Assembly (NCBI GenBank): GCA_965204745.1
Contig: OZ242010.1
Coordinates: 1,216,001-1,280,000, forward strand
Length of the DNA stretch: 64,000 bases
Source of the DNA: Candidatus Latescibacterota bacterium
GTDB lineage: Bacteria > Latescibacterota > UBA2968
Direction of reading: 5' to 3'
Below are positions 1 through 64,000 of this stretch, piece after piece. The notes below the pieces were generated by a model, which saw nothing but the letters and a program-made list of their open reading frames with translations, was not told the origin of the DNA and ran no database searches. How positions within the stretch are numbered: position 1 is the stretch's first letter; each line of letters starts with the position of its first letter. The position numbers and the translations under genes were made by a program.

Positions 1-2
1 AC

Positions 3-632
3 AACATTGACTACACCAGAGACATATCCAATCTAAAAGGACAAAGAAGCGAACTTTACGACGACAAATTGTTTGATAAAATCAAGGACATGATGGGGGG
101 ATATTATAGCAGTTCCGGCGACGACATCGCATTTACCTCCAGGCGCAAAGGACGCAGCTTTAATCTACCGTTGCACATCGCGTCCTCCTCAGCACGTGGC
201 CTGTCCGACTTGTATTTCTACCTGCGTCACGTAGCAAAAGAAAATCAACTCGTCATCATCGACGAGCCAGAGAGCCATCTCGATACGGCCAACCAAATAC
301 AACTGGCGAGATTGTTGGCGCGGATGGCACAGTCTAACCTGAAGGTTCTGATAACCACCCACAGCGACTACATCATCAAGGAAATCAACAACCTCATTAT
401 GCTCAGTAGGCTAAAGAAACAAAAGAAGGTCGTTAAGGATCTGGGGTATAAAAAAGACGACTTTATCGAACCGGACGCAATTCGGGCGTATGTCGCAGAG
501 GGGGACAGCTTGACCAAGTGTGAAATTGATGAATTTGGCATCGACATGCCCGTCTTTGACGAAACCATTGATAAAATCAATCGGACTTCAAATGAACTTG
601 CCTCGCGTCTCATAGAAGAAAAGGAGGCGTGA
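3..632 (+). CDS. ABC-type AAA ATPase (AAA_15/AAA_21-like), 5' end outside the window
   Basis: Frame is open from base 3. Signature-like ASSS, Walker B IIDEPESHL and H-loop ITTHSDY are present. Confidence 0.85.
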   Translation, partial: NIDYTRDISNLKGQRSELYDDKLFDKIKDMMGGYYSSSGDDIAFTSRRKGRSFNLPLHIASSSARGLSDLYFYLRHVAKENQLVIIDEPESHLDTANQIQLARLLARMAQSNLKVLITTHSDYIIKEINNLIMLSRLKKQKKVVKDLGYKKDDFIEPDAIRAYVAEGDSLTKCEIDEFGIDMPVFDETIDKINRTSNELASRLIEEKEA

Positions 633-633
633 A

Positions 634-1188
634 ATGGCGATAAATTCGGTATTGGAGAGAGTTCTGATAGAAGATGTTGTGGAGACGCCAAGTAAGGATA
701 AAACCATCACCCTTCAGGAAAAGGATGCGAATGTCGATATGGAGGTAAAAATAGTTACACAGTCCGCGTCCGTCATCGCGATACGGATGAGTGCTAAGAA
801 CCACTTACCAATTATGCAAGATGGCCCGTGGAAGCAGGTATGCGACTATCTGCTAGTCGTTGAATCAGCCGATGAAATTCACGCCGTTTTCATTGAACTG
901 AAGAAAACTCTTACACAAGAGAAAAAGCCAAGAGAACAACTACGGCGATCCCTGCCGTTTTTGGCGTATCTTCTTTCCGTCTGCAAAATTGAGAATAGTA
1001 GCATTCAGACAACAAGCCTAAACACTACTTATTTTATTTTAGGAAAAAAATTGAACGAAAAGATCGACAAGGAGTCGGTGAGAATTAATCCTGATAGAAC
1101 GATTGAAAAGGAACAGTACGAAGAAATCGAAATTTCGACCTCAACCAGGAAAAGGTTCACGCTTGATGAATTGACAAACCGCAAGTAA
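634..1188 (+). CDS. Hypothetical protein, probable PD-(D/E)XK nuclease partner of the ATPase
   Basis: Starts 1 nt after the ATPase stop with a GGAGG RBS. Motif CDYLLV...VFIELKK...EQL; AT-richer than neighbouring genes. Confidence 0.6.
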   Translation: MAINSVLERVLIEDVVETPSKDKTITLQEKDANVDMEVKIVTQSASVIAIRMSAKNHLPIMQDGPWKQVCDYLLVVESADEIHAVFIELKKTLTQEKKPREQLRRSLPFLAYLLSVCKIENSSIQTTSLNTTYFILGKKLNEKIDKESVRINPDRTIEKEQYEEIEISTSTRKRFTLDELTNRK

Positions 1189-1367
1189 AGAGATCTCTCG
1201 GGCGAAAAAACCCAAATCATTGATGGTTGCCGTGTATGGATTACAATTACTTAGGCCGTTAGCTTCCAAGTTGGCGGCCTTATCTGTTATACCAAATTGG
1301 ATTCCTGATGTGATGCGACATGCAGAGAGCAAGCTCTGTAAAGCGTCTATTCAAATCGTCGAACAAT

Positions 1368-1620
1368 TATGAATTGCAGGAAATCCCTTAAGTGCGTATC
1401 GACGGCGCCAACGCAGGAGAGGAAGACGCTGAAACAAAGCAAATTTCCCTTGAACTGGGATGACAAACGGGTTCAGAAGGTCATTGCCCACTACGAGCAA
1501 CAGACAGAGGATGCGGCCATTGCTGAGGACGAAGGCGCGTTTGGAAATTCGTCCCAAACAGTTGTCGAAATCCCCCAAGAACTGATGCCTGTTGTCCGCG
1601 AACTCATTGCCAAGCATTGA
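1368..1620 (+). pseudogene. Decayed two-gene toxin-antitoxin-like module: upstream gene tail plus small downstream gene with a CTG start
   Basis: Frameshifted tail YEL/GNPLSAYRRRQRRRGRR* ends at 1432 and overlaps as CTGA (normally ATGA) with ORF 1429-1620 KQSKFPLNWDDKRVQKVIAHYEQQTED. Confidence 0.45.
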
Positions 1621-1695
1621 CCGATTTGGATGCAACAGGTTGCGTTTCAGTTTCAGGCAGTGTGGTGATGGGGCAACGGATCAAAGGAGAGATGA

Positions 1696-2667
1696 GTGAG
1701 AGCAGCGCGCGTTGTCGCGCATCGGCGGATTGAGATGTTCGAGGCCGATGAGCCAGAGATCGATGCCTTTCCAAAAGGGTCGATCAAAGTGAAGACGCAC
1801 CTGACCGCGATTTGCGGATCGGATTCCCCGCGGTTTGTCTTGAAGTACCCGGCCGAAGCGTATCCCATGAACATCGGGATTTCCATTCACGAGTGCATCG
1901 GCACGGTGGTGGCGTCTTCGTCAAACCGGTTTGCACCCGGGGATTTTGTGCAGGCGCGTCCCACAGCGGGTATTGGGGGGTTGGCCGAGTATTATATTTC
2001 CAATGAAAATGTGGGCGTGCATCTCGTGGCCTTTGAACCCCGCGATGAAATGTTGATGTCGCAACCCTTGGGTACGGTGATTTGGGCGTGTCGCAAACTG
2101 GGCAACCTCATCAACCGCGACGCCGTGGTCGTCGGGCAAGGCCCCATGGGGTTGCTGATGACGCACCTGTTGAGTAACTTAGGGGCGCGAACTGTGGTCG
2201 GCGTGGATACCGTGGATTTTCGCCTCAACGCGGCAAAAAAGATGCGCGCAACCCATGTGCTCAACCCCGACAGAGACGACGTGGTGGCATGCGTCAAAGA
2301 AATCACGCACGGGCGCATGGCCGATTTGGTGGTGGAAATGGTGGGGCACAATCAAGACACCGTGAATCTATGCCTGCATTTGACCAAGCGTTTGGGCACT
2401 GTGCTGGCTTTCGGGGTACCGGATGACGATGTGTACGCGTTTCATTACCGCGACTTTTTTCGCAAGAACATAACCTTGATCGGCTCTGTGGGGCCGGATT
2501 CCCAGAACGACTATCCCCTCGCGATGGACATGATCGCCCAACAGCGCATCGACGTGTCCCCCCTGATCACGCACCACTTGCCATTTACAGATGTGCAGAA
2601 GGGCTTTGAGTTGTTCATCGATCACCGAGACGAGGCGATTAAGGTCGTGTTGGATTATGAAGAGTGA
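1696..2667 (+). CDS. Zinc-binding (MDR family) alcohol dehydrogenase
   Basis: AICGSD, HECIG and the Rossmann motif VVGQGPMG. Confidence 0.9.
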   Translation: MRAARVVAHRRIEMFEADEPEIDAFPKGSIKVKTHLTAICGSDSPRFVLKYPAEAYPMNIGISIHECIGTVVASSSNRFAPGDFVQARPTAGIGGLAEYYISNENVGVHLVAFEPRDEMLMSQPLGTVIWACRKLGNLINRDAVVVGQGPMGLLMTHLLSNLGARTVVGVDTVDFRLNAAKKMRATHVLNPDRDDVVACVKEITHGRMADLVVEMVGHNQDTVNLCLHLTKRLGTVLAFGVPDDDVYAFHYRDFFRKNITLIGSVGPDSQNDYPLAMDMIAQQRIDVSPLITHHLPFTDVQKGFELFIDHRDEAIKVVLDYEE

Positions 2668-3272
2668 ATTAACCACTATCAGGAGGTTCTCATGCAAATG
2701 ACACCGGCGCAGAAGCGACAATTTTATCGGGATGGCTATGTGCTCGTGCGCGGGGCCGTGCCGAAGTTGATGGCCGATCATGCGCGGCGCGCCATTAACC
2801 GGCACATGGGGGTTCGCACCCTGGCACCGGGCAGAAACCCGGGGTTGAGCGATCAACCGGTGATCGCGGATCTGTTCAACAAATCGCCGCTGTGGGGCCT
2901 GTGCGAATCCGTTGTGGGCAAGGGGAAATTGATCCCGCCGCGTGCGGGCAATGTGAAGCTCAATTTTCCCGATGCCGAAGAACGCCCCCTCACGCGCGGG
3001 CACCTAGATTTGGGCGGCAAGTTGAAAGACGGGTTGTTGAGCCGCGGCATGACCCTGTTGGTGGTGGTGTTGGTTCACGATGTGCCCCGGCCGCTGATGG
3101 GCAATTTCTGCTTTTGGCCCGGATCGCATCGCGCTTATGAAACGGCATTTCAACAAGACCCGGAGTACGTGGCAACCGCAAAGGCCAATCGCCGGATACC
3201 GGATCTCGATTTGCCCCACGATCCCATCCAATTTACGGGTGAAGCGGGCGACGCGGTGATCTGCCATCACCA

Positions 3273-4256
3273 ATGCGAATTAAGAGTAGAAAGCGAGTAA
3301 GAAGCAAGCCGCGGTCAATCGCCCAAAGACATGAACGAGTAAGCCCTCATAGGATCGTACCCGAGACGCCATCGAGATGTTCGTCTTTCGTTCAATCCAA
3401 CTGAACAAGGCCTCAATCGGCTGTCGTATGCTCGAAACCGCCCGAGAATAGTCTTTTTCGGCTTCGGTCAGGCTTTCTTGTCCCTTCTTGCGCTTCACCG
3501 GCGTCTCGAAGATCAGGTTCTGCTGTTTGCTAAGCGTGTCTTTTAAGGGCTGATCGGCGTAGATTTTATCGCCGTAGAGGTGTCCATCACGCAAAACGGG
3601 TAAGACTTGTCGCAAAGCGGTCAGGTCATGCTCTGCTGCACCTGTCAAGCCGATGTACTCTGCTTTCGGGAGGCCGTTCTCACGGTCTTGTGCGACAATG
3701 TGCAGTTTGGTGCCGTAATACCACATCTTTTTGGAAGCGCAGCGGCCTTTGTTGGCCAGTTGTTCTTCGGCCACACACGCCTGACCGCTGCGTGCCGATT
3801 GTGCCATGACAATCGGCATGGAATCCACCAAGTAGGTGTGTTCAGAGAGATCGGTTGCGGGACTGTCCTTTTGGATTTGTTCAATCAATGGCGCGAAGAC
3901 CACACACAAGCGGTTCAACCGCTGGATATAGCCTGCATAAGTGGGCAGATGGGGAAACCAGTCGGAAAGATGATCCTTGGTATAGGTATAAATCGCCTTG
4001 ATCTGCGTGTGCTGTTGCATGATCCCAAACAAATAGATCGTCAGCACTTCTTCATCTGTGAAGGTCGGCGTATCGTTATTGCTCATGCGTTCCGTATAAA
4101 ACCACAGATGCTTTTGGTCATACTGCTGACAAATATAGACATACAAGTGAATGAGTTTATCTTGCCAATCCATCGCGTGCTCCTTCCTTTAAGGGTGAAA
4201 TGACTGAGCCCTCAAGAAAAGACAAGTACGCGATGGATTCAACTCTTAATTCGCAT
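3273..4256 (-). mobile_element. IS982-family insertion sequence, apparently intact
   Basis: Perfect 15-bp terminal IR ATGCGAATTAAGAGT (3273) / ACTCTTAATTCGCAT (4242-4256), flanking direct repeat CACCA, one transposase ORF. Confidence 0.9.
3280..4173 (-). CDS. IS982-family DDE transposase
   Basis: FTDEEVLTIYLFG, LVDSMPI, YYGTKLH, LYGDKIY and RQPIEALF motifs; 297 aa. Confidence 0.9.
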   Translation of the reverse strand: MDWQDKLIHLYVYICQQYDQKHLWFYTERMSNNDTPTFTDEEVLTIYLFGIMQQHTQIKAIYTYTKDHLSDWFPHLPTYAGYIQRLNRLCVVFAPLIEQIQKDSPATDLSEHTYLVDSMPIVMAQSARSGQACVAEEQLANKGRCASKKMWYYGTKLHIVAQDRENGLPKAEYIGLTGAAEHDLTALRQVLPVLRDGHLYGDKIYADQPLKDTLSKQQNLIFETPVKRKKGQESLTEAEKDYSRAVSSIRQPIEALFSWIERKTNISMASRVRSYEGLLVHVFGRLTAACFLLAFYS

Positions 4257-4447
4257 CACCAGATGTATCACAACGCCGGGCCAAACCATTCGCCGGATAT
4301 TCGCTATGCCGTGATTTTCAGGCCCAGGCATATCCACGCCAGCGAAAATGGCACGGCTGTGATGGCCGATATTTGGCGCGAGTTTGAAGGCTTGACCGAG
4401 ATTCGGGAAGCGGCGATGCCGGTTTAGGCACTTGTTTTTTTGCGTCC

Positions 4448-4484
4448 AATCCCCTGTTCTCCAATGCGGAGCAGGGGATTTTTT
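4448..4484 (+). terminator. Intrinsic terminator-like hairpin
   Basis: AATCCCCTG...CAGGGGATT followed by a T tract, after the PhyH stop. Confidence 0.5.
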
Positions 4485-4599
4485 CCGTTGACACCTGGTG
4501 TTCGGTCGTCTATGCGGAAGCCACCGCCGCTCATCCTTGAGGATCGGCGGGAAAATGCGGCGCGTGCCGACTTTCGCCGAAGCAGGTGCTGAAGTGACT

Positions 4600-6135
4600 T
4601 TATTCGATCCCCCATTCCGCTTGCCGATAGTAGCGATCCACCGTCGGCATCATTTTCGTGCTCACCTCGATCTCGTGTTGCGCGTCGAACATGCCCTTCC
4701 AGAAGTGCAACATGCCCCGCATCGCTTCCGCATTCAAAAACCGCGTTTCAACATCCTCAAACCGAAGTTCCCGCACCCGGCGAATCAGTCCCTCTGAGTG
4801 TCTGTCTTTTGCCCGCATGCCCAATACCCATCCCCAATCGCTCATCGTCGGGATGTACGCGTGATACGGAACGGTTGCAAAACCCGCATCGGCCATCGTG
4901 CGTTCAATGCACAAAAACGCGAGCCGTGCGAAAAGCGGACTCGACGCCTGCGTCACCAGCACCCCGCCAGCGGCCAAGTGGCGCGCACACGCCAAATAAA
5001 ATTCTCGGGCGTACAATCGCGCGAGGTCAGGCCCTTTGGGATCGGGCAAATCCACAATGATCACATCGAACAGGGAATCCGACCGCGCCAAGAACGCGCC
5101 CGCATCGCCGATCACCACCCGCACGCGCGGATCGTCCAATGCCTTCTCATTTGCTCGCACAAAAACCGAATGCGTGCGCGCCAGATCGATCATCGCCGCG
5201 TCCAACTCCACCAGCGTAATCGCCTGCACCTCCGCGTACTTCGCCACCTCGCGCACGGCCAGTCCATCGCCCCCGCCCAAAATCAGCACCGCGCTGCGCG
5301 ATGCCGCCAGTTGCATGGCCGGATGCACCAGCGATTCGTGATAGCGTTCTTCGTCATACGTGCTGAATTGCACATTGCCATTTAGGTATAGCCAGTGGTG
5401 GTTCTTCCACTCTGTGATGACAACGCGCTGATACGCGGTCTGCGCCTGATAAACCACGCGGTCGGAGTGCTGGGTCTGTTCCCCATACATCACGATGGGG
5501 CGGATGGTAAAACCCAATACGATCAGGCCCGCGCCCAAAATCCAAAAGCCCGCCATCAGGAGTATCGGACGCGCCAAGAGATGTCGATATTGCCACAACA
5601 ACACGGATGCCACCGCAAAGTTCACCGCGCCCAATGCGAGCGGGGTATAGGTCAACCCCAACTTTGGCAAGAAAAAAAAGGCGAACAAAAGCCCGCCGAT
5701 CAACGCGCCAAAATAATCCTTTTCCATCACCGAGGCGATATTGCTCCGCAAATCCTGGTACGCCTCGTTCATGCGTGCCACCAGCGGAATCTCCATCCCG
5801 ATCAGCACCCCAATGGCAAAGGCATAGCCGTAGATGAAAACTCCTGCGGACAACGTGAGCTTCGATCCAAAATAAGCCGCAATCGCACAGGTGGCACAAA
5901 GCGCGGACAAATAAAACTCAACCGCGATAAATCGATCCAACAGCCGGTCCGTCAACATCTGGCTCCAGCGACTGCCCAGGCCCATCGCAAACAACATCAA
6001 GGACATGAGCACGGCCCATTGCACGGTCGTATTGCCCAACAAATAACTCGCCAGCGTTGACAGCGTGAACTCCGCCACAATGCCCGCACAGCCTGTGGCA
6101 AACACGCAGGCTTTTAAGAGATTACTTTGACGCAT
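4600..6135 (-). CDS. speE: Membrane-anchored polyamine aminopropyltransferase (spermidine synthase-like)
   Basis: About 7 N-terminal TM helices, then LYLNGNVQFS, ILGGGDG, VELD and DVIIVDLPDP motifs. Confidence 0.88.
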   Translation of the reverse strand: MRQSNLLKACVFATGCAGIVAEFTLSTLASYLLGNTTVQWAVLMSLMLFAMGLGSRWSQMLTDRLLDRFIAVEFYLSALCATCAIAAYFGSKLTLSAGVFIYGYAFAIGVLIGMEIPLVARMNEAYQDLRSNIASVMEKDYFGALIGGLLFAFFFLPKLGLTYTPLALGAVNFAVASVLLWQYRHLLARPILLMAGFWILGAGLIVLGFTIRPIVMYGEQTQHSDRVVYQAQTAYQRVVITEWKNHHWLYLNGNVQFSTYDEERYHESLVHPAMQLAASRSAVLILGGGDGLAVREVAKYAEVQAITLVELDAAMIDLARTHSVFVRANEKALDDPRVRVVIGDAGAFLARSDSLFDVIIVDLPDPKGPDLARLYAREFYLACARHLAAGGVLVTQASSPLFARLAFLCIERTMADAGFATVPYHAYIPTMSDWGWVLGMRAKDRHSEGLIRRVRELRFEDVETRFLNAEAMRGMLHFWKGMFDAQHEIEVSTKMMPTVDRYYRQAEWGIE

Positions 6136-6139
6136 AAGC

Positions 6140-6177
6140 AAAAAAACAACTCGGCGGCCACATCCACCGCCGAGTTG
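6140..6177 (-). terminator. Intrinsic terminator immediately upstream of the speE start
   Basis: 11-bp stem CAACTCGGCGG/CCGCCGAGTTG followed by T7 on the minus strand. Confidence 0.7.
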
Positions 6178-6284
6178 GAGAAATTCAATCGGGTTAGAAT
6201 CACAGCGCGATCACCATATCTTCTGAAATTTCGCGCGTTGGGATTTTCTTTAGGTTTCCAAAGTCATTCATTCCCGCCCTCTTC

Positions 6285-7130
6285 TCACAAACTCCACACG
6301 ATCAAGAACGACGCGCCCACATAAGACGCCGCTTCGATGAAGCCCGCGCCCAGGTTGGGGTGTTCTTGGTTGGCGATTTCATCGGTCAACTTTTGCCCGG
6401 GCAGCAAAATCACATCGGCGATGGTGCGGACGATGGGCAACAGAATCAAGCCCGCGACCACCTCAATTGCAAAATCCTGCACATTCACGGCCCAGGAAAT
6501 AAAATTGCCCGCGGATGCGTGGAACACGATCACGCCAATGCCGACCAATGCGCCGGCAAACGCCACGCCTGCCGCGACATTGTCTTGCTCGATCTCATCG
6601 TGGATGCTGTACGGGGTAACCCACTCGTACACCAACCCGGCCAGCACCAGAGCCACTTGGCCCAAGGCCCAGAACGCCACGGTCGTCACAATCCCGCCGA
6701 TCTCGCCCGACACCGCGCCGAAAATCACCAAACCCGTTGCGATGTACGACGCGGCCACGACAACGCCCGTCCCCGCGTTTTGATCGCGGATCAACTCATC
6801 CCGAATTTTGAACCCGTGCAAAATCAACCCGTCGTTGACAAAGCGCGACAGGTTCATCAACACAATCGACAACAATCCGTAAATCCCGATGTCGATCAAA
6901 TCGTTGTCTAGCCCCTGCGATGGGCCGGACAGGGTGCCGCCAATCGCCATCACCAAGCCAAAATAGTAGCCGGCCATCGCCACGCCCAACGCGGCATTGT
7001 CTTTTTCGACCAACTCCTCCCGCACGCGATAGCCCGATGTGGTCAAGTCCTTCACCAACTTGCCGATGTAGAACAGCGCAAACGCGCAAATCAGATAAAT
7101 CCCCGTTGCCATCAAATCTTGTCCGATCAT
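6285..7130 (-). CDS. DUF350 family membrane protein (two domains)
   Basis: Repeated 'EELVEKDNAALG / DELIRDQNAGTG / DEIEQDNVAAG' motifs, multiple TM segments, next to speE. Confidence 0.8.
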   Translation of the reverse strand: MIGQDLMATGIYLICAFALFYIGKLVKDLTTSGYRVREELVEKDNAALGVAMAGYYFGLVMAIGGTLSGPSQGLDNDLIDIGIYGLLSIVLMNLSRFVNDGLILHGFKIRDELIRDQNAGTGVVVAASYIATGLVIFGAVSGEIGGIVTTVAFWALGQVALVLAGLVYEWVTPYSIHDEIEQDNVAAGVAFAGALVGIGVIVFHASAGNFISWAVNVQDFAIEVVAGLILLPIVRTIADVILLPGQKLTDEIANQEHPNLGAGFIEAASYVGASFLIVWSL

Positions 7131-7918
7131 TTTCCAAACCCTCCAGAACTGCGGCTGCCAAATCCAGACCGACTGCGACTCGTTGAACGCGAACTGCTGC
7201 CAAAAGAACTGCGGCTCGTGGAACTCGAACCATAACTGCGGCTCGTCGTGCGCGAACTGCCAAACCCGGTCCGGCTCTGGCTGGTGCGGCTTTGCACCTT
7301 TTGCGCGAACGATTGCTTCTTTTGCGCCACCGCTTGTTTGCGCCGCTCAAACGCGGATGGCTTTTGTCGTTGCGTCACAGACCCTTGCGTGCCGTATTCC
7401 CGATTGCGGCCGTAATACGGCCTGCGGTCGCGGCGATAGGTTCGATAATCGTCGTAATCGTAGCGACTCATGCCAAACCCGCCGCCCCAACCGAGCAAAT
7501 TCCGCATCAGCGCGTATTGCCCGTAAAATTCCCAGAATGACGTGCCCCCGCGATCCACCCAGCGCCCATAGTTCTGATTGCCCACATAGTGGTATCCGGG
7601 CGGATGCGGCGTATCGTTCACGCCGTCTTTCTCGGATTTCGCCACCAGCGCCATGCCCAAAAACGGTTCGTACTTTTTGTAAATGGCCTCCGACACCTCC
7701 AGCCAGTCCGTCTGCACCTTCTTCTCGCCCTGCGTAATCAAATACCGGTGATAGTACTTGGTGAAAATCGAGCCTTCCTCCCGCATATCGTCCAACACGA
7801 TCATATACGCCGGCGCAGAGGCCAATGACCGTTGCATCTCGACGACCGGATCGCGTTCCCCCCCACAGCCGCACAACAACAGGCCGATCAGCAAGACCGG
7901 CAATCTTCCGTGCATCAT
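7127..7918 (-). CDS. Lipoprotein with Ser/Arg/Gly-rich C-terminal tail
   Basis: Lipobox LLCGC, SFWEFYGQYA motif, tail ending SRSSGGFGK; ATGA overlap with the DUF350 gene. Confidence 0.75.
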   Translation of the reverse strand: MMHGRLPVLLIGLLLCGCGGERDPVVEMQRSLASAPAYMIVLDDMREEGSIFTKYYHRYLITQGEKKVQTDWLEVSEAIYKKYEPFLGMALVAKSEKDGVNDTPHPPGYHYVGNQNYGRWVDRGGTSFWEFYGQYALMRNLLGWGGGFGMSRYDYDDYRTYRRDRRPYYGRNREYGTQGSVTQRQKPSAFERRKQAVAQKKQSFAQKVQSRTSQSRTGFGSSRTTSRSYGSSSTSRSSFGSSSRSTSRSRSGFGSRSSGGFGK

Positions 7919-8029
7919 AGCTTCCTCCTTTGAAAATGAGAATTAGCGGTTAGCCTATTTTTTTGAACGGGATTGAAACTCCCGCGTCTTCGTCCGGGCA
8001 CGGGGCACCGCCCTTACGTTTTATCCGCG

Positions 8030-8578
8030 TCATTTCATCTGGGCATCGAAAATCGCGCCCGATGCGCGGTCTCGGTCTTTGAGGCGGACGAAGTAGGATT
8101 TTTCGTGGCCTTCTGCGGAAAGTGCCAGCACGTCGTGCGTCGTTGCGGCGGTTGCATCGCGCTGTTGTTCCAAGTGCCAGATCATCACGTACTCGGTTCC
8201 CGGGTCGCGTTGCCATGGCACTAACTGGTCTATGTCGATGAGTTTTCGGGGTTCTGCCCCGCTGAAGTCCGCGCCGGTGGCCGTATGCACGGTGAACTTG
8301 ATCTGCTCGTTTCGCGGGTCGTAAGCCACCTGGCCCTTTTCCACAAAATTGCGCTGGATGTGCGGCTCCATCATCGTCAGGGAATACGTGCTGTCGCCGA
8401 GCACGAGAATGGTGATTTCCTCGTCCACATCATCGGGGGTTCGCATCCCGGTTTCGCTGCCCGCATACATGAACCAAGTGCCCAGGGGCGCATCCAATTT
8501 TTGAGGTGCCTGCTCGACTTTTTCCTCGGCGCATCCGACGAGGAAACACAACCATACCGCGCAAATCATGCGTTTCAT
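8030..8578 (-). CDS. Hypothetical lipoprotein
   Basis: GGAGG RBS, then MKRMICAVWLCFLVGC with a lipobox. Confidence 0.7.
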   Translation of the reverse strand: MKRMICAVWLCFLVGCAEEKVEQAPQKLDAPLGTWFMYAGSETGMRTPDDVDEEITILVLGDSTYSLTMMEPHIQRNFVEKGQVAYDPRNEQIKFTVHTATGADFSGAEPRKLIDIDQLVPWQRDPGTEYVMIWHLEQQRDATAATTHDVLALSAEGHEKSYFVRLKDRDRASGAIFDAQMK

Positions 8579-8595
8579 ACGCCCTCCAAACAATA

Positions 8596-8637
8596 AAAGC
8601 GGCCCGAACAAAATCGTTGGGCCGCTCGTTTTTTTTC
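8596..8637. terminator. Terminator hairpin after dnaJ, possibly bidirectional
   Basis: AGCGGCCC...GGGCCGCT stem with A and T tracts on the two sides. Confidence 0.6.
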
Positions 8638-8642
8638 TAAAC

Positions 8643-9797
8643 CTACCCACCCAATGCTTCTTTCACGCGCTCGAAAAACCCCTTGCCCCCCTCGGGCGGC
8701 TGTGCGTTTTTCAATTTCTCGAGTTGGCGAAACAGGGCCTCTTCTTGCCGGTTCAATTTGGTCGGCGTCCAGACCACCACGCGCACGAGTTGGTCGCCCG
8801 TGCCATAGCCCTCCAGTTCGGGAATGCCCTTGCCGCGCAATCTGAAGATGCGCCCGGATTGCGTGCCCGGAGGGATTTTCATGCTCACGCGCCCGGTCAG
8901 GGTGGGCACTTCGATGTCCGCGCCTAGGGCCGCTTGGCTGAAACTGATGGGCAGGTCATAGACGATGTCATTGTTGCGGCGTTCAAAATGGCTGTGCTCT
9001 CTTTCTTCGATGAAGACCATACAATCGCCCGCAGGCCCGGCATTTGGCCCGGCATTGCCCTGCCCGCGCAAGGGAATGTAATTGCCCTCGGACACGCCGG
9101 CCGGGATGTTGACCGACAGGGTCTCCTGCTTTTTGACGCGGCCCTGCCCGTGGCAACTGTTGCACTGCTCGCGCACCATTTTCCCCGCGCCATTGCACTG
9201 CGGGCAGGTCGTGACATTGACGAATTGCCCAAACAAGGACCGCGTGGCCTGTCGAATTTGCCCCGCGCCGCCGCACATGCCACACGGCACGGGCATGCTA
9301 CCCGGCTTCGCGCCATCGCCGCCGCACGTATCGCAGGTTGCCAAGCGCGACAGGCGAATGGTTTTTTGCGCGCCTTCGGCAATTTCCTCTAAGGTCAAAT
9401 GGACCGACACCTTGAGGTCTTCGCCGCGGTTTGACCGCCTCGGTTTGCGGCGGCCCAGCAAATCGCCGAAAATGCCCCCGCCAAAGATCTCATCGAGGTT
9501 GGAAAAAATATCTTGAAAATCGCCGGCGTGCGAAAAATCGGACCACTGAAAGCCCCCGCCGCGAAAGGTACTGCTGATGCCATCGTGCCCAAATCGGTCG
9601 TAGGCTTGTCGCTTCTGGGGATCCATCAGCACTTCGTACGCCTCGGCGCCTTCTTTGAACTGCTCCTCGGCCGCGGGATTGTTCTTGTTGCGGTCCGGAT
9701 GGTATTTCAAGGCGTGTTTGCGATACGCCTTTTTGATGTCGTCTTCAGAGGCGTTGCGATTCACGCCCAAGACTTCGTAATAATCTCGTTTTGCCAT
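8643..9797 (-). CDS. dnaJ: Chaperone DnaJ
   Basis: [11 protein letters not shown] start, HPD motif, G/F region and four CxxCxGxG repeats. Confidence 0.97.
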
Positions 9798-9816
9798 GTA
9801 CCTTTCCCGGTTTTGC

Positions 9817-10482
9817 CTAACCCTCGGCGTCGGTTGCGGCCGCTGGTTTGCCTTGGCTGACCACCACTTTGGCCGGGCGCAGCACTTTGTCGCCCAGGCG
9901 ATATCCCTTTTCAATCACATCGGCAACAATGCCCGCGTCGTAGGTTTCCGATGGGATTTGCATCAATGCCTCGTGAACGGTCGGATCAAAGGGGGTGCCG
10001 ACGGTGTCGATCTCGTTGAGATTGCGGTTGTAGAGCACGCGCGGAAATTGCTCCATGATCATTTTCACGCCTTCTTGAAACCCCTCTGACTCGGTGTCCC
10101 CGTTTTCGCCGTGCGCCAATGCGCGATCCACGCTGTCCAAGATGGGCAACAAATCGCGGATGATGTCTTCGCCGGCAGATGCGATGAGCATCTCAAATTC
10201 TCGCGCCCTGCGCTTTTTGTAATTGTCAAATTCCGCTGCGAGGCGCATCCACCGTTCTTTGTACATTTCGGCTTCTTCACGCGCCAAGAACAAGGGGGTG
10301 AGTTCTATGGTCTCCGTTGAGGTATCCGGCTCATCGGCCTCCTGTTCGGCGTTTGCGACTTTTGCATCTGCCGAGACTGCTTCTTTTTTAGAAGGCGCGG
10401 ATGGATGGGCTTCCCCATTTTCGGGTGTTGCGACTTCTGCCTCTGCCGAGACTTCTTCCTGCGGTGTTTCTCGTTTTGCCAT
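9817..10482 (-). CDS. grpE: Nucleotide exchange factor GrpE
   Basis: [17 protein letters not shown] and [17 protein letters not shown]. Confidence 0.96.
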
Positions 10483-10500
10483 AAGTATTTGACAACTCCT

Positions 10501-11520
10501 TTATTTTTGGGCCAACATCTCTTCCGTCAAATTTGCCACGTATTGCACCAAGGGCACGAGCCTGCCGTAAGGCAAGCGCGTTGGGCCGATGATCCCGATC
10601 ACGCCGGAGACATTGCCTACCGAATACGTGGAGGTGAGCAGGCTACAATTTTTGAGCTCGGGCGATTCGTGTTCATCGCCGATTGTGATGAACGTGCCCG
10701 GCGCGCGGTCGCTCAATAAGTGCGCCACATGTTCGCGGGCTTCTAGCATGCCGATGAGCGCGGCCAAGCGGTCATTGGAAAAATCGGGCTGATCGAAAAA
10801 GTTGCGCGTGCCGTCCATGTGCAGGTCCGAGACACTCGAAAACCGGAAGAGATGATCCGCGCTGTTGGCGAACAAGCGCAACAACTTGGGCGACCCAGAC
10901 GATGCGGACTCGAGGCGTTCTTTGACAGACGCCATAATTTCGCCCACTGTGAGTCCCGAAAGCCGCTCGTTGACCACGCGCTGCGTGGCGGCCAATTCGG
11001 CATCTTCGATTGCCCAGTTGATTTCCACGATCATCGTTTTGACCAACCCGGACCGAATGGACAGCACCATCAGCAACTTGGATTCGCTCAACTTGAACAC
11101 TTCCATGCGCTCGAAAATACCCTGGGCAAATTGAGGGCCGAGCGCGAGGCCGAGGTTGTGCGAAACATCGGCCAAAACTTTGGACACCTGTACGAGCAAA
11201 TCCTCGGCATTGCCCGCGCGCAACCGCTCGACACTTTTGCGAATAGACCGCTGCACGGCCTCGGCGAGTTCTTCTCGGTTCATCAGCGTATCCACATAGT
11301 AGCGATAGCCCTTGTCGCTGGGCACTCTGCCCGCGGATGTATGAGGCTGGTGCAAATAGCCCTTTTCCTCGAGATCGGCCATCGAGTTCCGGATGGTTGC
11401 CGCGCTGAGTCCCAAGTCCATGTTGGAGATGGTGCGCGACCCCACCGGCTCGCCTGTGGTGACGTAGATGCCGATCAAAATGTCGAGAATCGCCATTTCT
11501 CGCTGTGTCAGTTCGGCCAT
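10501..11520 (-). CDS. hrcA: Heat-inducible transcription repressor HrcA
   Basis: SAATIRNSMADLEEKGYLHQPHTSAGRVPSDKGYRYYVD and IIGPTRL. Confidence 0.96.
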   Translation of the reverse strand: MAELTQREMAILDILIGIYVTTGEPVGSRTISNMDLGLSAATIRNSMADLEEKGYLHQPHTSAGRVPSDKGYRYYVDTLMNREELAEAVQRSIRKSVERLRAGNAEDLLVQVSKVLADVSHNLGLALGPQFAQGIFERMEVFKLSESKLLMVLSIRSGLVKTMIVEINWAIEDAELAATQRVVNERLSGLTVGEIMASVKERLESASSGSPKLLRLFANSADHLFRFSSVSDLHMDGTRNFFDQPDFSNDRLAALIGMLEAREHVAHLLSDRAPGTFITIGDEHESPELKNCSLLTSTYSVGNVSGVIGIIGPTRLPYGRLVPLVQYVANLTEEMLAQK

Positions 11521-11616
11521 AGCATATACCTTTTGGACCTACCCCCTAACCCCGTTAGTCGCGCCGCGCATTGTAAGGCGGGGAATAACTCCGCCCGCCT
11601 CGGGGAGGGGTCACGC

Positions 11617-13371
11617 CTAATTCCCAAAGTTAGCGGCAAAGAGCAGGAAATCGGAGAAATTAACCTCATTATCGTTATTCAAATCGGCCTTGGGATTGTA
11701 GCCCGCATCGCCCACGCCCTTGCCAAAGGCCGCGGCAAAGAGCAGGAAGTCGGCGAAGTTAACCTCATCATCGCCATTCAAATCGCCAATGATGGCAGAC
11801 GCTGAATGGCGCAGGACGATCAATGCTTGAATCGCGCCAGCGGAACCGGAGAATCCGAGAATGGAGACCGTATCCCCTGCCATAAGTTGGTTAAAAGAGA
11901 AAAAGCCAATGCCAGGAATCATGCCCTGATCAAAAAGGCGCGACAAGATCTCATTGGGATCATTCGATGCGTCAGTTGTCGTGGCAAACAACGTTCCGAT
12001 GGAAGTGGTATCCCCCGGCGTTGCAACGGTTACAGACACGGTCACCTCTCGACCATCGCTTTGAACGAAAAACCGATTGTTATCAGCGTCTATGCGCTCA
12101 ACGCGCACCTTTTGAATACTGCTCTCTTCTAACTCGATCTCCGACTCCGATTGTAGCGCGACTTGCAAACCGGTCACGCTCGCACCATTCGCGACGCGAA
12201 TCAAGTTGGCGGAGTCAATTGTCCCCGTTGCATCGAGGCCCACAACAGCGGATAGATCGACCACATCTCCCTCTGCACCAACCGCACTTTGATTCAAACT
12301 CAAGATATAAGATCCATCGGGCACATGTTTCAATTCAAACGCCAGTTGTTCTGGGAGTGATTCGAGGCTACCGAAATGGGAAATGCGAACAATGGTCGCC
12401 AGTCCCCCTTCTATGAGTTGGCCGAAGAATTGGCCCAGGGGCAGGTCATCACTGTCATCTACCACAGCTAGAAGATCTGAATACGCTTCGGAATCTATCA
12501 GCACAGCCAAACCCGGACCCGGTTCATCGCTCAACGCAAAGCCCTCGGGCAACATCGCCATCCCGGAAACAACGGCATCTGACAATGCCACCGTGCCAAA
12601 AAAGTACTGTTGCGACGCGGACGGATTGCCAATGATTAGCTGATAGGTCGCATTTTCCGGCAAATTGAGGGTTACTGTGAAGGTCATCTTGTCGTCGCTG
12701 ACCGCCCAGTTGGAGGCCGTTGTCATCAATGCCGTGGGGTAGATCATCACCTGCGTGTTGACGAGTTCAATGCCCCCACTGGCTTCACTGGGCATTATGT
12801 CCGTGCCAGATCCGGGGTCGGATCCCGAGGAGCTATCGGTCTTTGACACGACTAAGGGCGCGTCGAAGTTGATTGAAAGTGTTTGCATCCCTGTCGGCAC
12901 GGGTGGATTTTTCACGTCTGCGTCGATGGTCATGTTGCCGATCATCACCGAAGTTGCCCGGGGTGCTTTATCTCCGGGCAGTTGTGCGAAATCATTGCGA
13001 TCGCCGGGATTTGTCACCTTAATGTTCGGATCGGGTGTGAAATTGCCACCCTGTGTGAAAGCGCCACCCGGGTCGCCTAATTCTCGACCATTGGACACGC
13101 CATCGCCATCGGAGTCGAGCATTGCGAGCGCGGCATTCCAATCGACGCTACCACTTCTGCCACTCGGATTCAGATAATTTTGGTTGATCTCAGTGCCAAA
13201 AGGGGTCAGCGCACCACCCCCGCTTGGATTTACATGACACGAGGCACAGCGAAATTCGCTGCCATTTGGAATTTGACCGACGCGAGCAGGGCGCGCATCG
13301 ACCAGTCCACTCCATCCGAAACAGGCGATAGTCAGGACAGCCAGCAACCTGCAAGCATTGAACCGCGACAT
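11617..13371 (-). CDS. Secreted protein with N-terminal CxxCH/temptin-like domain and C-terminal dockerin-like EF-hand pair
   Basis: AAGGAGG RBS, signal peptide, CASCHVNPSGGG...PFG...DSDGDGVSNGRELGDP, and duplicated DLNxDxEVNFxDFLLFAAxFG. Confidence 0.75.
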   Translation of the reverse strand: MSRFNACRLLAVLTIACFGWSGLVDARPARVGQIPNGSEFRCASCHVNPSGGGALTPFGTEINQNYLNPSGRSGSVDWNAALAMLDSDGDGVSNGRELGDPGGAFTQGGNFTPDPNIKVTNPGDRNDFAQLPGDKAPRATSVMIGNMTIDADVKNPPVPTGMQTLSINFDAPLVVSKTDSSSGSDPGSGTDIMPSEASGGIELVNTQVMIYPTALMTTASNWAVSDDKMTFTVTLNLPENATYQLIIGNPSASQQYFFGTVALSDAVVSGMAMLPEGFALSDEPGPGLAVLIDSEAYSDLLAVVDDSDDLPLGQFFGQLIEGGLATIVRISHFGSLESLPEQLAFELKHVPDGSYILSLNQSAVGAEGDVVDLSAVVGLDATGTIDSANLIRVANGASVTGLQVALQSESEIELEESSIQKVRVERIDADNNRFFVQSDGREVTVSVTVATPGDTTSIGTLFATTTDASNDPNEILSRLFDQGMIPGIGFFSFNQLMAGDTVSILGFSGSAGAIQALIVLRHSASAIIGDLNGDDEVNFADFLLFAAAFGKGVGDAGYNPKADLNNDNEVNFSDFLLFAANFGN

Positions 13372-13573
13372 AATACCCTCCTTAAAAATGTGGTGGATGA
13401 TGGCCTCTGCCCCTACCCGTTGCCAATTCACAGCACTTCGTTGTGGGCTTACGACGAGCGTGTAACGGGGGTAGCGTCTCCTAAATAGGATTTACAACCT
13501 CGCGCTTTGTTCCCAAAAGTATAGAGTATTTTGGCGCGAAAAACAATCGCTTTTTCAAAAATAAAAAATTGTC

Positions 13574-13601
13574 TTGCAACTTCCACAAAAATGCCTATAA
13601 T
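13574..13601 (+). promoter_or_regulatory. Putative sigma70 promoter
   Basis: TTGCAA-N16-TATAAT preceded by an A-rich UP-like tract. Confidence 0.5.
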
Positions 13602-13833
13602 AAACCCCGACAAAAATGAGATGGAAGTTTAGCCACAAGCGGGGTACAACTGGACGACAACCCGCTCAAAGGCACAAATAAGCAGGTGCTCTGCAAGCGG
13701 CGAGCAAACGAGACGCCAAACGACGAGTCGCTTGGCTAAGCATGCAATTCCAAGATCGGTATCCCAAACTGGACCGGTTCCTGCACCACTTGGCCTTTTC
13801 CGCTCATAACAGCGAAAGAGGATACACATACTC

Positions 13834-15339
13834 ATGGCGAACACCGAGACGCACGGCGAGAAGCTAACCCAAGGCACCTCCCCGAAAGTTCAGTCTAAAC
13901 TCGTCGCGCTGTTCAACAGGGCATCGCTACCTCTGTTCGTGATTGCACTGGTGTTAGCGGCATTCGCAGGTGGCGTGCATGTGGGAAAAGAAAAGGTATT
14001 TCCGTACGACCTTTTAATATCTGCCTATAAGACCAGTAAAACGCTGTTTGCAGTGCATGTGGAAGATGAGGTCTTCCCCGTATTCCATGGAATGGAGTTT
14101 GAGGATATCAGTCCCGACAGTGTGGAAGCGCGTCGCTTTGAGTTCCTCGGTGCCGATACCCTCGCCGACCCGATCCTCGTTTCGGGAGGGCTGGAGTTTT
14201 TCACCGAGTATTGTCCCAACGCCCGAGGATGCCTCGCGGTCGAGTTCGGCGGCCGAGGGGAAGTGAGGCATGCCTATCCGTACCGTCCCGATGAGTTCGA
14301 GAATGTGCCCTTCAGCGTCGACTTTCCCTACGAGCAGGTGCCCGGGTTCCAGTTTCCTTTTTTTTCGAAACCCCGTGGTATATCCCGGTATTCAAATGGC
14401 GACCTGTTGGTTGTTTTTTGGTTCCGCCATAGTTTTCCATTCGGCGGTGGCGTGGCACGAGTCAACCGCGATGGTCATGTGATCTGGTACCGCCGGGACT
14501 ATAGCCGTCATGTGCCGTATATAACCGATGGTGCTATTGCTTTGGTCCCAAGCCTGAGGATTGGCGAAGGGCCAATCGAATTCAAGACCAAAAATGGACA
14601 AACACACCATTTGACTTCAACTAAAAAGCAAAAGTACTATAATGATTTCGTACACATCATTGACGGGAAAGGGCGGCTTCTCAAAGCTATTTCCGTACTT
14701 GACGCGCTCCTCGAATCCCCGTATGCACCGTTTTTGTATGACGCGCTCAGCAATCCGACGCATCTCAATCCGACGCATCTCAACTTTGTCCATCAACTGC
14801 GGGAAGATGCCGGTGGTGCGAAGGGCATCGCGCCGGGCGACCTCGTGGTTTCTCTGCGAAATCTAAGCGCGTTCGGTATTCTAGATGGTCAAAGCCATCG
14901 GTTAAAAAAGTTGGTGCGCGGCGGATTCGTTCGGCAACACAGCGTCACGCATCTCGAAGAGGCCAAGTTCCTCATGTTTGACAACTGGGGCGGCGATGGC
15001 GTGCATGGCCCGTCTCGATTGCTCATGGTTGATTTAGCGGATGGCGATGAGACCACCATTTTTCCAAATGATAGGACTCCCGAACATCTGCGAGATATGT
15101 TTTCAGATATAGAAGGGCATATTTCCATTTCTCAGGACCGTCGTCGAGTTATCGTTGCATACTCCCTAGCAAATACCGCGGTTGAAGTTCGGCTTGCCGA
15201 CGGTGCGGTGCTCTCCGCGTTCACCAATTTACACGATATGTCGCACTTGAATACGTTGCCCGATGAGAGAAAGACCAAGGCAGTACGGCACAGGATACAC
15301 AGCATAAAATACATTGACAGTAATGGCGTGAGCAGATGA
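13834..15339 (+). CDS. Arylsulfotransferase (ASST)-like beta-propeller protein
   Basis: N-terminal TM anchor; PTHLN, VSLRN, QHS and MFDN motifs. Confidence 0.75.
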   Translation: MANTETHGEKLTQGTSPKVQSKLVALFNRASLPLFVIALVLAAFAGGVHVGKEKVFPYDLLISAYKTSKTLFAVHVEDEVFPVFHGMEFEDISPDSVEARRFEFLGADTLADPILVSGGLEFFTEYCPNARGCLAVEFGGRGEVRHAYPYRPDEFENVPFSVDFPYEQVPGFQFPFFSKPRGISRYSNGDLLVVFWFRHSFPFGGGVARVNRDGHVIWYRRDYSRHVPYITDGAIALVPSLRIGEGPIEFKTKNGQTHHLTSTKKQKYYNDFVHIIDGKGRLLKAISVLDALLESPYAPFLYDALSNPTHLNPTHLNFVHQLREDAGGAKGIAPGDLVVSLRNLSAFGILDGQSHRLKKLVRGGFVRQHSVTHLEEAKFLMFDNWGGDGVHGPSRLLMVDLADGDETTIFPNDRTPEHLRDMFSDIEGHISISQDRRRVIVAYSLANTAVEVRLADGAVLSAFTNLHDMSHLNTLPDERKTKAVRHRIHSIKYIDSNGVSR

Positions 15340-15612
15340 TCGTTAAAACGACCACAAAACTCGCCAGCGGCGCCATGCTTTTGGGCAACGAGACTTCAGA
15401 TGGCAAGTTAACGTCGTCGTTTGGCTTAGTCAGTGGTCAGTCCTCACCCATCCGCCACCCTTCGTCAGTCATGCAAAATAAAATCACTTCAGCTTTAACG
15501 TTGCAAAAAACGCCGTCTATATTCCCGTCGATTTGCAGGGTCGGCACGCCTTGTCGATCCGTTGCATATCACTTCCAACAGGCCACTTTTCTCACAATGA
15601 AAGGAGCAGAAT

Positions 15613-17031
15613 ATGGCCAAAACGCCTGAAGATGTCCTCGCAATGATCAAAGATGAGGGCATTAGAGTCGTTGACCTGCGCTTTACCGATTTTCCCGGGC
15701 ACTGGCAACATTTTACGATCAAGGCCTCTGATGTCGACGAAGAGACCTTCGAAGATGGGCTCGGTTTCGATGGCTCCAGCATTCGCGGTTGGCAGGCCAT
15801 CAACGAATCGGATATGCTCGTGATGCCCGATGCTTCCACGGCATTTATCGATCCCTTTTTCAAAGAACGCACGCTGGTGATGATCTCCGACATTGCGGAC
15901 CCCATTACCAAGAGCGGGTATTCGCGCGATCCGCGTTCGGTTGCCAAAAAAGCCCAAGCCTATTTGCAGTCCACGGGCATTGGCGATGTGGCACATTTCG
16001 GCCCGGAAGCCGAATTTTTTGTTTTTGACGACGTGCGCTTTAGCGAGGGTGCAAACCACGCCTCCTACAGCGTGGATTCCGTTGAAGGCTATTGGAATTC
16101 GGGCAGGGATGAAGGCCCCAACTTGGGGTATAAACCGCGCCACAAAGAGGGCTATTTTCCGGTGCCGCCCCACGATACACTGCAAGACATCCGCACGGAA
16201 ATGGTGCTGACGCTGGAAGATTTGGGCGTTGATTCCGAGATCCATCACCACGAAGTCGCAACCGGTGGTCAGTGCGAAATCGACATTCGTTATTGCCCGA
16301 TGGTCGAATGCGCCGACAAAATGGCGAAGTACAAATACATCGTCAAAAATGTGGCGCACAAACACGGCAAAACCGTGACCTTCATGCCCAAGCCCCTTTT
16401 TGAAGACAATGGCACGGGCATGCACACGCACCAGAGCATCTGGCGAGGCGATGAGCCGCTCTTTGCCGGTTCCGGCTACGCGGGCCTCAGCGAGACCGCC
16501 CTGTACTATATCGGTGGCATTCTCAAACACGCAAACGCGCTGATCGCATTGACCAATCCCACCACCAATTCGTTTAAGCGGTTGGTGCCCGGGTACGAAG
16601 CGCCGGTCAATTTGGCCTATTCGCAGCGCAACCGCAGTGCTTCGGTGCGTATCCCAATGTATTCGCAAAGCCCCAAAGCCAAGCGGATCGAGTTTCGTTG
16701 TCCAGATCCGAGTGCGAATCCCTATCTGGCGTTCTCGGCGATGTTGATGGCCGGGCTGGATGGCATTCAGAACAAAATCGATCCGGGCGAACCGCTCGAC
16801 AAAAACCTCTACGATCTCGAGCCCGAAGAGGCCGCATCCATTCCGCAGACGCCCGCATCGCTGGCCGATGCTTTGACCGCGCTGGAAGAGAATCACGATT
16901 TCTTGCTCAAGGGCGATGTGTTCACCGACGATGTGATTGAAACGTGGATCGCATACAAGCGCGAGAATGAGGTCGACGCGGTCAATCAGCGTCCCCACCC
17001 CCACGAATTCGCGCTTTACTTCGATGTGTAG
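15613..17031 (+). CDS. glnA: Glutamine synthetase type I
   Basis: [30 protein letters not shown] and the adenylylation motif NLYDL. Confidence 0.98.
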
Positions 17032-17058
17032 CGCGTAAGCGATTTTCAGTACATGCAC

Positions 17059-17096
17059 AAAAGCAGGTGGTTATTCGACCACCTGCTTTTTTTTTT
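17059..17096 (+). terminator. Intrinsic terminator after glnA, likely bidirectional
   Basis: AAAAGCAGGTGG/CCACCTGCTTTT stem ending in T10. Confidence 0.85.
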
Positions 17097-17113
17097 CTCG
17101 ATTCGTTGCGGGA

Positions 17114-17902
17114 TCAATCCCTCAATTTCGTCTTCTCATCCCATCGCACCACATCCAAGTGTTTTTGCGAAAAACCGACCGCGTCCCGAACATCTGCGCC
17201 GCGCATGTCCGCATTGTCGAATTGGGCTTTGTACAGGTCGGTTTTTTCCATGCGGGCGCGCTGGAGATTGGCGTTTCGCAAATCGACTTTGACGAGGTCC
17301 GATTCTTGGAGTTTCGCGCTTTGCAGGTTGGCCCCGCTTAAATTGGCATCTGTCAAATCCGATTTTCGGATGTCCGCGGTTCGCAAAACCGCGTTTTCAA
17401 AATCCACGTTGACCGCGATGGTTTCCGACAAATTGGCTCGGTAAAAATTCGCGTTTTTGCATCGCGCCCCGCGCAAATTGCACCCGACTAATCTCGCGCC
17501 TTCAAAATTCGCGCCTTCGAGATTCGCACCGCTGAGGTCTGCTAATTCCAGATCTGCCGGGGCCGCCTGCACGCCTTTGAGGTTGGCGCGGGTGAGGATC
17601 GCGTTTTGCAAGAACGCGCCGCTGATATCCGCGCCTTCGAGGTTCGCGTCGGTCAAATTGGCCTGCAAAAAACGCACGCGTTGCAAGTTGGCCCCGGACA
17701 AGTTCGCCCCGCGCAACTGCGCGCCGCTGAGAATGGCCTCGCGCATGTCGGCGTTTTGTAAGTGTGCGTTTTGCAAGTCCGCGCGGTTCAGATTCGCGCC
17801 CGCCAAGTCCGCGCGTTCACCCGCCGCGCCATTGGACGCGAGCCACGCTCGATGCCGTGCGAGGATGTCGCGCACTTGCGCTGGTGATAGGAGTTTTGGC
17901 AT
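17114..17902 (-). CDS. Pentapeptide repeat protein
   Basis: Long run of A(D/N)Lxx repeats after the N-terminal HRAWL...GERADL cap. Confidence 0.92.
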   Translation of the reverse strand: MPKLLSPAQVRDILARHRAWLASNGAAGERADLAGANLNRADLQNAHLQNADMREAILSGAQLRGANLSGANLQRVRFLQANLTDANLEGADISGAFLQNAILTRANLKGVQAAPADLELADLSGANLEGANFEGARLVGCNLRGARCKNANFYRANLSETIAVNVDFENAVLRTADIRKSDLTDANLSGANLQSAKLQESDLVKVDLRNANLQRARMEKTDLYKAQFDNADMRGADVRDAVGFSQKHLDVVRWDEKTKLRD

Positions 17903-17916
17903 GTCATCGTTCCTTT

Positions 17917-18474
17917 CTAAATCTCAATGATCTCGCTTTCGGTTACGATGAAATCCATCTTCACATCGTGTGGTTCGGCGGGTACGCGGTCTATGATCTG
18001 AAAGGCATAAGCGAGGCCGATTCGGACGGCTTTGGTCCGCGTCAAAAATCGGTCGTAGTACCCCTTGCCCGATCCGATCCGATGCCCATAGCGATCAAAT
18101 GCGATGCCGGGGATGAGGATCGAGTCGATGGTATGAGGTGGCAAAATCGCGTTGGGATTTGGCACGGGTTCGCGCAAGCCATAATGTGCGGTTCGCAATT
18201 CATTCAGCCCGGCTATCGCTTGAAAATCCATGACCCCATCCTGTCGCGCAATGGGCACGCCCACGCGTTTTCCGTCGCGGAGTGCTACGCGAATCAGGGT
18301 TTTGGTATCCACTTCATTGTTCACCGAGACATAACACGCGACGCGCTGTGCAACTCGGTACGCGGGCATGCGAATCAGCCTGCGATGAATCCGCAAACTC
18401 TTCTCCCGCACCACGCACTCGGGCAGTTGAATGCGGGCGGCGCGCAGGCGGCGTTTTAGATTTTGTTTGGTCAT
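17917..18474 (-). CDS. ygfA: 5-formyltetrahydrofolate cyclo-ligase
   Basis: NEVDT, YGLREP and PGIAFDRYGHRIGSGKGYYDR. Confidence 0.93.
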   Translation of the reverse strand: MTKQNLKRRLRAARIQLPECVVREKSLRIHRRLIRMPAYRVAQRVACYVSVNNEVDTKTLIRVALRDGKRVGVPIARQDGVMDFQAIAGLNELRTAHYGLREPVPNPNAILPPHTIDSILIPGIAFDRYGHRIGSGKGYYDRFLTRTKAVRIGLAYAFQIIDRVPAEPHDVKMDFIVTESEIIEI

Positions 18475-18487
18475 GCGGCGTGGTCAG

Positions 18488-19083
18488 TAGGTTGTGTTGA
18501 CATTTTATTTTTTTGCCTAACGTTACGCACAGAGTAGCAAATGTGTTGCTTGCCCATTTAAGGCGTTTGGTCCTTTGATGGCTTATATATCTGGTTGCTC
18601 TGATGGCGTTGCGCGAGGGGACCTATCCCCCGGCCCCGTTATTCGCTTCGCTCATTGTAGGCTACGCCTGTGCCTACGAGGAAAGGGGAGTAAAGCTCCT
18701 TTGAGGGCTTCTCGCTCTGGTTGCTCTGATGGCGTTGCGCGAGGGGACCTATCCCCCGGCCCCGTTATTCGCTTCGCTCATTGTAGGCTACGCCTGTGCC
18801 TACGAGGAAAGGGGAGTAAAGTCCCTTTGATGGCTTATCTCAAGGGTTGCTCTGATGGCATTGCGCGAGGGCATAAAGCGATTAAATATCCCTCACACTA
18901 TCCTCCCGCAAAACCCATCCGCGTTCCCCCCTTCCTCGCAGGAAGGGGGGTTAGGGGGGTAGGTCCCGATAAGGAGCGACTATTCCAGTTTCTCAAACCG
19001 AGAGCATATTCTGCGATAGAGCTTGATTTTTTCGATAAACCGCTCAAGCCAGTTGCTTTGCTCGTAAATGTCAACACGACCTA
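18488..19083. mobile_element. Modular IS5 (IS427-like)-derived MITE, complete copy A
   Basis: TA-flanked TIR GGTTGTGTTGACATTT / AAATGTCAACACGACC; transposase C-terminal relic IYEQSNWLERFIEKIKLYRRICSRFEKL; internal 126-bp tandem unit. Confidence 0.85.
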
Positions 19084-19779
19084 ATAAGTCGCGCCTGTGG
19101 AATCCACCATGGGCACGAACCGCACGGGGATGATGAGATCCCGTTGCAACTCGCCCATCCGTTTGGTCAGCAGCACCAACTCCTGTGCATCGCTTTCGCC
19201 CACGGGAATCACCATGCGCCCGCCCTCGGCGAGTTGCGCTTGCAGGGGTTGGGGCACTTGCGTTGGCGAACACGTCACGATAATCGCGTCAAAAGGCGCG
19301 TGTTCGGCCCATCCCTTGTACCCATCGCCAATTTTTATTTCGACATTCTCATATCCCAAAGCATCTAGCAAACCCGCCGCGCGATTGCCCAGCACTTCTA
19401 CGATCTCGATGGTATAAACACTGTCGCACAACTCGCCCAAGATCGCCGCCTGATATCCCGAACCCGTCCCAATTTCCAGCACCTTATCCGCCCGCTTCAA
19501 CTTCAGCACCTCGGTCATCAGCGCGACGATGTACGGCTGCGAAATGGTCTGCCCCTCGCCGATAGGCAACGGGTGATCGTCATACGCACGCGAAACATAA
19601 GGCGCGGGCACAAACCGATGGCGTTCCACCTTTCGCATCGCCGCGAGCACGGCCGGATCCGCAATCCCTCGATTTTCAATCTGTGTTTTTACCATGCGTT
19701 CTCGCAATCGCTCCATCCTGTCCTGCGTCCACGCCGAGGTGAACAGCATCGCCACACACAACAGCACCAAAATTCGCAT
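19081..19779 (-). CDS. pcm: Protein-L-isoaspartate O-methyltransferase
   Basis: GQTISQPYIVA, VLEIGTGSGYQAA and APFDAIIVT; GGAGG RBS before ATG 19779. Confidence 0.93.
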   Translation of the reverse strand: MRILVLLCVAMLFTSAWTQDRMERLRERMVKTQIENRGIADPAVLAAMRKVERHRFVPAPYVSRAYDDHPLPIGEGQTISQPYIVALMTEVLKLKRADKVLEIGTGSGYQAAILGELCDSVYTIEIVEVLGNRAAGLLDALGYENVEIKIGDGYKGWAEHAPFDAIIVTCSPTQVPQPLQAQLAEGGRMVIPVGESDAQELVLLTKRMGELQRDLIIPVRFVPMVDSTGATY

Positions 19780-19790
19780 CTCGACCTCCG

Positions 19791-21380
19791 TCATGTCACC
19801 ACAAAAGTCGCTTTGACCTCCGCGCTCTCTGCATAGCCAATCCGAATGGCTTTCGCCCGCATCGCGGTTTCGCCTTTTGGCAATCGAATGGGCTGGGAAT
19901 ACAACCGCCAGCGCGTGTCTCCGTCGAATTGATACGCCATAGACGCGCCCTGCGTCCCGCAGTAAAATTGCACCAGCATCGGCCCTTGAAATGTGCCGCC
20001 GTCGGGCGCGGCGCTTCGACCGGGGTTTTCCTCGCAAATCGGCACGAACACCGGCGTGCCGGTCCGCGGTTGGGATGTGCCCTGCCACATGCGAAACACC
20101 ATCTGATCTTCGGGCACATCGCCCCAGGTGTCGTAGTTGTCGCGCCATTCGTCCAGCGCGTAGCGCATGCGATCCAATGTCTCGGCATGCGCCGGGTCGT
20201 CTGCCAGATTGTTGACCTCAAACGGATCGACCTCTGTGTCGTACAATTCCTCGACCGGGCGTTGTCGAAACATCGCATTTTGCGCGCCTTCCAACTCGCC
20301 CGCCAAATGCAGTCGCCACATTTCTTGCAAGGCCGGGTGCCGGTTGCGATACGGAATCCACAGCAAATACGGGTTTTCCGGCATGTAATTTCGGATGTAC
20401 TTAAACCGCTTGTCGCGCACTGCCCGCATCATATCGTAAGATTCGTCATACCGATCCCGCGTCGCAAAAACGTAGTCCCTGTCTTTCGCCGCCGGCCCCA
20501 CAAAGGGTTGGCCCTGCATGTGCGCGGGGATCTGCACCTCGGCCAGTGACAACACCGTCGGCCCCAAGTCGATCATGCTCACCAACCGATCATCCACGCT
20601 ACCCGCTTCCAACGCGCCCGGCCAACGCACGATGCACGGCACGCGAATGCCCGCGTCATAAGGCCAGCGTTTGGCGCGCGGCAAGCCCTCGCCGTGGTCG
20701 CTCCAGATAAACACAATCGTATTGTCCGCCAGGCCATCGTCTTCCAACTGTTGCAACATCTCGCCGACCCACGCATCGTTGTCCGCGATGTTGTCGTAAT
20801 GCCGCGCCAGTGCCAGCCGCGCTTTGGGCGTATTGGGAATGTACGGGGGCAGCGTGACCGCATCGGGGTCCGTCTCCACCACGGCCCGCTTTTCGGGCCA
20901 CATGCCGCTCTCGTGCGACACCGTGCGGTTGAACACCGCAAAAAACGGCGCGCCGTCGGGCCGATCGCGCCAATGTGCCTGCGCGCTCAATTCATCCCAC
21001 GCGGTGATCGGCGGGGCAAATTGGTAATCGGTCTTGGTGTTGTTCGTGCAATAATACCCGGCCATCCGCAAATACTCCGGAAAGCACTTCACGTAATGCG
21101 GGGGCACCGCGTCGTAGGGCGTGGGCATTTGCGGCGCGTGCTCATTGGTGTGGCGCACGCGCATGTGTTGCGCGCCAATCGCCGTTTGATACATGCCCGT
21201 GATAATCGCCGCCCGGCTCGGCGCGCACACGCCCGCAGTCGAAAACGCATTGGGATACCGACAACCCTCTGCGGCCAAGCGATCCAAGTTCGGCGTGCGC
21301 GCCACCTCATCGCCATAACACCCAAACCGCGGGCTCGTATCCTCTAAAGACAACCACAAGATATTCGGTCTCTCGCTCAT
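19791..21380 (-). CDS. Formylglycine-dependent sulfatase
   Basis: RPNILW, CAPSRAAIITG and SDHG motifs. Confidence 0.93.
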   Translation of the reverse strand: MSERPNILWLSLEDTSPRFGCYGDEVARTPNLDRLAAEGCRYPNAFSTAGVCAPSRAAIITGMYQTAIGAQHMRVRHTNEHAPQMPTPYDAVPPHYVKCFPEYLRMAGYYCTNNTKTDYQFAPPITAWDELSAQAHWRDRPDGAPFFAVFNRTVSHESGMWPEKRAVVETDPDAVTLPPYIPNTPKARLALARHYDNIADNDAWVGEMLQQLEDDGLADNTIVFIWSDHGEGLPRAKRWPYDAGIRVPCIVRWPGALEAGSVDDRLVSMIDLGPTVLSLAEVQIPAHMQGQPFVGPAAKDRDYVFATRDRYDESYDMMRAVRDKRFKYIRNYMPENPYLLWIPYRNRHPALQEMWRLHLAGELEGAQNAMFRQRPVEELYDTEVDPFEVNNLADDPAHAETLDRMRYALDEWRDNYDTWGDVPEDQMVFRMWQGTSQPRTGTPVFVPICEENPGRSAAPDGGTFQGPMLVQFYCGTQGASMAYQFDGDTRWRLYSQPIRLPKGETAMRAKAIRIGYAESAEVKATFVVT

Positions 21381-21422
21381 CGCTCATCCTCTGTGAGGGG
21401 TTGGGATTCTGCCTCGATATCT

Positions 21423-21737
21423 TCAATCGAAGACAACATATTCAACTTCTCTCAAGATATGCGGGCCGAGATATGGACTGAGCGCGTCTGTCGTCACCAG
21501 ATCGACGCGCCGTCCCAAGATATTTTCTAAAAAGAATGACAGGGCCATGAAGCGATCAAACGATTTCTGCCCAGGCTCAAATTCGACGAGCAAATCGACA
21601 TCGCTATCATCTCCCTGCCTCTCCGTTGCAAACGATCCGAAAAGCCCCAAACGCTTAATACCGTATTTTTGGATTTCAATTTGGTTTTCTTTCACGAGAG
21701 AGACCAACTCATCCTTTGATTGAATCGCCGTATCCAC
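21423..21737 (-). CDS. Minimal nucleotidyltransferase (MNT antitoxin-like)
   Basis: LFGSFA...SDVDLLVEF and GRRVDLVT; GGAGG RBS before GTG 21737. Confidence 0.88.
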   Translation of the reverse strand: MDTAIQSKDELVSLVKENQIEIQKYGIKRLGLFGSFATERQGDDSDVDLLVEFEPGQKSFDRFMALSFFLENILGRRVDLVTTDALSPYLGPHILREVEYVVFD

Positions 21738-21824
21738 GCGCCCAACCTCCATTTCGACAAATAGAAACACCATCCAGATTTGAAACGCGATACACAATGT
21801 TTCGCTCTTAGGCCCTTGCGTATC

Positions 21825-21977
21825 CTATGGATTATCAAGTCTTAGACGGTAGGTTAGCAATTCCTCGTCCGTCAGGCGTTCTTGAGGCACCAACCGATAG
21901 TGCCGTTCAGAGACTTTTCGCACTTCGCCATCCACGATCTCCAATTCAAATAGGGCAATGACATTTTCAGCGTACTG
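21825..21977 (-). pseudogene. Start-less C-terminal 50 codons of a probable restriction endonuclease
   Basis: QYAENVIALFELEIVDGEVRKVSERHYRLVPQERLTDEELLTY...* begins directly after the MTase stop; resembles C-termini of endonucleases paired with this MTase type (recognition only). Confidence 0.5.
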
Positions 21978-23303
21978 TTACTCGCCCTTGGATTGGCCTT
22001 CCCAACGCAACAACACAACCTCTTCCCGAATATGTTGCTGAGTCGCGGTAGAAAACCTTTGTCTGAACAGATCGATATCCAGCACTTTATACCCCAATCG
22101 GTCTGCAATTTCTGCCAACAACTGTCCGGTTTTGATTAAAACGCGAAAATAAGAAGCCTGATCACCCACCACATAGGCGAGAAAAGCACCGGGTTTCAAA
22201 ATGGGTTTCAGGTTTTCTAAATGCCGCGTCAGGCCCCCAAAATAATGACAGACAACCTGAGCGTATAATTTTTCAAATCCCGATGTTTTGTTCAATGCAA
22301 CCCGGCGATTTTCTATGGCTTCTGCCAACTTTTGTATGCTGTCAAATTTTGCGACCCAGTCTCTATCCCTATCTTTTTTGTACACGCCTCGCGTATTGGA
22401 TCGTATCAACCTGCTTTTGTGGATTCGCAGATCTTTTCGATCCGCCATAAACCCCAGTAACACAGATTCCAAGCGCGTCGTTCGGGTATAATCCTTTTCA
22501 TTGGGATAGGGCGGCGACGTGATAACCGCATCGATGGATCGGGGTTGCAAAAGTTTTTTTAGGTTGCGCGCATCGCCAAAACGAACGACCGAGGAAATAT
22601 GGGCATGGGGTTTTACTTTGATTAAGTCTTCACGCATACTTCTAACACCCGCTAACCAAGGCGCGATGACAGGCGCGTCGATCTTGGCCTTACCCACGCC
22701 AACTTCTGGTCCAAAGCGCAAATTGCTCGCGGTATAAACCAACTGTTTGGCGAGTGCTAAACGCTCGTAGTCATAACATCTCGCGTGCTTTAATTGGTCA
22801 ATTTTTTCTGAAAGAGCCAAAACCTTGTGCAGTGGTTTGGGACTGATTGAGTTTGTAATGATCAACTTTTCTCGTTCGGGGCTGAGTGTCCGCAGGTTCG
22901 AGGGATTCTTTTTATCGAGAGGTTGAAAGAGCGAGGCGTCATCCACGCCTTCCAACGCCAGCAACTTTGACGTTTCTGCGGCAACCATTTCTGCATGATC
23001 GATGAGAACATCGGGGTCTATATCCCAATCCGTCTTCACACTTGCGGCGAATTTGACAACGGGATTGGCCTCAATGCCAAAACTCTTTATGCCCTGTTTT
23101 TTGCAGGCGACCAAAGTCGTGCCCGTGCCACAAAAGGGGTCTAAAACAGCACTTTTTTTTTCGAGTTCAAAACGTGCGATATAATTTTTTACGAGATGGG
23201 GGGGATATGAGAGAACAAACCGATACCACTCGTTGACCGGGCGGTCTTCGGGATACAGTCGATTGCGTTCTGCGCCTTGATTGGTTTGCGTCAAATATGG
23301 CAT
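21978..23303 (-). CDS. Amino-DNA methyltransferase, probably N4-cytosine, alpha motif order
   Basis: VLDPFCGTGTT near the N-terminus, ITSPPY in the C-terminal half; AT-richer than flanks. Confidence 0.9.
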   Translation of the reverse strand: MPYLTQTNQGAERNRLYPEDRPVNEWYRFVLSYPPHLVKNYIARFELEKKSAVLDPFCGTGTTLVACKKQGIKSFGIEANPVVKFAASVKTDWDIDPDVLIDHAEMVAAETSKLLALEGVDDASLFQPLDKKNPSNLRTLSPEREKLIITNSISPKPLHKVLALSEKIDQLKHARCYDYERLALAKQLVYTASNLRFGPEVGVGKAKIDAPVIAPWLAGVRSMREDLIKVKPHAHISSVVRFGDARNLKKLLQPRSIDAVITSPPYPNEKDYTRTTRLESVLLGFMADRKDLRIHKSRLIRSNTRGVYKKDRDRDWVAKFDSIQKLAEAIENRRVALNKTSGFEKLYAQVVCHYFGGLTRHLENLKPILKPGAFLAYVVGDQASYFRVLIKTGQLLAEIADRLGYKVLDIDLFRQRFSTATQQHIREEVVLLRWEGQSKGE

Positions 23304-23452
23304 GGTATTTTTTATCAGTGAGCTATCGCGTCATCTGTCTCGTCCATCATGCACAAGTTTTCAATTTTAGGCAATCATTGTTTGCCTTGTCTCTGCGCGG
23401 GAATATCGTATGCTATGCAAGTTATCTTCAACCCGAAACAACGGTGAATGTT

Positions 23453-24160
23453 ATGACGCGCCCAATGATCGGCATTACCACCAGCTTTGACGCGCAAAGC
23501 AGCCAGCAATCGCTCACCCGCGACTACGTGATCGCCGTAGAACGCGCGGGCGGGTGTCCGCTACTCATGCCTATGACCGAACGACGCGCTACCCTTGTGC
23601 CGCTGTTCGGGTTGCTCGATGGCCTGATCATCACCGGCGGGCCGGGGATAACCGAGGGCTTGATCGGCGACTTGCCCGACGATCTCCCCCCGGTCGATAA
23701 AACGCGCTACCAAAACGACATGTGCGCTTTTGAATACGCAGAAAAAAAACAGATGCCCGTGTTGGGCATCTGCTATGGCATGCAATTCATCAATGCACAA
23801 TTCGGCGGCACGATCTACGCCGACATTCAAAAACAATGCGATGTTGAACCCCATTCTCCCAAACGCGCTGTGCGTGCTGTTCGCCACGCGATCTCCCTCA
23901 CCTCCAAGTCGCATCTCGCCGCGATTTTAGGCCAAACCAAATGCGAGACCAATAGCTTTCACCTTCAAGCCATTGAAACAGTCGGCGCGAAACTCAACAT
24001 CAGTGCCCGCAGTGCGGATCGCGTCATCGAAGGCATCGAAACCCCGGATGGACGCATTATCGGCGTGCAATTCCACCCTGAAAAAATGCCCCACACCCGC
24101 TTTGATCGCATCTTTGACCACTTGCTCGCACAAGTTCAGCGCGCTGTTCCAAACGCTTGA
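23453..24160 (+). CDS. Peptidase C26 / gamma-glutamyl-gamma-aminobutyrate hydrolase family (PuuD-like)
   Basis: RPMIGIT, LGICYGMQ, NSFHLQAI and GVQFHPE. Confidence 0.9.
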   Translation: MTRPMIGITTSFDAQSSQQSLTRDYVIAVERAGGCPLLMPMTERRATLVPLFGLLDGLIITGGPGITEGLIGDLPDDLPPVDKTRYQNDMCAFEYAEKKQMPVLGICYGMQFINAQFGGTIYADIQKQCDVEPHSPKRAVRAVRHAISLTSKSHLAAILGQTKCETNSFHLQAIETVGAKLNISARSADRVIEGIETPDGRIIGVQFHPEKMPHTRFDRIFDHLLAQVQRAVPNA

Positions 24161-24163
24161 TCC

Positions 24164-24342
24164 ATCAGTGGTCAGTTCCCACCGCGCCCCACCCCCCTTC
24201 GGTGAGACGTAAGATGGAAGTTTAGCCACAAAAGGCACAAAAACACAAAAGACGATCAGTGTGTAGGGACGTGGCCCCGGTGCTCGCCCGAAGATAGGAG
24301 AGGTGAGGCAACCCCGCCACCGCCCAAGTGGTCAGTGGTCAG
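24164..24342. repeat. Nested short-repeat cluster (GGTGAGACGTAAGA/GAGGTGAGGCAACCCCGCC family interrupted by GCCACAAAAGGCACAAAA and GTAGGGAC modules)
   Basis: Uninterrupted reverse-complement copies occur at about 54214-54275 and 63013-63085. Confidence 0.7.
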
Positions 24343-24696
24343 TAGGTTCTGTTGACATTTACGAGCAAAGCAACAGGCTTGAGCGGTTTATCGAGAAAAT
24401 CAAGCCCTATCGCAGAATATGCTCTCGGTTTGAGAAACTGAAACAGTCGCTCCTTATCGGGACCTACCCCCCTAACCCCCGTTACTCGCTTCGCTTCGTT
24501 GTAGGCTACGCCTGTGCCTGCGAGGAAGGGGGAACGGTGAGCGGTTTTGCGAGGGGATTGATGAGGGATATTTAATCGCTTTATGCCCTCGCAAAACGCC
24601 ATCAGAGCAACCAGAGCGAGAAGCCATCAAAGGAACTTTACTCCCCTTTCCTCGTAGGAAAGGGGCCGGGGGATAGGTCCCCTCGCGCAACGCCAT
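24343..24696. mobile_element. Modular IS5-derived MITE, one-ended copy D
   Basis: TA+GGTTCTGTTGACATTT end, transposase relic and hairpin modules as in copies A and B; second TIR absent. Confidence 0.8.
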
Positions 24697-24799
24697 GTTG
24701 ATGAACTTGTACCCCGATTCGCTGTGGTGCCCTGTGTCCAAAAAAAGAAAAGCCAGACACGTTATCGCGTCTGGCTTTTGTCGTGTCCATCTGTTCGCG

Positions 24800-26341
24800 C
24801 TATCGTGCGGGGTAATCGTCAAAATCGCGTGCGGGATCATCGCTGATCACTTGGGGCGCGTACAGGGGCGCGTCGGCCTCGACCAATTTGCCATCGGCCC
24901 GCAAGATCTGATTGGGCGTGTGCATCTTGACCCGCGCCGGATACTTGGCGCGCAACTCGGCGGTCTGCCGCACGCGGAGGGCCTCCACCTCGTCAAAATC
25001 AAACCCATCCATCGCCGCATCTCGCAACGCCTTCAACGCCGCATTGTCCGGATCGGCCTTCAACAAATTGTGCTGTTCATCCGGATCGCTCTCCATATCA
25101 AAAGCCAAATCCTCGCAACCCCGAAACGCGATGTACTTGTATTGTTGCGAGCGAATCATCCGAAACTCCGTGCCAGCACCCCAGCGCGGATTCGGCGATT
25201 CGGTAATCACCCCGACGCGGTCGTCGAGCGCGGCACTCGATCCCCCCTTCAACACCGCCGTCAAATCCACGCCGTCCAACCCATCCGGGCGATCCAACCC
25301 CGCCAAGCCGCAAAGCGTGGGGAACAAATCCGCAAGGCCAACCGGCATACGCACCTCCCGCGCATCCAAACTGCGGTCGCGATGTTCGGGCAACGACACG
25401 ATCAGCGGCACATGCGCGGCGGCTTCGTGCCACGTATTTTTCCACCAAATACCGTGCTCGCCCGCCAACTCCCCGTGGTCAGATGTATAGACGATCACCG
25501 TATTGTCCAAAAACCCATCGCGGTCGAGCAGAGCGAGAAAATCGCCCAAAAGTTCATCCAAAAAATCGACCGCCGCAAAATACGCCGCCCGCGCCTTGAG
25601 CATCTCATCCTCGCCGATCTCGGCTGTGCGAAACCCCTTGATCGCGCCCACGGTCATCGGATGATCCGCGCTATCGCCCGTGCGTTCCACCCAGGGCCGG
25701 GTCACGCCATCCGGATAATAGCGGTCGAAAAACCGCTTGGGCGCGGTCAGCGGGAAGTGCGGTCGGCTAAAGGACGTATAGACCAGCCACGGCGTGTCGG
25801 GCTTGGCATGCCGGTGTTCGCGCAACCACGCGAGCGACTCGCGTGCGATCATATTTTCCTGCAAAAGCGACTCGGGCACCTCGCTGATGCCCGCATCGAC
25901 CGTGCGCGTTCGCAACCCATCGCCCGTCTTTTCCAACGGATCGGGCTGATGCGAACACGGGCCGCCAAAATCGCCGTAGGGCCGCGCGCCAAACCCGGCG
26001 TGTTGCAATGACCCGCCCAAATGCGTCTTGCCCACCACGGCGGTCTCGTACCCATTCGCCTGAAAATGACTGCCAAAGGTCGGCAAATTCGGGTCGAGAA
26101 TGGATCCATTGCTCCACGCGCCACACCGATGGGCATGCCGCCCGGTCAGCATGGCAATGCGACTCGGCGTACACAGCGGCATCTGGCAATACGCCGCATC
26201 GAAATGTACGCCCCGCGCGATCAAATCATCCAACACAGGCGTCTGACAGGGTTCGCCCCCTCGCGCTCGGCTCCGCGCTGACAAAAAGCGAAAACTGTGT
26301 TCATCGCTGTGCAAAATCAGGACATTCGGACGTTCAGACAT
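24800..26341 (-). CDS. Sulfatase (choline-sulfatase-like)
   Basis: RPNVLILHSDEH, CTPSR, GKTH and TSDHGE. Confidence 0.92.
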   Translation of the reverse strand: MSERPNVLILHSDEHSFRFLSARSRARGGEPCQTPVLDDLIARGVHFDAAYCQMPLCTPSRIAMLTGRHAHRCGAWSNGSILDPNLPTFGSHFQANGYETAVVGKTHLGGSLQHAGFGARPYGDFGGPCSHQPDPLEKTGDGLRTRTVDAGISEVPESLLQENMIARESLAWLREHRHAKPDTPWLVYTSFSRPHFPLTAPKRFFDRYYPDGVTRPWVERTGDSADHPMTVGAIKGFRTAEIGEDEMLKARAAYFAAVDFLDELLGDFLALLDRDGFLDNTVIVYTSDHGELAGEHGIWWKNTWHEAAAHVPLIVSLPEHRDRSLDAREVRMPVGLADLFPTLCGLAGLDRPDGLDGVDLTAVLKGGSSAALDDRVGVITESPNPRWGAGTEFRMIRSQQYKYIAFRGCEDLAFDMESDPDEQHNLLKADPDNAALKALRDAAMDGFDFDEVEALRVRQTAELRAKYPARVKMHTPNQILRADGKLVEADAPLYAPQVISDDPARDFDDYPAR

Positions 26342-26405
26342 AAATCCTCCGAAAATAAAACAGGGCTTTTAACCAGAAGCTAAAAGCCCAACGCATTGCA
26401 AAAAT

Positions 26406-26483
26406 TGGGGTGAGTGAGGGGATTTGAACCCCCGACCTCCTGGGCCACAACCAGGCGCTCTGACCGACTGAGCTACACCCACC
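26406..26483 (-). tRNA. tRNA-His (GTG)
   Basis: GGTGGGTGTAGCTCAG...TTGTGGC...GGTTCAAATCC...CACTCACCCCA; G-1 and CCA are encoded. Confidence 0.96.
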
Positions 26484-26491
26484 ACACAGAA

Positions 26492-26565
26492 CACTCCCGG
26501 CAGGGCTCGAACCTGCGACCTACTGCTTAGAAGGCAGTTGCTCTATCCAGCTGAGCTACGGGAGC
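26492..26565 (-). tRNA. tRNA-Arg (TCT)
   Basis: GCTCCCGTAGCTCAGCTGGATAGAGC...CTTCTAA...GGTTCGAGCC; CCA not encoded. Confidence 0.95.
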
Positions 26566-26770
26566 AAAAATCAAACAAAGGTCATATCTCGTGCGGAGAA
26601 AAGTATCAAATTGAACGAGAAGTGTCAAGCAAATGTTTTTCAACTTGACAACTCCCTTTTGCCTGATAATATTCTCTCCCATCGTTGCCCCTACACCGCC
26701 AAAATGCCGGTGGGGATGAACATCGTCACCCATTCCGCTGATTCGCTTCTTCCGAACAGACCAACCACCC

Positions 26771-28114
26771 ATGCTCGACCTCCGATTCCTCGAAGAAGGC
26801 AAGGCCATTCGGGACCCGATATGGGGCTATATTCACATCCCGTCCGATTTTGTCGGCCTCGTCGATGCCGAAGAATTTCAACGCCTGCGCGACATATCGC
26901 AACTCGGGCATGTTCTGCTCGTGTATCCCGGCGCACGGCATTCGCGTTTTGAACACGCCTTGGGCGTGTTTCACGTTGCCGGGCACTTCCTCAAACAGTT
27001 GCTCAAATCGCCGCACCCGCCAGCTATCGACCTCGAGGACGTGCGCGTGTTGCTCGCGGCGAGTTTGTTGCACGACATCGGGCATTATCCCTTTTCGCAT
27101 CTGCTCGAAGAAATGCAGATGTTTTTTATTCAACACGAAACTCGGGGGCGGCACCTCATCGAAGACGCGAGCACGGAAGTCCACGCCGCGTTGCTCAACG
27201 CCGGCATCTCGCCCCTGCGCGTTGCAAATGTCATCGACTACCAAACGCGCACCATTCCGGCCCGGGATGCGCGCCTAGCCCACATTCTCAGCGGCACGCT
27301 CGATCCGGACAAAATCGACTATCTCTTGCGAGACGCGCGCTATTGCGGCGTGCCCTTTGGCGAAAGCGTGAACAGAGATCGCTTGTTGTCCTCGATTACA
27401 TACCACCGCGCAACCCAACGCCCGGCCATTACGCACAAGGGCGTATCCGCGGTCGAAGCCCTCATCTTTACCAATTATCTGATGTATCGCAATGTCTATT
27501 GGCACCACGCGGTGCGCTCGGCCAGCGCGATGTTCAAGCGCGGCACCCAAGACCTGTTGGCGCATCCCAAGTGCGCGTTGACGGAAAGCGACTTTGACCG
27601 CGCCACCGAAGCCGATTTGCTCCACCGCCTCAAAGAAGAACACGCCGCACTCGGCATCGACCATCGCGCCTGCCTGATCGGCCGGCTCAAAAGGCGCAAA
27701 CTCTTCAAAGTCGCCCGCATGTTCTTTCCCCATCAATGCGCGCAAAATCTCATGCGGTTGTTCGGTCAACTCTACTACGCGCCCGATCGACGCCGCGAAC
27801 TCGAAAGGGCCTTTTGCGCCCGTGTCGCCTCCAAGTGCGATCTCGACCTCTGCGGCGATGAAATCCTCTTGGACATTCCCCGCTTGGGCAAAAGCCCAGA
27901 AGTCGATCTCAAGGTCTTTTTTGACGCCAACATTCCCGTCGATAAACCCGAACCCCTGAGCTTTGACGACCCAGAGGTCTCCCTGCTCAAAAATTATCTG
28001 ATCGACAACTTTGAAGCCCAAGCCCGCGTGGTCCGCATCTTCTGCGACGACATGCCCACGCTCCGCCGCGCCGTGCGCGATGAAGCCCCGGCCTTCCTCG
28101 AAAGTTGGGCGTAG
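26771..28114 (+). CDS. HD-domain phosphohydrolase (dNTP triphosphohydrolase/SAMHD1-like)
   Basis: IRDPIWG, FQRLRDISQLG, HSRFEHALG, LHDIGH and DKIDYL. Confidence 0.9.
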   Translation: MLDLRFLEEGKAIRDPIWGYIHIPSDFVGLVDAEEFQRLRDISQLGHVLLVYPGARHSRFEHALGVFHVAGHFLKQLLKSPHPPAIDLEDVRVLLAASLLHDIGHYPFSHLLEEMQMFFIQHETRGRHLIEDASTEVHAALLNAGISPLRVANVIDYQTRTIPARDARLAHILSGTLDPDKIDYLLRDARYCGVPFGESVNRDRLLSSITYHRATQRPAITHKGVSAVEALIFTNYLMYRNVYWHHAVRSASAMFKRGTQDLLAHPKCALTESDFDRATEADLLHRLKEEHAALGIDHRACLIGRLKRRKLFKVARMFFPHQCAQNLMRLFGQLYYAPDRRRELERAFCARVASKCDLDLCGDEILLDIPRLGKSPEVDLKVFFDANIPVDKPEPLSFDDPEVSLLKNYLIDNFEAQARVVRIFCDDMPTLRRAVRDEAPAFLESWA

Positions 28115-28233
28115 GTCGCCTTTTCATCCACCCTCTTGTATCTTTGGGCGAGCACGGGGCATCGCCCCTACATGCCTTGATCGCCTTTTGTGCCTTTTGT
28201 GGCTAAACTTCCATCTCACCATTGGATTCTCGC

Positions 28234-29166
28234 ATGAAAAAACAGCTAACTTTTATGGTCGTCTCGCATCCCTCAGGTCGCGTCAAAGAACGCCGGTTGT
28301 CGCGGCTCGCGTTTCTCGTCATGTCGAGCGCGGCAGTGCTCGCTTTTTGCGCGCTGCTCTCGCTCGCATTCGGCTTTGTCGGCAGCATCGATCAGCGGGG
28401 AAGGCTCGCTGCACTCCAGAAGGAAAACGCCGCGCTCCAACGCCAACTCGTCGTCGTCAAAGAAGAGATGGAAACCATGCGGCAGCACATGGATGAGTTG
28501 ATCGCAAAAGACCGCATCATGCGCGCCTGGGTTGACTTGGCAGAACCGCGTGTTCGGCAAATCGGGATCGGCGGCGGCGATGCCATCCCGCCAGAGTGGG
28601 AAAACGCGGTTTCAGCCGAGGTCTCCGATCAGCTGATTCAGACGCACACCGACATGGATCAACTCCTGCGCGAGGCGCGGTTCCTAAAAGCGAGTTTTGA
28701 TACGATTTTGTCCGTGCTCGGCAAAGACACGAAAATGCGCCGCCACATCCCTTCGATCACCCCGGTCGTGGCGGAAAATCCGCGCATATCCTCGGGCTTT
28801 GGCATCCGCCGCGATCCCTTCACGGGCCGCAGGCAATTTCACAATGGCATCGACTACCCCGGTCGCATCGGCACGCCCATCGTCGCCACAGCCGACGGGG
28901 TCATCGACAAAATTGACCGCAACAATCGCTTGGGCTGGTACGTGGCCATCGCGCACGGCTATGGCTTGCGTACCGTGTATGGACACCTCAACCGCAAGCC
29001 CCACATCGCGGTGGGCGACCGCGTCAAACGCGGGCAAAAAATCGGCGAGATGGGCAGAACCGGACGCGCCACCGCGTCGCACCTCCACTACGCAGTCAGC
29101 AAAAATGGCAAAGCCGAAAACCCCATGAATTACATCTTCGACCAAAAAACGGGGTTCCTGTTTTGA
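28234..29166 (+). CDS. M23 family peptidoglycan metallopeptidase
   Basis: TM segment and coiled coil, then HNGID, YGHL and HLHY. Confidence 0.92.
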   Translation: MKKQLTFMVVSHPSGRVKERRLSRLAFLVMSSAAVLAFCALLSLAFGFVGSIDQRGRLAALQKENAALQRQLVVVKEEMETMRQHMDELIAKDRIMRAWVDLAEPRVRQIGIGGGDAIPPEWENAVSAEVSDQLIQTHTDMDQLLREARFLKASFDTILSVLGKDTKMRRHIPSITPVVAENPRISSGFGIRRDPFTGRRQFHNGIDYPGRIGTPIVATADGVIDKIDRNNRLGWYVAIAHGYGLRTVYGHLNRKPHIAVGDRVKRGQKIGEMGRTGRATASHLHYAVSKNGKAENPMNYIFDQKTGFLF

Positions 29167-29379
29167 GACTTGGAGTCAGATCGATGCCGATCCTTCACCC
29201 GAACGGTCAAGCGCGCCATCCGCGCCGAAACACCGCGCGACGAGATCGCGTTGGATAAGCCGAGACCGCAACAAGCCCCCGGAATTTTGCACAGTGCTCA
29301 ATGCGGATCCCGACGATGTGGAATCGTTCCTATTCATGGGCGGCCTGACCGATCCCAAGAAGACCGATTTTTACTTTGA

Positions 29380-29452
29380 ATGCGAATTAAGAGTAGAAAG
29401 CGAGTAAGAAGCAAGCCGCGGTCAATCTCCCAAAGACATGAACGAGTAAGCC
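29380..29452. mobile_element. Solo end fragment (about 73 bp) of the IS982 element
   Basis: Near-identical to the IS982 end starting at 3273, including the IR. Confidence 0.85.
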
Positions 29453-29462
29453 ATCCTACGAC

Positions 29463-30272
29463 CTAATCATTCAAATTCTCCACCACCGCCAAAGGCGTCG
29501 CCGCAAAAAGCCCTGCATCCACGGGAATGACCACCCCGGATATCCAACGCGATTCGTCGCTGCCCAAAAACACCGCTGTCCACGCGATATCCCACGCATT
29601 GCCCTCTGTGCCGAGCGGGGCAATTTTTCGTCGGTTCTCCCGTTTTTCTCTTGGCAGGTGCGCCACAAAAGTCGTGTGGATATGCCCGGGCGCAATGCAG
29701 TTGACGCGCACATTCTCCCGGCCGTGATGCACTGCTGCCAGCCGCGTCAGGGTGATGATCCCGCCCTTGGCAACGCCGTAGGGCACATTGTGGGAATACC
29801 CCGCGCGCATGCCGTCGATCGACGAAATATTGATGACCGAACCCCCGCCGGACGCCGCCATCATGGGAATGGCGTACTTGCACAAGAACGCCATGCTCTT
29901 AAGCCCCACATTCATCATGCGATCCCAACTCTCTTCCTTGATCTCCGTGACCATGCCCGGGGCATACGCCCCCACATTGTTGAAGAGAATATCCAACGTG
30001 CCGTAGTGCTCAACTGCGGCCGCCACAATGGCCCGACACTGATCCGGCTTTGACACATCGGCGATGGCGATCTCCGCGTCGCCGCCCTCTGCTCGAATCG
30101 TCCTGCGAGTCCGATCCGCGTTTTCCCTGTCGATATCCGCCAAGATGACCTTCGCGCCTTCCCGCGCAAACAGCACAGCCGTCGCGCTTCCGGTGCCGCG
30201 CAATGCCCTATCCGCCACCTCGCGCGTACCCGCCCCGGTCACAATGGCGACCTTGTCCTTCAAGCGATCCAT
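29463..30272 (-). CDS. Short-chain dehydrogenase/reductase
   Basis: KVAIVTGAG, NNVG, YGVAKG and RVNCIAPG. Confidence 0.92.
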   Translation of the reverse strand: MDRLKDKVAIVTGAGTREVADRALRGTGSATAVLFAREGAKVILADIDRENADRTRRTIRAEGGDAEIAIADVSKPDQCRAIVAAAVEHYGTLDILFNNVGAYAPGMVTEIKEESWDRMMNVGLKSMAFLCKYAIPMMAASGGGSVINISSIDGMRAGYSHNVPYGVAKGGIITLTRLAAVHHGRENVRVNCIAPGHIHTTFVAHLPREKRENRRKIAPLGTEGNAWDIAWTAVFLGSDESRWISGVVIPVDAGLFAATPLAVVENLND

Positions 30273-30297
30273 AACTAGTCCTTTCAACGCCCACCAT

Positions 30298-30453
30298 TCA
30301 AATCAAACAAATCGCCGGTTCGCACCCGCGCGGCTTGTGCATGTCCTCCGGAACCGGCGGCAACTCCTCCGCCTCGCCGAGGGTGACTTGCGACATCTTC
30401 TCCGCCACTGCCGCGGCAAAGTTTTGCAACGCCGCGTGGATTGAATGATTCAT
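30298..30453 (-). pseudogene. 51-codon scar, probably the fused N- and C-termini of a large type ISP/IIG restriction-modification enzyme
   Basis: MNHSIHAALQNFAAAVAEKMSQVTLGE joined to AEELPPVPEDMHKP; recognised by resemblance only. Confidence 0.4.
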
Positions 30454-30485
30454 TTTATGGTTCCAAAGCCAGCGTGTGGTATAGA

Positions 30486-31016
30486 TTATCTCTCCAGTAC
30501 CTTTTTCCGAAACTGCTCGTACGCATCATACACATCTTCTGGATCCGGAACAACCGGCATCGCACGAACCCGACCGTGTGCATACCAATTCCGAAACCTG
30601 AAGTACCCCTTGGTCGCCGAGCAAACCCGCTGAAACGCCGCATCAATGTCGCTGAAACAGTCCCGCAATTTGTCGAATATCCGCTCGAGGGGTATCCGAC
30701 GACACGCCAGAGATGACCGTTTGGCAACTTGACGAGTCTCGCGGCGATATTCCAGACACAAATCGCGATACGCCTTGCTTACTACATCGCGTCTTTTTCT
30801 TCTCAAAGATATGAGAAAATTCTGTCGGACATCTGCCTCCAAAAGCGCAAGGAGCTTAAATGCGTAATCCTTGCGGATCTCCTCGAGCAACTCAGCGCGT
30901 AATTCCTCGCGCTCAGTTGGCGTAAAAGACTCGAAATGCGCGTCGCTCAGACCGCGCACATTTTGTCGAAGAAAGTGGTACCATTCGAGCAAGGAATCGC
31001 AAGTGAACTCACTCAT
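30486..31016 (-). CDS. Putative HEPN-domain protein
   Basis: LALLEADVR helix and C-terminal RNWYAH (RX4H) motif. Confidence 0.6.
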   Translation of the reverse strand: MSEFTCDSLLEWYHFLRQNVRGLSDAHFESFTPTEREELRAELLEEIRKDYAFKLLALLEADVRQNFLISLRRKRRDVVSKAYRDLCLEYRRETRQVAKRSSLACRRIPLERIFDKLRDCFSDIDAAFQRVCSATKGYFRFRNWYAHGRVRAMPVVPDPEDVYDAYEQFRKKVLER

Positions 31017-31485
31017 ATTCTTCTTCCAAAAACGCGACCAAAAATTCCTCAAAAGTCACTTTATTGAACGACCACCGCCGCACGGGTTTTCCGTATCTCC
31101 CCTCGCGCCGTGCAAACGCCCACTCGCCATTTCCGCTGTGCAACAGCATTGCGAGCGGGGTATTTCCCGCGGTGATATCGACCCTGCCTCGAGATCCGAT
31201 AACGAGATATGCAACCGGCCTGATCGCGAGAATCTGTCTGTCCAAAAAAACGAGACGCAACGCGGGGACTTCGTACTCTCCAAACTGATCCTCCCAAATC
31301 GAAACGGTCTCCCATTGAATCTCGAGATAGCCCTCGTCCTCGAGGGGTTGCAACCACTCGTTTATCCTCAACAAGAGGGTTTTGCAGTGGGCGATCCACT
31401 TTTGGCAAAGCGCACGCTCACGGAGATATTTGGCTTTCAGTCGCTTCCGTTTTTGTGCCAGCACTTCCTCGAGTCGCGTGGACAT
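31009..31485 (-). CDS. Hypothetical protein translationally coupled to the HEPN gene
   Basis: AGGAG RBS, GEYEVPAL...IRPVAYLVIGSRGRVDI, 8-nt overlap with the downstream gene. Confidence 0.75.
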   Translation of the reverse strand: MSTRLEEVLAQKRKRLKAKYLRERALCQKWIAHCKTLLLRINEWLQPLEDEGYLEIQWETVSIWEDQFGEYEVPALRLVFLDRQILAIRPVAYLVIGSRGRVDITAGNTPLAMLLHSGNGEWAFARREGRYGKPVRRWSFNKVTFEEFLVAFLEEEYE

Positions 31486-31529
31486 TTGTCTCTCCTTTGT
31501 CTCTATCGAAGGGCACGCCCCTTTTGGTG

Positions 31530-31901
31530 CTAAAAGTCGTACCTAAAATCCTCTGCCACCCGCTCTCGATCAATCACCCTCACCAAGGTATAGGCATAGC
31601 GTCCGACATCTTGGATCTCCGTGCCGCGATCTGTCAGCTTGACCTCGAGGGTATAGATAAAGCCAGGCACATGCACAAATCCCTCTATCTCTTCGTAAAA
31701 GAACTCCCACTTGCCCGCGGCTTCGTTTCTCGCGATGAGGCACTCTTTTTTGAAAGCCCCTTGACATGTCAGCCTTTCAGGCCCGATCACCAGTCTCTCT
31801 TCGGGAGATGTAGATGGATTGGACATACAACCCGCGAGCAAGATCGCGACCGTGAGGCAAAGGGCTTTTGGGCCGCAAATTTTGGTATCCCGAATCATCA
31901 T
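31530..31901 (-). CDS. DUF4377 family lipoprotein
   Basis: AGGAGG RBS, lipobox LLAGC, and C...KKECL...WEFFYEEIEGF..PGFIYTLEV. Confidence 0.8.
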   Translation of the reverse strand: MMIRDTKICGPKALCLTVAILLAGCMSNPSTSPEERLVIGPERLTCQGAFKKECLIARNEAAGKWEFFYEEIEGFVHVPGFIYTLEVKLTDRGTEIQDVGRYAYTLVRVIDRERVAEDFRYDF

Positions 31902-32146
31902 CTGCCTCCTTTGGCCCCTCCTCGCAACGGGGGTTAGGTATCGTGTTCGTGAAGTTGCGTTTTGGCAACGCCATCTGCGATTGGGGTACTCAATAATAAC
32001 ACGCAATTCACTTTGGGATAAAAAAAAGTTGGCAAGGCTGAAGCCTCCAGAGCCACGCGATATCCCTGGCAGAATCAGAGGGTCTTGCGGGCTGTCTGAT
32101 GAAACCCGGACATATTCAAGGGAGCGCCCCGCTGTCATACCAAATA

Positions 32147-32519
32147 ATACCAAACTGAATTGCTGTTGTCCTGATGTGATGCGGTATGCGGCATTCTTAA
32201 TTCCTAAATTTCTTGATGGGAGGCAGGATACGGACAATCGAAAATCAAATTGGTATAAATCACTTCAGCACATGCTCGGGGCACACGCACGCGCTCAACG
32301 CAGTGACCTATTTTTTTTAAAAACGAGAATATTGTAAATTATACTAAATTGAATTGCTGTTGTCCTATATACTGGGACACTTCAACTATTGCTGCTTGGG
32401 ACAGGCACGGGGCCTGTTCCTACGATACGTCTATTACTCGCTACGCTCCGTTGTAGGCTACGCCTGTGCGCGCTTTTGTCGTAAAAAAAATGAGAACAAA
32501 TAAAAATCAAATTGGTATA
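32147..32519. mobile_element. Two adjacent small MITE-like relics (32147-32257 and 32340-32519)
   Basis: Both start ATACYAAAYTGAATTGCTGTTGTCCT and end AAAATCAAATTGGTATA (imperfect IRs) with unrelated interiors. A related fragment lies at about 1288-1322. Confidence 0.55.
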
Positions 32520-32627
32520 AAAAAGGATCATAACCGCCCCTGTGCGCGACCAAACAGTGAGGGCAAAATAGAGCTGTTAAGTGCCCATTCGCACACAGCG
32601 GCGAGCCGTAAAAAAAGGGCTTTTGCC

Positions 32628-35600
32628 ATGTTCGTTCAATACCTGATATCTTTGGGCAGGCACAGGGGCCACGACCCTCCCTTTTATCTGCTTGATACTT
32701 TTGCACTTGTGCTTCTCATCGCCTTTGTCGTCTGTGGCAGAGCCAGCGCGCAACCGGGCATGCCCGCGATTAACCGCGTGGCAATAGGAAACGGGTATCT
32801 CACCGTCACTTGGACAGCACCGAAAAACAAGGGCGGCGGCATCGATAGCTACAAAGTGACCGCCGATCCGGGCACCCCCGCTATCGATTCGGATGATCGC
32901 ACCTGCCCTGCCACCGAGACGAGTGGAGCCGCCACCGCTTGCACCCTTACCGACCTGAGCAATGGCACGGCGTACACCGTGCGCGTGGTGGCGATCAATT
33001 CGGCCGGCAACAGCGTGCCGTCGGTCTCGGTGGTTGCATCCCCCCGAGACGCTGGCGGGGTCCTCATCGTTGGGGGCAATGGGAAAACCAAGTTTTTGAG
33101 GTATCCAAAATTGGGTTCTACGCTCAGCGCGTTGGTCGCGGAATACGCACGCGGGGCATCCGGTGCTAGCAAGCGTTCGGGGCGAGTGGAATCCATTCCG
33201 GTGTGGATGCAAATCGACACGCAGGCCAACGTGGATGTGATCGTGCGTTTTTTGACCGACAATGGCGTGCAATCGCCGAGGGCGCACAAGGGGAGTGCCG
33301 ATGACGCGATCAAGGGCCTGATCGAGGCGTATGTGCCCGTGTCGCTCCTCGTGCGGTTGTCCGAACAGCCGGGCGTTTTGCTCATTGAACAGGTCATTCC
33401 ACCCAAGGCAGATTCGGCACTTTCGGTACTCACGCGCACGCCTGCGGTGGCGCACGAGGCCATTGCTTGGCATTCGGCCGGATATGATGGGACGGGTGTC
33501 AAAGTCGGTGTGATAGACGAGGGCTTCGAGAACTTCCGCACCACTTTTGGCACGCGCACGGTTCAGGCGCATTGCTATATCACCTCTATGGATACGGAGG
33601 TCGCGACTATGGATACGGTGGTCGCGACGAGTGAGATTGCCAACTGCGAAACCGAAACCAATCATGGCACCAAGGTGACCCAATCCCTGCTGCATATCGC
33701 GCCGCAGGTGTCTCTTTACATCGCCAATCCGCGCACACAATGGGAACTGCGAGAGGCTGTGAACTGGATGAAGGCTCGGGATGTTCGGGTTATCAATCAT
33801 TCAATAAGTTGGACATGGGATGGCCCGGGCGACGGGACAGCGCCTCTTGTCCATAGCCCGCTAAAAACCGTCGATACTGCGGTTGCGGATAGCATTATTT
33901 GGGTTAATTCGGCAGGAAATGCCGCGAGAAAGACGTGGTATTCGGCCTCTCCAACTTGGAGTTCGAGCACCAACTTGGAGTTCAGTGCTGGGGACACCTG
34001 CAACGCCGTCTTCTTAACGAGGGATAAGAAGTCGGTATTTCAACTGAGATGGGCAGATATATGGCCTAAGGCCACGACCGACTTGGACCTTTACCTGTTG
34101 AACAGCGCGGGTACAGATACGGTTGCTTTTTCAAAAAACCCACAGAGCGGAGAGGAAGCTCACTATCCAGCGGAATATATTGTGTACACCCCCTCCTCGG
34201 GTGGCTCTTATTGCTTAATGGTCGATCTCCACAGTGAAACAGGCCCCGCCTGGGTTCAACTGCAAGCCTTTGATGGCACTGGCAACTTGGAGTACTACAC
34301 CGAGCGAGGCAGCATAACCAACCCGTCGGAGAGTGCCAATGCGGGTATGTTGGCCGTTGGCGCCGCCCATTATTATTGGGGTACCATTGAACTCTTTAGC
34401 GGCCGTGGGCCAACGCCCGATGGTCGAACCAAGCCCGATATCGTTGGCGCGGATGGGTACAACTTCTTTTTTGGCACCAGTTACGGAGCGCCCCATGTCG
34501 CGGGGTTAGCCGCCCTGGTCATCGACCGATATGAAAGCGATGCGAACTACGACACGCCGGCAGAGGTAGCCGCATATCTAAAAAACAATGCGCGGGACTT
34601 GGGTAGCACTGGCCCCGACAATACCTGGGGCCATGGGTTTGCCGAATTGCCAACCCCTCCAGTGGTCGATGGCACTCAGACTGTCACCATTGCGGATGCC
34701 AACCTACGCGCAGTGATTGAAGACAGCCTGGGCAAAGCACGCGGGGCGCCAATTACCCGAAGTGAGATGGCGACCTTGTCTTGCCTCGAGGGGACGAACT
34801 CGAACATCCGCACATTGACCGGGCTAGAATATGCGATCAACCTGCTTCTCCTGGATCTCGGGGATGCAGGTGGCGATGCCACTGCCGTCAACAGCAACGC
34901 GGTCTCGAGCCTGTCGCCGCTTCGGGGCTTAAACCATTTAATCGTTCTCGATCTTTGGGGCAACAACGTCTCTGACCTCTCGCCATTGGTGGCAAACACG
35001 GGATTGGGGCGCGGCGATGCCATTCAACTGAGAAACAACCCATTGAGTGCCACCGCACGCCTCTCGCACCTCTCCACCCTTCAGGATCGCGGGGTGACAG
35101 TGTATTTCGACGAGGCCACTTTATCTGCATTTCCTGCGACGCTGACGCTGACCGAAGAGAACCTCAACGGGCAACAAGTCGAAGTAACCCTGTCGGCGGG
35201 CTATACGTATGAGAATAGTACTACCGACGGCTTTGCACGGGCCTTCATATTGGCCTCGGCTCCTCCGGGCGTAACCATCGGTAGCGTGACCACATCTTCC
35301 AATAAAGTGTCCAGGTTGACGCTCGCGTACGACAAGACCGATTTCGACACCAACGCGAACTTGCGCGTCATCATAAATCCATTCGCCCACTCCGGCACGA
35401 GCGTTATCACGTCGTCGCCGCTCACAGTAACAGCCACAGATGAAGATGCGCCGAGGGTAACGCTGTCGCTGTCGCCCTCGTCAATTTCTGAGAACGGCGG
35501 GGTTTCGACGGTGAGCGCGACCCTATCGCATCCGTCGAGCGCGGCGACGACGCTCACGGTTTCGGCTTTGCCTGTGTCCCCTGCGACTGCGAGCGACTTC

Positions 35601-36167
35601 ACGCTATCGAGTGCGGACACGCTGACCGTCGCGGCGACTGCGACGACGAGCACGGGCACCGTGACGATCACCGCCGTGGACAACGACGATTGGGCGGTCG
35701 CCAAGACGGTCACGGTGTCTGCAACCGCAAACAACGCCCAAGGCATCACCGCACCCGCACCCGTGACCCTGACCCTGACCGATGACGAAAGCCCGAGTGC
35801 CAACTTGGATGTGGATGGCAATGGCGAGGTGAGGCTGTTCTCGGATATAATCCTGATCATTCGATACGTCCTCTTCTTCCGGAACGAGGCCCTCATCAGA
35901 GGGAATGTCATCGAGCCAACTGCCACGCGCACGACCCCGCAAGAAATTGAACCCTACCTCGACACGTTGGTCGATCAGAACATTCTCGATGTGGATGGCG
36001 ATGGCGATGTGAGGCTGTTCTCGGATATAATCCTGATCATTCGATATGTCCTCTTCTTCCGGAACGAGGCCCTCCTCAGAGGGAACGTCATCGAGCCAAC
36101 TGCCACGCGCACGACCGCTCAAGACATTACATCCTACATCGAAAGCCTCTATCCCGCCTCTCCATGA
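32628..36167 (+). CDS. Secreted S8 serine peptidase with FN3, LRR and Ig/Calx-beta-like domains and a duplicated dockerin-like C-terminus
   Basis: Triad VGVIDEG / NHGT / GTSYGAPHV; FN3 LSNGTAYTVRVVA; LRR DANLRAVI...LTGLEYAINL. Start position is uncertain. Confidence 0.85.
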   Translation: MFVQYLISLGRHRGHDPPFYLLDTFALVLLIAFVVCGRASAQPGMPAINRVAIGNGYLTVTWTAPKNKGGGIDSYKVTADPGTPAIDSDDRTCPATETSGAATACTLTDLSNGTAYTVRVVAINSAGNSVPSVSVVASPRDAGGVLIVGGNGKTKFLRYPKLGSTLSALVAEYARGASGASKRSGRVESIPVWMQIDTQANVDVIVRFLTDNGVQSPRAHKGSADDAIKGLIEAYVPVSLLVRLSEQPGVLLIEQVIPPKADSALSVLTRTPAVAHEAIAWHSAGYDGTGVKVGVIDEGFENFRTTFGTRTVQAHCYITSMDTEVATMDTVVATSEIANCETETNHGTKVTQSLLHIAPQVSLYIANPRTQWELREAVNWMKARDVRVINHSISWTWDGPGDGTAPLVHSPLKTVDTAVADSIIWVNSAGNAARKTWYSASPTWSSSTNLEFSAGDTCNAVFLTRDKKSVFQLRWADIWPKATTDLDLYLLNSAGTDTVAFSKNPQSGEEAHYPAEYIVYTPSSGGSYCLMVDLHSETGPAWVQLQAFDGTGNLEYYTERGSITNPSESANAGMLAVGAAHYYWGTIELFSGRGPTPDGRTKPDIVGADGYNFFFGTSYGAPHVAGLAALVIDRYESDANYDTPAEVAAYLKNNARDLGSTGPDNTWGHGFAELPTPPVVDGTQTVTIADANLRAVIEDSLGKARGAPITRSEMATLSCLEGTNSNIRTLTGLEYAINLLLLDLGDAGGDATAVNSNAVSSLSPLRGLNHLIVLDLWGNNVSDLSPLVANTGLGRGDAIQLRNNPLSATARLSHLSTLQDRGVTVYFDEATLSAFPATLTLTEENLNGQQVEVTLSAGYTYENSTTDGFARAFILASAPPGVTIGSVTTSSNKVSRLTLAYDKTDFDTNANLRVIINPFAHSGTSVITSSPLTVTATDEDAPRVTLSLSPSSISENGGVSTVSATLSHPSSAATTLTVSALPVSPATASDFTLSSADTLTVAATATTSTGTVTITAVDNDDWAVAKTVTVSATANNAQGITAPAPVTLTLTDDESPSANLDVDGNGEVRLFSDIILIIRYVLFFRNEALIRGNVIEPTATRTTPQEIEPYLDTLVDQNILDVDGDGDVRLFSDIILIIRYVLFFRNEALLRGNVIEPTATRTTAQDITSYIESLYPASP

Positions 36168-36392
36168 GGCGACGACCGCATCGGCGAAGGGATACCGACC
36201 CTTGATTTTATCGTTGGATGTGAGGACGGGCACGGGGCCTGTCCCTACGGGTGATGGGTGGAACTGATCGCTGACCGATGGGGCATGAGGCCGGGGTCAC
36301 GCACACAGCGGGATGGACACATGACGGGCACGCACGGGTGGTTGGAGAAGATGGGCATGCACGGAGGCACCGCCCCTACTGCTGTCGTTTCA

Positions 36393-38842
36393 TCAATGCG
36401 GCAAATAGTGTTCGTGCAGGTGATCCTTGGCGACGCCATCTGCGATCATGGCCTCGATATGCGCGTCATCATACCCCAATTCCCGCAGAATCTCTCGGGT
36501 GTGCGCGCCTTGTTTGGGGCAGGCGTAGAGCAGTTGAATCGGAGCGTTTTTCAGACGCACATAAGCCGGCGGCGCGAGATCGACCGCACTGCCGACCGGG
36601 TGATCCACAAAGCGAACAATGGCAATGGACCGCCCGTCATCCCATGCGTTCAGATCGTCTGCGGACACCTCGTGCAAATACCTGCTGCGAATGTCCTCGA
36701 GCGAATCGATGCGGTGCCCGGCCAACCCTGCATCGTTAAACAATTTGACCCAATGGGCCACCTCGCGCTGCGCGATCTTTGCTTCCAAAAATTTCTCTGT
36801 GCCCTCATCCGGCGCGTGTTCCAAGCCCGGGACGCGCCTCAATTTGTCGATCTCATGGCGTAGCCCACCCACAAAAACCCACCCATCCCGTGCGCGATAC
36901 ATGCGGTGCAAGGCGTGTTCGCCCATTGCATCTTGACCCGAAGGTTCATCGCCCGAGCACGCGCTTTGGCACGCAAACATAAAAGGCGCCTGCACGAGTT
37001 GCCCGCCCTGCGCGAGCGACGTGGTCACAAAATCCCCGCCATCCGGAACCCCGCTGCGCCTGCGTTTGAACAGCGCGAGCACCGCGCCATAAGTCGCTGA
37101 ATACCCCGTGATATAATCAATACAAGACGCCCACCCGTGCAAAATCGGTTTCTCGCCCGCGCCGCCGTAGCGCGTTTGAATGCCGGTCGATCCCTGAAGC
37201 AGAGGATCAAAGCCCGGGCGATTCATCCACGGCCCCGGGCGCGGCCCATGGAATGCCGTCAGGTTGAGATAGACGATATCGGGCTTGCACCTCTTGACCG
37301 AGTCGTAGTCAATGCCCAAATTTTCAGCCACCCCGGCCGGAAATTGTGGACGATCACATCGGCTGTTTCGACCAACTTCATAAACGCGGCCCTGCCGGTC
37401 TCTGCCTTCAAATTTAGGATCGCGCTACGCTTGCCGGGGCTGACCTCTATCGGAAACCAACTGGAAACGCGCGGGCCAAAATAGGGTTCGGGCGGATCGA
37501 TCTTGATGACCTCTGCACCGTATTCCGCCAACGTGCGCGCACTGGCCGGGCCGGCCAACACATTGGACAAATCCAAAACCCGAACCCCTTCGAGAATAGG
37601 CGTTGCCGGCACTGTTGCGACGTCCGGCCTGGGCTTGGGTTCAGCGCATCCGGCGAACGACCGCCGGGGTTTGGGAATGACGCAGTCCGCCGGGGTTTTG
37701 GAAAGCCACGTTTGCACGCCAAGTTGCCGCGTCGGCCCATACTCGGGATCGTCCACCACGACAGTCAACGCCGCCTCGTCCGTCTCGGCCTTGTGCAACC
37801 ACTCCTGCGCCGTGCGCTGAATCGTACACGGCACGCCCGCAGCAGTCAACACATCGACCCAGTGTTGCGCCGGTTCGCTCGCAACCACGGCCTCAATTTT
37901 CTTTCGCACCTTGCGATTCCACTCCCCGGACAAATGCGACGAATCCGGAATATTATTCGTCAGATGGAGATTGTCATACACCGGCGCATCGACCATGCCC
38001 TGCGCGATCAGATCGTCATACACCTCCAACGCCTTGACCAGGGATCGGCTGTTCCGCGCATGCCCGGCCGCGATGATGTACAGCCATTGCCCATCCCCTG
38101 CGAGGAACGAGCCGCTAAACGGCGACCCCTCGCCCCGGTTCTGGCGCGCGACTTTTCGCGCTGCATCCACCGGCAGGCCGTATCGCGCGGGTTTCTCTGC
38201 GGCATCCAACATAATCACAGCCATCGCAGACATGGCCGCGCCCACCAACGAAACCTCGATCACATCGCCCCGCCCGGTTTCTTCGCGCGCGTACAGGGCC
38301 AGGGTCGCGGCGATGGCCCCGTGAATCGCGCCATAAGTCGATCCCAATGGCATGGGCGTGTAAATGGGCCGCACGTCCAACAATCGGCGCGCGCTCTGCA
38401 AATCCGTGTATTGACCAATCGCCGCGCTGATAATGCCCTCAAATGCGCGGATCGATGCTTTTTCATCCGCAGCGGCAAACCCCGGCAACGAGAGATAGAC
38501 CAAGCCCGGATTTCGTGCGGTCATCTCTTCCGCGCCCAATCCCAACCGACGCATGACCCCCGGGCGAAAATTCTCAATCACCACATCTGCCGACAAAACC
38601 AAATCCACGGCCCGCGCCCGATCATCCGCATCTTTCAAATCCAAGGTGACGCACTGCTTGCCCCGATTAAAAACCCCATTTACAGGGGTATCATAATCGG
38701 GCCTGCCCGGCCGATCCACCTTGATGACCTCGGCCCCCTGATCCGCGAGCAACATCCCGGCCAATGGCCCGGCGATATAATGCCCAAAATCAATGACGCG
38801 AACCCCGGTCAATGGCGCCTGCGTATCGCGTTCTCTGTCCAT
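36393..38842 (-). pseudogene. Double-domain CaiB/BaiF class III CoA-transferase with a 1-nt frameshift
   Basis: Two 'GVRV(I/L)D...AGP...GAEVIK' domains. NFRPG|VAENLG is split between frames at the C4 run 37331-37334. Confidence 0.85.
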
Positions 38843-38953
38843 CCCTGTCTCCTCTTGGTGTTTTCGTGACCCGAATAATAATGCGTTTGGGTCGAGGGGG
38901 TTAGTAAAAAAACGATCTGAAAATTTGAGGATGGGCAGGGTGAAGAACTCCGT

Positions 38954-38981
38954 GTTGGGGCGAATAATTATTTGCCCCAAC
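38954..38981. repeat. REP-like 28-bp palindrome
   Basis: GTTGGGGCGAATAATTATTTGCCCCAAC; sister copy at 47892-47919. Confidence 0.75.
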
Positions 38982-39050
38982 TTTGAACTGGCTGTCGCCA
39001 GTTGTACCCCCCCTTTTGTGCTTTGAACTGGCTGTCGCCAGTTGTACCCC
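38981..39050. repeat. 30-bp direct repeat, two copies, period 40
   Basis: CTTTGAACTGGCTGTCGCCAGTTGTACCCC at 38981 and 39021. Confidence 0.8.
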
Positions 39051-39147
39051 GCTCGTGCCTTTTGTGGCTATCTCCTTTACCCCACCTGCACGCCCCAATC
39101 CGCGTTCATCCGCTTCATCCGCGATCCTTCTTTGAAAGAGATTTGTC

Positions 39148-39176
39148 TTGCAAACGCCCTGCCGATGCCGTATCAT
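39148..39176 (+). promoter_or_regulatory. Putative sigma70 promoter
   Basis: TTGCAA-N17-TATCAT directly before the structured leader. Confidence 0.6.
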
Positions 39177-39182
39177 AGCCGT

Positions 39183-39426
39183 GCGTATTTCAGAGTCTAA
39201 CCGCTGGAAGTGGCCCTGGCAGTATCGGCAACTTCCAGCCGGTTAAATGCTATGGTTTCGGCTTCCGAAAGGACCGAACTCAATCTTTTATAGACTCTGA
39301 GTACGCGGCCTATGGCGTTTAACCGGCAAAGCCCAGAAATCCACCGGGTGCCGTAGGCTTGGCACTCGGTATTTTTTTAGACATTGACCGGGTGTCAGCA
39401 ACAACAGGACACGCGGTATTTTTTTT
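39183..39426 (+). ncRNA. Unclassified structured RNA or leader with alternative pairing and two tandem terminators
   Basis: Closing stem 39183-39199/39291-39306, two internal hairpins, competing helix 39238-39255/39309-39327, terminators at 39343-39378 and 39387-39426. Confidence 0.65.
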
Positions 39427-39439
39427 GAGGAGACTCGCT

Positions 39440-39571
39440 ATGTACACCACACACCAGCGGCAAATTCATCGCCATCGTTGTCACGGTAGCCCGCTTGCTC
39501 AACGCCTCAATTTGAGCATTGCCCCCACATCCACAAAAGGTCTGCACGCCGCGCTCATGGTTAATTTTTAG
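39440..39571 (+). pseudogene. 43-codon ORF, likely scar of an outer-membrane protein gene
   Basis: GAGGAG RBS; C-terminus LSIAPTSTKGLHAALMVNF parallels FSIGLAPDRNGNLAAIATLRF of the next gene. Confidence 0.45.
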
Positions 39572-39583
39572 TGCGGGATTCAC

Positions 39584-41045
39584 CACTTATTCAACAGGAG
39601 GAACACATGGCACGTCTCGTTGCAATCGTTTTGATTTTGGGCATGTACCGCCCAGATACACTGCTGGCAGGGGTGGTTTTTGAAGCCGGGGAAATCGACA
39701 GCAATGCGGTTCAGCCCGGCGCGTTTGTCGAGGTTATCTACGGCCAGGGCGTGCGGCATTCGGACACGGGAGCGTGGGAAAAGTTGGAGACCGTGCGCGG
39801 CTATCTCAAAGCCCTGGATGCAGAGCATATCACCATTGGCGGGCGGTTTTGGCAGAAGGAGATGGCGGCTGAGCGCGTGCAAAAGTTGACCGTTTTGGAT
39901 TCTGAACGCCCGGCGAGAAAGTCCGCACTCGCGCGGGTCGAGAACAACGCGCCTTCAGAAGTGGTGAATTGGTATTCGGATGAACGCGCAAGGCAGGTGA
40001 TCGTTGCCAAAGGCCGATATGTCGAAGTGACGTATCGCGGCGCGTATGGCGAGACCGAGATTGCAGAGGGGTTCGTCCGAGCGATAGATGAAACCGAACT
40101 GGCGATTTACCGAGGCGGCTGGCGCCAGACGATTTCGCGGGATGGGATCGACGTTCTCATCGTCTGCGATAACCCGAGCCAACTTCGACAGGCCAAGCGC
40201 GTCACAGCCCGAGGCGAGAAAAGAGATGAAAACAGATCGCCCCACATTTTCTCACCATTGTTGGAAAACAGATCATCTCGCATTTTCGCAAAATTGTTCA
40301 CTGGCTTTGCTACCGGAGGGGTTGGGTATTTGGTTGGTAGCAGAATTGGTAGCCTGACTGGTGAAGGTGGATGGGATACCTTTGGGGCCGCAATTTTGGG
40401 CGGGGTCATCGCCTATACGGTAGGAGTGCCAATCGGCGTTAGCATAATCGACCCACATGATCAACCTGTCAAAACAGCGGCCGGTAGTTTCATGGGATTC
40501 GGTGCTGGCATTGTCATTTACTCCCTCAACCAAGAGTATTGGCAAATGGCCTTTATCTGCCCGCTCGTCGGCGCCGTGATTATGTCCGAAAGGTCACACA
40601 ATACCCTTATCGTCCGCCAGTTTTCTATCGGCCTCGCCCCTGACCGCAATGGCAACCTAGCGGCCATTGCCACACTGCGGTTCTAACCGGCCCTCAAAGG
40701 GTCAGGCACTTATTCAACAGGAGGAACACATGGCACGGCTCGTTGCAATCGTTTTGATTTTGGGCATGTACCGCCCAGATACACTGCTGGCAGGGGTGGT
40801 TTTTGAAGCCGGGGAAATCGACAGCAATGCGGTTCAACCCGGCGCGTTTGTCGAGGTTATCTACGGCAAGGGCGAGCGCCATTCGGACACGGGAGCGTGG
40901 GAAAAGTTGGAGACCGTGCGCGGCTATCTCAAAGCCATGGATGAAGAGCATATCACCATTGGCGGGCGGTTTTGGCAGAAGGAGATCGCGGCTGAGCGCG
41001 TGCAAAAACTGACCGTTTTGGATTCTGAACGCCCGGCGAGAAAGT
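39584..41045 (+). repeat. 339-bp near-identical direct repeat (39584-39922 and 40707-41045)
   Basis: Covers the RBS and first 105 codons of both tandem genes; identity ends abruptly after ...ERPARK. Confidence 0.92.
39607..40686 (+). CDS. Exported/outer-membrane protein A (shared N-module plus Gly-rich hydrophobic C-domain)
   Basis: AGGAGG RBS, signal peptide, C-terminal beta-signal-like ATLRF. Confidence 0.75.
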   Translation: MARLVAIVLILGMYRPDTLLAGVVFEAGEIDSNAVQPGAFVEVIYGQGVRHSDTGAWEKLETVRGYLKALDAEHITIGGRFWQKEMAAERVQKLTVLDSERPARKSALARVENNAPSEVVNWYSDERARQVIVAKGRYVEVTYRGAYGETEIAEGFVRAIDETELAIYRGGWRQTISRDGIDVLIVCDNPSQLRQAKRVTARGEKRDENRSPHIFSPLLENRSSRIFAKLFTGFATGGVGYLVGSRIGSLTGEGGWDTFGAAILGGVIAYTVGVPIGVSIIDPHDQPVKTAAGSFMGFGAGIVIYSLNQEYWQMAFICPLVGAVIMSERSHNTLIVRQFSIGLAPDRNGNLAAIATLRF

Positions 41046-41503
41046 TCCCATTCGAGATCGGTGCAAACCTCCTGTCCATCCAAGTTTGGGACGCTGAAAG
41101 CAGGTGGACAATCATCCGTTTGGGAGGGGGAGATGGATTAACGGATCCCTCATTCTACATCTCCAGTTTCATTTTTGACCAAATGGCCTTTGACCTTGCA
41201 ATGGGGCTTACCTCCGTGTCCAGAGGAAATGGCGGAAGTTCGCGGACTTTATGGACGGGACACAGTGGGATCACGTACTTTCTGCAAGAGGGAAACGCAC
41301 CTTATGTCAAGTCTTTTGCGACAATTTGGGGCGGTAGTGGATCCGATTCCTCATTTAGTGCGGGTGTAGGCATAGGCTATCGCCATGTTGTCCAAAACAT
41401 AATGGCCCTCAGATTCGAGGCACGGTACGTGCGCTTGCTCGAAGCGAGAGAGAACCACATCAACATCCGCATGACCTTTGGCGTCGTTCTGGGAGGGAAA
41501 TGA
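40730..41503 (+). CDS. Exported/outer-membrane protein B (shared N-module plus small beta-barrel-like C-domain)
   Basis: Same RBS and N-terminus as protein A; amphipathic strands AGVGIGYRH and LRFEARYVR. Confidence 0.75.
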   Translation: MARLVAIVLILGMYRPDTLLAGVVFEAGEIDSNAVQPGAFVEVIYGKGERHSDTGAWEKLETVRGYLKAMDEEHITIGGRFWQKEIAAERVQKLTVLDSERPARKFPFEIGANLLSIQVWDAESRWTIIRLGGGDGLTDPSFYISSFIFDQMAFDLAMGLTSVSRGNGGSSRTLWTGHSGITYFLQEGNAPYVKSFATIWGGSGSDSSFSAGVGIGYRHVVQNIMALRFEARYVRLLEARENHINIRMTFGVVLGGK

Positions 41504-41504
41504 C

Positions 41505-41678
41505 ATGAGACGATCTATTTTTGTTCTGCTATGCCTGATGGTGGCGAGCACGGGATTCGCCCAAGATCGCGTCCCAGCAGTCATGGCGACTTTTCTCGCG
41601 CTTCCCAACAACGCCCGAGCCGCTGCCTTGGGCGAGGCCGGCGTGGGATTGATCGGGAGTGGATCTGCCATTTTCTAA
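41505..41678 (+). pseudogene. Truncated PorV/PorQ-family outer-membrane protein
   Basis: Signal peptide plus FLALPNNARAAALGEAGVG...SAIF, then a stop just before the expected WNP motif. Confidence 0.65.
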
Positions 41679-41700
41679 CTCGCGTTACGCAAAGCAATGA

Positions 41701-41740
41701 CAAAACGCCCGGGTTCGCAATGAACTCGGGCGTTTTGTTT
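41701..41740. terminator. Bidirectional terminator
   Basis: CAAAACGCCCGGGTTC/GAACTCGGGCGTTTTG between convergent genes. Confidence 0.8.
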
Positions 41741-41746
41741 TCGCGG

Positions 41747-43660
41747 TTAGCGGTCGGCAGATCGTCGTTGTACAGCAGTCAGAACGAGCAAGAGCGCCGC
41801 GCCGATAGCGTGGCACGTCCACAACGGCCAGAGCAGGAGCACGGCGGCGAGAAAAAACAAGACCCGGTGCAGAACAGTCAGCGGTCTCATGTGAAATCCC
41901 TCGGACGCGGCCGCAAAGGCCAGCAGCCCGAGCAGGGCCGCAATCGCGGTCTCAATGACGCGCCAGAGTTCCCCTTCAAACAGGATGGGCGTGTAGCAAA
42001 AGAGCAGGGGGACAAAGTAAATCGCCTTGGCAATGCGCCACGACTCAACGCCCGTCCGCAGTGGATTGGCCCCTGCAATGCCCGCGGCAGAATACGCGGC
42101 CAGACAAACCGGCGGCGTGACATTGGCATCTTGCGAATACCAAAAAATCAGCAAATGCGCGGCGATGAGACTCACGCCCAAATCGGTCAGCGCGGGCGCG
42201 GCCAGCACCGCGAGCACGATATAAGACGCCGTCACCGGAAGGCCCATGCCCAAAATCAGGGACGCAACCGCGATCAGCACAACCGTAATGAGCACACTGC
42301 TTCCGGCTATCGCCGAGATCAGCAACGAGAATTTGATGCCGATGCCGACCATCAACACGATCCCGACGATGATCCCCGCGCACAGGAGAATAATGCCCGT
42401 CGTAACCATGTTTTGAGCGCCTAAGGCGAGCGCGTCAACCACATCGCGGAGGGTCATGCGCGTGTGCTTGTGCAACCAACTCGCGACCACGATGCTCGCG
42501 GTGCCAACCGCCGCCGCATAAGTGGGGGTGAAGCCGTAAATGAGCATCCCCACGAGCACGGCAATGGGAATGGCAAAATGCCAGCCCTCGCGCACGATAT
42601 CCCCGAGACTCGGAATCTCCGCCGCATCCAAGGGCGCGAGCCCCTGCTTGCGCGCGCGAAAATGAATAAAAAAGACCACGCTCAAAAAGTAGATGAGCGC
42701 GGGAATAAAGGAGACCGCGACGATGGTGAGATAGGGAATTTGCGTCCACTGGCTCATGATAAACGCGCCCGCGCCCATAATCGGCGGCATGAGTTGCCCG
42801 CCCGTGGAGGCCGCCGCTTCCACGGCCCCGGAGAAGGTGGGCGAAAAGCCCGTGCGTTTCATCATGGGAATGGTGAGGGATCCGGACCCGACCGTATTCG
42901 CCACGGCACTGCCGGAAATCGAGCCGAGCATGCCGCTGGCAAAAACCGCCATCTTTGCCGGCCCGCCCACGCTTCGCCCGAGCAGCGCGAGTGCCAAGCG
43001 GATCATAAAATCCCCGGCGCCGGATCGCAGTAGAAACGCGCCAAACAGCACAAACAGGGCCACAAAAGTCGATGAAATGGTCGCAATCGTTCCAAAGATG
43101 CCATCGGGCGCGAAATACATGCGATAGAGCAACCGCGTCAGCGACACCCCCGGAAACGCCCAAATCCCGGACAAATACCGCCCCCAAAAAAGCGCGTACG
43201 TGAGAAATCCCAGTGCGAGCACCGGGATAAAAAGACCGCTTGTGCGGCGGGTAATTTCGAGCAACAAGAGAATCGCAAGCCCTGCAAACACGAGATCCGC
43301 TGTATTCGGCACCTCGTTGCGGGCGTGCAGCGCGTCTTCAAAAAACACGAGATACAGCGCGACCACCAGCGACAGGCCCGCCAAAACATAATCCACGACC
43401 AGCGTGCGCGCAACATAGCGCGGGGCAATGGGATAGAGCAAATAGCCCAAAAACAAAATGAGCGCGTAATGCGCCGCGTTGCGCTGCAATTCGGGCAAAA
43501 CGCCCAGCGTATTGCTCCACAAGTGAAACAACGACAAACAAACGCCCACGCCCACGACAACCATGCGATGCGGCCCAACGAGCACGCGCTGTGCGGCACT
43601 CACCTCACCGCTGAAGTCCTGTTCAACATCGCGGGATTGGGTTTCAAGAGATTTTCGCAT
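41747..43660 (-). CDS. TRAP transporter 4TM/12TM fused permease (TAXI type)
   Basis: GGPAKMAV, GSAVAN, EAAASTGGQLMPPIMGAGAF and TPPVCLAAY. Confidence 0.93.
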   Translation of the reverse strand: MRKSLETQSRDVEQDFSGEVSAAQRVLVGPHRMVVVGVGVCLSLFHLWSNTLGVLPELQRNAAHYALILFLGYLLYPIAPRYVARTLVVDYVLAGLSLVVALYLVFFEDALHARNEVPNTADLVFAGLAILLLLEITRRTSGLFIPVLALGFLTYALFWGRYLSGIWAFPGVSLTRLLYRMYFAPDGIFGTIATISSTFVALFVLFGAFLLRSGAGDFMIRLALALLGRSVGGPAKMAVFASGMLGSISGSAVANTVGSGSLTIPMMKRTGFSPTFSGAVEAAASTGGQLMPPIMGAGAFIMSQWTQIPYLTIVAVSFIPALIYFLSVVFFIHFRARKQGLAPLDAAEIPSLGDIVREGWHFAIPIAVLVGMLIYGFTPTYAAAVGTASIVVASWLHKHTRMTLRDVVDALALGAQNMVTTGIILLCAGIIVGIVLMVGIGIKFSLLISAIAGSSVLITVVLIAVASLILGMGLPVTASYIVLAVLAAPALTDLGVSLIAAHLLIFWYSQDANVTPPVCLAAYSAAGIAGANPLRTGVESWRIAKAIYFVPLLFCYTPILFEGELWRVIETAIAALLGLLAFAAASEGFHMRPLTVLHRVLFFLAAVLLLWPLWTCHAIGAALLLVLTAVQRRSADR

Positions 43661-43697
43661 GTCATTGTTGGGGTTGGGAACTGGATGGCCTGACAAT

Positions 43698-44220
43698 TAG
43701 GTTCTGTTGACATTTACGAGCAAAGCAACTGGCTTGAGCGGTTTATCGAGAAAATCAAGCTCTATCGCAGAATAGGCTCTCGGTTTGAGAAACTGAAACA
43801 GTCGCTCCTTATCGGGACCTACCCCCCTAACCCCCGTTGCTCGCTCCGCTTCGTTGTAGGCTACGCCTGTGCCTGCGAGGAAGGGGGAATGGCGAGCGGT
43901 TTTGCGAGGGGGACCTACCCCCTAGCCCCCTTCCTACGAGGAAGGGGGAATGGCGAGCGGTTTTGCGAGGGGATGGTGTGAGGGATTTTTAATCGCTTTA
44001 TGCCCTCGGTCAATGCCATCAGATCAACCCTTGATATAAGCCATCAAAGGGACTTTACTCCCCTTTCCTTGTAGGAAAGGGGCCGGGGGATAGGTCCCCT
44101 CGCGCAACGCCATCAGAGCAACCTAAGCCATCAAAGGACCAAACGCCTTAAATGAGCAAGAAGCAACACAGTTGCTACTCTGTGCGTAAAGATAAAAAAA
44201 TGAAATGTCAACACAACCTA
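43698..44220. mobile_element. Modular IS5-derived MITE, complete copy B
   Basis: TA+GGTTCTGTTGACATTT ... AAATGTCAACACAACC+TA, inserted in a CTGACAA heptamer array. Confidence 0.85.
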
Positions 44221-44242
44221 CTGACAACTGACAACTGACAAC

Positions 44243-44839
44243 GGCGTTGTTGCATAAATAGCTATTGCCTGCAAGTTGGGATTGCAAAAAGACAGGCTCC
44301 TTCGTAGATTGGGCATATTTATCATCGAAACCACTCACCCTTTCTCACTAGGAACCTGTCATGCCCAAGATAACCGCTTCCAAGACCGCCGTCAAGGCCC
44401 CTCGTCGCCCTCGTCGCCCGCGCTGTGCGCCTGTCTATCGGGTTCGGAACTGGGCGGCCTACGAGGCCGGTCTCAAGTAGCGGGGCAGTCTGACGTTTTG
44501 GATCACGCCGCAAGCCCTTCGGGACTGGTACCATCAAGGGCCAACGCAACGGGGGAGGCCATACACCTTTTCAGATTTGGCTATTCAAACGGCATTGATG
44601 TTGCGCTTGGTCTCTGCCTTGCTCCTGCGTCAAACCGAGGGGTTTCTCACGTCCATCCTGGCGTTGATGGGGGTGGCTTTGCGCGTGCCCGATCACACGA
44701 CCCTCTGCCGGCGACAGGGCGATTTGGACATTCGCATGATGAGGATCGCGAAACCCGTGTCCTATCCCATAGAAAGAGGGGCTTAAATCTCGCGGGAAAG
44801 GGACGAACTTAGCCACGACAACATTTATGCAACAACGCC
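44243..44839 (+). mobile_element. IS5 family (IS903 group) element with internal deletion and nonsense codon
   Basis: Perfect 17-bp IR GGCGTTGTTGCATAAAT; YRVRNWAAYEAGLK*RGSLTFW...LRQTEG...PDHTTLCRR joined to the C-terminal RMMRIAKPVSY. Confidence 0.88.
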
Positions 44840-45015
44840 ATACACAGAAAAAAAATACCACACTTAGGCGCGGTTTTGAGCGAGAATTTCGTTCTATTGG
44901 GGATCTGTGCAATTTTCGTTCCAAAACAAAAAGCGCGACGGAAAAATTCCGCCGCGCTTTGCGGTTAAATGATACCCCATCGCCGAGGCAAGCGGGAGGT
45001 GGGTTTCAATCCGCC

Positions 45016-45594
45016 TCACTGCTTTTCGGTGTGTTCAGACGAGTCCTCCATCTCGGATTGTTTTTCCGAGTGGTCGTGATGCCAACCGCGTCGACCGTGG
45101 AAACCGCCGCGTCCCCTGAAGCCATAGTGGTTGCCCATCCACGGCCCGCCGCGTCCTCTGAACCGATGCCCACCGCGACCGCGGAACCCCTTGCGGCCCC
45201 CGCGAGGGTGCATCTCGCCGAGCTTTTCCCGTTGCTCTGGGGTAAGCACATTTCTGATCGCCATGTCGCGTTGAATCTCGTGCGCCATGATTTTGCCCTG
45301 TGCCGCCATCAGCGCGTCGATTTTGGCTTGAATATCCGAGGCGGTCGGATTGTCCTGTGTGCGAGCCTCGCGCAAATCGAGTCGCGCTTTTTGGTATGTA
45401 GCGCGCAAGTCGATCATCGCTTTTTGATGCTCGGTTTTGAGGTCTTCCAGCGTCGTCTTTTGCTCGTCCGTCAGGTCCAATGCGGCCATGGACTTGTGGG
45501 CGCGTTTGCCCTTGTGACTTTTGGCGTGCACCACAAAAGCCGCGCATCCAATGACGAGAACCCCGATCACTGCGTAGAGAATTTTGCGTTTCAT
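45016..45594 (-). CDS. Spy/CpxP family periplasmic chaperone-like protein
   Basis: Signal peptide with LDLTDEQK and VLTPEQR (LTxxQ) motifs. Confidence 0.85.
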   Translation of the reverse strand: MKRKILYAVIGVLVIGCAAFVVHAKSHKGKRAHKSMAALDLTDEQKTTLEDLKTEHQKAMIDLRATYQKARLDLREARTQDNPTASDIQAKIDALMAAQGKIMAHEIQRDMAIRNVLTPEQREKLGEMHPRGGRKGFRGRGGHRFRGRGGPWMGNHYGFRGRGGFHGRRGWHHDHSEKQSEMEDSSEHTEKQ

Positions 45595-45706
45595 CGTACT
45601 CCTCCTCCTGTGTCAACAGCCGCGGAACGGGTCTTTCCCGGGGTGCGAACTGTTTGTGAATGTGACCTTCCGATGTGTTCAGGCCGGCATCTGAACACCG
45701 AGAAGG

Positions 45707-46123
45707 TTATGGCCCTCGGCGAGGGCCGGGTGGGTGGTCGGGCTGAAGACCGCGACGGCCGCCACCTCGGCCGCGAAATCCTCGGCGCCTGTTTCTCTTT
45801 TCAAATTTTTCAAATTGCTCGGGCGTGAGAATGTCCTTGACTTGATCGCGCAATTTTTGTTCCTGCAAGCGCATGTCGTCGCCAATTCGCTGCCGCATGG
45901 TTTCGATGTCGCGCCGGTTGTCTTGAAATGCCCGTTGGATGGCTTTTTTTTGCGCGTCCGAGAGCGCGAGATCATGGCCCAAGCGCTCGACCACGCCCTG
46001 GTATGGACGCCCGCGAGGGCCGGGTGGGCGCGAAAGCCTGCGTTCGGCAATGACGCCACACACCAAGCCGAGGGCGAAAATGCCCAGCAACAAAACAATG
46101 GCTTGGACGCGATGGGAAAACAT
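45707..46123 (-). CDS. Membrane-anchored LTxxQ-motif protein
   Basis: TM segment, LALSDAQK and ILTPEQ. Confidence 0.75.
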   Translation of the reverse strand: MFSHRVQAIVLLLGIFALGLVCGVIAERRLSRPPGPRGRPYQGVVERLGHDLALSDAQKKAIQRAFQDNRRDIETMRQRIGDDMRLQEQKLRDQVKDILTPEQFEKFEKRNRRRGFRGRGGGRRGLQPDHPPGPRRGP

Positions 46124-46131
46124 GGCAAATC

Positions 46132-46530
46132 CTACTCGGGATAAATGACCAAACTGTCCGCTTGGACCTCGGACAACACCAGTTCGGTTTGCGAATCAAA
46201 ATAATCGGCAACCACATTGGCTTCGGTATCCGCATTGTCGATCAGCACCAGCACCGTCACAGCGGCGGCAGCGGCCAAGGGGACGAGGCGTTTGCCGGCC
46301 CAAACCAAACTGCGCCACAGGCTTTCCGCTCGAATGCGCGCGTGGACACCCGCCCACAGGCCCGGCGAGGGTTGTGACGGACGCTGGCACAAGCGATTTT
46401 GCACATGGCAGAGCAACTCGCATTCGGCGCGCAGTTCTGCATCTTCTCGCATTCGGGCTTCTAGCTCGCACGCTTGTTCTGCGGACAGGTCGCCGTCGAT
46501 ATAGTGCAACAATTTGTCGCGGTCCGTCAT
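46132..46530 (-). CDS. Putative anti-sigma factor
   Basis: LLHYIDGDLS...ELE N-terminal domain and single TM, directly after the ECF sigma gene. Confidence 0.8.
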   Translation of the reverse strand: MTDRDKLLHYIDGDLSAEQACELEARMREDAELRAECELLCHVQNRLCQRPSQPSPGLWAGVHARIRAESLWRSLVWAGKRLVPLAAAAAVTVLVLIDNADTEANVVADYFDSQTELVLSEVQADSLVIYPE

Positions 46531-46531
46531 G

Positions 46532-47110
46532 TCATTCCCTCCATTCGCGGTACAGGGGCATCAACAAGTCGCGCAACCGCGCCCGCGCCCGCGAGAGCCT
46601 CGATTTCACCGTGCCGATAGATAGCCCTAAAACGCCGGCGATTTCCTCTTGTGACAGGTCTTCGATATCCTTGAGCACCACCACTGCGCGATGTTCGGGC
46701 GACAACAGGTCGAGCACGGTTTGAATTTGGTCGCGCAGGCCAATGTGGTCGATGTCATTTTGCGGTTCGTCCGTGCCCCAAAACCGGTCGAGGAACATCG
46801 CGTTGGCCTCTTGCATGCCGTCGAGGGAGATGCTGTCTGGCCGCCTGTGTTCGCGCTTGGCAACCGTGAGGCAAACATTGGTGGCGATGCGATAGAGATA
46901 GGTGTAAAAACTCGACTTGCCCTCAAACTTTCCCAGTGCGCGATACGCCCTGATAAACGCTTCTTGCGCCGCGTCCTTTGCGGCTTCGCGGTCGCCGATG
47001 ATCGAACAGGCCAAGCCGTAGATGCGGTCTTCATAGCGTTCGACGAGATGGCGGAATGCCTGCACATCGCCCTGTTGGCATTGGCGGATCAGATCGTGTT
47101 CATCGCGCAT
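46532..47110 (-). CDS. ECF RNA polymerase sigma factor (RpoE-like)
   Basis: DAAQEAFIRAY, SFYTYLYRIATN and GTVKSRLSRAR. Confidence 0.93.
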   Translation of the reverse strand: MRDEHDLIRQCQQGDVQAFRHLVERYEDRIYGLACSIIGDREAAKDAAQEAFIRAYRALGKFEGKSSFYTYLYRIATNVCLTVAKREHRRPDSISLDGMQEANAMFLDRFWGTDEPQNDIDHIGLRDQIQTVLDLLSPEHRAVVVLKDIEDLSQEEIAGVLGLSIGTVKSRLSRARARLRDLLMPLYREWRE

Positions 47111-47153
47111 TCGGAATCGGGTTTGGGGTTGCGATCAGTGGTGCTTCACGGGA

Positions 47154-47182
47154 TTAGACCACAAAATCAACATGGGCGTTCC
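47154..47182 (-). promoter_or_regulatory. Putative autoregulatory ECF promoter
   Basis: GGAAC-N18-GTCTAA about 45 nt upstream of the sigma ATG, matching the RpoE-type consensus. Confidence 0.55.
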
Positions 47183-47281
47183 GAAAAAAACCACCCGTGC
47201 GTGCCCCGCTCATCCACCCAACCGCCCGTGCGTGCCCATCCCGCCCTCACCCCGCCGTGTGCGATCCCACACCACCGCCCC

Positions 47282-47486
47282 TTGATGGCGTTGCGCGAGG
47301 GGACCTATCCCCCGGCCCCGTTATTCGCTTCGCTCATTGTAGGCTACGCCTGTGCCTACAAGGAAAGGGGAGTAAAGTTCCTTTGATGGCTTATATCAAT
47401 GGCTACTCTGATGGCGTTGTGCGAGGGCATCAAGCGATTAAAAATCCCTCATCATTCCCCTCGCAAAACCACTCACAGTTCCCCCT
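47282..47486. repeat. Internal modules of the MITE family, interrupted by IS110
   Basis: Matches the interior of copy A; the remainder (GGGTAGGTCCCAA) resumes at about 48400. Confidence 0.8.
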
Positions 47487-47550
47487 TGTATCTTGGGATC
47501 AAGGGTTAATTAGGTGTTGCGCCCTCGTATCGAGATAAGCCATCTTGATG

Positions 47551-47676
47551 CTCGGCTCGGGGAAGGCCGGTTCCCCCTTGCAGGCAATGACCTTGTCAGG
47601 AAGAGAGGCCCCCCGACCGCCGAGTCTATGCCGAAGAGTATCTAAATCCATCGAGGCTGCATATACAAGGTCGGTA
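47551..47676 (+). ncRNA. IS110 bridge RNA (target- and donor-binding loops)
   Basis: Two stem/internal-loop/hairpin units. Guides GTTCCCCCT (47570-78), CAGGAAG (47597-603), AGAGTATCT (47635-43) and ATACAAG (47663-69); first and last match the element's own junction. Confidence 0.8.
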
Positions 47677-47754
47677 GGCTTGGCGCGAATGGTCGGGACG
47701 CGACCCCGAGCGCACCTCAGATCCCTTACAGACCCCTCATCACAGGAGGCCCCC

Positions 47755-48364
47755 ATGTCGAACTCTCAACCCGCTTTTGCCGGCATTGATGTCAGTGCCC
47801 GCACGTTGTCCGTTGCCCTGTCCAGACCTGGACAAGATGTCCTGCAAGCGACCTTTGACAATGATCCCCGGGCGCATAAGCGGTTGCTGAAGTAGGGGCG
47901 AATAATTATTCTCCCCTACTCACCAAGGGCGGACACATGGTCATGGTCTCTGTCTGCCTCGAAGCGACCGGGCTTTACAGCTTGGGGGTGGCCTTGGCCT
48001 TGCATCGGCATCGCCACACGCAGGTCATGGTCGTCAATCCCAAGGCGATGAGCAAGTACGCCCAAGCCTGCATGCAACGGGCGAAGACGGATGCGAAGGA
48101 TGCGTTGTTGATCCTCGATCCGGGACTGCCAATCCACAAAGACGCATCTCGAAAACCGGGAATAAGTATCTCCGCCATGCCCTCTATATGCCTGCCTGGG
48201 TGGCCAGCAGACACGAAGTCCATGTCAAAGCCTTCTATGACCAACTCATTGCCAGAGGCAAGAAACCTTTGCAGGCTATCGTTGCGGTGATGCGAAAGTT
48301 GCTCCATCCGATCTGGGGCATGTTGCGGCATGACCAAGATTTTGAGGGCGAAACACCTAATTAA
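47755..48364 (+). pseudogene. IS110 DEDD recombinase pseudogene
   Basis: GIDVS, CLEATG and KTDAKDA, then SGT...ISKTGNKYLRHALY...AVMRKLLH in another frame; REP insertion at 47892-47919 and a large central deletion. Confidence 0.88.
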
Positions 48365-48528
48365 CCCTTACTTCCACCAAGATACAAGGGGCTCCAGTAG
48401 GGTAGGTCCCAATTCCCCATAGGGACAGGCCCCTGTGCCTGTCCCAAAAAGTAAAGCCCGAGTTCACTGTGAACCCGGGCTTTACTTTTTTTGCATCGTA
48501 TGCGTGCCCTTTCGCACCCCTTCGTCGT

Positions 48529-48720
48529 TCAGCCTGTCGAGCCAAAGCCGGCGGCGAAGATGAGGAAAAGGGATTCGATCTCTTGCTTTCGCATATAGAC
48601 CTGTGCGGCGACGGTCGTATCGCCGAAGGTCGGTATCGGATTGGTCGTCACCGCAATGGCGAACATCAGGGTGTTCTCATCGCCATCTTCATCTGTGGCG
48701 GTCAGGGAACAGGCTTTCAT
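48529..48720 (-). pseudogene. Fragment of an Ig-like repeat
   Basis: SLTATDEDGDENTLMFAIAV...PTFGDTTVAAQVY directly downstream of the large surface protein. Confidence 0.4.
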
Positions 48721-51700
48721 TGGAAGTGGGAGTCGGGATAGAGGCTTCGGATGTAGGGTTCAATTTCTTGAGCGGTCGTGCGCGTAGCAGTTGGCTCGAT
48801 GACGTTCCCTCTGAGGAGGGCCTCGTTCCGGAAGAAGAGGACGTATCGAATGATCAGGATTATATCCGAGAACAGCCTCACATCGCCATCGCCATCCACA
48901 TCGAGAATGTTCTGATTGACCAACGTGTCGAGGTAGGGTTCAATTTCTTGAGCGGTCGTGCGCGTGGCAGTTGGCTCGATGACGTTCCCTCTGAGGAGGG
49001 CCTCGTTCCGGAAGAAGAGGACATATCGAATGACCAGGATTATATCCGAGAACAATCTCACCCGGCCATCGCCATCCACATCCAAGTTGGCACTCTCGTC
49101 ATCGGTCAGGGTCAGGGTCACGGGCGAGGGTGCGGTGATGCCTTGGGCGTTGTTTGCGGTTGCAGACACTGTGACCGTCTTCTCGTCTGCCTGGTCGTTG
49201 TTGTCCACGGCGGTGATCGTCACGGTGTCCGTGCTCGTTGTGGCCGTCGCCGCGATGATCAGCGTGTCTGCACTCGATAGCGTGAAGTCGCTCGCAGTTG
49301 CAGGGGACACAGGCGTAGCAGAGACCGTGATCGTCGTGATCGCGCTCGATGGATGCGATAGGGTCGCCGTGATCGTAGAAACCTCGCCATTTTCCGAGAT
49401 GGACGAGGGGGTGAGCACCAACGTCACGGTCGGCGCATCTTCATCGTCGGTCGTCGTCACTGGAACATCCTCGTCCGAAAGGGTGTTGTAGCCGGGATCG
49501 CCGCTTGACGAGGCGAGTCGTACCGTCCAGGTGACGTCCCCGTCGTCGATGGTATCGTCCTGCCCGGTCACGGTCACTGTCTGCGCCGTGTTATAGCTCG
49601 TCGGCGTGAAGGTCAGCACCACAGGCTCAACCCGCCCTTCGCTCGGGTCTTGGCTCGTCACCGAAATCGTCACCGCCGCCGTGGGTTGCGTCAGCAGGGC
49701 CACCGTGAAGGTCGCCGAGGCACCGGCCTCTGTGGCCTGCCCGGTCACCGCGCTGATGTCCAAGCCGAAATCGTTATCGCGGTTGACCATGTACACGATG
49801 ATCGCGGAGAGCGCGTCATAGTTGGTGTCCTGCGTATCCGTCTGGTTCACCGAGAGGGTGACCGTATAGTTCTGGTTGCCATCGACGGCGGCGGGAGTAT
49901 CGTCCTGCCCGGTCACGGTCACGGTTTGTGCCGTGTTCCAGTCTGATGGCATGAAGGTCAGCACCGAGGGCGATACAGTGCCTTCCGTCGTGTCTGAACT
50001 GACCACCGAGAGGGCTACGTTCCCCGTCGGCTCGGAGGCGAGCGTGACCGTGAAGGTTTCTGCCCTGCCCGACTCTGTCGTGTGGAGCCTGACCGTCGTC
50101 GTGGTCATCGCCGACACCTCAATCGCCGCCTCGTCGTCATCGGTGATCGTCAGCGTCGCATCAGTGACCGACCCCGCGCCCATGCTGTTGTCCACCGTGC
50201 TCGCCGACACGGTCACCGTCTTGTTCCCCGAAACCAGGTTGTTGCCCACCGTCGTGATCGTCACGATGCCCGTGCTCGTCGTTTGCCCCGCTGCGACGGT
50301 CAGCGTGTCCGACGTGCTCAGCGTGTAATCACCTCCAACCGCAGGGGACACAGGCGTCACGGAAACCACTATCGTCGTCGCCGCGCTTGACGGGTGCGAC
50401 AAGGTCGCTGTCACTGTCGAAACCGCGCCAGTCTCAGAAATCGACGATGGGGACACCACCAGCGTCACGGCCGGTGCAGCGTCGTCGTCCGTCAGCGTCA
50501 CAGTGCCGGTCACACTACCCGCGCCTTGGGCATTGCTCACCGCAACGGACACGGTCACGTTGCGAGCAGGCTCGTCTCGGGTGTTGTCCACCGATGTGAT
50601 GACCACCGTATCCGACGCGTTCGCCGTACTCCCGGCCGCGATGGTGATCGTCGAATCCATCCCCACCGTGTAGGCACCCGCCACCGGACGCACCGTGATC
50701 GTCGTTGCCGCGCTCGACGGACGCGATAGCGACGCCGTGACCGTCGAAACCGCGCCGTTCTCCGAAATCGACGCGGGATTCGGCGTCAGCGTCACCATCG
50801 GCGCAAGGTCGTCGTCTGTGATCGTCAAAGTGCCGGTCACCCTGCCCGAGACTTGGCTGTTGTGCATCACAGCGGACATGGTCACGGTGCGATTAGGCTC
50901 GTCTTGGGTGTTGTTCACCGCTGTGATGACCACCGTGTCCGACGCGTTCGCCGTGCTCCCGGCCGCGATGGTGATCGTCGAATCCGCCGGCACCGTGTAA
51001 GCATCCGCCACTGGGCGCACCGTGATCGTCGTCGCCGCGCTCAACGACCGTGACAGCGTCGCGGTCACGGTACTCATCCCGCCGTTTTCCGAGATCGACG
51101 AGGGCGCCAGTGCCAACGTCACGACCACGGGTTGGAGATTAAATTGCACGGTGGTGTCCATGTCGGCATACTTCAAGGCCGGATACTGATCCATCGCGCC
51201 AAAGGTCCACGGATCGTCGTTGCCGGCTTGTCCGTCTATGTTGGCGTTCCAGTTGTAGTAGGTGTCGTTGCTGGTGGCACCGTAGGTGGTGGGACTCTGG
51301 AGCTCGCTGGTGCTCTTGCCCCCGGCAATGCCGCTCTGGTCGCTGTCCCAGTAGCTATTGGTCACTGTGCCAGCCGTGCTGCCCACCAACCCGCCTTTCG
51401 TGCCGTTACCAGTGACCTGACCCGTCGCATAACTGGCCGTCACTTCACCGCTGCTCTCGAGGCGCCCCACCAACCCGCCTTTCGTGCCGTTCCCAGTAAC
51501 CGTGACCGCGCCCGTCGCATAGGACGCGATAATCGTCCCGCCGTTCTGCCACCCCACCAGACCACCGACCCAGAAATTGCCCCCACTCCCTAAGGCCGTC
51601 ACAGCCGCAGCGGAATAGCTGGCACTGATGCGGCGGTTGGCACCGGTATGAGAATGCCCCACCAGACCGCCCAAGCCGAAACTGCCAGACCCCCGAACGC

Positions 51701-53348
51701 GACCGGTGACATAACAACCCGTGATGGCACCCCCGCGCTGATTGCCGGTGAGTCCTCCCACGGCGAGGTTGCCTCTGACATCCACATTGCGGAGCCCAAG
51801 ACCGGAAACAGTGCCCGTGAGATCCTTAATCAGCCCAACATCATTCTGATTGCCACGGTTGATGTACAGGTTGGAGAGGGTCTTGTTATTGCCCTTGAAC
51901 GTACCGGTGTAAGTCCCCAAAGGGAGGAAACCCGCGCCGCTATTCCAGTAGGTGGCGTCTGCTTGGGTGATCGCGCCGTCGTTGTTCTCGTCAAAGTCCA
52001 GGTTGGCGAGAAGTTCGTAGCCGGTGCAACCGCCGCTGGAAGGACACCCCATCCGGCTGGTGGCAGTGGTCAGGTCGCCGCCGGGAAAGGCGCGGGCATA
52101 GGCGATGGTGTCGGCGTTGGTGCCGATGGGCAGGCCATCGCCGTTCAAGTCGTAGCGGATGGCGTTCAACTGCAACAGGGACTGCACGTCAATCAGACCG
52201 TTGTTGTCGCCGTCGTAGTCAACTACCCGCTGGCTGGGCGTGTTGAGGGTGGGGTACTGGCTGGCAGTGCCAAAGTTCCACGGGTTGTCGGGTAAACGAT
52301 CGCCATCCAGCGATATGTTCCAGTTGGCGTAGATGCCGGTGTAGTCCGTCTTGGCCTTTAGAGTGACGGTCATCTGGCCCGTGCCGCCGCCGCCGCTCGT
52401 CCTGCCGCTTGTTTGCGTGTCCCAGTAAGAGGCGGTAATGGTCACGGAGTTGAATGTAGTGGTCAAGCCGCCGATGTTGTTGCTGACCGTTGACGTGACC
52501 GCTCCCGTGGAGTAGCTGGCGATGATGCGGGCGGTGCGCCCCTGGTCGCCGTTGGACGCCCCGGCCAAGCCACCCACGTAAGCGTTGGCTCCGCTGCTAG
52601 GAGCCGCATGCGCCGCCGCGTGGGAGTAGCTGGCTACTATTTTGCCCTCGTCAGGGGGGACTGTACTGAAGTTGTAGCCAACCAGTCCGCCGACGACGAT
52701 GCCTCCACGAACCTCGCCGCTGGTCCAAGAGGCGGTGACCGTCCCGTAGTTGGTGCCGACGAGGATGCCCACATAGTCTTTCCCGTAAACGTATGCGTCT
52801 TTGACGCCCACGGATTCGATGCGGTCGTCGCCGTAGAGCGCGCCGAACAACCCCACGTCGTTCGTGGTCGTCCGCTTTATGAACAGGTTGGAGATGATGT
52901 AGCCGTTGCCCTTGAACGTGGCGTGGAACCGGGTGATGGTGAGGGCATCGCGCCCAATCGGCTCCCATCCCAATCCGCCGTTGTCGTAGTCGTCGCCGGA
53001 GTCGCCCATCGCGGAGGCACCCGTTCCGGTGTAAGTCGAGCCATTTCCGTTGGTGTCAAAGTCCAAGTTGTTGAGCAACTCGTAGCCGGTGCAGGTGGCC
53101 TGGCAACCCATGCCCGACATGGCGTTGGGAAAGGCGGCGTTGTAGTTCATGGTATCCGTAGTGGCTACGGCACCATCGCCATTGAGATCCCAGCGCATGG
53201 CGTTGAGTTGCGCCAGCGTGGTGATGTCAATCAGGTTGTCGTTGTCCGTATCGTAGTCGGTTTGGGCAAAAGCAGGCCCCGATGCCATCAGCACGACCAG
53301 CACGACCATAGCCAACAAGCGAGCGTAGCGGGAGGTCATTTTGTTCAT
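48717..53348 (-). CDS. Large secreted surface protein with GLUG-motif beta-helices, Ig/Calx-beta-like repeats and a duplicated dockerin-like C-terminus
   Basis: Signal peptide; two DYDxDNxxLID...QLNAxRxDLNGDG domains; VGGLVG repeats; Thr/Val-rich ITDDD repeats. Confidence 0.85.
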   Translation of the reverse strand: MNKMTSRYARLLAMVVLVVLMASGPAFAQTDYDTDNDNLIDITTLAQLNAMRWDLNGDGAVATTDTMNYNAAFPNAMSGMGCQATCTGYELLNNLDFDTNGNGSTYTGTGASAMGDSGDDYDNGGLGWEPIGRDALTITRFHATFKGNGYIISNLFIKRTTTNDVGLFGALYGDDRIESVGVKDAYVYGKDYVGILVGTNYGTVTASWTSGEVRGGIVVGGLVGYNFSTVPPDEGKIVASYSHAAAHAAPSSGANAYVGGLAGASNGDQGRTARIIASYSTGAVTSTVSNNIGGLTTTFNSVTITASYWDTQTSGRTSGGGGTGQMTVTLKAKTDYTGIYANWNISLDGDRLPDNPWNFGTASQYPTLNTPSQRVVDYDGDNNGLIDVQSLLQLNAIRYDLNGDGLPIGTNADTIAYARAFPGGDLTTATSRMGCPSSGGCTGYELLANLDFDENNDGAITQADATYWNSGAGFLPLGTYTGTFKGNNKTLSNLYINRGNQNDVGLIKDLTGTVSGLGLRNVDVRGNLAVGGLTGNQRGGAITGCYVTGRVRGSGSFGLGGLVGHSHTGANRRISASYSAAAVTALGSGGNFWVGGLVGWQNGGTIIASYATGAVTVTGNGTKGGLVGRLESSGEVTASYATGQVTGNGTKGGLVGSTAGTVTNSYWDSDQSGIAGGKSTSELQSPTTYGATSNDTYYNWNANIDGQAGNDDPWTFGAMDQYPALKYADMDTTVQFNLQPVVVTLALAPSSISENGGMSTVTATLSRSLSAATTITVRPVADAYTVPADSTITIAAGSTANASDTVVITAVNNTQDEPNRTVTMSAVMHNSQVSGRVTGTLTITDDDLAPMVTLTPNPASISENGAVSTVTASLSRPSSAATTITVRPVAGAYTVGMDSTITIAAGSTANASDTVVITSVDNTRDEPARNVTVSVAVSNAQGAGSVTGTVTLTDDDAAPAVTLVVSPSSISETGAVSTVTATLSHPSSAATTIVVSVTPVSPAVGGDYTLSTSDTLTVAAGQTTSTGIVTITTVGNNLVSGNKTVTVSASTVDNSMGAGSVTDATLTITDDDEAAIEVSAMTTTTVRLHTTESGRAETFTVTLASEPTGNVALSVVSSDTTEGTVSPSVLTFMPSDWNTAQTVTVTGQDDTPAAVDGNQNYTVTLSVNQTDTQDTNYDALSAIIVYMVNRDNDFGLDISAVTGQATEAGASATFTVALLTQPTAAVTISVTSQDPSEGRVEPVVLTFTPTSYNTAQTVTVTGQDDTIDDGDVTWTVRLASSSGDPGYNTLSDEDVPVTTTDDEDAPTVTLVLTPSSISENGEVSTITATLSHPSSAITTITVSATPVSPATASDFTLSSADTLIIAATATTSTDTVTITAVDNNDQADEKTVTVSATANNAQGITAPSPVTLTLTDDESANLDVDGDGRVRLFSDIILVIRYVLFFRNEALLRGNVIEPTATRTTAQEIEPYLDTLVNQNILDVDGDGDVRLFSDIILIIRYVLFFRNEALLRGNVIEPTATRTTAQEIEPYIRSLYPDSHFQ

Positions 53349-53679
53349 CCTTTCGGGGAGGGGTACACTATATTGATCAGCCTAACAGACTGTTTTGCAA
53401 TAAAATAGAACCGCACTCCAAGACGGGAATGGGCGATATGAACGCCAGTTTTCGCGGTGGGAACATAGGGCCAAATGAGGTTCAAACAGCGGCTGAAAAT
53501 GGCGGTAATCATCTGAAATCTCCTTTGCAAAAGCTGTCGCGTAAACGCAGGCACGGCTTTTCCTTCGCGCTCAAAATCGAAATAGCGAATGGGTAAAAAA
53601 TTAAAAATTACGCTATTATTTTTCAAGTGGTAAAATGACGATAGGATCGGTGGTCAGTCAAGCGATAAGGAGCGGAGGG

Positions 53680-54299
53680 ACCTGTCCCTACGACGGATGG
53701 CGAGAGGTTGTGCGATTAGCCACAAAAGGCACAAAAACACAAAAGGGCGATGGGTCTTCCGAGGGATTGTGCGAGGGGGACCTACCCCCTGGCCCCCTTC
53801 CTAAGAGGAAGGGGGAACTGTGAGCGGTTTTGCGAGGGGAATGGCGTAGAGGTTTTTTCGGGTTCATAGCGTGATCTATTCGCGCAAAGCCATCAGAATA
53901 GCCAGGGATACAACCCTTCAAGAAAGCCACGCGCTCCCCCTTTCCTCGTAGGCACAGGCGTAGCCTACAATGAGCGAAGCGAATAACGGGGGCCGGGGGG
54001 ATAGGTCTATGGCGGTAGGGCGGGGGGTGGTAATCCGCGCAATCCCCTAATCCGTTTAATCCGCGATTCAGACACGGGTGGCAGGGCGGCGAGGACGGCC
54101 ACGCTCATCGCTCTAAAACAAAATGTCAACAGAACCTCGTTCATGTCTTTGGGCGATTGACCGCGGCTTGCTTCTTACTCGCTTTCTACTCTTAATTTGA
54201 CAACTGACAACTCGGGCGATGGCGGGGTTGTCTCACCTCTCCCGTCTTACGTCTCACCGAAGGGGGTTGGGCGGTGCGGACTAACAACTGACAACTGAT
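53680..54299. repeat. Mosaic of repeat modules, including a MITE TIR (54121-54137) fused to an IS982 end fragment (54136-54197)
   Basis: Each sub-block matches a separate repeat family elsewhere in the window. Confidence 0.8.
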
Positions 54300-54301
54300 T
54301 C

Positions 54302-56080
54302 TCATTCCGTAATGATGTCGGCGAATGTCATGCCCGATGGGATCATGGGCAACACATGTTCTTGGTAGGGCACGACCACGTCGAGCAAATAGGGGCCGGT
54401 GGAGGAGATCAGGCGGTCAATAGCGGGCACGACCTCTGATTTGTGGGCGATGCGTTCTGCGGGCACGCGAAAGCCTTTTGCGATAGTGACGTAATCCGGA
54501 AAGATCGCGTGGTTCGGCGGGATGTTCAGGTCTTGGTGCGCTTGTGCGGCTTCGGGGTCGCCGATGAACGTGTGCCCGCGGTTGCTTTTGTAGAATCGGT
54601 CTTCCCATTGCACCACCATGCCCAAGTGCTGGTTGTTGAGAATCACGACTTTGACCGGGATTTTTTCCGCGTGCAGGGTCGCCAATTCCTGCACGTTCAT
54701 CGCAAAACTGCCATCGCCGTCGATGTCGATGACGAGTGCGTCTGGAAAGGCCAGTTGCGCGCCGAGGGCGGCCGGCAAGCCAAACCCCATCGCGCCCAAG
54801 CCGCCGGACGTGAGCCATTGGCGCGGTTCGTCAAACGGGTAAAATTGCGCGGCCCACATCTGGTGTTGGCCCACGCCGGTGGAGATGATGGCCTTGCCCT
54901 CGGTCATTTTGTACAGGGTTTCTATCGCGTACTGGGGCAAAATGACGTCTTCGACCTCTTTGTACTTGAAGGGGTGTTTTTCGCGCCACATCTCGATCTC
55001 GTCTCCCCAGGCCTCGTAGTCGCCCGGTTCGACGATGCGGTTGAGTTCTCGCAGGGCGTATTTGATGTCGCTGACGATGGGCAAGTGGGCGACTTTGTTT
55101 TTGTTGATCTCGGAGGGATCGATGTCGATATGCACGATGCGACCGTGTTTGCAAAATTCTTCGAGTTTGCCGGTGACGCGGTCGTCAAAGCGCACCCCAA
55201 ATGCCAGCAGCAAGTCCGCGTGGTTGATGGCGTAGTTGGCGTACACCGAGCCGTGCATGCCCAGCATTTGCAAGGACTGCGGATCCGTTTGCGGAAACAC
55301 GCCCAGTCCCATGAGGGTTTGCGCCACCGGGATGTGCGTCTTTTTGGCAAACGCCCGAAGTTCTGCGGACGCGCCCGCTGTCACGATGCCCCCGCCCGCG
55401 TAGATGAGGGGGCGTTTGGATTCAAAAATGGCTTGGGCAATGTCCCGAATTTGCGCGTGGCTGGCGTGGAGCGCGTTGGGGGTGTAACTGCGGATGGCGA
55501 CGGTTTCCGGAAACTCGGGCACGCAAAAACTCTGCTGCACGTTTTTGGGAATGTCGATCAGCACGGGGCCAGGCCGTCCGGACGAGGCGATGTAAAATGC
55601 CTCTTTGACCACGCGGGGGATGTCTTCGATGCGGTCCACCAAATAGTTGTGCTTGGTGATCTGCCGCGTGACTTCGATGATGGGGGTTTCTTGAAACGCG
55701 TCGCGGCCGATCACCGCTGTGGGAACCTGCCCCGTGATGGCGACGATGGGCACGGAGTCCATTTTGGCGTCGGCCAGGCCCGTGACCAAGTTGGTCGCGC
55801 CCGGCCCGGAGGTCGCCATGCACACGCCGACTTTGCCCGAGGCTTTGGCATATCCCTCGGCGGCAAAAATTTCGCCCTGTTCGTGCCGGCACAACACCAC
55901 TTGGATATCGGAGCGGGTGAGGGACTGGTGCATTTCCATGCTGGCCCCGCCGGGATAGCCGAAGAGCACTTCCACGCCCTCGCGTATGAGACTTTCGACC
56001 AGAATATCAGCGCCGCGCATTTCGCGCATGGATGAGGCCGCGCCATTGCCATGAGCCTCGGCCTGGGGGTTGTTCGCCAT
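54302..56080 (-). CDS. ilvB: Acetolactate synthase large subunit
   Basis: [31 protein letters not shown] and GDGSF...NN. Confidence 0.96.
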
Positions 56081-56110
56081 TGCAAATCTCTCCTGAGTAA
56101 AAGTGAAAAA

Positions 56111-56264
56111 CAAAAAAGCCCGCCATCGCATTATGGTATGCAATGACGGGCGAGATGTTTCCGTGTTGCGACCATCAATCCCCCCATTGCATGGGTACGC
56201 GTACGATGACGCGGCCTACGACGACCGTTGTGCGAAGAAGGGAGGTGGTGATGAAGTGCGTCAT
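56111..56264 (-). promoter_or_regulatory. ilvB transcription attenuator: leader peptide 56175-56264 plus terminator 56111-56151
   Basis: [29 protein letters not shown] is Val/Ile/Leu/Thr-rich; GCCCGTCATTGCAT...ATGCGATGGCGGGC+T6; TTGACA-N17-TATTTT upstream. Confidence 0.85.
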
Positions 56265-56353
56265 GATTCGCGCTCTGCTGTTCGTGGTTCGCGTTTAATG
56301 AGGCGAAAAAATACAAGCTTCGGCGCGTTCTGTCAAGGAAATTGGGGGGATGC

Positions 56354-57115
56354 TCACGGTTCCAGGTTGTTGATGCGGTCGCGGAGTTCGGCGGCGCGTT
56401 CAAATTCTTCGTTGTCGATGGCGTCGTGCAGCTCTTTTTGCAGGCGTTCGGACTGGGTGAGGGGGCGTCTTTTGTCGAGTTCTTCGAGCAGTTCGGCGAG
56501 GGATTCGACGGATCGGCGTTTTTCGATGAAAAACTCTTCGGCATCTACTTCGTCCAAGTTTTCGATCTTGTCGATTGCGTCTCGGATAATGCGGATGCCC
56601 GCCGTGTAGTCGTGGTCTTGCGTGGCGATCATCACGCGGGCGATGGCGTGGATACGCAAAACATAAGGCCACCATTTTTCCAAATTGAGGCGGTCTTGGT
56701 GCGTGGCGGCGTATTGATTGACAAAGCGAAACAGGTCCATGTTGCGCTCTGTGTCGCGGATGACGCGGTCGTAGTCGCGTATTTGGAGCAAGAACACATA
56801 ACGCTCGTAGAGCAGGCGACTCTCGTCGAACAACTCGCGGCAGTGCGATTCCTCGAGGGAGAACCCGTCAGCCGTGCCGTGGTCTTCGACAAATCGATGC
56901 AGCCTGTCGTAGAAATGATCCAGCGCGAACGCGCTGTCGTGCGGCTTGCGCCCGTCGGGACGCCCGTCGAGTTCCATTTGCAAGATGCCTTGAAACGGCC
57001 CTTGATCCACGCGCACTTGAATTTTTTCCACGCCTCGGGACGAGGTGATTTTGCGAATGCTGTTTTTGGGATCGTAGGGCCAGTGATGCAGCAAAGGGCC
57101 AATATCTTCGATCAT
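56354..57115 (-). CDS. UvrB/UvrC-motif (UVR domain) protein
   Basis: GILQMELDGRPDG and C-terminal AIDNEEFERAAELRDRI. Confidence 0.85.
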   Translation of the reverse strand: MIEDIGPLLHHWPYDPKNSIRKITSSRGVEKIQVRVDQGPFQGILQMELDGRPDGRKPHDSAFALDHFYDRLHRFVEDHGTADGFSLEESHCRELFDESRLLYERYVFLLQIRDYDRVIRDTERNMDLFRFVNQYAATHQDRLNLEKWWPYVLRIHAIARVMIATQDHDYTAGIRIIRDAIDKIENLDEVDAEEFFIEKRRSVESLAELLEELDKRRPLTQSERLQKELHDAIDNEEFERAAELRDRINNLEP

Positions 57116-57303
57116 GGCGATTTCCCTCGTTGTTCTGTGCGGCCTCACACCACCGCCCGTGCGTGCCCTGCCCCGACGTTCGATCCTCGTAGGGACAGGC
57201 CCCTGTGCCTATCTTTATATTCAGCGGTCAGCGGTTATCGGTCAAAGGTTAGGGGGCGGTATTACGCCATCAGGATACGCGGAAAAAAATCGTTGTCAAG
57301 AAC

Positions 57304-57840
57304 TAGGTTGTGTTGAATTTCATTTTTTTGACGTTACGCACAGAGTAGCAACTGTGTTGCTTCTTGCTCATTTAAGGCGTTTGGTTCTTTGATGGCTTAG
57401 GTTGCTCTGATGGCGTTGCGTGAGGGGACCTATCCCCCCGGCCCCCTTTCCTACAAGGAAAGGGGGAGCGTATGGCTTTTTGACGGTTTGTCTCCCTGGC
57501 TGTTCTGATGGCTTTGAGCGAATGAATCACGCCATGAAAATCCAAACCCCTCTCGCGCAATCCCTCGCAACCCCTCTCGCCATTCCCCCTTCCTCTTAGG
57601 AAGGGGGCCAGGGGGTAGGTCCCAATCCCCTCGCAAAACCGCTCACAGTCCCCCCTTCCTCGCAGGCACAGGCGTAGCCTACAACGAAGCGAAGCGAGTA
57701 ACGGGGGTTAGGGGGGTAGGTCCCGATAAGGAGCGACTGTCCGAGTTTCTCAAACCGAGAGCATATTCTGCGATAGGGCTTGATTTTCTCGATAAACCGC
57801 TCAAGCCAGTTGCTTTGCTCGTAAATGTCAACACGATCTA
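57304..57840. mobile_element. Modular IS5-derived MITE, complete copy C
   Basis: TA+GGTTGTGTTGA ... AAATGTCAACACGATC+TA, with a different interior module set. Confidence 0.83.
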
Positions 57841-57959
57841 ACTTGGCGCATTGAAAATACGATCAGAACGGCGTTGTTTTAAGTCATTGCTTTTGCACAG
57901 AAGATAATCTATTTTGGCTCGGTATTCGAGACATTCCACACTTTTCGCGGGAGGGAGAT

Positions 57960-59303
57960 ATGGCGGTTGCAGAACAGGGAGGAGCGGTTCACGGCGCGAT
58001 TGCGCGGTTTTTTAAGTTTGAAGCGCGAAACACAACTTGGCGCACCGAGGTTACGGGCGGCGTGACGACATTTGTGACGCTGGCGTATATCGTGGCGGTG
58101 AATCCGAGTATTTTGTCCGATGCAATGGGCGCGGATTTGTTCGGCGAGTTGTTGTTTGCCACATGTGCTTCTGCGGCGATTGCGACATTGCTGATGGCGC
58201 TTTTGGCAAATTATCCCTTTGCCTTGGCACCAGGTATGGGGCTCAATGCGTTTTTTACCTATACCATCGTGCTGGGCATGGGCGTGGATTGGAAGTTGGC
58301 CTTGGGCGTGGTGCTGGCGTCTGGGCTGTTGTTCTTGTTGCTCACGGTGTTGCGCGTGCGCGAGGCCATTATCACCGCCGTGCCCCAATCTCTAAAGCGG
58401 GCGACTGCCGCGGGTATCGGCCTGTTCATCGCGTTTATCGGGCTGAAGAACGCGGGGTTTATCGTGGATAACCCGGCCACGTTGGTCGATTTGGGCGATG
58501 TTCGCACCGGAGAGGTCGGCTTGGCGATGGTGGGGCTTTTGGGCATGGGCATCATGCTGGCGCGCGGAATCCGCGGGGCGATTTTGTTGGGCGTGATGGG
58601 CGTGACCCTGTTGGCGATGATCACCGGGCTTACGGCGTGGCCCGCGGGCGTTCTCAGTCTGCCGATTTGGCCCACGAATCTCTTTGGCGAAGCGGTTTAT
58701 ATGTTGCCGCTGGCGTTTCACACGGCGGTGATAGAACTCGTGTTTGCGTTTCTCTTCGTCGATCTCTTCGACACGATGGGCACGTTTGTAGGGCTGTCCG
58801 AGCGCGTGAAGTTTTTGGACGCAAAGGGCCGATTGCCGCGTGCGAATAAGGCATTGATGGCGGATTCCATCGGTACGGTTTTCGGCAGCGTGTTGGGCAC
58901 GTCAACCGTGACGACCTATATCGAAAGTGCGGCGGGCATCTCGTCGGGTGCGCGCACTGGGTTTGCCAGTGTGGTGACGAGTTTGTTGTTCATCGGCGCG
59001 CTGTTTTTCACGCCCTTGGTGCAGGCCATTCCGACTTTTGCCACGGCCCCCGCGCTCATCGTGGTGGGCGTGCTGATGATCGCCCCGGCCGCACAAATCG
59101 CCTGGGAAGATGCGTCGGACGCCGTGCCCGCATTTTTGACCCTGATTGCGATTCCCCTCACGTTTAGCATTGCCGACGGCTTGGCGCTGGGATTTATCGC
59201 GTATCCCATTATCAAGCGGTTGAGCAAAAAGGGCGATGAGGTACATCCTCTGATCGATGTGCTGGCGGTGATTTTTATTGCGAAGTACGCGTTCATGCAG
59301 TAG
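57960..59303 (+). CDS. NCS2/AzgA-type purine permease
   Basis: APGMGLNAFF, DLFDTMGT and TYIESAAG...GARTG. Confidence 0.93.
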   Translation: MAVAEQGGAVHGAIARFFKFEARNTTWRTEVTGGVTTFVTLAYIVAVNPSILSDAMGADLFGELLFATCASAAIATLLMALLANYPFALAPGMGLNAFFTYTIVLGMGVDWKLALGVVLASGLLFLLLTVLRVREAIITAVPQSLKRATAAGIGLFIAFIGLKNAGFIVDNPATLVDLGDVRTGEVGLAMVGLLGMGIMLARGIRGAILLGVMGVTLLAMITGLTAWPAGVLSLPIWPTNLFGEAVYMLPLAFHTAVIELVFAFLFVDLFDTMGTFVGLSERVKFLDAKGRLPRANKALMADSIGTVFGSVLGTSTVTTYIESAAGISSGARTGFASVVTSLLFIGALFFTPLVQAIPTFATAPALIVVGVLMIAPAAQIAWEDASDAVPAFLTLIAIPLTFSIADGLALGFIAYPIIKRLSKKGDEVHPLIDVLAVIFIAKYAFMQ

Positions 59304-59431
59304 GAAGCGGTCAGCAAAACGCGCGAAATGCCGATTGCTGTTTTTGTACGTGACATTGGCGCTCTTTTTGTCTATGATATAGCCCAACGGAAATGATGGC
59401 TGTTCGCGTAGGCGACTTCATGGAGGATTTT

Positions 59432-62400
59432 ATGCGTGTATCGTGGTGTTTTTTGGTGGTCATGTGGAGTGCGTGTTCGGTTGCGGCTCAGGATTTGGGC
59501 AGTTTGACGGGAAGAGTGGGCGATGAGACCGGCGAGGCGTTGTTCGGCGCCAACATCGTGGTCAAAGGCCCTGCTATTGAAGGCAGGCGAGGCGCGATTA
59601 CAGACGCACAGGGGTATTACCTCATCGACCAGTTGCCGGAGGGGATTTACGAACTCACCATCAGTTATATCGGGTACGAAACGCGCACGGTGCCCAATGT
59701 GGAAATTCGCGCGGGCGAGCGCGTGACGCGAGATTTTGTTTTGACCGCTGTATCGCTGGTCGGGCAACAAGTTGTGGTATCCGCATCGCGCAAACGCGAA
59801 AAGGCCCTGGACGCGCCTGCGTCAATTTCAATGGTCAATGCGGCTGAAATCAGAGATCGGCAGGTGTTGTCCGTCACCGAGCACGTCAAGGCCCTGCCCG
59901 GCGTGGATTATTCCCAAACCGGCATCTCGCAGGGCAACATGGTGGTTCGGGGGTTCAACAATGTATTTTCCGGCGCATTGCTCACGCTGGTCGATAACCG
60001 CATTGCCCGCATCCCGTCGTTGCGCTTCAACGCCTATCATCTGATCCCGGTGACCGGCGACGATATCGAGCGCATCGAGGTGGTCTTGGGGCCTGGGTCC
60101 GCGCTTTATGGGCCCAACAGCGCGCAAGGCGTGATGCACATTATCACGCGGTCGCCCATTGGGTCAGAGGGCAGTACGATTTCCATCTCGGGCGGGGAGC
60201 GCAGTTTGCGAAAGGTGTCGTTGCGCCATGCCAGCAGTTTTAATGACAAAGTGGGGATCAAAATTTCGGGTGGGTATTTTGCAGGTCACGATTGGGAATA
60301 TATCGATCCCCAAGAAGTGCGGTCTATACTCGAAGAAGCGCGGAATTTATCGGAAAATTGGGGAGATAACGATCCCCAAGAAGTGCAGGCTTTCTTTCGG
60401 AGGATTAAAAACGCACCGACCAGTCCTGAAGCAAGGCGGATGTTCCTCGAAAGAGGGAGGGAACTTCTCGACCGTGGGGAAAATGTCGATCTCGAAGAAG
60501 CGGATGCCCTCGGGTTTAATCCGCGCGATTACGATACCGCGCGCAGAATTGGGGAAATCAGGCTCGACTTTCGTCCCACCGATGAGTTGACTCTGATCGG
60601 GTCCGCGGGTTATACGAGCACGAACAGCCTTGAATTGACGGGCCTAGGCGCGGGCCAGGCCAAAGATTGGACGTATAATTTTCTGCAAGGGCGGATGCTC
60701 TATCGCGGGTGGTTTGCACAAATTTTCTACAACACGAGCAATGCCGGCGACACGAAGTTGCTCCTAACCGACGATGGCATTGTGGATAAGTCGCACTTGA
60801 TGGTCTTTCAACTGCAACACAGCGCGAGTTTGTGGAATAAACAACACTTTGCTTATGGCGTGGATGTGTTGCGGACCCGCCCCCAAACAGAGGGCACGGT
60901 CAATGGCTTCAACGAAGACAGGGATAATATCGACGAGTTTGGGCTTTACCTGCAAAGCGAGACGAATCTGACCGATCAACTCGAGGTGGTGTTGGCCGGG
61001 CGCATCGACAAGCACAACCACATCGACAACCCGGTTTTCTCGCCCCGCGCCGCGCTGGTGGTCAAGCCCTCGGTGGAAAACACCCTGCGCTTCACGTACA
61101 ACCGTGCGTTTGATACGCCCTCGACCTCCAACTTGTTTTTGGATCGGGTCGGTATCAAAGATGTTTATGGGCTAGCGGCACTCGGGCAGACAATCGATTT
61201 GCGCGCCCAAGGAACGGCTGGCGGGTTCACGTTTCGGCAAGAAAATGGCCTGCCCATGTTTCGGTCGGCCTTCGCGCCCTTGGCGGGGTTGTCAGCCGAT
61301 CACTATTTTGCCATGCACGATCCGCAAGCCACCAATTTGATGTGGCAGGTAGCGCGCGGGGCCATTTTAGCCGTGCTCGCGCCACAACTCGAGCCCCTCG
61401 CAACGGGTATTTTCACAGAGCAACTCGGCCTCCCGCCGGATCAAGCCACCGCAGTGGCGAAACAATTGGTGGCCGACTTTCCCAGAATTATTCCAGAGAC
61501 CCTGCCGAACTTGCAAAATAGCGCTGCGACGCTGAATACGGAAACGCGCGGTTTCGATCCCGTAACCGATCTCGCCAATGCGGTTACGGACATCAAAAAA
61601 ATCGAATCGACCATCACGGAAACCTTTGAGGTGGGGTACAAGGGCATCGTCAAAAACAAACTGATTTTGGCGGCGGATGTCTATCGCACCACGATCAAAA
61701 ATTTCGTCGGCCCATTGCGGATTGAAACGCCCAATGTGTTTCTCGAAGCCGGTTCGCTGACCGCTTCTCTCGAAGCGGGGTTGAACCAAACGCTCGCCGA
61801 TCCCGCCAATGCGAGCCTCGCCATCGCCGTGGGGCTTTTGGATCAACTCAATCAGCCGGATTTGGGATTGGTCGGCAATGGCAATGGGTCGGGCATCGAT
61901 GAGTTGACGCAGTTGTTCGTGTCCAATGCGGTGGGGATTCCCTTGGGCACCATCTCTGCGGAGCAGGCATCTGACCCGGCTGCGGTGATGGTGACGTACC
62001 GCAATTTCGGGCGCATCTCCCTCTACGGCGCGGACTTGTCCTTTGCGTATTATCCCAATGAGACATGGACGTTTATGGGCAACTACTCTTATGTCAGCGA
62101 GGATTTGTTCCCGGATTTGGACGATATCGGCGACATTGCCCTCAACGCGCCCCGGCACAAGTTCAACATCGGCGCGGAATGCAGATTGCCCAATACGCCG
62201 CTCACCCTTGGCGGAAAATTGCGCTATCGCGGGTCTTTCCCGATGAATTCGGGCGTGTATATGGGGCCTGTCGATTCCCATACCATCATAGATTTGAACG
62301 CCTCGTACCAGTTGCCGCTATCAAATGATCGCTTCAAACTCATCTTGAGTGCGGAAGCCAACAATTTGCTGAACGAGAAATACCGATCCTTTGTCGGCGC

Positions 62401-62449
62401 GCCCCTGATCGGACGCATGCTTTCAGGCGGCCTAACGGTCCGATTCTAA
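59432..62449 (+). CDS. TonB-dependent receptor with N-terminal carboxypeptidase-regulatory-like domain
   Basis: Signal peptide, VVVSASR, IERIEVVLGPGSALYG, NLLNEKY and terminal F. Confidence 0.93.
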   Translation: MRVSWCFLVVMWSACSVAAQDLGSLTGRVGDETGEALFGANIVVKGPAIEGRRGAITDAQGYYLIDQLPEGIYELTISYIGYETRTVPNVEIRAGERVTRDFVLTAVSLVGQQVVVSASRKREKALDAPASISMVNAAEIRDRQVLSVTEHVKALPGVDYSQTGISQGNMVVRGFNNVFSGALLTLVDNRIARIPSLRFNAYHLIPVTGDDIERIEVVLGPGSALYGPNSAQGVMHIITRSPIGSEGSTISISGGERSLRKVSLRHASSFNDKVGIKISGGYFAGHDWEYIDPQEVRSILEEARNLSENWGDNDPQEVQAFFRRIKNAPTSPEARRMFLERGRELLDRGENVDLEEADALGFNPRDYDTARRIGEIRLDFRPTDELTLIGSAGYTSTNSLELTGLGAGQAKDWTYNFLQGRMLYRGWFAQIFYNTSNAGDTKLLLTDDGIVDKSHLMVFQLQHSASLWNKQHFAYGVDVLRTRPQTEGTVNGFNEDRDNIDEFGLYLQSETNLTDQLEVVLAGRIDKHNHIDNPVFSPRAALVVKPSVENTLRFTYNRAFDTPSTSNLFLDRVGIKDVYGLAALGQTIDLRAQGTAGGFTFRQENGLPMFRSAFAPLAGLSADHYFAMHDPQATNLMWQVARGAILAVLAPQLEPLATGIFTEQLGLPPDQATAVAKQLVADFPRIIPETLPNLQNSAATLNTETRGFDPVTDLANAVTDIKKIESTITETFEVGYKGIVKNKLILAADVYRTTIKNFVGPLRIETPNVFLEAGSLTASLEAGLNQTLADPANASLAIAVGLLDQLNQPDLGLVGNGNGSGIDELTQLFVSNAVGIPLGTISAEQASDPAAVMVTYRNFGRISLYGADLSFAYYPNETWTFMGNYSYVSEDLFPDLDDIGDIALNAPRHKFNIGAECRLPNTPLTLGGKLRYRGSFPMNSGVYMGPVDSHTIIDLNASYQLPLSNDRFKLILSAEANNLLNEKYRSFVGAPLIGRMLSGGLTVRF

Positions 62450-62473
62450 TCCGCGTCACAACGCGAGTTGAAC

Positions 62474-62511
62474 AAAAAAAATCCGGGTCATTGCGACTCG
62501 GATTTTTTTTT
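62474..62511. terminator. Bidirectional terminator
   Basis: A8-TCCGGGTC/GACTCGGA-T9. Confidence 0.8.
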
Positions 62512-63012
62512 GCGCGAGGGGACCTATCCCCCGGCCCCTTTCCTACGAGGAAAGGGGAGTAAAGCTCCTTTGATGGCTTATCGCTCTGGTTGCTCTGATG
62601 GCGCTGACCGAGGGGACCTATCCCCCGGCCCCTTTCCTGCGAGGAAAGGGGAGTAAAGCTCCTTTGATGGCTTATCGCTCTAGTTGCTCTGATGACGCTG
62701 ACCGAGGGGACCTATCCCCCGGCCCCTTTCCTGCGAGGAAAGGGGAGTAAAGCTCCTTTGATGGCTTATCGCTCTAGTTGTTCTGATGGCGTTTTGCGAG
62801 GGCATAAAGCGATTAAAAATCCCTCATCAATACCCTCGCAAAACCGCTCACCGTTCCCCCCTTCCTCTAAGGAAGGGGGGTTAGGGGGGTAGGTCCCGAT
62901 AAGGAGCGAGTGTTTCAGTTTCTCAAACCGAGAGCATATTCGGCGATAGGCTTGATTTTCTCGATAAACCGCTCAAGCCAGTTGCTTTGCTCGTAAATGT
63001 CAACACAACCTA
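62511..63012. mobile_element. Modular IS5-derived MITE, one-ended copy E with three 94-bp tandem units
   Basis: Units start at 62516, 62610 and 62704; ends AAATGTCAACACAACC+TA. Confidence 0.83.
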
Positions 63013-63999
63013 CTGACCACTTGGGCGGTGGCGGGGTTGCCTCACCTCTCCCGTCTTACGTCTCACCGAAGGGAGTTGGGCGGGGTGGGACATCCGCGGT
63101 TGCTTTTTTTTCGCGATGAGGAGATCGATTTCAAACGCGCTGACCGGATAGGTGATGCCCCAGGTTTCGAGCACATGGGGATGGATTTCCCCGATGAGGC
63201 CGTAGGCGCGCTCGCCGTTGCGGATTTCGCCGCTACGCCCGGGCAAGAAGGTGGGATGGTCGATGGGGGCGATGGTGTAGTCGAAATTGAAGTAGTAGGC
63301 CAAGACCTCGAGATAGCTTTGAATGCCCGACAAATTGGCCTCGTCACTCGCTTCGAGGGCGCAGAGATGGATGTCTGTGCGCGTGCCGTAATTTTCATCG
63401 GGGGCGGGGGTGCCCACTTCGCCCACTTCAAAAATTCGGTGCGGATAGCGGGCGCGCCGGCTCGCGGCTTCGGTTTTGAGCAAGCCCGGTAGCAGGGAAG
63501 CGCGCAATGCGCCGTAGCTTTCGGACATGGGGTTGGAGATCGAAATGAGCTGCGCGTCTGGATTGTTCATGTCCTCGGTCTGCTCTCGTTGGGAACAGAG
63601 AATGGACAAAAAGACCTCTTGAAAGCCACTGCCGACCATGAGTTGGCGGAATCGATCCGATAGGTCTTCTTCGGGCGCGGCTTTGCCCAGTGTGAAATCC
63701 CGGGGCATTTCCGGTTCAAACGCGTCGTAGCCCACGCCGATGACGACGTCTTCCACGATATCCACGGGGTGCAAAATGTCGTCGCGATACGGTGCGGGGC
63801 GCGCGGTGACAGTGCGGTTGCCGAGGGTGATGTCGCGGTATCCCATCGCGTTGAGAGCCGTTTGAATCTGCGCCATTTCGATGTGCGACCCGACGACTGT
63901 GTGGATCTCGCGGACATCGACTCGCATGGGTTCGGTGAGGTCATACGGGCACGTCAGGGCGCGGCCACGCGGGGTGTCGTAGGCATAGCGCGTGGTGAC
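63010..63999 (-). CDS. pheT: Phenylalanine-tRNA ligase beta subunit, archaeal/spirochaete type; 5' end outside the window
   Basis: PYRDDILHPVDIVEDV, NPMSESY...LRASLLPGLL, IFEVGEV and GEIHPHVL; no C-terminal anticodon-binding domain. Confidence 0.9.
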   Translation of the reverse strand, partial: VTTRYAYDTPRGRALTCPYDLTEPMRVDVREIHTVVGSHIEMAQIQTALNAMGYRDITLGNRTVTARPAPYRDDILHPVDIVEDVVIGVGYDAFEPEMPRDFTLGKAAPEEDLSDRFRQLMVGSGFQEVFLSILCSQREQTEDMNNPDAQLISISNPMSESYGALRASLLPGLLKTEAASRRARYPHRIFEVGEVGTPAPDENYGTRTDIHLCALEASDEANLSGIQSYLEVLAYYFNFDYTIAPIDHPTFLPGRSGEIRNGERAYGLIGEIHPHVLETWGITYPVSAFEIDLLIAKKKQPRMSHPAQLPSVRRKTGEVRQPRHRPSGQ

Positions 64000-64000
64000 C

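Follow-up and report, generated by a model that had tools for sequence, protein, structure and literature searches.

Antisense RNAs of the C4/CI type mature from a leader through RNase P, which yields a free RNA of about 80–90 nt that acts in trans. In the account of CI given in PMC4825925, the CI RNA of phage P4 is processed from an untranslated leader and pairs with seqA upstream and with seqC downstream, leading to premature termination. The descriptions of P4 CI and of Gifsy-1 IsrK/STnc1160 in PMC4825925 and PMC3632133 agree in this layout, in which an RNA cut from an untranslated leader pairs with an upstream site of the same transcript and controls premature termination, and the comparison in PMC3632133 equates C4 with P4 CI and IsrK with seqA. 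C4 and c4-a1b1 are listed for Proteobacteria and phages in the table of Weinberg et al. (PMC2864571), and the c4-2 RNA is called 'likely a distant homolog' of a known RNA in its entry in PMC5737381.

We analysed a stretch of 64,000 nt (the window), which covers positions 1216001–1280000 of a single-contig Latescibacterota genome of 5.48 Mb. On its plus strand, to which the features below belong, positions 39148–39426 comprise a promoter-like site, a three-helix fold of 125 nt, a long competing helix and two terminators in tandem. The RNA is present once in this genome. Relatives contain 20 further full copies that retain every one of these elements, so the locus is more than a chance arrangement. 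The locus is a conserved structured RNA gene, which lies in the chromosome ahead of ordinary cargo genes and belongs to a previously uncatalogued RNA family without an Rfam entry. In the full-text literature, none of the matches listed was a Latescibacter paper on small, antisense, noncoding or structured RNA, and the matches for Latescibacter together with antisense were unrelated, as judged by title and the start of the abstract.

The RNA has two conserved, mutually exclusive folds

Transcription of the RNA would start from a sigma-70-like promoter, TTGCAA-17-TATCAT, which was located by motif scan at 39148..39176. This was the sole plus-strand sigma-70-like site in 38800–39700, and both strands of this interval together held 3 sites, compared with 0.6 expected. 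Transcription probably begins near 39183, about 7 nt past the promoter and at the first paired base of helix P1, and the predicted transcript would run from there to T1 or T2, with a length of ~195–245 nt. Among the relatives, the pattern TTGNNN-16/18-TANNNT was found by regular expression at the promoter position in 16/19 full copies. Copy L016 also has a promoter-like site at the same place, that of L025 was recognised by eye, and the promoter of L011 reads TTTACG-17-TATAAT. Strict sigma-70 criteria miss most of the RNA's own promoters in the relatives, so that a scan of the downstream stretches with these criteria says little.

The minimum-energy folds of 39178–39310 and 39178–39430 contained P1, P2 and a GAAA-capped P3 (z −5.7 and −5.0, respectively), and for these segments 0/200 shuffles folded equally well. 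In this fold, termed state A, the 5' arm of P1 (39182..39199) pairs with 39291–39307, as supported by the folds and a comparison of 21 copies, and the P2 hairpin follows at 39200..39245 (folds and alignment). The upper part of P2, CTGGAAGT/ACTTCCAG, is compatible with both states and forms helix 1 of the 21-copy alignment, with 95% of positions paired and both-side changes in 3/6 pairs; the base of P2 (39238–39245) is shared with the outer stem described below. P3 (39257..39278) is present in both states according to the folds, the alignment and the comparison with C4/c4-2, and corresponds to the tetraloop hairpin of these RNAs. Downstream of P3 lies a variable segment (39279..39307), delimited by the alignment, the arm-loop comparison and a phage P1 control, the 3' part of which (39291–39307) is the 3' arm of helix P1 in state A.

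Helix P1 joins the first ~18–20 nt of the transcript to an internal loop and measures 16–20 bp in 21/21 copies. The 5' arm is hypervariable, with a mean pairwise identity of 0.38, against values of 0.89 in each strand of the outer stem and 0.43 in the spacer. Since arms of this variability make P1 impossible to align, each 5' arm was compared with every loop instead. The results showed that cognate arm-loop duplexes averaged −25.1 kcal/mol, compared with −13.0 kcal/mol (sd 5.9) for non-cognate ones. The cognate loop ranked first in 11 copies, 2nd to 4th in 9 and 11th in one (L019). Ties with identical loops accounted for 7 of the 9 intermediate ranks, and in L005 and L008 the cognate loop was outscored by a nearly identical one that shares its P1 type. 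In the copy from another genus, the P1 sequence is unrelated yet still paired. A search for the complement of L019's odd loop in its own genome returned the self site only, and a search of the 5.48-Mb genome for targets of either P1 arm returned only the arms' own sites, the next best match having at least 3 mismatches in 17 nt.

The second fold, state B, is closed by an outer stem, the 5' strand of which ('region 1' of a c4-like fold) lies at 39238..39256 and the 3' strand ('region 2') at 39308..39327, as found by repeat and fold analysis and by alignment. Folded alone, 39238–39330 reached −41.8 kcal/mol (z −6.4). We aligned the 21 full copies (alignment A1), and the RNAalifold consensus consisted of upper P2, the 19-bp outer stem, P3, a 3-bp mini-hairpin with a large loop, and T1, which differs from the fold proposed in the first-pass annotation. 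The mini-hairpin is formed within the variable segment (39279–81 with 39299–301) and is followed, after its large loop, by a single-stranded junction; its pair at alignment columns 115/133 is CG in 16 copies and UA in 4. The outer stem (helix 2 of the alignment) has 19 pairs, which were paired in 99.2% of cases over the 21 copies and included compensatory changes, and the copy from another genus keeps this stem despite further changes. Across state B as a whole, 96.8% of 1005 cells were paired and 10/48 pairs were changed on both sides. None of 500 column shuffles reached the observed score or percentage paired, and when the partners were slid by 1–3 columns as a control, only 27–45% of cells were paired.

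No spacer separates the 3' arm of P1 from the outer 3' strand, and the outer 5' strand falls inside P1; the two helices would therefore cross and are mutually exclusive. These results show that the RNA has two conserved folds, of which one excludes the other. In constrained folding of the copies, state A with T1 and state B with T1 differed by a few kcal/mol; the copy in the window gave −83.5 kcal/mol for state A and −80.6 kcal/mol for state B, and state B was lower than state A in L008, L017, L019 and L021.

The RNA is followed by two intrinsic terminators. T1 (39343..39378) consists of a stem-loop at 39343–39370 and AU7 (−19.8 kcal/mol), and T2 (39387..39426) of a stem-loop at 39387–39417 and AU8 (−14.4 kcal/mol). 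T2 is a diverged duplicate of T1 and escaped the consensus scan owing to its 11-nt loop. Many relatives also show a second terminator, and the copy from another genus is without a U-tract terminator. The outer 3' strand has a possible alternative partner in the 5' half of T1, since 39309–39317 is complementary to 39349–39357. Over the 21 copies, 98.4% of the 187 cells of this candidate antiterminator were paired, compared with 22–46% in slid controls. These columns barely vary, so covariation is uninformative here (212/500 shuffles reached the score); no both-side change relative to the commonest pair was seen, and one pair is G-U in 13 copies, G-C in 5 and A-U in 3. The antiterminator pairing of the window reached −21.1 kcal/mol, against −19.8 kcal/mol for T1. 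In most copies, however, the terminator form of state A lay ~5 kcal/mol below its antiterminator form, which argues against an attenuator.

The promoter, a multibranch fold of ~125 nt with P1, P2 and a GAAA-capped P3, and two related terminators had all been proposed in the first-pass annotation; each was recovered at the same position, the fold by minimum-energy folding. A helix competing with P2 had been proposed as well and is the outer stem, whose conservation is borne out by the both-side changes reported above. It excludes the base of P2, as was suggested, but also excludes P1, by topology.

Distribution and relation to C4, c4-2 and CI RNAs

All 21 full copies lie in one Latescibacterota family, with up to four per genome. 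BLAST detected the element in 14/31 genomes of this taxonomic family, where copies are often clustered. With a core covariance model (R1), 13/151 genomes sampled from the phylum were positive, all of them in the same family (f1; 12/29 others), and 0/122 genomes from 13 other families gave a match. A degenerate core pattern returned 76 matches in a species-level genome collection. By eye, 23 of these were placed in the family, namely 21 labelled Latescibacterota or Latescibacteria, one 1-kb 'Poribacteria' contig and one 'uncultured bacterium', and the remaining 53 share the pattern alone. A pattern of this kind gave 1 match in metagenome contigs and 0 in viral contigs.

At gathering scores, the Rfam models matched two tRNAs only in the window, and the earlier statement that the RNA falls into no Rfam family is correct at these curated thresholds. 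Below threshold, the c4-2 model (RF02944, clan CL00128) matched 39247–39320 at 30 bits, against a cut-off of 41 bits (E 4e-4), and c4-2 was the only Rfam model that recognised the RNA. Genome-wide, this interval was the only match of c4-2 (E 6.6e-4). In five relatives, 10/10 c4-2 matches at E ≤ 1 fell on copies of the RNA (20.3–33.3 bits). Across the six genomes, c4-2 thus matched 11 RNA copies and nothing else, and neither the RNA nor the copies in relatives reached the gathering score. When twenty loci from relatives were scanned with Rfam at E ≤ 0.01, one sub-threshold c4-2 match was obtained (L016), and the Rfam isrK model gave no match at E ≤ 10. In the phage P1 control, the immunity region scored 68.8 bits for C4 (cut-off 45) and 51 bits for c4-a1b1.

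The elements common to c4-2 and the RNA are UAUGG, the GAAA-capped hairpin, a second hairpin and CCUA; the c4-2 alignment omits 6 positions per closing-stem strand, and the stem is longer in the RNA. In the phage P1 control, the C4 consensus comprised a closing stem, a tetraloop hairpin, a large-loop hairpin and a single-stranded 3' junction. The same architecture of clan CL00128 (C4/c4-2), with a long closing stem, was found in the 21 copies. From the annotated a1, b1, a2 and b2 sites of phage P1 together with its sequence, b' was placed in the large loop and a' in the junction, and the variable segment, with the 3' arm of helix P1, covers exactly these positions. Compared with C4 (RF01695) and c4-a1b1 (RF03163), the RNA shows the same order of promoter, upstream complementary site and closing stem. 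Its 5' arm lies at the place of a1/b1 in the same antiparallel order, like a fused a1/b1, and by this analogy would be the counterpart of seqA in P4 and of the a1/b1 sites in phage P1. An upstream complementary site, as described for C4 and CI, is thus found in 21/21 copies, with cognate-specific pairing.

Other features set the RNA apart from C4. Its pairing is one continuous helix of 16–20 bp from the 5' end of the transcript, whereas C4 uses two sites of 7–8 nt. It is without a2/b2 over a downstream ribosome-binding site, without icd/ant and without prophage context, and two intrinsic terminators come directly after it. Its host is a member of the Latescibacterota, whereas the table in PMC2864571 has C4 for Proteobacteria and phages. 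As in P4 CI and IsrK, the upstream complementary site lies in the same predicted transcript, here as known from the sequence. The terminators are placed after the RNA, whereas in P4 CI they lie between the upstream site and the RNA. No downstream target resembling a2/b2 or the seqC of P4 CI was found when the loop was compared with the 450 nt downstream at 20 loci (−20.2 for cognate and −20.0 for non-cognate combinations).

In the terms of classical attenuators, the outer 5' strand, the outer 3' strand and the 5' and 3' halves of T1 would represent regions 1, 2, 3 and 4, which may pair as 1:2 with 3:4 or as 2:3. Unlike in the classical cases, the choice would be set by the long-range helix P1, which excludes 1:2 by topology, and not by a ribosome, tRNA, ligand or known protein.

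These results indicate that the RNA is very probably a structured RNA related to the C4/c4-2 clan. We regard it as a variant of the c4/CI kind, which shares the architecture and the upstream pairing but fails on model score, downstream target and phage context. The c4/CI-like antisense attenuator proposed in the first-pass annotation is favoured by the c4-2 matches and by the helix layout of phage P1 C4; an adjacent downstream complement was not found.

Downstream genes and alternative readings

Behind T2, the motif GAGGAG precedes a 43-aa ORF (39440..39571, ATG at 39440), which, as read from the sequence, falls within the leader that separates T2 from the first real gene. This ORF had 0 Pfam or PHROGs matches and is probably no gene. 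GAGGAG had been taken for the first ribosome-binding site, and it does follow the terminators, but it opens this ORF without matches, and the convincing gene starts at 39607. That gene (39607..40686, 359 aa) has an AGGAGG ribosome-binding site. A repeat of its 5' UTR and first 300 nt occurs at 40707–41006, before the next gene (40730–41503). The gene is a member of a modular multigene family specific to the lineage, which is present in 19/31 genomes of the taxonomic family and reaches 28 matches in one of them. Its product matched no Pfam, PHROGs or protein-atlas family (best atlas score 0.86), and the earlier assignment of the RNA to surface-protein genes is unproven for the window. The neighbours in the window include CoA-transferases, a subtilase/fn3 protein and a TRAP transporter. 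The Pfam and PHROGs scans of these neighbours (PHROGs: seven nearby ORFs) revealed no phage genes, in agreement with the first-pass annotation, and none were found among 50 ORFs near copies in relatives (23 + 27). A type I or type III toxin–antitoxin system was also considered and rejected, as there are no tandem RNA repeats and no hydrophobic stretch was seen in the 43-aa ORF.

In relatives, the genes that surround clusters of copies code for ankyrin, LRR, WD40, WG-repeat and AAA proteins. The products of the first downstream genes are ankyrin-repeat, cadherin/fn3/Big, dockerin+LRR and CARDB+dockerin proteins, as well as PEGA and Bor-like lipoproteins and an FGE-sulfatase-like protein; an IS256-type transposase is the next gene once. 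These cargo genes are mutually unrelated and without a common pathway. The RNA is co-oriented with the next ORF of at least 150 aa in 21/23 occurrences, and upstream genes occur in either orientation; the 23 cases are kin copies, but their loci and cargo differ. Between the terminators and the cargo gene, most relatives have a second conserved element as well as a promoter-like site. The promoter-like site (TTGCAT-17-TGCAAY, by eye) and a ribosome-binding site directly precede the cargo gene, and the second element has a terminator on the opposite strand. In relatives with this element, the cargo may be independent of read-through. The stretch 39440–39600 was considered as a decayed second element and rejected, since neither BLAST nor nhmmer (14-copy profile) found anything there or genome-wide.

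The strong promoter and the two tandem U-tract terminators of the window would equally fit a stand-alone, stable small RNA that ends at T1 or T2, with the downstream genes transcribed independently. P1 would then merely close the molecule, guard its 5' end and drift freely, the outer stem would be an alternative or processing-related fold, and the partner would be a protein or an RNA, for example the second element adjoining the RNA in relatives. State A with T1 is the minimum-energy fold, or close to it, in most copies, and the unrelated cargo genes, together with the promoter-like site and ribosome-binding site that directly precede the cargo in relatives beyond the second element, are consistent with this explanation as well. 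We nevertheless consider it rather unlikely. The co-orientation with the next gene in 21/23 cases and the lack of any other promoter-like site before the window's gene speak against it. A purely structural helix leaves the full turnover of P1 unexplained when the other long helix is 89% identical, the mirroring of the outer 5' strand in the 5' half of T1 is likewise unexplained, and neither arm has a trans target in the genome.

A riboswitch-like or protein-responsive attenuator, in which a ligand or an RNA-binding protein at the core (P3, junctions) would shift the balance between P1 and the outer stem and hence termination at T1/T2, appears quite improbable, because the conserved nucleotides lie mostly within helices and not in junctions, the downstream genes have no common pathway, and the similarity to an antisense RNA clan is reproducible. 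It would agree with the coupling of two conserved alternative folds to a terminator and with a position upstream of the next gene in the same orientation. The core is strongly conserved (0.89 identity), but with one taxonomic family as its range this conservation says little. Typical riboswitch P1 stems are far shorter than the 16–20 bp of helix P1. Multiple copies, inverted repeats and the truncated or rearranged copies L012, L018, L014 and L022 would also be seen with an element acting at the DNA level, such as a REP- or MITE-like repeat or an attC-like recombination site with DNA hairpins, and the outer stem of the window contains GTTAAAT and GTTTAAC, which we take to resemble integron core sites. 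However, these core-like sites are in reverse attC order and mismatched in most copies, the helices tolerate G-U pairs, as those of an RNA would, integrase or transposase context is absent except for the one IS256-type insertion, and viral contigs held no match. The terminal inverted repeat, P1, is variable and the interior conserved, the opposite of a MITE, and the promoter and U-tract terminators are conserved on one strand; on these grounds the MITE, REP and attC explanations were rejected as extremely improbable.

Proposed mechanism and its meaning for the family

We propose that the RNA is a domesticated, self-addressed c4/CI-type transcription attenuator of the co-oriented downstream genes, a reading by analogy to which we assign a probability of about one half. 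In such an attenuator, P1 would form first during transcription and lock out the outer stem. The outer 3' strand, now free, would act as an antiterminator by pairing with the 5' half of T1, and polymerase would read on. If the 5' arm were occupied, P1 would fail, the outer stem and T1 would form, and transcription would stop. The 5' arm would most likely be occupied by another molecule of the RNA, made and processed earlier, through its exposed variable loop, as in phage P1 C4 and P4 CI. In the minimum-energy state A this loop is hidden by its own 5' arm, so action in trans would need processing. The hypervariable P1 would provide each copy with its own address, and paralogous copies in one genome would operate without cross-talk.

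A further reading, which is unlikely and offered as speculation, is that a phage-immunity circuit was domesticated as a portable, individually addressed 'lock' before accessory genes, with each ~20-nt P1 code silencing its own leader only. If true, such locks would allow per-gene negative feedback or one-gene-at-a-time switching without a protein regulator, and through chimeras such as L019 one locus would gain control of another. The accessory genes concerned encode ankyrin, LRR, cadherin/fn3 and dockerin proteins, lipoproteins and lineage-specific secreted families.

The C4/CI-type RNAs known so far are immunity regulators of Proteobacteria phages and satellites, and here the same architecture is found in the chromosome of an uncultured phylum. 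What is new is its occurrence in up to four copies per genome, with no phage genes and ahead of diverse accessory genes, many of which encode eukaryote-like or secreted proteins. Should self-addressing fail, the locus still defines a new and well-supported family of structured RNAs that conserve two alternative folds. If self-addressing is true, the RNA would be a compact, protein-free, programmable termination switch with its specificity in ~20 nt, and would be of interest to RNA biologists, for gene regulation in symbionts and for the design of orthogonal regulators.

A second conserved element beside the c4-like RNA in relatives

In relatives carrying a copy of the c4-like RNA, the structured leader RNA under study, we observed another conserved element of ~130-190 nt, lying 60-250 nt 3' of the c4-like RNA terminators. 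Of the 15 loci searched with BLAST, 14 contain it (for example L016, at 1770-1960, and also L004, L007-L011, L013, L019-L021, L023, L024 and L096), while neither BLAST nor a profile search found it in the genome of the window, and an Rfam search with it returned zero matches. The element comprises two covarying hairpins. Its opposite strand carries a terminator and a promoter-like TTGATT-17-TACATT, and these sequence features suggest that the element encodes a convergent small RNA; however, certain G-U pairs point instead to the plus strand. In the main group, 11 nt in the loop of the element are complementary to the 3' strand of the outer stem of the c4-like RNA, a match that may be due to chance.

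Rearranged and neighbouring copies

Several copies of the c4-like RNA were found to be rearranged, namely L012/L125 (genome G011), L018 (G027), L014 (G016) and L022 (G021). L012 and L018 retain the promoter, the 5' arm (the first ~20 nt of the transcript), P2, the outer 5' strand and P3; in both, a gene whose product has a NucS_C-like domain now takes its ribosome-binding site and start codon from what was the 3' part. The L014 copy is truncated, ending after P3, and L022 carries an insertion of ~130 nt within the variable loop, the partner of the 5' arm in P1.

In genome G012, L019 (C1:5468149-5468293) lies 5 kb from another copy, L024. The 5' arm of L019 pairs with the loop of L024 at -28.1 kcal/mol, compared to -17.4 kcal/mol with its own loop, and a genome-wide search found no other occurrence of the complement of its own loop in this genome. 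L019 could be a product of recombination or a copy in decay; alternatively, its leader may be addressed by the RNA of its neighbour. At L115, also in G012, a 36-nt sequence resembling a CRISPR repeat occurs twice (15403-15438 and 16036-16071). The two occurrences, 633 nt apart, enclose small ORFs directly downstream of one c4-like RNA copy.

Repeats, neighbouring genes and possible habitat of the window copy

Upstream of the promoter in the window, a 30-nt direct repeat with an internal palindrome, CTTTGAACTGGCTGTCGCCAGTTGTACCCC, occurs at 38981-39010 and 39021-39050. It is a genome-wide REP-like element, with 269 copies on both strands (≤4 mismatches allowed), frequently in pairs spaced ~38-40 nt apart; the repeat is not an operator of the c4-like RNA promoter. 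Downstream, a 300-nt direct repeat (39584-39883 and 40707-41006; 97% identical) spans, in each of two neighbouring genes, the 5' UTR, the ribosome-binding site and the first ~92 codons. The two genes are members of a modular, lineage-specific multigene family, which has 6 matches in the genome of the window and up to 28 in one relative. Elsewhere in the 64-kb window, two adjacent tRNA genes (26409-26565, minus strand) were the sole Rfam matches at the gathering score.

The DNA sequencing runs containing at least half of the words sampled from window 38900-40300 came from three studies, of which two carry the label sponge metagenome; the run with the largest share of these words may derive from the source sample, and the 19 runs listed include no RNA run. 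Cargo genes of the ankyrin, LRR and WD40 types, which accompany c4-like RNA copies in relatives, would be consistent with life in association with a host.

What the first reader, a model, noticed from the sequence alone, without database searches (positions are those of the whole stretch)
47478..47680. Readable IS110 bridge RNA programmed against this genome's own MITE hairpin
Seen: the 5' non-coding end folds into two stem/internal-loop units. Loop 1 carries GTTCCCCCT (47570-78) and CAGGAAG (47597-603), which spell target GTTCCCC-CT-TCCTG. Loop 2 carries AGAGTATCT (47635-43) and ATACAAG (47663-69), which spell donor AGAGTAT-CT-TGTAT. The element's left junction is exactly left target + core + right donor: GTTCCCC-CT-TGTAT (47478-47491). 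Unoccupied sites GTTCCCCCTTCCT lie inside MITE-family copies at 24523-24535 and 53806-53818 (minus strand). Established: IS110 recombinases use such bispecific bridge RNAs with a 2-nt core, and IS621 targets REPs; from memory its donor differs from this one by one base, which should be verified. Inference: an RNA-guided element parasitises an IS5-derived non-autonomous element as a multicopy safe harbour. The bridge RNA looks intact although the recombinase is dead, so it could act in trans.
Basis: partly seen in the sequence, partly recalled or inferred. Interest (0 to 1): 0.88.

Follow-up and report, generated by a model that had tools for sequence, protein, structure and literature searches.

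The report
Decayed IS110 copy with bridge RNA
This is the wreck of an RNA-guided jumping gene (IS110 family) whose guide RNA still spells the repeat hairpin it landed in; it is a clear new example of a mechanism described in 2024, not a new mechanism.

Summary
Window 47487-47754 is the non-coding left end of an IS110-family element. It has two stem/internal-loop units with the four guide segments at the stated coordinates. The left junction is GTTCCCC-CT-TGTAT.

The genome holds 52 full-length sister copies of about 1.29 kb, 51 with an intact 335-aa recombinase. That protein matches the solved ISCro4 and IS621 bridge recombinases. All 52 end in AGAGTAT-CT. Sequence differences between sublineages concentrate in the two target-loop guides and track each sublineage's own flanks. 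The sets cover 8 guide classes across three genomes. Most copies target CCTCTYR heptamer arrays, not the hairpin.

The window copy belongs to a hairpin-targeting sublineage with no intact member found here. Its recombinase has a stop caused by a 25-nt palindromic insert and a 406-bp frameshifting deletion, and its 3' end and right end are lost. An inverted left-end stub follows, apparently from a second insertion in the hairpin's other arm.

Its bridge RNA has two private substitutions, each breaking an inner-stem pair, and no promoter-like site. None of the 52 full-length copies sits in a hairpin site, so action in trans is unsupported.

The "IS5-derived" origin of the about 190-bp MITE-like repeat is not supported. 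New member of a known kind.

The parts
47300..47486 (+). Left part of a ~190-225-bp MITE-like repeat. The terminal repeat GGGACCTA.. starts at 47300; the target hairpin's left arm ends at 47486.
   Evidence: sequence; the 46 nt left of the insertion recur 137 times in the genome; 224 and 220 terminal-repeat motifs; 95 units of 150-260 bp.
47478..47491 (+). Left junction: left target GTTCCCC + core CT + right donor TGTAT.
   Evidence: It matches the left-target guide 9 of 9 and the right-donor guide 7 of 7.
47487..47754 (+). Non-coding left end of the IS110 element, which is the bridge RNA gene.
   Evidence: aligns with the left ends of 52 full-length copies and 25 relatives.
47557..47616 (+). 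Target-binding loop unit. Outer stem 47557-68 with 47607-16. Left-target guide 47570-78. Inner stem-loop 47581-94, with private C47581. Right-target guide 47597-603. Handshake positions 47604-05.
   Evidence: Guide-flank covariation.
47618..47685 (+). Donor-binding loop unit. Outer stem 47618-33 with 47672-85. Left-donor guide 47635-43. Inner stem 47645-58, with private A47646. Right-donor guide 47663-69. Handshake positions 47670-71.
   Evidence: Element ends.
47755..47892 (+). Recombinase fragment 1 (residues 1-46, includes the GIDVS motif), ended by TAG at 47893-95.
47893..47918 (.). Small palindromic insert (about 25 nt, net +23) that creates the stop codon.
   Evidence: alignment with a full-length copy; 8 similar palindromes in the genome, two of them in another decayed copy.
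47919..48117 (+). Recombinase fragment 2 (about residues 47-112, DEDD domain part), with a 6-nt tandem duplication.
   Evidence: PF01548, E 4.6e-10; 58 of 59 identical to the intact protein..
48117..48118 (.). Junction of a 406-bp internal deletion. It shifts the frame and removes about residues 113-247.
   Evidence: columns 718-1123 absent.
48118..48353 (+). Recombinase fragment 3 (C-terminal part, to ..DFEGE).
   Evidence: 95.8% over 236 nt to full-length copies.
48354..48388 (-). Inverted stub of a second element's left end (about 33 nt) plus its CT core. It is joined to fragment 3 at a GAGGGCG microhomology.
   Evidence: query 905-952 hits the left ends of all copies in reverse.. The joining mechanism is inferred.
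48389..48410 (+). Right end of the same MITE-like repeat: the other hairpin arm remnant and the terminal repeat ..GGGTAGGTCCC.
   Evidence: compared by eye with the repeat copies listed.
24523..24535 (-). Unoccupied target site in another copy of the repeat.
53806..53818 (-). Unoccupied target site in another copy of the repeat.

Best explanation
Window 47487-48388 is a dead relic of an IS110-family (IS110 subgroup, IS621-like) insertion sequence. Such elements move as a circle. A DEDD/Ser recombinase is guided by a bridge RNA encoded in the left end. One internal loop pairs with both strands of the target, and the other pairs with the joined element ends. Exchange takes place at a CT core.

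Here the target loop (GTTCCCCCT / CAGGAAG) is written for GTTCCCC-CT-TCCT(G/C), the hairpin at one end of a ~190-bp MITE-like repeat. The donor loop (AGAGTATCT / ATACAAG) is written for AGAGTAT-CT-TGTAT. The element inserted into that hairpin. A second copy apparently inserted into the mirror site on the other arm, and a deletion between the two removed both right ends. Further decay followed: a palindromic insert giving a stop codon, and a 406-bp deletion.

The hairpin-targeting sublineage has no intact member in this genome. A sister sublineage with re-written target guides has recently burst to 52 copies in CCTCTYR heptamer arrays.

Shown: anatomy, homology, junctions, guide-flank covariation and stem conservation. 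Inferred: RNA expression, recombination activity, the two-insertion history, and the view that this copy is now inert.
For: Copies and ends. The genome holds 52 full-length copies. They are 1286-1305 bp long; 51 of 52 have an intact 335-aa reading frame and 26 are identical. All 52 end in AGAGTAT-CT and 51 start with TGTAT; one has a 1-nt insertion.

Protein. The intact protein has PF01548 (E 1.2e-24) and PF02371 (E 4.8e-20). It matches the ISCro4 (E 7.6e-40) and IS621 (E 5.8e-36) transposases of solved structures.

Guide-flank covariation. Among 13 distinct left ends, the differences cluster in the two target guides. I found 8 guide classes in three genomes. Contiguous guide-flank matches for cognate pairs average 6.43 on the left (n=76) and 5.23 on the right (n=75). 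Non-cognate pairs average 3.79 (n=532) and 2.79 (n=514).

Hairpin sublineage. Besides the window copy, four more left junctions lie in the hairpin repeat, at genome 921724, 1433010, 2089514 and 4373144. One right junction reads AGAGTAT-CT-TCCTC at genome 5088585.

Structure. The consensus fold places the guides in internal loops. Pairs 110:176, 115:172, 116:171, 75:82, 139:148 and 52:102 change on both sides.

Handshake position. The first base after the right-donor guide tracks target position 7. It is A with T in the heptamer classes of this genome, and G with C in the window copy and in the copy at 921724. This fits the handshake guides described in PMC11208158 (passages read).

Donor. It is 13 of 14 identical to the IS621 donor oligo printed in PMC13396178.

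Relatives. Copies in a related Latescibacterota assembly with the reading frame matched over its whole length sit at a similar site..TTCTKCCCC-CT-TTTCT...
Against: There is no RNA evidence of any kind: no RNA run was listed. Rfam 15 gave no match in the left end, so no curated bridge RNA model was applied.

Stem covariation rests on close relatives from three genomes plus one partial distant sequence. Most stem pairs never vary.

The 5' hairpin at 47527-47551 is not conserved: 72% of cells paired and none with changes on both sides.

Some copies do not match their own guides, namely the copies at 845540 and 602774, and 1433010 at the handshake position.

The outermost right-target guide base (C47597) mismatches the common top-strand site.

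The two-insertion history of the right side is read by eye.
Confidence: 0.9

Rival explanations
1. The window's orphan bridge RNA, with those of the decayed copies at genome 921724 and 1433010, is still made. It acts in trans with the 51 intact recombinases and steers sister elements, or rearrangements, to the MITE hairpins.
For: In the IS621 system, a bridge RNA supplied in trans supports recombination (PMC11208160, passages read). Low-level read-through transcription is enough for excision of integrated IS621 (PMC13626964, section 5 read).

The donor guides AGAGTATCT and ATACAAG are the same in the window copy and in the major sublineage, so the donors are compatible.

Orphan guide-RNA genes of an IS110-family element (ssr9 / MITEPpu9) are described in PMC12288879 (passages read).

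Candidate sites are plentiful: GTTCCCCCTTC occurs 64 times and TTCCCCCTTCCT 131 times.
Against: 0 of 52 full-length copies sits in a hairpin site; all sit at sites matching their own guides.

No sigma-70-like promoter was found in 47250-47800. The copy has lost the right end, which carries TTGACC 17-18 nt from the left end's TATCTT once the ends are joined (spacing counted by eye).

Two private substitutions break inner-stem pairs.
Confidence: 0.08
2. The guide-flank matches are not RNA guidance. They are leftovers of homologous recombination or gene conversion that copied target sequence into the left end.
For: The targets are abundant repeats, so short identities with flanks are easier to obtain by chance or conversion. 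The heptamer classes differ from each other at only a few positions.
Against: The right-target and right-donor guides match as reverse complements while the left guides match in the same sense. This is exactly the two-strand pattern of the IS621 model. The guides sit at fixed positions within conserved stems. Both guides change together with both flanks in 8 classes. The protein is homologous to recombinases solved with their bridge RNAs.
Confidence: 0.02

Closest known systems
IS621 of Escherichia coli (IS110 subgroup; bridge RNA; structure 8WT6)
   Same: Recombinase homology (E 5.8e-36). Bridge RNA in the 5' left end with a target loop and a donor loop. CT core. Donor 13 of 14 identical. A 9-nt left-target guide and a right-target guide that can extend to 7 nt. 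Targets a palindromic genomic repeat (REP). The RE-LE junction appears to form a promoter (for IS621; inferred here).
   Different: The host is probably a Latescibacterota (inferred). The targets are a MITE-like terminal hairpin and CCTCTYR heptamer arrays rather than REPs. At least five differently programmed sublineages share one genome. The window copy itself is dead.
ISCro4 bridge recombinase (structure 9T56)
   Same: Best solved-structure match to the intact sister protein (E 7.6e-40, residues 7-326).
   Different: I saw only the protein chain. I did not compare its RNA or its target.
ISPpu9 / MITEPpu9 (orphan ssr9 genes) of Pseudomonas putida
   Same: An IS110-family element inserted in palindromic repeats, with guide-RNA genes that also occur without a transposase (PMC12288879, abstract and passages).
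   Different: There the RNA gene lies downstream of the transposase and forms its own mobile mini-element. Here the orphan RNA genes are simply the left ends of truncated copies.
[quoted passage not shown]
   Same: An IS110-family element that uses the terminal repeat of another mobile element as its landing site. I saw only the title, in the reference list of PMC11208160.
   Different: A different subgroup. The target is an autonomous transposon rather than a miniature repeat. I did not read the paper.

Membership tests
IS110 family, IS110 subgroup (bridge recombinase plus bridge RNA) | N-terminal DEDD RuvC-like domain (PF01548) | tested here: met
   Intact sister protein E 1.2e-24; window fragment 47937-48137 E 4.6e-10.
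IS110 family, IS110 subgroup (bridge recombinase plus bridge RNA) | C-terminal Tnp domain with the catalytic serine (PF02371) | tested here: met
   Met in the sister protein (E 4.8e-20). In the window copy most of this domain falls within the 406-bp deletion and the frame is shifted.
IS110 family, IS110 subgroup (bridge recombinase plus bridge RNA) | Non-coding RNA upstream of the recombinase with two stem/internal-loop units | tested here: met
   Consensus fold. Pair counts 91.7% against 34-45% when slid; 6 pairs changed on both sides.
IS110 family, IS110 subgroup (bridge recombinase plus bridge RNA) | Target-loop guides match the left flank (same sense) and the right flank (reverse complement) | tested here: met
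   Window left flank 9 of 9. 8 classes covary with their flanks. The window's own right flank is lost.
IS110 family, IS110 subgroup (bridge recombinase plus bridge RNA) | Donor-loop guides match the right end (same sense) and the left end (reverse complement) | tested here: met
   AGAGTATCT equals the right end plus core in 52 of 52 full-length copies. ATACAAG is the reverse complement of CT+TGTAT.
IS110 family, IS110 subgroup (bridge recombinase plus bridge RNA) | The same dinucleotide core (CT) at both junctions, with no long terminal inverted repeats of the element's own | tested here: met
   CT at both junctions in 52 of 52 copies. The apparent inverted repeat of the window copy is a second element's left-end stub.
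IS110 family, IS110 subgroup (bridge recombinase plus bridge RNA) | A promoter reconstituted at the RE-LE circle junction | tested here: inconclusive
   The right end carries TTGACC 13-14 nt before the core, and the left end has TATCTT 2 nt after it. That gives a spacer of 17-18 nt, counted by eye. I scanned no joined sequence and have no RNA data.
IS110 family, IS110 subgroup (bridge recombinase plus bridge RNA) | Handshake guide bases after the right-target and right-donor guides | tested here: inconclusive
   The base after the right-donor guide tracks target position 7 (A/T or G/C) in most classes of this genome; the copy at 1433010 is an exception. The two bases after the right-target guide are AT, complementary to donor positions 7 and 6, in all but the hairpin sublineage, which has AG.
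IS110 family, IS110 subgroup (bridge recombinase plus bridge RNA) | RNA-dependent recombination activity | not testable with these tools
   Needs an assay.
   224 and 220 terminal motifs; 95 units of 150-260 bp.
   2-bp flank identity in 29 of 95 units and 3-bp in 1 of 95. The flanks are themselves other repeat modules.
   The nine terminal-repeat pairs spaced 560-2500 bp apart showed no recognisable transposase (judged by eye from ORF translations, no family search). None of the 22 DDE_Tnp_1 loci checked, of 55 matches, has both motifs within 1.6 kb. The test was quick and used only an 8-nt motif.

The most novel reading that the evidence does not exclude
The hairpin-programmed bridge RNAs that survive in three decayed copies (the window copy and those at genome 921724 and 1433010) still serve the 51 intact sister recombinases as orphan guides. 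That would make the more than 100 MITE-like hairpins latent landing and rearrangement sites. The 7-bp TGTATCT insertions found exactly at the core of such hairpins would then be scars of a second excision register that uses the CT seven bases inside the left end. These insertions occur in at least 4 distinct flank contexts plus one propagated repeat variant, and some also sit next to heptamer arrays.
Probability: 0.1. Interest if true: 0.55.

Novelty: new member of a known kind. Interest (0 to 1): 0.35.

Why it matters
It is a clean natural illustration of bridge-RNA programmability. Within one 5.48-Mb genome, near-identical elements differ almost only in their target guides and sit at correspondingly different repeats. 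One sublineage is booming in heptamer arrays. Another, the hairpin-targeting one to which the window copy belongs, has no intact member.

It extends the IS621-type system, with a nearly identical donor, to what is probably an uncultured Latescibacterota. It also offers a set of natural guide/target pairs for testing specificity rules such as G-U tolerance at right-target position 2, extension of the right-target guide, and the handshake bases.

It does not reveal a new mechanism.

Tried and rejected
Rfam 15 at permissive thresholds over 47300-48500 gave no bridge-RNA family. The only hits were weak chance matches and a terminator-like hairpin near 48447-48500.

For RNA evidence, the look-up of sequencing runs listed no RNA holder.

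The text of the two 2024 Nature papers does not print the IS621 donor. I found it in a methods oligo of PMC13396178. I assume, but did not verify, that this oligo carries the wild-type donor.

The IS110 orthologue and bridge-RNA tables of PMC11208160 may already list this family.

A search for 'IS110' together with 'Latescibacter' found 0 papers. A search for bridge RNA / IS110 / MITE / orphan found the ISPpu9 paper as the only close precedent.

I considered that the inverted repeats bounding 47484-48392 marked a TIR-type element. I rejected this because the right one is a 33-nt stub of another copy's left end, and full-length copies lack it.

I looked for an autonomous partner of the MITE-like repeat and found none. 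Its common right flank is a further ~118-bp repeat module, not an IS.

In some searches I gave fragment 1 one base out of frame (47756 instead of 47755). The Pfam blank for that fragment is therefore void.

I did not build a covariance model, fold the protein or predict a complex. None of these would have changed the verdict.

Full report
OBSERVATION. GTTCCCCCT lies at 47570-78, CAGGAAG at 47597-603, AGAGTATCT at 47635-43, ATACAAG at 47663-69, and GTTCCCC-CT-TGTAT at 47478-91. The two unoccupied sites at 24523-35 and 53806-18 (minus strand) are exact. Allowing one mismatch gives six matches in the window against 0.07 expected. The recombinase start codon is at 47755, so the non-coding left end is 47487-47754.

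WHAT THE ELEMENT IS. The window lies in a single-contig genome of 5.48 Mb with 56.5% G+C. BLAST of 47440-48440 against the genome gave 323 hits. These resolve into 52 full-length copies, several truncated copies, and 137 copies of the 46 nt that flank the insertion on the left.

The full-length copies are 1286-1305 bp long. 51 of 52 have an intact 335-aa reading frame and 26 are identical, which points to a very recent burst. The protein carries PF01548 and PF02371. It matches the ISCro4 (E 7.6e-40) and IS621 (E 5.8e-36) transposases of solved structures.

All 52 copies end in ..AAGAGAGTAT followed by CT. 51 begin with TGTAT after CT; one has a 1-nt insertion. The donor decoded from loop 2, AGAGTAT-CT-TGTAT, therefore equals the joined ends of the family.

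GUIDES TRACK TARGETS. The 53 left ends (52 plus the window) collapse to 13 distinct sequences, and their differences cluster at the two target guides. The classes are:
- Major class (45 copies): CCCCTCT and AGGTAAG. The left flank is CTCCCCTCT in 33 of 45. The right flank is CTTACCT in 24 of 45 and CTTGCCT in 17 of 45; the latter fits a G-U pair.
- A class with CGCCTCT / AAGTAAG sits at CTCGCCTCT | CTTACTT.
- A single copy with TCCCTCT / AGGTGAG sits at CTTCCCTCT | CTCACCT.
- Two related Latescibacterota assemblies add three more classes with matching flanks.

Over all elements, cognate guide-flank contiguous matches average 6.43 on the left (n=76) and 5.23 on the right (n=75). Non-cognate pairings average 3.79 (n=532) and 2.79 (n=514). 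In the class matrix each class's own guides give the highest or a tied-highest score, apart from three left-side cells. Most of these targets are CCTCTYR heptamer arrays.

THE HAIRPIN SUBLINEAGE. The window's guides (9 of 9 to its left flank) belong to a small group. The copies at genome 1433010 and 921724 carry CAGGAAG and TAGGAAG, with left-target guides ending CCCCCCT. Both sit at ..ATTCCCC-CT. Stubs at 2089514 and 4373144 share that junction. A 5'-truncated copy at 5088585 shows the predicted right junction AGAGTAT-CT-TCCTCGCAGG. None of these copies is intact.

The target is the hairpin CCCCCC-TTCCT-CGC-AGGAA-GGGGGG, next to one terminal repeat of a ~190-bp MITE-like unit. That unit is bounded by GGGACCTA..TAGGTCCC, and I found 95 units of 150-260 bp.

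On the top strand the site usually reads CT-TCCTC: 56 sites against 1 with G after GTTCCCCCTTCCT. On the other arm, read on the opposite strand, it reads ..CCCC-CT-TCCTG. In IS621 only 4 right-target guide bases are required and extension to 7 is optional (PMC11208160, passages). The outer mismatch is therefore probably tolerable.

Relatives in one Latescibacterota assembly, whose reading frame matched over its whole length, sit at a similar site, TTCTKCCCC-CT-TTTCT.

STRUCTURE. An RNAalifold consensus of 21 left ends gives two units. Each has an outer stem, an internal loop holding the two guides, and a 4-bp inner stem-loop.

On the structure I named, 91.7% of cells pair, against 34-45% when partners are slid. 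Six pairs change on both sides, for example 110:176 GC to AU in 8 sequences, and 75:82 and 139:148 in the Gemmatimonadota relative. Most pairs never vary, so this support is moderate.

A 5' hairpin (47527-51) is not conserved. The guides are not fully free. The core positions of the two target guides, and GU/AC of the two donor guides, are complementary by design. In the window copy the target guides can zip further because the target contains TTCC twice.

The first base after the right-donor guide tracks target position 7: A/T in the heptamer classes of this genome, and G/C in the window copy and the copy at 921724. This matches the handshake guides of PMC11208158.

STATE OF THE WINDOW COPY. 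Against a full-length copy, the window copy shows these changes:
- A ~25-nt palindromic insert at 47893-918 creates a TAG stop after residue 46.
- There is a 6-nt duplication.
- A 406-bp deletion at 48117/48118 shifts the frame and removes most of the Tnp domain.
- Homology ends at 48353.

After that point come 33 nt of an inverted left end plus its core (48354-88), and then the other arm and terminal repeat of the same MITE-like unit (48389-410).

My reading, inferred by eye, is that two copies inserted tail to tail into the two arms of one hairpin. A deletion between GAGGGCG microhomologies then removed both right ends.

The bridge RNA region carries two substitutions found in none of the 20 other aligned left ends, C47581 and A47646. 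Each breaks an inner-stem pair.

No sigma-70-like site was found in 47250-47800. In IS621 the main bridge-RNA promoter is rebuilt at the RE-LE junction, and integrated copies rely on weak read-through (PMC13626964, section 5). Here the right end carries TTGACC at the right distance from the left end's TATCTT (counted by eye), but this copy has no right end.

None of the 52 full-length copies sits in a hairpin site. I therefore rate trans action as possible but unsupported, at about 0.08.

THE 'IS5-DERIVED MITE'. The repeat does look like a MITE in its terminal repeats, size and copy number. I found no autonomous partner and no clear target-site duplication. Its flanks are further repeat modules. 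The IS5 label is unsupported.

COMPARISON AND NOVELTY. The element works like IS621 and meets the family features I could test. It is a new member of a known kind.

Three precedents exist in print. REP targeting by IS621 is stated in PMC11208160. IS110-family elements that use another transposon's terminal repeats are named in a title in that paper's reference list. Orphan guide-RNA genes are described in PMC12288879.

I found no paper that mentions both IS110 and Latescibacteria. Supplementary tables that might list this clade were closed.

VERDICT. Interest is 0.35.

Noticed in passing
genome (G000:C1) 1079901, 3668568, 2981528, 4573319, and about 12 copies sharing one flank, e.g. 2613382 and 3194432: A 7-bp insertion, TGTATCT, lies exactly at the CT core of the MITE-like hairpin target: ..TTCCCCC-CT-TGTAT-CT-TCCTCG.. 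. The pattern CCCCTTGTATCTTCC occurs 16 times. This is what would remain if the element were deleted between the GTATCT inside its left end and the GTATCT at its right end. It could be a recombinase 'half-match' scar or a microhomology deletion. One such scar seems to have spread along with a repeat variant.
   Followed up: partly
genome-wide, e.g. G000:C1:805071, 1244135, 3689959; about 75-110 copies: A ~38-nt palindromic unit, TGTATCTT(T/C)GGGCGAGCACGGGGGCATCGCCCCTACA, begins with the same 8-12 nt as the IS left end. It is usually preceded by ..CCT-CT from heptamer arrays, so it mimics a left junction. CTTGTATCT occurs 230 times against about 27 expected from base composition. Degenerate versions of the prefix also occur, so the prefix seems to be part of the unit. 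Its relation to the IS is unresolved.
   Followed up: partly
window 47893-47918; also G000:C1:5088679 and six other places: A tiny palindromic insert of about 25-28 nt (TAGGGG..AATAATTATT..CCCCTA). It interrupts the recombinase gene here and, in two copies, the decayed element at 5088585-5089029. Eight similar palindromes are in the genome.
   Followed up: partly
genome-wide; window 47110-47486 and 48389-48500: Intergenic DNA is a mosaic of repeat modules: CCTCTYR and CTGACHA heptamer arrays, the ~190-bp MITE-like unit, a ~118-bp module (about 100-119 copies) that often follows it, and GCCTTTTGT-type units. A terminator-like hairpin (AAAAAGTAAAGCCCGAGTTCACTGTGAACCCGGGCTTTACTTTTT) lies at about 48447-48500 and recurs next to these repeats.
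   Followed up: no
G000:C1:1122938-1124186: Two full-length copies stand in tandem, separated only by CT-TACCT-CT. This looks like consecutive insertions into neighbouring heptamers.
   Followed up: no
genome-wide, including window 3304-3831 (minus strand): 55 matches to the DDE_Tnp_1 (IS4/IS5-type) transposase family, in several length classes. The genome is rich in insertion sequences besides the 52 IS110 copies.
   Followed up: partly
window 48717-53348 (minus strand): A 1543-aa reading frame directly downstream, with internal near-identical repeats at its C-terminal end (two ~180-nt DNA repeats at about 48740-48920 and 48920-49100).
   Followed up: no
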